Below, piece by piece: positions 1 through 30,145 of a stretch of DNA of 30,145 nucleotides (the first letter of the stretch is position 1; each line of letters starts with the position of its first letter). The notes beneath the pieces were generated by a model. The model had not been told where the DNA came from and did not search any database. It saw only the letters and a list, made by a program, of their open reading frames with translations. Made by a program: the position numbers and the translations under genes. Origin of the DNA: a bacterium (GTDB lineage: Bacteria > UBA6262 > WVXT01); assembly GCA_046759165.1 (NCBI GenBank), contig JBHIBS010000020.1, positions 1-30,145 of the forward strand. Direction: 5' to 3'.

Positions 1-388
1 AATCTGAGACAGAATTCTCATCTAAGAAATATCTCTTAAATTTATCATCTCCTAAATTTCTAATTATTTGGACAATTTCCTCTTTGCCGTTTAAGAAAGA
101 TTCTATATTTAAGGAACTTCTATCTGCGGAAATTTCTTCTATTAGTTCATAAAAACGTAAAGGAAAATCTGTATGCGATAATTGCCATAATTTAATAACC
201 CTGTCATCCTTATACTGAATTAGTTTCTTAAATAGTGGCGAAGTTTTAACTTCTCGAACGAAATCCCTAAATTCTTTTTCTGAAAGTTCCATCAGATTAG
301 CCGATTTTATTCGACCAATTAACCTAACAACCTGTTTTGCTCTTTGAATTTTTTTCTGTTGAATTACCTGACTATTTATATTTCTCAT
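1..388 (-). CDS. Partial ORF running off the window edge; possible divergent sigma-54 (RpoN)-like N-terminus
   Basis: Manually translated, not in the ORF track: MRNINSQVIQQKKIQRAKQVVRLIGRIKSANLMELSEKEFRDFVREVKTSPLFKKL..., open to position 1. The Gln-rich start followed by LMELSEKEF...SPLF resembles RpoN region I (LLQLSxxEL...ENP). The diagnostic RpoN box would lie outside the window. Confidence 0.45.
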   Translation of the reverse strand, partial: MRNINSQVIQQKKIQRAKQVVRLIGRIKSANLMELSEKEFRDFVREVKTSPLFKKLIQYKDDRVIKLWQLSHTDFPLRFYELIEEISADRSSLNIESFLNGKEEIVQIIRNLGDDKFKRYFLDENSVSD

Positions 389-461
389 TCCACTTTTTTC
401 TTTTCTTTATTTGCTATTTCCTCTCTTAATTAACCAAATCTTGAAAAATTTATTCCAATCT

Positions 462-653
462 TTATTTCTTTATGTCAACAATAAGCTGACCACCGACTGC
501 TACATTCTCCGGCAAATTCTCCTTAATAAGTACCACAAACACCTCTTTATGTAGATTAAAAGCTCGAATTGCTGCTTCAGTCAAGTCGGCAGCTAATTTT
601 CTCTTCTTTTCTAAATTCTCAATCCGCGGTCCTTCTACTGTAATCTGTGGCAT
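462..653 (-). CDS. 4-oxalocrotonate tautomerase family protein (DmpI-like)
   Basis: 63 aa, catalytic Pro-1 (MPQITVEG), C-terminal ENVAVGGQL; SD AAAGGAGG upstream. Confidence 0.9.
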   Translation of the reverse strand: MPQITVEGPRIENLEKKRKLAADLTEAAIRAFNLHKEVFVVLIKENLPENVAVGGQLIVDIKK

Positions 654-671
654 TTTTTCTACCTCCTTTAA

Positions 672-928
672 CTATTTTTTGCGAATTCTTTTCATTTTAT
701 ATATTACCTAATTTTTAGGGTCTGGGCAAACAATATAAGCTATATCTTTGTCTTTTTCCCAGGGAAATCTTCCGCAAAACGTAAAACATAAATTGCCTGA
801 GAAATCGAATTATAAACACCTATACACATTCCTCCGGGTGTCTTTGAATCAATGTGGAATTGATTCCCTTTTTTAAAACCTTGTGAGCACTTTCCTTTAA
901 CAGACTTAACGGTTACTACAATCCTGAT
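672..928 (-). pseudogene. TIGR04076-family small protein pseudogene
   Basis: Reconstructed IRIVVTVKSVKGKCSQG...TPGGMCIGVYNSI...LRF/GRFPWEKDKDIAYIVCPDPKN*VIYKMKRIRKK. It has a 1-nt frameshift near 775, an internal TAG near 710 and no start codon. KGKC, GMC, FPW and CPD are family-like motifs. Confidence 0.75.
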
Positions 929-1396
929 AAGTTTTAGGCTCTATGGAATTTAGTCTGCTTTTATCATATTCTTTTAAGTTTTTTCAAAATTTATAAACAG
1001 TTGTAGTTCTTTTGCTCTTAGTTATATGACATATTTAGGTACATCGTTCACTCCAAATTCAACTAATTTGGGTTCGGGAGTATCAAACGAAAGTTCAATT
1101 AGAATAGGTAAATCTTTTGTTTTATTCGTCGATAAAATAGAGTATATTTAAAGCTTTGTTTGTAAAGCTCTCGCTTTACACTCCGTTATATAATTAAAAA
1201 GTTGTACACGATGTGTCTGTATTTGTTAGTTATATATTAGTACACTATTAGCGGAACCTTAATCACAATCGCTATAGGTTTCTTACTTGAAACCTTCTGT
1301 TGTACCACTGGGAGTCTGCATCGCCTACTCCCTCCAGTCGTAATATTCCTGACCATCTTCAACTGATGACTAATGGTTTTTATAGAACCTTCCTTT

Positions 1397-2203
1397 TTAC
1401 AATTTAACAATACACTTAGTCGGACATTTCTCCAGAGGTTTCTTCCAGTCGGTGTCCTCTTTTATTTTCCCGATGTCCACCCGGGCCAGGTTATCTTCCA
1501 CTTTAAAAAGTTCCGGACAGCTCTTCTCACATAGATTGCAAGCAATGCAGCCCACCGGGCAGATGCTTCTAACTACCTTTCCCTTGTCCAGGGAACTGCA
1601 GACTACGGCGATCAAGGGGCGAACTCCATCCCATATCTCCAGAGAGATTATCCTCCGGGGACAGGCCTTAACACAATTCCCACAACCGGTGCACTTCTCC
1701 CGGTCTATTCGAGGGAGTCCATCTTCCATAACGATGGCCTCGAAGGGGCAGACCTGAGCGCAATCCCCATATCCGAGACAGCCATAAACACAGGATAGTT
1801 CTCCTCCCGCTACCAGGATACTTGCCCGGCAGCTTCTCAGCCCTCGATAGTCCGCCCGGTGCTTTTTCTCCTCGGATTTAGCCCCGCAGTGAACGACGGC
1901 CATTTTCCTCTCCACTACCTGACTTTCTACCCCCAATACGGAAGCTAACTGCTCAGCTACATTCGCCCCTCCAGTCACACAATCGTTTACGGTTACTTCC
2001 TTGACTAAAAGTTTCTCGGCGAACAACCGGCAACTGGCCGAGCCACAGACTCCACAGTTGACTCCAGGAAGAATGGCATCTATCCTCTCCACTCTGGGGT
2101 CTTCCTTGACGAAAAACTTCTTACTGGCTATGGCCAGGACCAGGGCAAAGAAGGTTCCTAAGCCTGCCACGCTCAATATCGCTACTAAAGTCGTAGTATC
2201 CAT
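1397..2203 (-). CDS. rnfB: Rnf complex subunit B (polyferredoxin)
   Basis: N-terminal TM helix, LPGVNCGVCGSASC, several CxxCxxCxxxCP motifs; last gene of the rnf operon. Confidence 0.95.
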   Translation of the reverse strand: MDTTTLVAILSVAGLGTFFALVLAIASKKFFVKEDPRVERIDAILPGVNCGVCGSASCRLFAEKLLVKEVTVNDCVTGGANVAEQLASVLGVESQVVERKMAVVHCGAKSEEKKHRADYRGLRSCRASILVAGGELSCVYGCLGYGDCAQVCPFEAIVMEDGLPRIDREKCTGCGNCVKACPRRIISLEIWDGVRPLIAVVCSSLDKGKVVRSICPVGCIACNLCEKSCPELFKVEDNLARVDIGKIKEDTDWKKPLEKCPTKCIVKL

Positions 2204-2330
2204 AATCTATCAAAAAATTAATCAGACACTAATTTACACTGATGAATAGAACGATATTTCTTATTTGGTTCTAATCTGTGCCTTGATTTTAATCTTTTTC
2301 TTTCTGTGTCCTCTGTGGTTTATGCTTTTG

Positions 2331-2912
2331 TTAAGCTGAGGGTAGTCCGGCAAAACCCATAAAGGCTAAAGCCATTAGTCCAGCGGTAAGTAGCGTGATC
2401 GCCGCTCCCTGAAGGGCTTCCGGCACATCGGCAAACTCCAGCTCCTTCCGGATGCCGGCCATAATGACAATAGCCAGGGTAAATCCCACTCCCGAGCCAA
2501 AACCAAAAAGGATACTCTGGATAAAATTATACTCCCGCAAAACCAGAAACAGGGCACTGAAAAGAATAGCGCAATTAGTAGTTATGAGAGGAAGATAAAT
2601 ACCCAGAGTGCGATAGAGGCCTTGGCTAGTCTTTCTGATAAACATCTCCACTAACTGAACCAGAGAGGCGATGACCATGATGTCGGTAACATACTCCAGA
2701 AAACGCAGGTCGAACTTGATGAGGATAAAAGTATTGATCAGCCAGACCACAGGAGCAGTTAGAGTCATCACAAAGGTCACGGCCATACCCATGCTCAAAC
2801 TGGCCTTCACCTGGGTGGATACCCCGATGAAAGGGCATATCCCCAAAAAATATTTCAGCACAAAGTTGTTTACTACCACAGCACTGAAAATGATTAAAAG
2901 AAGCTCGCTCAT
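2331..2912 (-). CDS. rnfA: Rnf complex subunit A
   Basis: NNFVLKYFLGICPFIG and LGIYLPLITTNCAI motifs. Confidence 0.95.
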   Translation of the reverse strand: MSELLLIIFSAVVVNNFVLKYFLGICPFIGVSTQVKASLSMGMAVTFVMTLTAPVVWLINTFILIKFDLRFLEYVTDIMVIASLVQLVEMFIRKTSQGLYRTLGIYLPLITTNCAILFSALFLVLREYNFIQSILFGFGSGVGFTLAIVIMAGIRKELEFADVPEALQGAAITLLTAGLMALAFMGFAGLPSA

Positions 2913-2924
2913 TCCCTCTCCTTT

Positions 2925-3560
2925 TTAATGGCATACCGGTCTTTTATTTGCCTTACCCGTAAAGACATTGCTGATACCGATCAGCGTTCCCAGAGTGAGG
3001 AAGGCTCCCGCCGGCAGGAGCATGATTATCCACGGACGAAACCCCCCTCCTTTGCCCACGAGGGCTAAAATCTGAAATCCGAATATCGTCCCCGAACCCA
3101 GAAGCTCTCGGATGCTGGCTAAAACGATGAGAGCCAAAGTGAAGCCCACCCCCATACCCAAGGCATCAGCCACGGCCCGATGGACAGGATTCTTGGAAGC
3201 AAAAGTCTCCTGACGACCCAAGATTAAGCAGTTAACGACAATCAAGGGAATATAGGGACCCAGAGCCTTGCTGATGTCCGGAAAGTTCCCTTTAAGAAAG
3301 AGATCTACTACCGTTACAAAGGTAGCAATAATAACTACAAAAGAGGCAATCCTCACCTGATGAGGAAATACCCTCCTGAAAAGGGAGATGATGGCACTGG
3401 AGCAAAGGAGAACGAAAGATGTAGCCAAGCCCATACTTAATCCAAAGATAGCCGCATTGGTTACCGCCAGGGTAGGACACATACCCAACAACTGCCGAAA
3501 AACAGGGTTCTCCTTCCACAATCCCTTAAGAGCATCTTTGAATAAAACATACTGTTTCAT
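2925..3560 (-). CDS. rnfE: Rnf complex subunit E
   Basis: ENPVFRQLLGMCPTLAVT and IPLIVVNCLILGR motifs. Confidence 0.95.
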   Translation of the reverse strand: MKQYVLFKDALKGLWKENPVFRQLLGMCPTLAVTNAAIFGLSMGLATSFVLLCSSAIISLFRRVFPHQVRIASFVVIIATFVTVVDLFLKGNFPDISKALGPYIPLIVVNCLILGRQETFASKNPVHRAVADALGMGVGFTLALIVLASIRELLGSGTIFGFQILALVGKGGGFRPWIIMLLPAGAFLTLGTLIGISNVFTGKANKRPVCH

Positions 3561-3672
3561 TCAATCTTTCCCCTTCTCAAATAATTCTTAGTCAATAGTC
3601 AATGGCAAAAATCTTTAACTATGGACAAGGGGCTGATTTTTGGACCAAGAACTGGATTCAATTCTGGAACAC

Positions 3673-4239
3673 TCACTTCACTTTAAGTGCTTCCGATACC
3701 ATAGCTATCTCTTTATTAAGCATATCAACTACCGCTGCTGAGGAGATGGTAGCTCCGGTTATAGCATCGATCTCCCCGGGTTTCTTGGGCGTGGCCGGAT
3801 TTCTGTTCCTAATGTATGTTATCTTCGGCGTCACAGCGAGCCCCTTAAACTGTTCTTTGAACTCCTGAGTGGTAATCTTTCCCCCTAAACCAGGAGTCTC
3901 CACGCTCTCCAGAACCTCTATCCCCAACAACTTTTCCATCTGACTATCCAGGCCGAGCATCAACTCAATCTTCCCCTGAAAGCCTGGTCCTTCCACTTCC
4001 AAGGCTGTCCCCACCAAGTTCCCCTCTCCATCAAGTCCTCTATAAATGACTAGACCATTCCTCTCCTCCACTCGATAATCCTTGGCTTCGGGAAGGACGG
4101 TAAAGATAGCTTCCTTTAACCTCTTTAACCGCTGTTGCTCGATGAGGGGCGCCACCCGCTTATATACTTTAACCAGGGTCCCCCCGGAAACAGCTCCTAC
4201 CACGGTAAGGACGATTACCATTTTAGTTGCCGGAGACAT
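3673..4239 (-). CDS. rnfG: Rnf complex subunit G (FMN-binding)
   Basis: N-terminal TM helix, ETPGLG, and flavinylation motif IDAITGATISS. Confidence 0.95.
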   Translation of the reverse strand: MSPATKMVIVLTVVGAVSGGTLVKVYKRVAPLIEQQRLKRLKEAIFTVLPEAKDYRVEERNGLVIYRGLDGEGNLVGTALEVEGPGFQGKIELMLGLDSQMEKLLGIEVLESVETPGLGGKITTQEFKEQFKGLAVTPKITYIRNRNPATPKKPGEIDAITGATISSAAVVDMLNKEIAMVSEALKVK

Positions 4240-4242
4240 TTT

Positions 4243-5193
4243 TCACCTTCTTTGATGACGGCCTCCGAAAGGTTTTGGCCGAGTGTATCTATTGATAAGG
4301 GGAGTAGCCATATTCATCAACAATATGGAATACATCACTCCCTCGGGCAGTCCTCCCCAGAGGCGAATGATTATTAGCAGTATACCACATCCGAGGCCAA
4401 AAATCCACCTCCCTTTCTTGGTCACTGGGGTAGTTACCGGGTCGGTGGCCATAAACAGCGCTCCCAAAAGGAGACCTCCCGCTAAAAGATGAAAGAGTGG
4501 GGACGGAAACTTGGCAGCATTGACCAAGTGAGTGACTCCCCCAAGAATAAAGACGGTGCCTAAATAACTGAGAGAGATTCTCCAGCCTATGAGCCTTCTC
4601 CAGAATAAGTATGCCCCACCCAGAAGAAGAGCTAAAGCGGAGGTTTCTCCTAAGGAACCTGAGGTCCACCCCAAGAACAGGTCAAGAAGGGGAACTATCC
4701 CTCCTTGAAACTTCATCAGGGCAAGGGGAGTGGCTGCGGTAACGGCATTCAGGCTAAGGGGCTCCGTCCAGGTGGTAAGGAGCACAGGGAAGGCAGCCAT
4801 CAGGAAGGCCCTTCCCACCAGAGCAGGATTAAAAATGTTATAACCTAACCCTCCGAATATCTGCTTCCCCAAGGCAATGGCCATCACCGCCCCCAAGGCC
4901 GCTATCCCCAGCGGAAGAGCCGGAGGAAGAACAAGGGCTAAAAGAAGTCCGGTGACCAAAGCGCTGCCATCGAGGAGTGTTACTTTCCTCCGACGCGCCT
5001 TCCTGAAGATAACTTCTGTAATTAAGGAGGCAAGAATGCAGACTATGATAAGGCTTACGGCCTTTCCCCTGTAGAAATAGACGGAGGCCGCTACCGCGGG
5101 AATCAATCCGTAAATAACCCCTCGCATCATGGAACCAACATCCTTCTCATCCTTGATGTGGGGTGCTGCAGTTATGATGAACTCTTCTTTCAT
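4243..5193 (-). CDS. rnfD: Rnf complex subunit D
   Basis: FGGLGYNIFNPALVGRAFL, AVTAATPL, GSLGETS, FMATDPVTTP. Start moved from 5286 to ATG 5193 (MKEEFIITAAPHI), which overlaps the rnfC stop as ATGA. Confidence 0.93.
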   Translation of the reverse strand: MKEEFIITAAPHIKDEKDVGSMMRGVIYGLIPAVAASVYFYRGKAVSLIIVCILASLITEVIFRKARRRKVTLLDGSALVTGLLLALVLPPALPLGIAALGAVMAIALGKQIFGGLGYNIFNPALVGRAFLMAAFPVLLTTWTEPLSLNAVTAATPLALMKFQGGIVPLLDLFLGWTSGSLGETSALALLLGGAYLFWRRLIGWRISLSYLGTVFILGGVTHLVNAAKFPSPLFHLLAGGLLLGALFMATDPVTTPVTKKGRWIFGLGCGILLIIIRLWGGLPEGVMYSILLMNMATPLINRYTRPKPFGGRHQRR

Positions 5194-6500
5194 GTGCGTT
5201 TTATCTCTTGAAGTTCTGCTTTCCCTAACTTGAAAAGGTGAACCAGAGGAATATGAGCCGGACAGACATACTGGCAGCATCCGCATTCCATACAGTCGAG
5301 GATGTTATAGTCGTTAAGCCTCTCCCAGCGGCGGGCTTGTACCTCTTTCCTTATCTCAGTGGGGAGAAGTCCCATGGGGCAGGTATCCACACAGCGAGCG
5401 CACCGGATACAGGGCATCTCCTCTCGAAGGTCTACCTCTGTCTCCGCCAAGCAGAGGATGCCTGAAGTGCCTTTGGTCACCGGCACACTTAAGGTATACT
5501 GGGCTAATCCCATCATCGGCCCTCCGATAATCACTTTGCCAACATCTTCCCGAAATCCGACACATTCCTCAATCAGATCGCCGATGGGCGTTCCTATCCT
5601 CGCCCGGAGATTAACAGGATTGTTCACTACTCTTCCCGTAACCGTAACCACTCGCTCATATAAAGGTTTGCCGAACCTCACCGCCTCGTAGATGGCCAGA
5701 GCCGTCCCCACATTATTGACTACGCATCCCACATCCAGAGGGAGACCGCCACTGGGGACCTCCCTGTCGAGTAGAGCCTTTATCAACTGTTTCTCAGCTC
5801 CTTGCGGGTATCTCACCTGCAGAGGAACTACTTCTACCCTTTCTTCCTCCAGGAGAGCCTCGTTCAGGGATTCGATAGCTTCTGCCTTATCTTTCTCTAT
5901 GCCCACATAAGCCTGCTTCACCCCCAAGGTTCTCATAATTATCCTCAATCCCTGGACTACCTCATTAGTTTTCTCCACCATAATACGGTAGTCGCAGGTG
6001 AGATAGGGTTCACATTCCGCTCCATTCAGGATAAAGGTATCTATCTTCTTTCCTTGGGGAGGAGTAAGTTTGACATGAGTAGGGAAAGCCGCCCCTCCCA
6101 ATCCCACTATGCCTGCTTGCGCTATTATCTTCCTCACTTCGTCAGGAGCGACCCCTTCCGGCTCCCGTGGGGTGAACTCCTCTCGCTCGTCCTTCCCATC
6201 CCCCTCAATGACGATAGCCAGACCACTTCCCAACACCGAATGAGGATGTTTCTCTATACCTACCACCCTGCCGGAGAGGGATGAATGGACAGGACTAGAG
6301 ATAAACTTGTCGCTCTTCCCAATCCGTGTCCCTACCTTAACCTCATCGCCGATTTTAACTGTTGGTTCCGCCGGCGCTCCGGTATGCTGACTCAAAGGAA
6401 TAACTACTTTCCCCGGAAGCTTTGCTTCCTTAATCGGTTTGTCACTGGTGAGCTCCCGGAAATACTGGAGGTGAATTCCTCCGCCAAATGTTATGGCCAT
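5190..6500 (-). CDS. rnfC: Rnf complex subunit C
   Basis: TFGGGIH, GIVGLGGAAFPTHVKL, NGAECEPYLTCD, two C-terminal 4Fe-4S motifs. Confidence 0.96.
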   Translation of the reverse strand: MAITFGGGIHLQYFRELTSDKPIKEAKLPGKVVIPLSQHTGAPAEPTVKIGDEVKVGTRIGKSDKFISSPVHSSLSGRVVGIEKHPHSVLGSGLAIVIEGDGKDEREEFTPREPEGVAPDEVRKIIAQAGIVGLGGAAFPTHVKLTPPQGKKIDTFILNGAECEPYLTCDYRIMVEKTNEVVQGLRIIMRTLGVKQAYVGIEKDKAEAIESLNEALLEEERVEVVPLQVRYPQGAEKQLIKALLDREVPSGGLPLDVGCVVNNVGTALAIYEAVRFGKPLYERVVTVTGRVVNNPVNLRARIGTPIGDLIEECVGFREDVGKVIIGGPMMGLAQYTLSVPVTKGTSGILCLAETEVDLREEMPCIRCARCVDTCPMGLLPTEIRKEVQARRWERLNDYNILDCMECGCCQYVCPAHIPLVHLFKLGKAELQEIKRT

Positions 6501-6503
6501 CTC

Positions 6504-7119
6504 TTATCCTCTAAAGTTAGCCCTCGCTTCGCTCGCAATTGCTTTTGCTCCGCGAATAGATCTGGCTGTCTCCTCGATATCCTCCTCATTTAGAAAGGCA
6601 GGCATCACCGTGGTTTTAAATTCATAATCAACTTTGCTTCTCATGAGAATATCAACCTTCTCTTTTACTCTCTCCAGATTAACCTTCGTTTCCACCAATG
6701 TGTCCTTTCATATTTATTACTTTCATCTTTATTCTTAATATCCATAATTACAGAATCAAGCAACTCCTCCTCTATCAGCTCTCTGGACATCTCCGGGTGA
6801 CTGCCGTTAGTCTCTATCTTCACCGGCATATTCCCCCCTTTCATCTCCCCGATGAACTCGGGAAAAGAGATATGAATGGTCGGTTCTCTTCTGGAAATGA
6901 CTACTCCATCCAACCAGCTCTTCTGTCTGTGTATGCCCCCCTCAACCTGCCAAAAGGACCCCTTATCCAAATTCTCTGGGTGGTCTCTGGGTGAAAGGCA
7001 AAATCAGGAACATAACACTATGGACATCTAAAGTTACAGGGAGGCGAAAAAATGACGGAAGCTCTCCTCCCGTCTCATTCTATGAGAGAGTTCTCCAAGA
7101 AACCTTCCATCTCCGACAC
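6504..7119 (-). pseudogene. nrdG: Decayed radical SAM anaerobic ribonucleotide reductase activase (NrdG-type)
   Basis: Three frame pieces: MEGFLENSLIE*DGRRASVIFSPPCNFRCP*CY (CxxxCxxC with two nonsense codons), WLDGVVISRREPT...VKIETNGSHPE...MDIK, and VDYEFKTTVMP. The 3' end is truncated near a gcgagcgaagcgag repeat-like motif. Confidence 0.8.
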
Positions 7120-7504
7120 GGATGTAGCACTTAGACTCTCCAATCAAATACTTCTTAAAATCCTCAGATTTGCACACTTCTCCTCTCCATCCGGCCTCCT
7201 TCCTTCCCTCGTTCTTCAAGATAGTGGTGGAAACCTTCTACATACTATAGAAAGCCCCTTCGGCCAGAGCATCTACCGTGTGTCCATATGATAAAAGTTA
7301 ATTTATACTTTATCAGAAATATTGAGGCTTCCCCGAATTCATGGCAGAAAGGAGAGTTAGTGTAGAGAATAAAGATTGCAAAGTGAAACTTTATGAAGCC
7401 TTATTTTATCAATCTTAAAAGGCAATAAAAATTCTACAAAAAAGTCTATTGGGCATTCTCCTTGTTTTAAATTTTTGTGCAAAGAAATTCTATGTGGTAT
7501 GTGG

Positions 7505-7533
7505 ATTATAAATTAAAATTTCTGGCTGGTCTA
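7505..7533 (-). promoter_or_regulatory. Possible sigma70 promoter facing the nrdG remnant and rnf operon
   Basis: TAGACC-17 nt-TATAAT on the minus strand; AT-rich background makes a chance match possible. Confidence 0.3.
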
Positions 7534-7554
7534 GATTACTTAAAGGGTTAATAA

Positions 7555-7791
7555 TTAATGGCACTTGGGCGGCTTGCCATGAAACTCTTTATCGCTAGCA
7601 CTAATCATTCTGTCCAGGAATCTTCCCCACCAGCCTTTCTTTTTGAGCCACTTTTCCGGATTCTTAGAAAATTTCTCTCGGCAGCCTGGAGCGCAGAAGT
7701 AGTAAGTTTTGCCATTGTATTCCAGCCTATGCTTTGTTGTTTTTTCGTCTACCATCATCCCGCAAACTAAATCCTTGACCATGTCCCTCAC
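7555..7791 (-). CDS. YHS/TRASH-domain metal-binding protein with amphipathic C-terminal extension
   Basis: KDLVCGMMVD...YNGKTYYFCAPGCREKFSKNPEKW, then WWGRFLDRMISASDKEFHGKPPKCH. Confidence 0.85.
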   Translation of the reverse strand: MRDMVKDLVCGMMVDEKTTKHRLEYNGKTYYFCAPGCREKFSKNPEKWLKKKGWWGRFLDRMISASDKEFHGKPPKCH

Positions 7792-7930
7792 CCCCTTATA
7801 CTGGCTGGGCTCCTTTCGGCTTTAACAAATTTTTCTATATGTTTCTACCTTTAAAACAATCGGGGAATGAAAGGAGATACTCAGCACTGCTTGAACTTCT
7901 CCACCATCTTCTCTTAAGTTTTCCCGGTAC

Positions 7931-8674
7931 TTATTCTAATGGGTAACCTAAAGGCATTATAAAAAGTGGACGTCTATCTTCAGAGATGCCTAATACTTCT
8001 TGAACCGCTTCATCCATAAAAGCGCCTACACTTACTGTTCCTAATCCCAAAGACTCTCCCTGAAGATAAATATTTTCCGCTACCGCTCCTGCCTCCATAA
8101 TGGCATATTTGGGGCCTCTTTGTCCATATTTTGCCATTGTTCTCTCATACACCGCAGTAATTACTATATCACAGGAAGCCTCTTTAATCCACCGCTGGTC
8201 AAGTGCTGCTTTTGCCAGTGCGGAAAGTAAATTGCCATCTTTGACCTTTTCCAACCCATGCTCTTGTGGGAGGTAATGGTAAACTCCTTTAGGTAAGACA
8301 ATGTAAATCTCTATAGGATACAAAGCGCCTGCAGAAGGAGCAGCTCTGAGTTTATAGCCATCAATCTGGCCAGTTATTCCCTGGGCTGCCCAGAGGACCT
8401 GAGAAAGTTGTCCTAATGTGATAGGTTTTTGTTTATAAAGCCGGCGGGAACGCCGATGCAATATTGCTTCTTCTATAGAAACACCACTTTGGGACCGAGG
8501 TTCTGGAAGAATGACATAATTTTGTCCTATTTGGTCTACCGATATCTTAGGTTCTAACCGAACTCTCTTTTTAAAAATCCCACCATAGACAAATAAGCTC
8601 AATAATATCCCGGAGCTAATAATGGAAACGAAGACAAAATTTCTCTTAAGCATTTTGTTTTTATTTCTCCACAT
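7931..8674 (-). CDS. SagB/ThcOx-family (nitroreductase-fold) FMN-dependent dehydrogenase with N-terminal membrane anchor
   Basis: SIEEAILHRRSRR, LSQVLWAAQGIT, RAAPSAGALYPIEIY, EAGAVAENIYLQ; hydrophobic N-terminal segment FVFVSIISSGILLSLFVYG. Confidence 0.88.
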   Translation of the reverse strand: MWRNKNKMLKRNFVFVSIISSGILLSLFVYGGIFKKRVRLEPKISVDQIGQNYVILPEPRSQSGVSIEEAILHRRSRRLYKQKPITLGQLSQVLWAAQGITGQIDGYKLRAAPSAGALYPIEIYIVLPKGVYHYLPQEHGLEKVKDGNLLSALAKAALDQRWIKEASCDIVITAVYERTMAKYGQRGPKYAIMEAGAVAENIYLQGESLGLGTVSVGAFMDEAVQEVLGISEDRRPLFIMPLGYPLE

Positions 8675-8703
8675 TTTTCATCACCTTTAGGTATTTTAAG
8701 AAT

Positions 8704-9744
8704 TTATTTAAGTTTCTTTATGATTTTATCTTTAGTCATATTCTGGAGAAGCCAGGTCTTAATAAGCGTTTTTTCCCCGGAGAGCAAAGGACAGTGTTCT
8801 TCCTTACAATCTCTTAATAGCTTTCTACAAGAACAAACTTTACATTCAACATTATTTAAGATAGCCCGGGGCAAAGGAGTTTCCATCACATAGCAACTCT
8901 TACAGCAAAAAGCTCGTTTTTTACCATCTAACTTTCCATAGTAAGCCTTATCCAGGATAGGTCTACTGCAAATATAGCAATTCTTCCCTAAGTATTTTCC
9001 CCCCATCTTTTTTGCACATATTTTAGAACAAGGAGCATACATGGCAGAAACCGCATCCTCAGGGCTGAGTTTCATTTTATATAGATATATCTTAGCTGTA
9101 GAAATCATTGACCCAATCCTCTTACACCAGGGCATCTTTTCTATACAGGTGCGGATAGATTCAGTACATTCACAACCGCAAGTACCGTTATCTAAAACAA
9201 AATCTGGAATATCAGAAGTATCATAACTTCGCATCTGGTGAGCCATCTTAATAGCAGATTCAATTATTAAACTATACCTTTGTTGATATTTATTGCTTTT
9301 AAGCAGTTTAACTATTTTACCATCAGATTCACCTTGTTCCTTTAACTTTCTTATATCCTTGGCAATTGTCTCTTTAATTGGACAATCATTTTCTCCAGCC
9401 AAACATACCCAGACCTTCTCATTACAGGCACAGGGACAATTCAGATTACGAATGACTTCGGCTGGCAACTGGTGAATGAAGGCTATATTATTCCTATTAA
9501 AGTTATAAACTATCGCGCCCTTATCAAAATCTTTCTTAAACAGAAACCTTGCCCTGGCTCTTAAATCCTTGGCTATGGGGCAATCTGGCGAATGGTCTAT
9601 GGTCTTTCTTCCACTACAGCCAATGCAAAGAATTTTGGAGTAAATCTCATCTAATTCTTTCTCACTCTTTGATTCAGATGCATAAACTCCAGTCCAGAGT
9701 AATAAAACATTTAATATAACCAAAACTAAAATTCTTTTTTTCAT
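8704..9744 (-). CDS. Predicted secreted Cys-rich protein: four CcmH-like repeats plus a TRASH/YHS-like domain
   Basis: Likely start ATG 9744 (MKKRILVLVILNVLLLWTGVYA, signal-peptide-like; GAGG upstream). Repeats LCIGC..DCPIAKDLR, NCPCAC..C..DCP, TCGCEC..C..WC, ECKVCSC..DC..HCP; TRASH-like CYICSRPI...GKKRAFCCKSC. Confidence 0.75.
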   Translation of the reverse strand: MKKRILVLVILNVLLLWTGVYASESKSEKELDEIYSKILCIGCSGRKTIDHSPDCPIAKDLRARARFLFKKDFDKGAIVYNFNRNNIAFIHQLPAEVIRNLNCPCACNEKVWVCLAGENDCPIKETIAKDIRKLKEQGESDGKIVKLLKSNKYQQRYSLIIESAIKMAHQMRSYDTSDIPDFVLDNGTCGCECTESIRTCIEKMPWCKRIGSMISTAKIYLYKMKLSPEDAVSAMYAPCSKICAKKMGGKYLGKNCYICSRPILDKAYYGKLDGKKRAFCCKSCYVMETPLPRAILNNVECKVCSCRKLLRDCKEEHCPLLSGEKTLIKTWLLQNMTKDKIIKKLK

Positions 9745-9873
9745 CCGAACCTCTTCTTCAAATAAGCTACCATTAACAAGAAACAACTTATTCTGTCAAT
9801 AGCCTGACCAATTTCTAAAAGCAGGGGATAGATATTTTTCTCTTTATCTTTAGCTCAACACTTTATTTTTTAA

Positions 9874-9966
9874 CTATTCCTTGGGCAGTTTTAGGTCATG
9901 CCCAGGACCAAAGCAGTGTCCTTCACCACAATGGGCAACTCTGGGAATCATAAATCTTACTCTCAT
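9874..9966 (-). CDS. Unannotated 30-aa His/Cys peptide MRVRFMIPRVAHCGEGHCFGPGHDLKLPKE
   Basis: Strong SD AAAGGAGGTGA just upstream of the ATG. The 16-mer agcgaaaggaggtgaa (9973-9988) is identical to the one in front of the YHS gene (11841-11856). Too short for the ORF track. Confidence 0.7.
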   Translation of the reverse strand: MRVRFMIPRVAHCGEGHCFGPGHDLKLPKE

Positions 9967-9998
9967 ACCCGATTCACCTCCTTTCGCTTCGCTTCAGT

Positions 9999-10053
9999 TT
10001 CCGATTCATTCATCGGAATTCCTCCTTATTTGTCCCGATTTATTCATCGGGAC
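9999..10053. repeat. Two related short palindromes (REP-like)
   Basis: ttccgat-tcattc-atcggaa and gtcccgat-ttattc-atcgggac, each followed closely by cctcctt on the + strand. Confidence 0.6.
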
Positions 10054-10227
10054 CCTCCTTCAATGAGCGCACAACTACACACCTAGTTTTCTGGGTGTGT
10101 GGGTTATCTGCACGAATTGAACCCTGCACCATCTTTTTAGTTTTTTATAACAACATAAAGATTTTTTCATATTTTCTTACCTATAACCTCATCACAGTGG
10201 CAATAAACAGGGTAGTGCTCTATGAGC

Positions 10228-10254
10228 TCCCACCCTCTCTTGAAAAGGGCGGGA
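10228..10254 (-). terminator. GC-rich hairpin after the 400-aa gene
   Basis: tcccgccct-N9-agggtggga immediately after the stop codon; no clear U-tract. Confidence 0.35.
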
Positions 10255-10258
10255 TGGG

Positions 10259-11461
10259 TTAAAATATAGGCACTGGTATATTACCCCAGAGATGTTCTGG
10301 TTTACTCTTCATTAAGAAGACCACCTTTTCACTGGCAGGGTCTATATCTACAAAGAATATAGGCTCACGCCGTACATGCAAACTCATTGCCTCACTTATA
10401 TCTACTCTTTTTCCACCAGGACCAAGTGCTCGAGTAAAAATTAGACGCCAGGTAGTATCTAAGTCCAAATTATTTAACTGGCGCATAGGTTCAAGTGCAA
10501 GCATATCCCAGAGATGTCGCACCATAAAACCTATACCTCTACTGGATACCTTGCCGTGATGTTGTTCATGTTCCATAGCAGATGAAGTTAACAGTCCCTG
10601 CATTATATAATCGGAAGGCATTAAATAGGCAACTACTGCACCTTTTTCTATTTCATTTTCTAACTGCCCTTTAACTCTATCATCCTTAATAGAAATATCT
10701 AAAAGTTTACCAATTACCTCTTCCGTCCTGGGTGCTAAAGATATAACCTGTATATCTTTCCTTTCTAAAGTAGCAATTTGAGACTTGGAAAATTCCCTTA
10801 ATCCAAGTGCTAAAACAACAGCAATAGTTAAACTAACAACATAAAGTAAGGTAAAACTAAAACCTCTTCGGCTCTTATTAAAAGGTAATATGGCATAAAT
10901 TTTTCCTCCTATATTTCCCGGAAGAAACATATTGGGGACAAGTTGAATATATTGTGTGTAGCTTTTAGGATAAGCCTTTTTCATTCTTCTTTCTTCATCG
11001 CGGGCTAAAAAATAATATACAAAAAGCATACTTATAAATAGAATTAAAATAATAAATCGTGGCCAGAAGAGTAAAAGCCCAAGTCCTGATATACTCAAAG
11101 ATAAATATTGGGGATGTCGAATAAACCTGTAAAGCCCTCCTGTAACCACCCCACTACGGAAAAGTTTTGCCCCATATACCTGTAGCGCACAGACTAAAAA
11201 TGAAAAGAGGCCTAAAATAAAAAGAAATGGTCCTAAGGCAGAAAGAAATATCAGAAAACCATTACCAGCTACTGCTAAGTGGGGAAAGAAGAAACCTGTC
11301 AGCCAGGCAGTAGCTTGATGCCGGTAAAGAAAATTTAAAATCGGCGCGTATATCGAATAGAAGTATACAGCAAATGGGGTAATCATTATAATCACTTCTA
11401 AGGCAATTATCCCATAAAATAATAAAGCCGCCCAACTGCCGAATCTTTTAAAATTAGTCAT
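10259..11461 (-). CDS. Ste14/PEMT-like (isoprenylcysteine carboxyl methyltransferase family) membrane protein with C-terminal soluble domain
   Basis: VVTGGLYRFIRHPQYL and ARDEERRM...Y..Y motifs; multiple TM helices; His/Met patch MEHEQHHGK in the C-terminal extension. Confidence 0.8.
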   Translation of the reverse strand: MTNFKRFGSWAALLFYGIIALEVIIMITPFAVYFYSIYAPILNFLYRHQATAWLTGFFFPHLAVAGNGFLIFLSALGPFLFILGLFSFLVCALQVYGAKLFRSGVVTGGLYRFIRHPQYLSLSISGLGLLLFWPRFIILILFISMLFVYYFLARDEERRMKKAYPKSYTQYIQLVPNMFLPGNIGGKIYAILPFNKSRRGFSFTLLYVVSLTIAVVLALGLREFSKSQIATLERKDIQVISLAPRTEEVIGKLLDISIKDDRVKGQLENEIEKGAVVAYLMPSDYIMQGLLTSSAMEHEQHHGKVSSRGIGFMVRHLWDMLALEPMRQLNNLDLDTTWRLIFTRALGPGGKRVDISEAMSLHVRREPIFFVDIDPASEKVVFLMKSKPEHLWGNIPVPIF

Positions 11462-11643
11462 AATTTATCACCCCAAAATATTATGGAGGAATTGGCTTCT
11501 AACCTCGGACTTTTGTAAATCGATAATAACTTTAGCAATTTTTTAGCAGCCCGCCGACGCTCACCATGGTTTCTGCCCCAGGGTAATTTACCTTCCTCTC
11601 AAGGGTTACACAAGCGTCGGCGGATAAAACAGGACTCTGCTCA

Positions 11644-11835
11644 TTAATGGCAGGAACCAGACATCCCTCCTTCTTCTTCCTTGCCCATATATTTCATAGG
11701 TTCTGAATCAAACTTTTCCTTGCAAACTGGGCAACAGAAGTAGAAGGTTTTTCCCATATGTTCTGAAGTTGCGGCTGCTTCATCCTTCTTAACTGTCATT
11801 CCACATACAGGGTCTTTTACTTCATTCTCTTCCAT
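11644..11835 (-). CDS. YHS-domain protein (putative copper chaperone)
   Basis: KDPVCGMTV...GKTFYFCCPVCKEKFDSEPMKY, C-terminal MSGSCH; strong SD. Confidence 0.9.
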   Translation of the reverse strand: MEENEVKDPVCGMTVKKDEAAATSEHMGKTFYFCCPVCKEKFDSEPMKYMGKEEEGGMSGSCH

Positions 11836-11933
11836 CTTTTTTCACCTCCTTTCGCTCGGCAAAAGATAAAGTATTAAAGACTAACCATACTGATAATAGA
11901 ATGAATAAAAATGAGAAAACTCTTCTGATATGT

Positions 11934-12572
11934 TTAAACCTCTATTTCTGCTTTGGGGCGATGCTTGGGAAAGAACATACCAGTCTCTCTTTTATAATTA
12001 AGATATTGCTGACCAAATCTTTTTTCCATTTCTCTCTCCTCAACCTTAGCCAGGTGCCAGTAAGCAAGTAGAAGTATAGGCCACATTAGTATAGTTAGAA
12101 TTGTTGGCCATTGAATAAGCATCCCTGTGGTTATAAGAATTAGCCCTGAATATTGAGGATGACGAATATACTTATATAAACCATCAGTTACCAGTTGGTT
12201 TTCTCTCATTGCCTTATATATCTTTCTCCACCCTACCCCCATAATAACCAAACCTGTAAGCATAAGTAGACTACCTGTCTGACAAATTACTAATCCAGCT
12301 ATATCTCCTAAATTTAAAAGTGACGCCCACAGATGCCCTTTTATATGAAGAAAAGGTATATTAATGCCAAAAACAGAGGATAAGACATATATAGTCAATG
12401 GAAACCCATACATCTCTGCATATAAGTCTACAATAAATGCCTCAAATATACCTAAGTTGCGCCACTCCCTCTTCTTTGTTGGCATAAAGAAACTTATCGC
12501 AAATATGGTGAAAAACAAGACCATGAAAATGGCAACAGCCCACCTACTATATTCATAAACTTCTTTTTGCAT
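11934..12572 (-). CDS. Ste14/PEMT-like methyltransferase-family membrane protein of the type found beside copA
   Basis: AEMYGFPLTIY, GHLW, LVTDGLYKYIRHPQYSG, EEREMEKRFG. Confidence 0.88.
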   Translation of the reverse strand: MQKEVYEYSRWAVAIFMVLFFTIFAISFFMPTKKREWRNLGIFEAFIVDLYAEMYGFPLTIYVLSSVFGINIPFLHIKGHLWASLLNLGDIAGLVICQTGSLLMLTGLVIMGVGWRKIYKAMRENQLVTDGLYKYIRHPQYSGLILITTGMLIQWPTILTILMWPILLLAYWHLAKVEEREMEKRFGQQYLNYKRETGMFFPKHRPKAEIEV

Positions 12573-12622
12573 GTTGAATCACCTTTTTATCTTTTTCTAA
12601 AACAATACCTTGTTCAACTCTG

Positions 12623-15061
12623 TTAAGCGAGCTTTACTTTCCTTAAGCGATTGGCATTGGTAACCACTGATATGGAGCTAGTAGCCATAGCGATTTCGGC
12701 AATAACCGGATGGAGCAGCCCCAGAATGGCTATGGGTATGACGGAGGTATTGTAGCCGTAGGCCCAGTAGAGGTTCTGTTTAATCTTCCTGAAGGTAGCC
12801 CGGGAGAGTTTGATGGCCTTAACCACTGCTGATAACTCTCCACTTACGAGGGTTATATCCGATGCCTCAATAGCAATATCAGTTCCCGTGCCAATAGCTA
12901 TTCCCACATTAGCCTGGGTTAGAGCAGGGGCATCATTAATGCCATCGCCGACCATAGCAACCATTCCCACCTTCTCCTGAAGATGTTGTATCTCTCTTAC
13001 TTTCTGGTCTGGAAGCACCTCAGCTAAAACCCGACTTATACCAACTTTCTTAGCTACGGCTTTTCCGGTACGTTCATTATCTCCGGTTAATATAGCAGTC
13101 TCTAATCCCATCCTCTCCATCTCAGCAATAGCTGCTATGGAGTCATCCTTCAAGGTATCGGCCACTGCAATAATCCCAGCTATCCGGTTATCCTTAGCCA
13201 CTAACATTGCTGTCTTAGCTTCATCCTCAAGTCGCCTCAGGTCTTCCTCTATTGAGGAAGTCAATTCTACCCCTTCCATTAACTTTCGGCTGCCTACCAG
13301 GACTTCCTCTCCATTAAGTTTAGCCTTCACTCCTTTCCCGGTTACAGCCGCAAAATCTTGTGGAGGAATAAGATTTGTTCCCTTCTCCTGAGCCCTCCTT
13401 ACTATCGCCTGACCCAGAGGATGTTCCGAGCCCGATTCTACACTGGCAGCTAAACGGAGAACCTCATCCTCCTCAAATCCATCCATAGTTACAATGTCAG
13501 TCACCTCTGGTTTTCCCTTGGTAATGGTTCCAGTCTTATCAAAGACAATGGTATGGACATCCTTGAGAGTCTGAATAGCTGCACCTTCCCTGAAGAAGAT
13601 GCCATTTTCTGCTCCCATCCCGCTTCCCACCATAAGGGCAGTGGGAGTTGCCAGTCCCAAGGCACAGGGACAAGCAATAACCAGCACTGCCACAGCAGCA
13701 AATACAGCCAGGGAGACAACACCAAGGTTGGGATTAACCCAGGGGATAAACCTATCAGCCCAGGAAAGAATTCCAGCAAAGAATCCGGGAAAGAATAACC
13801 AGGCTAAAAAGGTCGATATGGCTATACCAATAACTGAAGGGACAAAATAACTGGTAACCTTATCGGCAAATTCTTGAATGGGAACTTTGGAACCCTGGCA
13901 TTCCTCTACCATCTTGATGACCTGGGAAAGAAAAGTATCTTTACCTATCTTGGTCGCCTTTATTTTTAACAATCCCTGCTGATTTATGGTTGCTCCGATT
14001 ACTTCATCACCTGGCTTTTTATTTACTGGCATCGATTCCCCTGTAGCCATAGATTCATCAATATAGCTTTCACCTTCCACAATCTCTCCATCAGTGGCAA
14101 TCTTCTCTCCCGGCCGAACTACCATAATATCATTTACTTTTACATCTTCTATGGACACCTCTTTTTCCTGACCATCAACCAGGACACGAGCAGTCTTTGC
14201 TCCTAACTCTAGCAATTTCTTTATTGCCTGGGAAGCACGGCCCTTAGCCTTTGCCTCTACATATCTGCCGGTCAGGTGGAAGGACATAATCATTGCTGCC
14301 ACTCCCGCATAGTTGGCAATAGGGGCAAAAAGGGCTGCAAAACCAGTAACATATGATGCCGAGGTGCCCATCCCAATAAGCACATTCATATTGGCAGTTA
14401 TGTGTTTAACTGCCTTCCACGCTGACTTAAATGTGGACATCCCCATTATAAACAAGACCGGCGTGGCTAAGATAATCATTCCCAGGTCATAAATCAACTT
14501 GTTTGGCCAAGGATGCCCCGTAATCATCTCCGGTATCATCCATGCTATAATCGGTACGGTAAATGCCCATGCCCAGAACATCCTCCCTTTGGCCTGGCGC
14601 ATCATCCGCTCTTCTTCCTCTTCTTCAACCGCCTCCTGTTCTAAAACCTGATAGCCAGTAGACTTAATTACCTGTTTAATTTCTTCAGGTTTAACCTGAG
14701 CTGAAGTATAAGATACAGTAGCCTTCTCGGCAGCAAAGTTTACATTGGCGTCAATGACACCCTTTGTCTTCTTCAAAGCCCTTTCAATAGTCTGAGCACA
14801 AGAGACACAACTCATCCCTCCTATTTTAAACACAATTTTCTCTTCTTCCCTTACTACTCCATAACCCGAATCTTCTACAGTCTTAATCAACTCGTTTTCT
14901 TTAATTTCTTCAGGTGTATAATGGATAATAGCTTTCTCTGTGGCAAAACTTACACTTGCTTTATTTACTCCTGATTTTTTATCTAAAGCATTCTCAATTG
15001 TTTGTGCGCAGGAGACACAACTCATTCCTTTTATCTTAAAGATTACTTTTTTGTCTGTCAT
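12623..15061 (-). CDS. copA: Cu(I)-translocating P1B-1 ATPase
   Basis: Two GMSCVSC metal-binding domains, [34 protein letters not shown] and MxxSS transmembrane ligands. Confidence 0.96.
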
Positions 15062-15099
15062 CTTATCCCTCCCTTAACAACAAAGTAGAATAATTATTT

Positions 15100-15384
15100 C
15101 TAATATTTCCTGAACTTTCTCAGGACTTCTATAATTTCCTCTATCTTCTTTTCTCTTTCTTCACGGTTTCCTTTTTTTAATGACCCATGGACACAGCTTC
15201 GTAAGTGTCGGTTCAAGATATTATTCTCCACCTCCATAATGGCTCCTACTGCCGAGGAAATCTGGGTAAGGATATCTATGCAGTATCTTTTGTTTGTAAT
15301 CATCTTCTGGATTCCCCGAATCTGACCTTCAATTCTTCTTAGCCTATTTAACTCCTCAATATGTGATGACCATTGAGCATTCAT
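15100..15384 (-). CDS. csoR: CsoR-family copper-sensing repressor
   Basis: RLRRIEGQIRGIQKM, YCIDILTQI, HLRSC (C-H-C fingerprint). Start moved to ATG 15384 (MNAQW) because the longer ORF runs through the promoter. Confidence 0.93.
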   Translation of the reverse strand: MNAQWSSHIEELNRLRRIEGQIRGIQKMITNKRYCIDILTQISSAVGAIMEVENNILNRHLRSCVHGSLKKGNREEREKKIEEIIEVLRKFRKY

Positions 15385-15423
15385 TCTTACACCCCCTTTG
15401 GACAAATGATTAACCCCTAAATA

Positions 15424-15453
15424 ATTATACCATACCCCCCTATGGTATGTCAA
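15424..15453 (-). promoter_or_regulatory. sigma70 promoter with embedded CsoR operator
   Basis: TTGACA-18 nt-TATAAT with extended -10 TG; spacer carries ATACC-ATAGGGG-GGTAT, the inverted repeat plus G-tract typical of CsoR operators. Confidence 0.9.
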
Positions 15454-15492
15454 GTAAAAAATAAAAAAAGTTTCTACCCTCTCCAATAAACA

Positions 15493-15644
15493 GTTTCCAA
15501 CCAATAGGCTGGAGTCCTTGCGAAAGCAAGGTTATTCCTCCCTTTCGAGAGGACTCCAGAGCATAAACCCACCTCCCTGGTCGAGTACCATTTATGGTGC
15601 CGTCTTCCGTCACCCTAAAGGGCAACCGACCGATGTCTGGAAAC
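15493..15644. other. Highly structured non-coding element (two three-way junctions inside terminal inverted repeats)
   Basis: Ends gtttcca/tggaaac; domain A 15509-15559 and domain B 15579-15631 each have a closing stem plus two tetraloop hairpins. Confidence 0.6.
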
Positions 15645-15646
15645 AA

Positions 15647-16579
15647 CTATTTTTCCTGAAAAAGGGGTGTACTCAGGTAGCGCTCGCCTAGATCTGGCAA
15701 GATGACCACAATCAGCTTGTCCCTGTTCTCCCGGCGTTTAGCCACTTCCATGGCTGCGTAAGCTGCTGCTCCTGAGGAAATCCCGCAGAAGATGCCTTCT
15801 TCTTGAGCCAATCTCTGCGAAGTTACCATTGCCTGTTCATCGGTTACTTTAAAAACTTCGTCAATAATGTTCTGGTTTAGAACTTCGGGAATGAAGCCAG
15901 CTCCAATTCCCTGAATCTTATGAGGACCAGGCTTACCTCCAGAAAGCACAGGGGAACTTGCAGGCTCAACAGCAATTGCCTTAAATGAAGGCTTCCTCTT
16001 TTTTATAACTTCCGCCACACCGGTAATTGTCCCTCCTGTACCTACTCCGGAAACCAAAATATCGGCTTTTCCATCCGTATCCTTCCATATTTCTTCAGCA
16101 GTAGTCTTCCTGTGAATTTCAGGATTGGCGGGATTTTTAAACTGTTGAGGCATAAAAGAATTTGGAGTCTTCTCCACTAACTCTTCTGCTCTCTTAACTG
16201 CTCCTTTCATTCCTTCACTGCCTGGAGTTAAAACTAATTCGGCTGCAAAAGCTTTCAGGAGAGCTCGCCTCTCCAGACTCATTGTATCCGGCATAGTAAG
16301 TACCAGTTTATAACCTCTGGTTGCACATACAAAGGCTAAGGCAATGCCTGTGTTTCCGCTCGTAGGTTCAATGATAATGGCTTTTCCCCTTTCTATTTTT
16401 CCTTGTTTCTCTGCTGCATCGAGCATCGCTACACCGATTCTGTCCTTTACGTTCCACAGAGGATTAAAAGATTCCAGTTTAGCTACCACTGTCGCACCTA
16501 ACCCCTTGGTGACTCTATTCAATTTCACCAAGGGGGTGTTGCCAATCGTCTTAGTGATGTCCTCATAAATCTTTCCCAT
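15647..16579 (-). CDS. cysK: Cysteine synthase A (O-acetylserine sulfhydrylase)
   Basis: [25 protein letters not shown] (PLP Lys), [31 protein letters not shown]. Likely start ATG 16579 (MGKIYEDI). Confidence 0.95.
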
Positions 16580-16641
16580 TTGCAATTTCCCTTCTTTATT
16601 ATATATATCCCGCTTCAAGTATCTCTCAAAACATTTTATGC

Positions 16642-17790
16642 CTACACAACAATTTGTGTTAAACTATTTATAGCAAAATCTATCTCTTCCCTGGTATTAA
16701 AATATCCCAGGCTGAACCTAATTGTTCCTTCAGGAAAGGTTCCCAATTTTTTATGGGTATAGGGAGCGCAGTGTAGGCCTGTGCGACAGGCAATGCCAAA
16801 GGACTCATCCATGATTGCCCCCACCTCGGCAGGACTTAACTCCCCTATGTTAAAAGAAACAGTGCCTATTCTTTTTTCTCCATCCTGAGAACCATAAATT
16901 TTTACTTTTCTCATCCCGGATAACTTTTCTAAGAGATACTTCGTGAGTTCCATTTCATGCTGTCTAATTTTCTCTATTCCCTCTTTCTGAATAAATGTTA
17001 TGCCCTCTCCTAAGCCAGCAACCCCCACAGTATTAGTTGTCCCTCCTTCCAGTTTAAAGGGTAACTCTTCTGGCTGTAACTCAGATTCAGAATCTACACC
17101 ACTCCCACCTTCCCGCCAGGGTTCCAAATCTACTCTCGGTCCCACATATAAGCCGCCTGTTCCGGGAGGACCAAGTAGAGCCTTATGGCCAGGAAAAGCC
17201 AAAAGGTCTATGTTATCCCTCTCCACATCAATGGGAATAACTCCCGCAGTCTGTGCTGCATCAACCATAAAAATGGTGTCCCTTTTTTTAGAAATCTTTC
17301 CAATTTCTCCAATAGGCTGTAGACTACCAATTACATTGGAACCATGGACAACCACAACCAGCCTCGTTTGGGGAGTAAAGGCTTTACTGAGTTCCTCTAA
17401 ATCTATAAATCCATCCTCATTATGACTAACTCTGGTTACAGTGATTATCTCTTTTTTAACTAAACCTTCTAAGGGTCTGGAGACAGAATTGTGCTCCAGG
17501 TAAGTAGTAATCACATGGTCTCCCTTTTTCAATAACCCTTTGATTCCTATATTTAGCGAATCAGTACAATTGAGGGTGAAGATAATTCTGTGATGGTCCT
17601 TTATACCAAAAAATCGAGCTGTCTGGTAGCGAGTCTCCTCAATTATTCTTTCAGCACCCACTGCCATGCGATGTCCAGCCCGACCAGGATTGGCTCCCCA
17701 TCTACGTATGAACTCATCCATCTTCTTATACACACTTACTGGTTTTGGCCAGGAAGTAGCTGCATTATCAAAGTATATTATTTTTTTCAT
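16642..17790 (-). CDS. Cysteine desulfurase family protein (aminotransferase class V, SufS/Csd-like)
   Basis: [36 protein letters not shown] (PLP Lys), RTGLHCAP (group II catalytic Cys). Confidence 0.92.
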
Positions 17791-17791
17791 T

Positions 17792-18826
17792 TTATGTTCC
17801 TATATATTTTGCGTATAATCCTCTTGCCACAGAGAAATCATTGGTACCTTTTATTATCGCCCGACTATCAAGAAAAAGGTTAATCTCATATTCATTGACG
17901 GAAAACTTCAAAATATACTTATTGAAAGTAACCTTCCCCGATTTCTTCAATCTCTCTGCGAGTTTCTCAAAATCGATCCGACCAATAGATTTCTGGGTTA
18001 TCTGTACTGCATCTCTTCCACAAAGGGAAGTTATTGATGAGCCTTGTTTACCTTCTAAGAATTCAAACTTTCTCTGTTTACAGCAGGAACAGTCAATTTC
18101 ATCCTTTCTATCATTGAGGTTAAACTTCTCAAAAGAGCCTTCCCAGATATCAATTGCAATCAAATTTTTGTTTAATGCTTTAAATTTACCTGTCAGATAT
18201 TTAATTGCCTCTGCTGTCTCAATGGCAGCAATAACATTAACAATCGGACTTATTACTCCTGCTGTGTCACAAGTGGGAACCATTCCCGGCAGAGGAGCAG
18301 TCTCGAAAAGGCAACGGAAACAGGGAGTCTTACCGGGAATAATATTCATAGTCAGCCCATAGGACCCTAAACAGGAACCGTAAATCCAGGGAATTTTTGC
18401 CTTTACACAGGCGTCATTTAACAGAAATCTCACCTCAAAATTATCCGTTCCATCTACCAAAAGTTTAGCGCCTTCAACAAGATTCTCCACATTGGTGAAA
18501 TTAACGTCGGCTACTACAGCTTCCAATTTCACTTCGGAATTAATTTTTTCTAATTTATCCACTGCGGCAATTGCTTTAGGAATATTTCTTTTTACATCTT
18601 CTTCATCAAAAAGAATTTGGCGTTGTAAGTTATTCAGCTCCACAAAGTCCCGATCAATTATTTTCAACTCTCCTATTCCTGCACGCACCAGGTTATTGGC
18701 AATCACTGTTCCTAAAGCGCCACAGCCGACCAGAACAACCTTGTTATCTCTCAGTTTCCTTTGGCCTTGTTCGCCAATCTCAGAAAATAAAATCTGTCTT
18801 GAATAGCGGCTTAAATTTTCCTGCAT
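17792..18826 (-). CDS. MoeB/ThiF-family E1-like adenylyltransferase
   Basis: RYSRQILF, GCGALG, DRDFVELNNLQRQ, DGTDNF, PCFRCL, TCDTAGV, C-terminal LCGRDAVQI domain; no rhodanese domain. Confidence 0.92.
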   Translation of the reverse strand: MQENLSRYSRQILFSEIGEQGQRKLRDNKVVLVGCGALGTVIANNLVRAGIGELKIIDRDFVELNNLQRQILFDEEDVKRNIPKAIAAVDKLEKINSEVKLEAVVADVNFTNVENLVEGAKLLVDGTDNFEVRFLLNDACVKAKIPWIYGSCLGSYGLTMNIIPGKTPCFRCLFETAPLPGMVPTCDTAGVISPIVNVIAAIETAEAIKYLTGKFKALNKNLIAIDIWEGSFEKFNLNDRKDEIDCSCCKQRKFEFLEGKQGSSITSLCGRDAVQITQKSIGRIDFEKLAERLKKSGKVTFNKYILKFSVNEYEINLFLDSRAIIKGTNDFSVARGLYAKYIGT

Positions 18827-18849
18827 TTCCTTACGCTCCTACTAATCTT

Positions 18850-19089
18850 TCATTCTAACACGTCGTGAGTAACTGGTTTAACCTTTATGCCTTTCTTCTT
18901 AAGCCACTCTACTGCCCTATCCAATATCTCATCTTCGCCATCCAGTTCAATAACTAACTCCCCTGTAGTTTTAGTGACTCTTGCTCGTCTGATGTTGAAG
19001 ATAACATCAAATTTCCTGGACATTTCCCAGATAACCGGCTCCTTAACCAACTCTTCTGGAAAAATTAAATCAAGTTGCCTTCTTGCCAT
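18850..19089 (-). CDS. Stand-alone NIL-domain protein
   Basis: LIFPEELVKEPVIWEMSRKFDVIFNIRRARV...GELVIELDG...AVEWLKKKGIKV. Confidence 0.85.
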   Translation of the reverse strand: MARRQLDLIFPEELVKEPVIWEMSRKFDVIFNIRRARVTKTTGELVIELDGEDEILDRAVEWLKKKGIKVKPVTHDVLE

Positions 19090-19116
19090 CGCATTCTCCT
19101 TTTTGATTAGCCACTT

Positions 19117-19389
19117 TTATCCACCAGCTATTGCTGGAACTATGGAAACCTCACTACCCCTGGCGATTTTGGTTTTAATTCCGTCTTTAAAACGAATATC
19201 CTCTCCATTAACAAAGATGTTAATGAAGCGACGAATCCCTTTACCATCGTAGATTCTCTCTTTTATACCCGGATATTTCTTATCCAGGTCGGAGATCAAG
19301 TCTATTAGGGTCTCTGCCTCTGTTTCCACTACTGCCTGGTTTCCAGTCAGTTTCCTTAAAGGTGCAGGAATTTTAACACTCGTAGTCAT
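19117..19389 (-). CDS. MoaD/CysO-like ubiquitin-fold sulfur carrier
   Basis: VKIPAPLRKLTG, FINIFVNGEDIRF, terminal VSIVPAIAGG. Confidence 0.93.
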   Translation of the reverse strand: MTTSVKIPAPLRKLTGNQAVVETEAETLIDLISDLDKKYPGIKERIYDGKGIRRFINIFVNGEDIRFKDGIKTKIARGSEVSIVPAIAGG

Positions 19390-19421
19390 GTCTTCCTCCT
19401 TATGCGAATCCAGCCTGTGTA

Positions 19422-19530
19422 CCCTTCACCCTTCCCCTCCCCCAGAAGGAAGAGGAGAAGCGACTCCGAAAACTATCCGTTCATCCCAATTACTACAGCT
19501 TTTTCGGGCGACCGCAAGGGTCGCCCCTAT
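19422..19530. repeat. Two REP-like palindromic elements in the thrC-moaD spacer
   Basis: cccttcacccttcccctcccccagaaggaagaggaga (19422-19458) and gggcgacc-gcaag-ggtcgccc-ctat (19506-19530), the latter a GTAG-class-like REP with an ATAG variant end. Confidence 0.65.
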
Positions 19531-19585
19531 GCGACTGTTACCCCTTCCTCAAGCGATGAAAAACTATCTTGTGTAAATCTACTTA

Positions 19586-20812
19586 TTACATTCGCTGAAA
19601 CTCTTCTGTAAATGCTTTGAGAGTAGGGGCAATCTTCTTGGGCCTGCTCACCACTTCTGAAACTACTTCTTGAGTTTTCAGTCCATTCCCTGTTATGAAA
19701 GCAACAGTTAATTCATCCTTCTTAATTCTCCCTGTTTGCGCCAACTTTTTCAACACCCCCACAGTCACGCCGCCAGCAGTTTCCGTAAATATTCCCTCAG
19801 TCTCCGCCAGAAGTTTAATTCCCTCTATAATCTCTTCATCATTTACCATCTCAGCAAATCCACCAGTCTCCTTCATTATCTTCCAGGCATAGTATCCATC
19901 AGCTGGATTTCCGATAGCTAAAGACTTGGCAATAGTATTCGGCTTAACCGGCTTAACAATTTCTGAATTCTCCTTATAGGCAGTGACAATCGGCGAACAA
20001 CCTTCTGCTTGAGCTCCGGAAAACTTCGTTTTAACTTTTTCAATCAATCCCAGCATAGCGAATTCTTTCAACCCTTTATATATTTTTGTCATCAGACAGC
20101 CCGAAGCCAGAGGAATAACCACATGGTCAGGAGCCTTCCAACCAAGCTGTTCAGCAACTTCAAAGCCTAAAGTCTTCGAACCTTCTGCATAATAAGGTCG
20201 AATGTTTATATTGACAAAAGCCCAGGGGAAACTATCGGCGATTTCACTGCAGAGGCGATTTACCTGGTCATAGTTTCCCTCCACACCAATTAAGTTTGGC
20301 TGATATATGCCTGCTCCTATGATTTTACCTTTTTCCAGATCTATGGGAATAAACACAAAAGCCTTAATTCCTGCATAAGCACCATAAGCTGCCACAGAAC
20401 AGGCTAAATTCCCTGTGGATGCGCAGGCTATAGTATCAAATCCCAGCTCTACGGCTCTGGTTATAGCTACTGAAACTACCCTATCCTTAAAAGAATATGT
20501 GGGATTTACTGCATCATTTTTTATATACAGCTTTTCTAAACCCAACAATTTGCCTAAATTTCTGGCGGGTAAAAAGGGAGTGAACCCTTCCTCCAGGCTG
20601 ATAACATTTTCTGTTTCTACAGGTAGTAAATCCCAGTAGCGCCACTGCGAATTCGGACCCGCTTCTATTTTCTTTCTGGAAATATACGATTTAATCTGTT
20701 TATAATTGTAGTTTACTTCCAAAGGGCCAAAGCAGAACTCACACACATAAATTGCCTTTGCCTGATATTTCCTTCCACATTCCCTGCATTTTAAACCGGT
20801 TATCTTCTCCAT
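19586..20812 (-). CDS. thrC: Threonine synthase-like fold-type II PLP enzyme (MoaD-associated type)
   Basis: N-terminal zinc ribbon CRECG..CEFCFGPL, NPTYSFKDR, CASTGNLA, RPYYAEGSKT, SLAIGNPADG, ITGNGLKT. Confidence 0.88.
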   Translation of the reverse strand: MEKITGLKCRECGRKYQAKAIYVCEFCFGPLEVNYNYKQIKSYISRKKIEAGPNSQWRYWDLLPVETENVISLEEGFTPFLPARNLGKLLGLEKLYIKNDAVNPTYSFKDRVVSVAITRAVELGFDTIACASTGNLACSVAAYGAYAGIKAFVFIPIDLEKGKIIGAGIYQPNLIGVEGNYDQVNRLCSEIADSFPWAFVNINIRPYYAEGSKTLGFEVAEQLGWKAPDHVVIPLASGCLMTKIYKGLKEFAMLGLIEKVKTKFSGAQAEGCSPIVTAYKENSEIVKPVKPNTIAKSLAIGNPADGYYAWKIMKETGGFAEMVNDEEIIEGIKLLAETEGIFTETAGGVTVGVLKKLAQTGRIKKDELTVAFITGNGLKTQEVVSEVVSRPKKIAPTLKAFTEEFQRM

Positions 20813-20891
20813 CTCTCACCATCTCAAAAAGTTTTAATGCTTCCAAAATACAAAATAATCCGACTTTTTCAGTTAACAAAATTAGAAAATA

Positions 20892-20920
20892 ATTATAATA
20901 TATACTACTATTTCTGTCAA
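20892..20920 (-). promoter_or_regulatory. Consensus sigma70 promoter of the sulfur operon
   Basis: TTGACA-17 nt-TATAAT, about 80 nt upstream of the thrC ATG. Confidence 0.85.
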
Positions 20921-21026
20921 GAATGTTTTAGAAAAAATTATTTCTGACCTAAGCGGTCGACTTCTACTATGGCCTTATAGACTATCTTTCCCTTGTATGT
21001 AGCTTGCATACTTCTCCATATCGAAA

Positions 21027-21797
21027 TTATCTGATTACCCTTACCCTCTTTGGTGGCCAATATAAGAAAAGTGGTTTTCCTTTAATATACCCCCTCTCTA
21101 AGGGACCCCAGAAACGGCTATCATAACTATGGTCGCGGTTGTCACCCATCACAAAGTAGGAATTTTCCGGAACAACAATAGGACCAAGATTGTCACGGTT
21201 CTTATACATGAGAGGTAACTGCCTGGAATTTGGATAAACCCTTTCGTCTGTAAAAATAGTGTATTCTTCCTCCTGTAGTTCACCATTAACATAGACTTTC
21301 TTGTCTTTTATCTCCACCGTATCTCCTGGAACCCCGATACATCGCTTAATGAAATCCTTCTTGGGGTCAAGGGGAAACTGAAATACGATTATTTCTTTCC
21401 GCTTTGGCTCCTGAAAGGGAAAGATATATTTTTTACTAAAGGGGATATGGACTCCGTAAATAAATTTAGCTACAAAAATGTGGTCGCCAATCTTAAATGT
21501 ATTCATCATAGAACCAGAGGGTATCTTAAATGCCTGAATGATAAAAGACATTATTACCCATGCTAATACTACTGCCACAAGCCCGGTATTCACCCACTCC
21601 CTGGTCATGTTAACTTTCTTAAGGAGCTTCTCCTTTGCCCTCCTGGTAATCCACCTAAGCAATAAAGTCTCAACACCCAAAATCCCGGCAACGATTAACA
21701 TTTTGAGCTCAGTCTGCATTTCGGGTAATTTAAAGAAGATAAAAAGTACGGCTGCAATTGTTATCCCACTACTTAGATAATATAAAATGGGCACCAT
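21027..21797 (-). CDS. lepB: Signal peptidase I
   Basis: IPSGSM (Ser), DFIKRCIGVPGD (Lys), GDNRDHSYDSRFWG; follows lepA. Likely start ATG 21797 after GGAGG. Confidence 0.93.
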   Translation of the reverse strand: MVPILYYLSSGITIAAVLFIFFKLPEMQTELKMLIVAGILGVETLLLRWITRRAKEKLLKKVNMTREWVNTGLVAVVLAWVIMSFIIQAFKIPSGSMMNTFKIGDHIFVAKFIYGVHIPFSKKYIFPFQEPKRKEIIVFQFPLDPKKDFIKRCIGVPGDTVEIKDKKVYVNGELQEEEYTIFTDERVYPNSRQLPLMYKNRDNLGPIVVPENSYFVMGDNRDHSYDSRFWGPLERGYIKGKPLFLYWPPKRVRVIR

Positions 21798-21801
21798 TTC
21801 C

Positions 21802-23640
21802 CTACCTCCCCTCACCAAATTTCAAGAAAGTTAGAAAGGCTTCCTGGGGAACGTCCACCTTTCCTAATCTCTTCATTTTTTTCTTGCCTTCTTTCTGTTT
21901 CTCCAGAAGCTTCCTCTTTCTGGTGACATCTCCGCCGTATAGCTTGGCAGTTACATCCTTGCGGAAAGCTTTAATAGTCTCCCGAGCAATGATTCTATTT
22001 TCGATTTTGGCCTGAATGGGCACAGGAATCTGCTGTCTGGGAATTACTTCCTTTAACTCCTTAGCAATCTTCTGTGCTCGATAATATGCCTTTTCCCGAG
22101 GAAGAATTACAGAAAGGGCCTCAATGGGTTGGTAATTTATGAGTATCACCAATTTCACGAGATCTCCTGCCCTATAACCCATATGTTGATAATCGAGAGA
22201 AGCAAATCCGTGGCTAATCGACTTCAACCTGTCATAAAAACCCGCGATCATTTCCGCAAGCGGCAATTCGTAAGTCAAAACTACTCTTTGAGGATTTATA
22301 TATTTCATTGAAGTAAATCTTGCCCTCCTCTTTTCCATAAGTTTCATTACCGCTCCCAGAAATTCACTATGTAAAATAATGGTCACCCTGACGAAGGGTT
22401 CGGCAATCTCTGCAATCTCGTTTTCTGGCGGAAGGTCAGCTGGATTATTTATATAGATTATCTCACTTTCTTCCTTTTCAGAAGCCTTTCTTTTTTTCTT
22501 TCCGCCCTTAATCTTCTTTATCTGGTAGACCACATTAGGAGCGGTGATAACGAGATCCAGGTTATATTCTCTTTCCAGGCGCTCCCTGATTATATCCATG
22601 TGAAGAAGTCCCAAGAATCCACATCGAAAACCATAACCAAGCATTGAGTCCTCTGCCTGGTACTCAAACGAGGCATCGTTTAGCCTGAGCCTCTCCAGAG
22701 CTTTCTTCAAATGTTCGTAACCTCCACTATTAACAGGGTAGAGACCACAAAACACAAAAGGCTTCACCTCCCTTAACCTGCCATAAGGCTTTACTTTTGG
22801 CTTAGATGGATCAGTAATTGTATCTCCAATTTTCACATTATGTATGTCTTTTATGCCTGCAACCAGATACCCGACTTCTCCAGCCCCAAGGCTTGGAGCA
22901 GATACCATCTTTAGATGGAACACGCCAAGTTCATTAACCTCGAAAATTTTTCCTGTGGACATTATCTCTATTTTCATTCCCGGTCTTAGGGTGCCATCGA
23001 ATACTCTTACATAAATAACTGCCCCGCGATAAGGGTCAAAGACCGAGTCGAAGACCAGTGCGGAAAGTGGAGCATGGGGAGAGCCGGCGGGAGGAGGAAT
23101 CTGGCGAACAATCGCCTCAAGCACCTCTTTAATGCCTATTCCCAACTTAGCGCTTGTCTCAAGAATATCCCTCTCTTCAACACTCATAATCTTCATAATT
23201 TGACCTTTTACATTCTCTTTATCTGCGTTTGGTAAATCCACTTTATTTATCACAGGAATAATCTTTAAATTATTTTCCCGGGCCAGATAAGCATTTGCCA
23301 AGGTCTGGGCCTCGACTCCCTGGCAAGCATCAACAACCAGAAGAGTCCCTTCACAGGCAGCAAGACTCCGTGCCACTTCATAGGTGAAATCGACATGTCC
23401 CGGAGTATCAATTAAATTCAGAGCATATTTCTTACCATCGCTGGCAACATAATCCAGTCTGATCGCTTTTGCCTTTATAGTAATTCCCTTCTCCCTCTCA
23501 AGGTCCATAACGTCCAGAACCTGGTTTCTCATCTCCCTTGCACTTACAGCCTTGGTAAACTCTAAAATCCTATCAGCAAGAGTAGATTTCCCATGGTCTA
23601 TATGGGCAATAATGGAAAAGTTCCTTATATCTTCCCTCAA
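21802..23640 (-). CDS. lepA: Elongation factor 4
   Basis: IRNFSIIAHIDHGKSTLADR, DTPGHVDF, GFRCGFLGLLH, YGGDVTRKRKLLEKQKEGK. Likely start TTG 23640 overlapping the mtaB stop, with AGGAG upstream. Confidence 0.96.
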   Translation of the reverse strand: MREDIRNFSIIAHIDHGKSTLADRILEFTKAVSAREMRNQVLDVMDLEREKGITIKAKAIRLDYVASDGKKYALNLIDTPGHVDFTYEVARSLAACEGTLLVVDACQGVEAQTLANAYLARENNLKIIPVINKVDLPNADKENVKGQIMKIMSVEERDILETSAKLGIGIKEVLEAIVRQIPPPAGSPHAPLSALVFDSVFDPYRGAVIYVRVFDGTLRPGMKIEIMSTGKIFEVNELGVFHLKMVSAPSLGAGEVGYLVAGIKDIHNVKIGDTITDPSKPKVKPYGRLREVKPFVFCGLYPVNSGGYEHLKKALERLRLNDASFEYQAEDSMLGYGFRCGFLGLLHMDIIRERLEREYNLDLVITAPNVVYQIKKIKGGKKKRKASEKEESEIIYINNPADLPPENEIAEIAEPFVRVTIILHSEFLGAVMKLMEKRRARFTSMKYINPQRVVLTYELPLAEMIAGFYDRLKSISHGFASLDYQHMGYRAGDLVKLVILINYQPIEALSVILPREKAYYRAQKIAKELKEVIPRQQIPVPIQAKIENRIIARETIKAFRKDVTAKLYGGDVTRKRKLLEKQKEGKKKMKRLGKVDVPQEAFLTFLKFGEGR

Positions 23641-24920
23641 TGTAGAATCTCTCCTATTGCAAATCCGCAATCTACATCGTTAATCCTGACAGAAATCAAC
23701 CTATTCAACTCATCCTCGCTTGCCGGGGCAAGGACTCTGATGTAGTTACTGGAGAAACCAGAATAGAAGGCTCTTCCGTTCTCCTTTTTTCCTTGCACCT
23801 TTCTTTCAAAGAGAACCACTAGTTCCTTATTCAAGTATTGCCGGTAAAATTTTTCTCTTAGCTCTTTCTCTAAATTATCGAGCATCCTGCTGCGCCATCT
23901 CACTTCAGAAGCAGAGACTCTCCCCGGCAATCTACTGGCCAGAGTCCCAGGCCTGGGAGAGAACCTGAATATATGAACCTTAGAAAAACCCATTTTCTTC
24001 ACAAAATCATAAGTATTGCAAAATCTTCGGTCTGTTTCACCAGAAAATCCCACAATCAAATCGGTGGAAATCCCCACATCAGGGATACTCTTCCGCACCA
24101 TTTCTATAATCTGTTGATAATCTTGGGTCGTATAATTCCGATTCATCAGCTTCAAGATATGGTCATCGCCACTCTGAATGGGGATATGGAGATGGTGGCA
24201 TATTTTGGAAAGAGATTTCATTGCTGCAATGAATTCTTCGTCAATATGCAAAGGCTCAATTGAACTAATTCTTATTCTCTGAAGCCCCTGTAAAGAGTTG
24301 AGCTTCTCCAGAAGAGGAATGAGTTCATGATAATTTCCCAAATTGATGCCGCAAAGGACAATCTCTTTATACCCGGAATCTAAGAGCCTTTTAGTTTCGC
24401 TTAACACCTCATTAATAGGTCTCGATGAGACCACCTCTCGCACATAAGGAATGATGCAGTATGAGCAGAAAGAGTTACAGCCATCCTGAATCTTTACAAA
24501 GGCGCGAGTGTGGCTGGGAAACTTGCTTATCAAAGTATGCTTTTCGGAAAATTTTCTGGTCTCTTTTATTCCAAAAGCTTCCTTTGCTAAGCATTCTGCA
24601 ATGTCCTTCTTTTGGTAATTATCAAAGATCTGACATTGGGGAGAAATTTTTTTCAACTCATCGGGACTCCTCTCAGCATAACATCCTGTAACAACTATTT
24701 TTGCTATTCGGTTTCTTCTCAAAGCAGAACGGATATACTCACGACACTTCTGGTCAGTCCTCAGGGTAACGGTGCAAGTGTTAATCAGATAATAATCGGC
24801 AATTTGAGAAAATGGAACTATCTTAAACCCTGTCTCCTCCAACTCTTCTTCAATAAGGGCTGTCTCATACTGGTTAACCTTGCATCCCACAGTATATGTC
24901 GCGACACTCTTACTTCCCAT
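23637..24920 (-). CDS. mtaB: tRNA t6A37 methylthiotransferase
   Basis: GCKVNQYET, INTCTVT, TRAFVKIQDGCNSFCSYCIIP, FSPRPGT, C-terminal TRAM-like region; dnaJ-rsmE context. Confidence 0.93.
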   Translation of the reverse strand: MGSKSVATYTVGCKVNQYETALIEEELEETGFKIVPFSQIADYYLINTCTVTLRTDQKCREYIRSALRRNRIAKIVVTGCYAERSPDELKKISPQCQIFDNYQKKDIAECLAKEAFGIKETRKFSEKHTLISKFPSHTRAFVKIQDGCNSFCSYCIIPYVREVVSSRPINEVLSETKRLLDSGYKEIVLCGINLGNYHELIPLLEKLNSLQGLQRIRISSIEPLHIDEEFIAAMKSLSKICHHLHIPIQSGDDHILKLMNRNYTTQDYQQIIEMVRKSIPDVGISTDLIVGFSGETDRRFCNTYDFVKKMGFSKVHIFRFSPRPGTLASRLPGRVSASEVRWRSRMLDNLEKELREKFYRQYLNKELVVLFERKVQGKKENGRAFYSGFSSNYIRVLAPASEDELNRLISVRINDVDCGFAIGEILH

Positions 24921-24957
24921 TTTACCCAGTCAAGCACGGTTTGAGGCGCCGAATAAT

Positions 24958-25917
24958 TTAATGATGGCCTTTCTTGAACAGGTCGAGGAACTTATCCTCA
25001 TATTGCTTATATATATCCCATCTATCCAGTTCTGCTTTTAATTCTCTTGCCTTGGAGAGGTCTTTTTTCGCTTCCCGGAAGAGTTTTTGGATCTTCTCTT
25101 TAGCAGAATCTGGAATCCCGCTCTGGGCGTCAAGGCTCTTTTTTATTTTCTCAATTTCCTCGTCGCTTATTGGTTTTCTTGGCTCATGCACTCCATGGAG
25201 CTTAAAGTAATCGACAAATTTCTCAATCTCCTCCTCTATTCGCTTCGCCTGGTAATCAAGTTCTGAGGTGTCTACTTCGATTCCCAGCATCTTACACAAG
25301 ACTTTGAGAACCACCTTAGAGGATTTAGGATTCTCTATCTGGATAGTATAGTATGGCAGCTCGCCTAACAAGCAGATACCCTGAAATCCCTTCTCCTTTG
25401 CCACTGCCAACAATAACCCATTCATACCGCTGATTTGACCCTCGTTCATCAAAGAAACTCCGTAATCTTTTAAATCCTTTGCCAGGGAAATATGAGTTGC
25501 CACTCCCCAAACTTTGGGCTCGTTGGTATGTTCCATAACAGAAGGCATAGCTGCAAAAGTATAGACTCTCTCTACCCCAAACTCTCCCACCAAACCCAAA
25601 ATTTCACAAGCAAATTGGTACTCTTTTTCCGGGGACGGTTGAGCTTCGCCCAAAAAGATTACCAAGTCGTGTAGCGACCTTCTATCTATCCAGTAGTAGA
25701 ACTTGCTCTTTGGGAATTTCGGTATCTCTAAGACATTACCTTTGATAGAGGCGCCCACAGGGTGGAAGAATCCGCTAGGTTCAATCTCTCCGAATTCCTC
25801 TGCTCTCAACTTTTCCCCTAAATAAGTGGCTGCCTTCAATGCCACATTCCCCATGCCAGGCCATGCTGCAACAAGATAAGGACTCTTCAATTTAGGCTCC
25901 TTCTGAAGTTTGACCAT
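24958..25917 (-). CDS. PAC2 (proteasome assembly chaperone 2) family protein
   Basis: AAWPGMGNVALKA, FLGEAQP, ISGMNGLLL, GICLLGE, NPKSSKVVL; helical C-terminal extension. Confidence 0.85.
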   Translation of the reverse strand: MVKLQKEPKLKSPYLVAAWPGMGNVALKAATYLGEKLRAEEFGEIEPSGFFHPVGASIKGNVLEIPKFPKSKFYYWIDRRSLHDLVIFLGEAQPSPEKEYQFACEILGLVGEFGVERVYTFAAMPSVMEHTNEPKVWGVATHISLAKDLKDYGVSLMNEGQISGMNGLLLAVAKEKGFQGICLLGELPYYTIQIENPKSSKVVLKVLCKMLGIEVDTSELDYQAKRIEEEIEKFVDYFKLHGVHEPRKPISDEEIEKIKKSLDAQSGIPDSAKEKIQKLFREAKKDLSKARELKAELDRWDIYKQYEDKFLDLFKKGHH

Positions 25918-26135
25918 TCTTTTCTCCTTTCAAAATATCATCATTTGGACTTCATAAGTTACTTTAATATTTTACCGAAAATTCAACAAAACTTTCTGTT
26001 TTCTAAAATTTAACAAAATACCTTAAATTCACCCCATGGGCCAGAATTGCTCCTCAATCCTCCAGTGGTAGGAGTCCCGGAGCAAGACATTCATGGACAG
26101 TAACCCGATATCTTATTACCTCACCTCCACTATAA

Positions 26136-26906
26136 TTAGCCAAGGTCTGATGATTCGTAGAGGGCTGCTATGGCAACAACCAGTCCTGCAGTTTCAGTGC
26201 GGAGTATCCTGGAGCCCAAACTGACCGGGACCACTCCCACTCGCCTTGCCTTTTCCACTTCCTCTGAAGTAAACCCACCTTCAGGACCAATAAATATAGC
26301 CAGACGGAAATGGGAAATTCCGCATACTGCACTACTTCTCAGCACTTCTCTTAAGTGATTCTTCTCTTCCATTTCCCAGGCGATTATGCCCATCTGGGAC
26401 TTTCCCTCTGAAAATTCCTCTAATGCGTGTAAGAAATCTAAAACAGGGCCCACTTGTGGTATCGAGTTTCTCCTCGATTGTTTTGCCGCTTCCCGCGCAA
26501 TCTTCTGCCAGCGAAGAGCTCTCTCTTTCATCCTCTTACAATCGACTCTTACTATTGTTCTTTCTGTAGTTATGGGGACTATCGCTGAAACGCCAATCTC
26601 CGTAGACTTCTGAATAATGAAGTCGAACCTATTCCCCTTAGGAATCGACTGGAAGAGCGTTATCTTGAGTTTCGGCTCTGTTTCCATTCTTTTCTGACTA
26701 ATTATCTCTGCCTTTATTCTGGGTACCCCTCCAAATCTATCTATCTCTAAAATCCTGACCCTAAATTCATCCCCATACCCATTAAATATATTTATCTCAT
26801 CCCCTTTCTTCTTTCTGAGAACAGTTATGATATGCCTCGCTTCACCGCCTCTAATCAAAACTTCATTACCCTCTATATCCTCTGGTAATACAAAAAAATG
26901 GGGCAT
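26136..26906 (-). CDS. rsmE: 16S rRNA m3U1498 methyltransferase
   Basis: HIITVLR, QKSTEIGV, EAAKQSRR, IGPEGGF, LGSRILRTETA. Confidence 0.96.
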   Translation of the reverse strand: MPHFFVLPEDIEGNEVLIRGGEARHIITVLRKKKGDEINIFNGYGDEFRVRILEIDRFGGVPRIKAEIISQKRMETEPKLKITLFQSIPKGNRFDFIIQKSTEIGVSAIVPITTERTIVRVDCKRMKERALRWQKIAREAAKQSRRNSIPQVGPVLDFLHALEEFSEGKSQMGIIAWEMEEKNHLREVLRSSAVCGISHFRLAIFIGPEGGFTSEEVEKARRVGVVPVSLGSRILRTETAGLVVAIAALYESSDLG

Positions 26907-26969
26907 TGTTAAAAACCCCGTTAAAAAGTCATAAGTTTAAAAGTTCAGGCTACAAAACTTTCGGACATT

Positions 26970-28109
26970 TCATTGCCTGAACATCTTTTTAAAAATTCCC
27001 TTACTGCGTTCATGTTCCAGACTTCGCAATTCCTCGAGCAATTTCTTCTGCTCAGAGGTGAGCTTGGTCGGCACCTGGACAATCACTCTCACATACTCAT
27101 CCCCCTGACCACTACCATGAAGGCTGGGCATTCCCTTTCTCTTAAGCTTAAATACTTTATGTGTAGGTGTGCCCGGAGGAACACGCATCTTTACACTACT
27201 CCTTAGAGTGGGAACTTCAATCTCGCCACCAAGGCAAGCTGTAGTGAAATGTATGGGAACCTCTATATAGAGATCGTCTCCTTCACGCTTAAAAATCTTA
27301 TGGGGCTTTACATGGATTACCACATAGAGGTCTCCACTGGGACCACCGAGTTCTCCAGCCTCGCCCTTTCCCCTCACCCTTATGCCTGTTCCAGTATCCA
27401 CTCCTGGCGGGATCTTTAAAGAAATAGAAGAACTCTTTTTAACTTTCCCTCTTCCATTACACAGGGGACAGGGCGTCTCGATGACTTCACCTGAGCCGCC
27501 ACATCGACTACATGTCTGAGAAAAACTGAAAGTGAAGAATCCTCTCCGACCATAACTGACCTGCCCTGTACCTTGACACTGGGGACAAGTCTTCCTTTCC
27601 GTTCCCGGTCTGGCACCAGCTCCCCCACATTTGGGACAGGTAACCGTATGGAAAATCTCGATCTCTTTCTCTGTCCCGGAGGCTGCCTCTTCGAGGGTTA
27701 TGCTTTGAGTATATTCGAGATCTGCACCTTTTGTTGCTCTTTTCCTCCCCCCTCTGCCTGCGCCAAAGAAATCGAAAAGGTCGCCAAAAATCGACTCTCC
27801 AAAGCCGAAACTACGCAAAATATCCTCAAAGCCACTAAAATCTGCCCCACGGAAAATATCTTCATGTGTGTAAGTGGCATCGATTCCAGCATGGCCGAAC
27901 CGGTCGTACTGAGCTCTCTTCTTGGGATCGGAGAGGACAGCATATGCCTCCGATATCTCTTTAAACTTCTCCCTTGCTTCTTTTTTCTTCTCCGGCGGTA
28001 CTCTATCAGGATGGTACTGAAGGGCCAAACTACGGTATGCCCTCTTTATTTCATCCAGAGAATCATCTCTATTTATTCCCAAAACTTCATAATAATCCCT
28101 CTTAGCCAA
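26970..28109 (-). CDS. dnaJ: Chaperone DnaJ
   Basis: KRDYYEVLG, HPD, G/F region, four CxxCxGxG repeats; TTG start. Confidence 0.97.
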   Translation of the reverse strand: MAKRDYYEVLGINRDDSLDEIKRAYRSLALQYHPDRVPPEKKKEAREKFKEISEAYAVLSDPKKRAQYDRFGHAGIDATYTHEDIFRGADFSGFEDILRSFGFGESIFGDLFDFFGAGRGGRKRATKGADLEYTQSITLEEAASGTEKEIEIFHTVTCPKCGGAGARPGTERKTCPQCQGTGQVSYGRRGFFTFSFSQTCSRCGGSGEVIETPCPLCNGRGKVKKSSSISLKIPPGVDTGTGIRVRGKGEAGELGGPSGDLYVVIHVKPHKIFKREGDDLYIEVPIHFTTACLGGEIEVPTLRSSVKMRVPPGTPTHKVFKLKRKGMPSLHGSGQGDEYVRVIVQVPTKLTSEQKKLLEELRSLEHERSKGIFKKMFRQ

Positions 28110-28137
28110 ATTTTTTACCCCCGTAAGAATTGCCCGA

Positions 28138-28191
28138 GCACAGATTGAATCTGTGCCTACAATGATTTTGTAGGCATGGTTTTAACCGTAC
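28138..28191. repeat. Inverted pair of GTAG-class REP-like palindromes between dnaK and dnaJ
   Basis: gcacagatt-g-aatctgtgc-ctac followed by gtag-gcatggtt-tt-aaccgtac; the inner ends pair as tgcctacaa/ttgtaggca. Confidence 0.7.
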
Positions 28192-28214
28192 AAAAATATA
28201 ATCGAGGCACAATT

Positions 28215-30119
28215 TCAATTTTTCTTCTCCTCACCTTCATCTTTTTCTTCATATTCAGCCTCAATTACATCTTCTTTTTCTTTCTTCTTTTCTTCTTTTT
28301 TCTCCTCTTTCTTTGTCTCTTTCTCTTCTCCCGGCTTTGCTTCTCTCCTTTTCGCTGCCTCTTTATAGACCTCCTCAGCCAATCTATGGGAAGCCTTGGT
28401 AAGTTCTTCTTGAGTCTGTTTTATCTTCTCCAGGTCGTCTCCTGCCAGAGCTTCCTTTGCTACTTTCACGGCTTTCTCTATTTTTTCTCTCTCTTCTTTG
28501 GAAACTTTATCTCCATACTCCTTCAATGACCTTTCTGTAGAATAGATTACCGTATCCGCCTGATTCCTCAACTCAGCTTCCTCTTTTCGCTTCTTATCCT
28601 CACTAGAAAATTTCTCAGCGTCTTTAACCATCCTATCTATCTCTTCCTCAGAGAGTTTCATAGGAGCAGTAATCTTCATACTCTGTTCTTTCCCTGTTCC
28701 CAGATCCTTTGCAGTTACATGGAGGATTCCATTTTCATCTATGTCAAAAGTCACCTCAATCCGTGGCACGCCACGAGGAGCAGGGGGTATACCTACAAGC
28801 TGAAATGTCCCCAGTTCAGTATTATCCCTGGCCATAGGGCGCTCTCCCTGCAGGACGTGGACGTCTACTGCTGGCTGGTTATCTTCTGCAGTGGAGAAGA
28901 TTTGACTTCTCTTAGTAGGAATAGTAGTATTCCTTTCAATCAGCTTTGTGAATATTCCTCCCAATGTCTCTATCCCCAGAGAAAGTGGTGTTACGTCCAA
29001 GCAAAGCATTTCCTTAACCTCTCCAGTAACCACACCCGCCTGGATGGCAGCCCCCATAGCCACGCATTCCATAGGGTCAATACCTCTCTCTACCTTTTTC
29101 CCCACGAGGTTCTCCATAAAGCGCTGAACAATGGGCATTCTTGTAGGTCCTCCCACCAGAATTATGCGGTCAATTTCCTTAGCACTGCTCTTGGCATCTC
29201 CGAGAGCCTGTTCCACTGATTCCTGGCACTTCTCCACAGTGGGGGTGACCAGTTCCTCTAACTTCGCTCTACTTAGACTCTTTATCAGGTGTTTTGGTCC
29301 GGTAGCATCGGCAGTAATGAAGGGAAGGTTAATTTCTGTGGTAAGGGTAGTAGAAAGTTCAATCTTTGCCTTTTCTGCTGCCTCCTTTAGCCTGTGAAAA
29401 GCCATCTTGTCGTTCCTCACATCTATCCCCGTTTCTTTCTTAAACTCTTCTGCTAAATAGTCGACTATGACATTATCCATATCTGTCCCGCCGAGCTGGG
29501 TATCTCCAGCAGTTGCCTTCACTTCAAAGCCGCTGGCCTCTCTTGCCTTATCAAAGTACATTTCCAGGATGGTAACGTCGAGAGTTCCTCCTCCAAAGTC
29601 GAAGACCATAATCTTCTGCTCCTTTCCCGCCTTGTCTATTCCATAGGCTAAAGAGGCTGCTGTTGGTTCATTGATAATCCTCTCTACCTCTAATCCGGCA
29701 ATTCTACCCGCATCTTTTGTAGCTTGTCTCTGATTATCATTAAAGTAGGCAGGGCAGGTAATTATGGCCTTCTCTATTTTTTCGCCCACAAATGCTTCTG
29801 CGTCCTCTCTTATCTTCTGAAGGATGAACGCGGATATCTCCTGAGGGGTATACTCTTTTCCGAAAATCTTATACTTGTGAGGAGAGCCCATCTTTCTCTT
29901 TGCAGCCATGACCGTTCCTTCTGGATTAGAGACCGCTTGTCTCCTGGCAGGTTCTCCTACAAGTCGCTGTCCATCTTTTGTGAAACCAACATAAGAGGGG
30001 AAAGCCTTGCCCCCCAGTGTAGTACCTTCGGCACTGGGAATAATTGTAGGTTTTCCTGCAATCATAACTGCTGCTGCAGAATTGGAAGTTCCCAAATCAA
30101 TACCTATTATCTTTGCCAT
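28215..30119 (-). CDS. dnaK: Chaperone DnaK (Hsp70)
   Basis: [51 protein letters not shown]. Confidence 0.98.
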
Positions 30120-30145
30120 TTGATGACCTCCTTTAGAACTAAGTT

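Follow-up and report, generated by a model that had tools for sequence, protein, structure and literature searches.

A conserved Cys/His micro-ORF with a predicted RNA pseudoknot, a candidate stress-responsive cis element ahead of a rare multi-Cys/SagB-type gene pair in a bacterial copper island

The window, the whole stretch of bacterial DNA analyzed in this study (30,145 nucleotides), carries a copper island, as a sequence-only reading had proposed: csoR and copA lie upstream on the same strand, and the four co-oriented genes placed distal to them are found in the ORF list, all on the minus strand. The csoR gene (15100-15504, probable start 15384; minus strand, like all features below) was recognized by Pfam (PF02583, 90.8 bits), and a putative CsoR-type operator, TACCATAGGGGGGTATGGTA (15428-15447), overlaps the -10 element of its promoter; the consensus is that which we take to be the B. 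subtilis copZA box. A second CsoR-type box was sought near the micro-ORF described below and in the whole window and none was found; a box beside the micro-ORF was accordingly dropped as a candidate, the single box in the window being that of the csoR promoter. Behind csoR follow copA, encoding a P1B-ATPase with two HMA domains (12623-15061), an ICMT-like protein of 212 aa (11934-12572), a YHS protein (11644-11835; PF04945, 62.1 bits, cut-off 30.3) and an ICMT/PEMT-like membrane protein of 400 aa (10259-11461), which is directly upstream of the four-gene block and also present in a related locus, L003. YHS/TRASH metal-binding domains and ICMT-like proteins are, we presume, the kind found in metal-resistance islands (CzcN-type), and YHS, ICMT-like and P1B-ATPase genes stand together here and, again in company with the micro-ORF, in a genome unrelated to this one (L040).

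The four-gene block opens with a micro-ORF (9874-9966) of 30 aa followed by a UAG stop, encoding the peptide MRVRFMIPRVAHCGEGHCFGPGHDLKLPKE with the core RFMIPRVAHCGEGHC; a Shine-Dalgarno (SD) sequence read from the sequence, GGAGG (9977-9981), lies 10 nt 5' of its ATG. The 3' part of the micro-ORF overlaps a predicted H-type RNA pseudoknot (9882-9908), delineated from a 47-sequence alignment and pair counts. The next gene encodes a multi-Cys protein of 346 aa (8704-9744 from an ATG start, or to 9786 from a TTG start), followed by a SagB-type nitroreductase-fold flavoprotein with an N-terminal signal/anchor segment (7931-8674; PF00881, TIGR03605) and a second YHS-domain protein with a C-terminal KPPKCH tail (7555-7791; PF04945, 58.5 bits, cut-off 30.3), which is borderline against the LDCC mini metal-binding model NF040898 (29.8 bits, cut-off 30). 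This last gene is present in the related locus L004 and missing from L003. The caveat of the earlier reading on radical SAM genes also holds, only broken NrdG-like radical-SAM pieces (6504-6970) being present in the window.

The 30-aa peptide gene pointed out earlier proved real and conserved. Both related loci found (L004 and L003) keep it, a paralog is located between moeB/tusA-type sulfur-transfer genes and tatC in the same genome, and relatives exist in other phyla, which sets it well apart from a chance ORF. Across L004, L003 and L007 the changes are mainly synonymous, and among the window, L004 and L003, 5 of the 9 variable codons differ solely at synonymous third positions, while Arg4 is kept in the paralog through a switch from AGA to CGT. 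Arg CGN/AGR and Leu CTN/TTR switches were also observed within single columns of the micro-ORF alignment, and the mean column entropy of the 16 core codons (40 sequences) was 0.58, 0.61 and 1.30 at codon positions 1, 2 and 3, respectively. On contigs of three other studies the block 9865-9976 is kept and the spacers on both sides of it are replaced. In L003 the micro-ORF is shortened by palindromic insertions and the downstream pair is retained. The peptide has no signal sequence and both neighbors carry N-terminal hydrophobic signal-like segments, as had been noted. By these comparisons the 30-aa ORF is a genuine member of the family described next, and it is probably translated in vivo.

Family ORFs encode 16-30 aa with the core [FYW]x[ILV](PR/RP)VAHCx[ED]G[CH], and each has a strong SD site; in the 15 members listed, a GGAG/GAGG-type SD lies 5-10 nt before the start codon in all 15. 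The core amounts to a CxxxC or CxxxH thiol/imidazole motif: 9 of the 15 aligned members have CxxxC, as do all 30 taken from one phylum, and the lineage of the window has CxxxH, followed by a Cys in 2 of its 4 members. A hydrophobic segment was found in none of the 15 aligned members. A search of 1.84 billion proteins with the family profile returned 165 cluster representatives at E<=1e-3. Within one phylum, 89 of the 301 genomes carry the family, mostly as a single copy, and in another 10 of 301 do so; in a domain-wide sample of 401 genomes, 11 of the 14 loci inspected were family members. None of the 11 further genomes from the window's own phylum yielded the element. Because related loci share descent, these counts exaggerate the number of independent cases. 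The weak profile matches L018, L023 and L024, which lack a start or an SD, were left out as chance, and L096, which lies inside a 551-aa frame, was also excluded. The peptide had been called unannotated, and indeed family peptides matched no family in Pfam or NCBIfam; the 10 database members that were looked up are unnamed or "hypothetical protein", tblastn with a 22-aa member against plasmids gave no match, and neither the peptide motif nor an Rrf2-linked uORF turned up in the literature searched. As judged from these profile searches, the micro-ORF family is widespread, spans phyla and is so far unannotated.

The neighbors of family members are metal or thiol/redox-stress genes, including those for Rrf2, ferritin, ArsR, MerT/MerC, CsoR, YHS and ICMT proteins and P-type ATPases. 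In one phylum, an Rrf2 regulator (15 assigned by Pfam and 4 by N-terminus) starts 18-196 nt after the micro-ORF stop in 19 of 30 loci. By inspection, an SD is absent before Rrf2 in about 7 of 18 loci, and these SD-less starts lie 18-47 nt behind the stop. The stop-to-ATG distances fall in frames 0, 1 and 2 in 10, 4 and 4 of 18 loci, and an in-frame read-through fusion of micro-ORF and Rrf2 was dropped. Ferritin and a flavodiiron protein are encoded downstream in 6 of the same 30 loci, and 21 of the 30 have, within 260 nt upstream, a TTGACA promoter with the palindrome ATGATAC-N5-7-GTATCAT, the sole copy in each 3-kb locus. Other settings include an island with ICMT, DUF2933 and a YHS-HMA ATPase (L040); MerC, HMA-YtkA and ArsP (L047); a CsoR-family gene, MerT-HMA and a MerA-like gene (L089); MerT (L095); a CDF transporter (L093); and Rieske plus YHS proteins (L097). 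The micro-ORF directly follows arsR in L041, L043 and L091, and some copies come last in arsR or iscU-type operons. Stand-alone copies with terminator-like hairpins and convergent genes were recorded in L013, L017, L009, L019 and L027.

The 3' half of the "peptide" ORF, overlooked as RNA in the earlier reading, is by covariation and pair counts a conserved RNA pseudoknot. Its stem S1 pairs GUC (9906-9908) with GAC (9895-9897), stem S2 pairs (U)GGGCA (9899-9904) with UGCCC(A) (9882-9887), and loop 3 is CUAAAAC; invariant loop bases are seen in the alignment. Across 47 sequences, 92.9% of the cells are paired (S1 99.3%, S2 89.7%), and the outer S1 pair is GC in 39, CG in 4 and AU in 3, with no single-side change. 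Double-change cells number 22, against 6.9+/-2.1 in shuffles, and the covariation score of 0.264 was reached by 0 of 500 shuffles and compares with at most 0.121 in slid controls. Past the core, the nucleotides are conserved whatever the frame in which they are read, be it as SWA*, GPGxDLKLP, VPGxTENCP or SWARRETA; the C-terminal residues of family peptides are set by the RNA and differ with the reading frame. Of 40 sequences, 32 have their stop codon within the pseudoknot; in 5 it precedes the structure, and in 3, the window among them, it follows. Covariance models of Rfam 15 gave no match in the window at the gathering score, and at E<=1 in 11 loci none on the element, the matches being RNase P beside L019 and two chance matches. 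Selenocysteine insertion at the in-loop UGA was considered and dropped: any of the four bases (U, A, C or G) is seen at this loop position, and in many members the frame continues past it to a UAA two codons on. A hairpin within the ORF (GCCC with GGGC), lost by eye where Ala/Gly codons differ, was likewise discarded. An SD-sequestering fold before the multi-Cys gene was not significant (MFE z-score -1.13).

The multi-Cys protein combines a signal peptide, four CcmH-like Cys-motif repeats and a TRASH-like Cys4 ribbon, and its 25 Cys residues are all invariant across 11 sequences. Homologues are rare, with 10 among 5.8 billion proteins plus one fragment. The window protein scored 22.5 bits against CcmH PF03918, below the cut-off of 25, and 8 of the 10 homologues carry this domain as a precomputed annotation; the profile matched PDB 2kw0 at E 0.017. 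An AlphaFold2 model was of low confidence (mean pLDDT 62), Foldseek against the PDB gave no match at E<=0.001 and only weak eL24/TRASH-type local matches, and the ESM Atlas gave no usable match. Compared with CcmH/NrfF of cytochrome c maturation (PF03918; PDB 2kw0), the first repeat aligns across the CcmH CxxC helix and the protein is apparently exported as well; unlike CcmH/NrfF, it has four tandem repeats with CxCxC motifs and a TRASH-like ribbon. CcsA/CcmC/CcmF (PF01578) were sought in the window's own genome with no match, and one DsbD/CcdA-like gene is present there.

The nitroreductase was identified by Pfam (PF00881, 109.3 bits) and NCBIfam (TIGR03605 SagB domain, 132.9 bits, cut-off 78.4). 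The N-termini of its orthologues support a signal/anchor, RRRF Tat-type motifs occur in two more distant relatives, and elsewhere in the same genome 3 of 5 nitroreductase genes have signal-like N-termini. Its close homologues and those of the multi-Cys protein lie on contigs of the same five sizes (326424, 26771, 3253, 17846 and 4617), and the two genes are adjacent in all three loci read (window, L004 and L003). From these searches the pair is rare and lineage-restricted, with about 12 sequences. The extracytoplasmic thiol-redox/copper relay put forward for these genes stays plausible because the pair is conserved and apparently exported; from domain likeness below curated cut-offs and a low-confidence model (pLDDT 62), we infer that the pair may act as an extracytoplasmic thiol/copper-handling unit.

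The other proposal made earlier, that the peptide is a RiPP precursor modified by the SagB-like flavoprotein into a copper-binding natural product, now appears highly improbable. What speaks for it is the SagB-type domain itself, a Cys/His-rich peptide two genes upstream of the flavoprotein, and the joint presence of peptide and enzyme in the window and L004 (with a truncated peptide in L003). Against this, YcaO (PF02624) gave no match in the 92.4%-complete genome, the control search being positive in 5 of 14 genomes, and none was found in the window, L003 or L004, which confirms the caveat first made for the window and extends it to the whole genome. The family occurs in the two phyla beside unrelated genes, no nitroreductase was found among the flanking ORFs scanned there, and in about 100 or more genomes the peptide stands next to quite differing genes with the SagB-like gene absent; it is not tied to that gene. 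Instead of a cluster-specific peptide with conserved leader and variable core, as in TOMM precursors, we found an entire peptide conserved across phyla; it carries no export signal while the enzyme is apparently exported, and constraint at the RNA level acts on the 3' half of its ORF. SagB/ThcOx azoline dehydrogenases of TOMM RiPP pathways share with the window protein an FMN nitroreductase-fold domain above the curated cut-off; the window protein differs from them as a short stand-alone form (about 200 aa plus signal/anchor) whose YcaO partner is absent. Short SagB-type nitroreductases, the group in which it falls, number more than 7000; they are mostly stand-alone and some have Tat-type signals, in line with the earlier warning that stand-alone SagB-like genes are common.

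The explanation we consider best, with slightly less than even confidence, is that the family micro-ORF and its pseudoknot form a cis element for metal/thiol-redox stress, with a lineage-restricted exported pair downstream in the window and no RiPP involved. The metal/thiol responsiveness and the cis mechanism are the most likely reading. The element stands at the head of, or inside, soft-metal and thiol/redox stress operons; translation of the micro-ORF would open and re-set the pseudoknot, the Cys/His-bearing nascent peptide would modulate this opening and re-setting, and the outcome would gate the genes behind it by termination-reinitiation or RNA refolding. In the window the gated genes would be the exported multi-Cys/SagB-type FMN pair and the cytoplasmic YHS protein, and the pair would represent an extracytoplasmic Cu(I)/thiol-redox handling unit appended to a presumably CsoR-controlled copA island. 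A bolder form, which we regard as rather unlikely, is a phylum-spanning translational sensor whose Cys/His core (HCxEGC), still on the ribosome, would react with soft metals or under thiol, NO or oxidant stress: since a compact H-type pseudoknot encloses the stop codon, a change in termination or in ribosome dwell would re-set the RNA fold and switch reinitiation or read-through into Rrf2, mer, cop, ferritin and similar stress genes. Such a sensor would be the counterpart, made of peptide plus RNA, of a riboswitch for thiol-reactive stress.

Several loci sit uneasily with a cis element. After the element in L013 and L017 come an intrinsic-terminator-like hairpin and a convergent gene, and therefore nothing downstream to regulate, which favors a trans-acting product. 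In the window the stop falls after the pseudoknot and the next gene begins 129 nt later with its own SD, the only CsoR-type box is at csoR, away from the micro-ORF, and L003 keeps its downstream pair despite the shortened ORF. A trans-acting microprotein, that is, a metal- or thiol-reactive Cys/His mini-chaperone, buffer, or partner of Rrf2/ArsR/CsoR, is a substantial possibility, if well short of probable; the pseudoknot would then only tune stability or termination of the micro-ORF mRNA, with no gating of downstream genes. The strong protein-level conservation across phyla, the strong SD, the five stand-alone copies, those placed last in arsR or iscU-type operons and the second copy near tatC all suit such a protein. 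With 16-27 aa and two Cys it is small for a stable metal site, however, the RNA fixes its C-terminal residues, which differ with the frame, and a plain small gene leaves the stop within a conserved pseudoknot and the SD-less Rrf2 starts close behind it unexplained. Covariation, invariant loop bases and frame-independent conservation 3' of the core would also suit a small riboswitch-like pseudoknot or sRNA in which the ORF is incidental. We consider such an RNA-only unit improbable, given the 3-nt periodicity of core conservation, six-fold-degenerate codon switches that keep the residue, the conserved start codon and SD, the loss of the possible within-ORF hairpin where Ala/Gly codons differ and the lack of any Rfam match.

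If the element does respond to soft metals or thiol stress, the copper, mercury, arsenic, iron-sulfur and NO responses would gain a further level of control, at translation; to our knowledge these responses are at present credited solely to the proteins CsoR, ArsR, MerR, Fur and Rrf2. An unannotated conserved block in hundreds of genomes would then be accounted for as well. Conservation across phyla is known for very few regulatory micro-ORFs of bacteria, and no other Cys/His peptide coupled to a stop-codon-holding pseudoknot was found in the literature searched. At about 110 nt the family offers a compact test bed for cross-talk between nascent chains and RNA structure, and the 25-Cys CcmH-repeat protein with its exported SagB-type flavoprotein poses a separate, rare puzzle in extracytoplasmic copper/thiol chemistry.

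Among known regulatory peptides, TnaC and SpeFL are ligand-sensing arrest or leader peptides, very short and wholly inside the ribosomal tunnel at the stop codon, and mycobacterial polycysteine leaderless uORFs are reportedly very short ORFs controlling downstream genes. The present family resembles them in being very short, such that the whole peptide would still be in the tunnel at the stop, with conserved residues at a distance from the C-terminus. It differs in having no runs of regulatory codons, in the pseudoknot that holds the stop and in the copies with no downstream gene; stalling in the family is hypothetical.

The CutF protein of the Rhodobacter capsulatus cutFOG operon is small and binds Cu through a CxxxC motif; its gene immediately precedes a metal-homeostasis gene, which its translation and the mRNA structure jointly control, and many bacteria have CutF-like genes ahead of transition-metal genes (PMC9973294). 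No sequence likeness to CutF was seen in the micro-ORF family, and the C-terminal proline-rich (PP) motif of CutF occurs in none of the 15 aligned members. A shared feature is the CxxxC motif, present in part of the family. Unlike CutF, family members are 16-30 aa long, lack a signal peptide and the PP motif, and end inside an H-type pseudoknot; where CutF has an SD-shielding stem-loop, a fold that was not significant in the window, the family has a predicted pseudoknot around the stop codon instead.

The window is the complete contig C20 of a 1.89-Mb assembly (92.4% complete), and the genes of its copper island all lie on the minus strand: csoR (15100-15504, probable start 15384), copA (12623-15061), an ICMT-like gene (11934-12572), a YHS gene (11644-11835), an ICMT-like gene of 400 aa (10259-11461), the 30-aa micro-ORF (9874-9966), a multi-Cys protein of 346 aa (8704-9744), a nitroreductase (7931-8674) and a second YHS gene (7555-7791). 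The sequence-only reading had described a four-gene set distal to csoR-copA accurately, and gene positions and strands agree. The csoR promoter comprises TTGACA followed by the box TACCATAGGGGGGTATGGTA, which overlaps TATAAT, is the sole box of its kind within the window and, by the consensus of B. subtilis copZA, is a putative CsoR operator. Directly upstream of csoR (15647-18826, minus strand) are a ThiF-type adenylyltransferase gene, a class-V aminotransferase gene of the cysteine desulfurase type and a PLP cysteine-synthase-type gene, an arrangement also present in the related metagenome contig L004. An NrdG-like anaerobic ribonucleotide reductase activase (radical SAM) at 6504-6970 (minus strand) is in two overlapping ORF pieces (101 and 64 aa), which probably reflects either gene decay or a frameshift in the assembly.

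The peptide gene proposed earlier is real, as it has a Shine-Dalgarno (SD) sequence (GGAGG, 10 nt ahead of the ATG), is conserved with synonymous changes in L004 and in the MAG contig L003, and occurs a second time in this genome. L004 and L003 were reached via the multi-Cys protein; the former keeps the order of the window (csoR, copA, ICMT, peptide, multi-Cys, nitroreductase, YHS) and the latter has ICMT400, FAD oxidoreductase, peptide, lgt, multi-Cys and nitroreductase. Nine codons vary among the three copies; in five of them the differences are confined to synonymous third positions, and at two of these five all three copies have different bases. The second copy, MRVRFMVPGVGHCAEGHWLGSWVGA (G000:C10:11380-11454, minus strand; L007 1489-1563), is diverged, preserves Arg4 via AGA->CGT and is flanked by moeB/thiF and tatC. 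Upstream of it come a thiS-cysteine synthase fusion, a gene resembling sulfite reductase, tusA and then moeB/thiF; downstream come tatC and a radical-SAM gene whose product carries a twin-arginine signal. Since the ThiF, aminotransferase and cysteine-synthase-type genes precede csoR, both copies of this genome adjoin sulfur-transfer genes. In contigs of three other studies the nitroreductase, multi-Cys protein and micro-ORF recur at about 90% identity, with block 9865-9976 preserved and spacers 9811-9864 and 9977-10053 replaced.

Small palindromic mobile elements appear active in this lineage. Two palindromic insertions in L003 (2840-3040) split the core from the pseudoknot described below and truncate the ORF to 23 aa: one, of about 150 nt, has a perfect hairpin at its start, and the other is a 20-nt perfect palindrome in pseudoknot loop 3. 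Four tandem 42-nt repeats occupy the contig end of L003 (1-130), upstream of the ICMT-like gene. Just upstream of the window micro-ORF (9990-10060, minus strand) are two tandem units of GGAGG plus a perfect hairpin, GTCCCGATGAATAAATCGGGAC and TTCCGATGAATGAATCGGAA; the 16-mer AGCGAAAGGAGGTGAA bearing its SD (9973-9988) has an identical copy at 11841-11856, ahead of the YHS gene at 11835, and the intergenic DNA of L004 is full of similar AGCGAAGCGAAAGGAGG repeats.

A 4-sequence profile was searched against a 401-genome sample and matched 38 genomes at E<=0.1, including small ORFs in other phyla; 11 of the 14 loci inspected had motif, start codon and SD, and the other three were discarded. With a 15-sequence profile, 165 cluster representatives were obtained at E<=0.001 among 1.84 billion proteins, of which 60 were read; all ten database members looked up were unnamed or annotated as hypothetical protein. 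This profile matched 89 of 301 genomes in one phylum, generally with a single match each and with presence varying by family (e.g. 28/41, 7/7 and 0/66), and 10 of 301 in another. The 11 further genomes from the phylum of the window that were searched gave no match to the family. The family consensus is M-x(1-5)-[KR]-[FYW]-x-[ILV]-(PR/RP)-V-A-H-C-x-[ED]-G-[CH], and the HCGEGHC core seen in the window is found unchanged in another phylum (L093 and L097). Mean column entropies at codon positions 1, 2 and 3 were 0.58, 0.61 and 1.30 (16 core codons, 40 sequences), and single alignment columns show Arg CGN/AGR and Leu CTN/TTR switches. Judged from these codons, the constraint on the core is at the protein level, and the micro-ORF is conserved and translated-looking, with a broad, patchy distribution.

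In database members that extend beyond the usual stop, these same nucleotides appear in different reading frames, giving SWA*, SWARRETA, VPGxTENCP or GPGxDLKLP. The conserved nucleotides, GUCCUGGGCA-N-GAC-NUUAAAC-UGCCC, form an H-type pseudoknot in which a 3-bp stem (GUC:GAC) is crossed by a 5-6-bp stem (GGGCA:UGCCC; 47 sequences). At the outer position of the short stem, 39 sequences have GC, 4 have CG and 3 have AU, with zero single-side changes, and the long stem shows GC->AU at two pairs, in 7 and 3 sequences. Paired cells amount to 92.9%, double-change cells to 22 (6.9+/-2.1 in shuffles) and the covariation score to 0.264 (0.164+/-0.010 in shuffles, 0/500 reaching 0.264; slid partners <=0.121), figures that are supportive and not a probability because the 47 sequences are related. 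Rfam gave no match to the element. The conserved pseudoknot usually holds the ORF stop codon: 32 of 40 stops fall inside it (13 UGA overlapping the short stem, 17 UAA in the A-rich loop and 2 earlier UGA in the 5' arm), five ahead of it and three beyond it, the last including the window and L004. In the window (9882-9908, minus strand) the frame reads through the pseudoknot, ending ...FGPGHDLKLPKE, because of a one-base linker difference.

From the 89-carrier phylum the 30 best-scoring loci, which are kin to one another, were fetched, and all 30 contained the ORF. In 19/30 loci a gene for an Rrf2-family regulator begins 18-196 nt past the micro-ORF stop; Pfam identified 15 of these, and the conserved N-terminus MKLITR..DYA another 4. 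Hybrid-cluster protein, 4Fe-4S proteins or NifU usually come next. By our reading, about 7 of 18 Rrf2 starts lack an SD, a sign that they may be coupled to micro-ORF termination. Ferritin and flavodiiron protein are downstream in 6/30 and rubrerythrin in 1/30; on the upstream side are, among others, cysteine desulfurase/IscU, glutaredoxin-Ogg, YHS, and permeases of the ArsP and CitMHS/ArsB types. In 21/30 loci a TTGACA promoter containing the palindrome ATGATAC-N5-7-GTATCAT, single copy per locus, lies within 260 nt upstream; there the micro-ORF is predicted to come first in the transcript of a regulated promoter. The palindrome (L050-L079) is 58-200 nt upstream, between the -35 box TTGACA and the -10, in both Rrf2-linked and ferritin-linked loci; a single regulator, perhaps Rrf2 itself, presumably uses it as an operator.

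The common theme of the neighbours, in other phyla as well, is soft-metal and thiol/redox stress. The micro-ORF directly follows ArsR in L041, L043 and L091, and is succeeded by MerT (L095), a CDF transporter (L093) or Rieske and YHS (L097). L040 runs from DUF2933, ICMT and NfeD through the micro-ORF to a YHS-HMA-HMA ATPase; L047 has the micro-ORF, a MerC-like gene, ECF sigma/anti-sigma, HMA-YtkA and ArsP; L089 has a CsoR-family regulator, MerT-HMA, the micro-ORF and a pyridine nucleotide-disulfide oxidoreductase; L042 has a Fur-family regulator and rubrerythrin nearby; and L039 has a ResB/CcsA/TlpA/DsbD cluster, then an FAD oxidoreductase of the kind preceding the ORF in L003. The suggested metal link of the peptide thus stands with respect to metal and redox neighbours, but it is wider than copper. 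Behind several copies lie terminator-like hairpins and convergent genes. In L019 the micro-ORF is directly downstream of an RNase P RNA gene (1679-2045, minus strand; Rfam RF00010, 304 bits). Downstream of the micro-ORF in L011/L039 (7139-7936) a GrdB-like gene is split into 169-aa and 70-aa frames and may encode a selenoprotein with UGA read through.

Among 5.8 billion proteins the multi-Cys protein has just 10 homologues, at 59-81% identity; one homologous fragment turned up among shorter proteins, and none in the 60 relatives examined. All 25 Cys are invariant, and a signal peptide is predicted ahead of four internal repeats (hhalign D2-D4 89.5%, D1-D2 77.9%, D2-D3 61%, D3-D4 58.8%, D1-D4 24.9%). 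Its structural likeness to CcmH and TRASH is weak: the first repeat is CcmH-like (Pfam 22.5 bits, below the cut-off of 25; PDB 2kw0, E 0.017) and a TRASH-like Cys4 ribbon gave weak matches only (PF12156 17.9 bits; Foldseek eL24/TRASH E>1). A role in cytochrome c maturation is unlikely because the genome has no CcsA/CcmC/CcmF family gene. The nitroreductase satisfies the SagB domain model, as had been proposed, and is one of >7000 short SagB-type proteins. Its close homologues number nine (64-92% identity), after which identity falls to about 55%; five of the nine are on contigs equal in size to those of multi-Cys homologues. Its export is plausible, since orthologues share a basic N-terminus and an 18-20-residue hydrophobic segment, and Tat-type RRRF motifs occur in two relatives further removed. 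These RRRF twin-arginine signals, in P0180 and P0181 (short SagB-type nitroreductases ~50% identical to the window enzyme), lead us to predict that part of the large 'SagB/ThcOx family dehydrogenase' group consists of periplasmic flavoproteins, which are not known to be linked to RiPPs. Two other nitroreductase genes of the window genome also have signal-like N-termini, with unrelated neighbours. The multi-Cys protein and the window's nitroreductase form a rare conserved pair, predicted to be exported, downstream of the micro-ORF in this lineage, and with YHS they may act on extracytoplasmic Cu(I) or thiols.

We infer from sequence that the micro-ORF and pseudoknot constitute a thiol- or metal-responsive element. 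We tentatively favour, at somewhat under even chances, a gate that would control translation in cis. A microprotein acting in trans, for which copies with no downstream gene speak, is a possibility of about one in three. That the peptide and the SagB-like enzyme belong to a RiPP system, as the sequence-only reading had offered, is very unlikely, no YcaO gene being present in the 92.4%-complete genome.

In full-text literature searches the closest system described is CutF of R. capsulatus (PMC9973294). It shares the CxxxC motif and a location upstream of metal genes, and its mRNA stem-loop is opened in a translation-dependent way. CutF is exported, its mature form being 90 aa long with a proline-rich end, and it is unrelated in sequence to the micro-ORF family.
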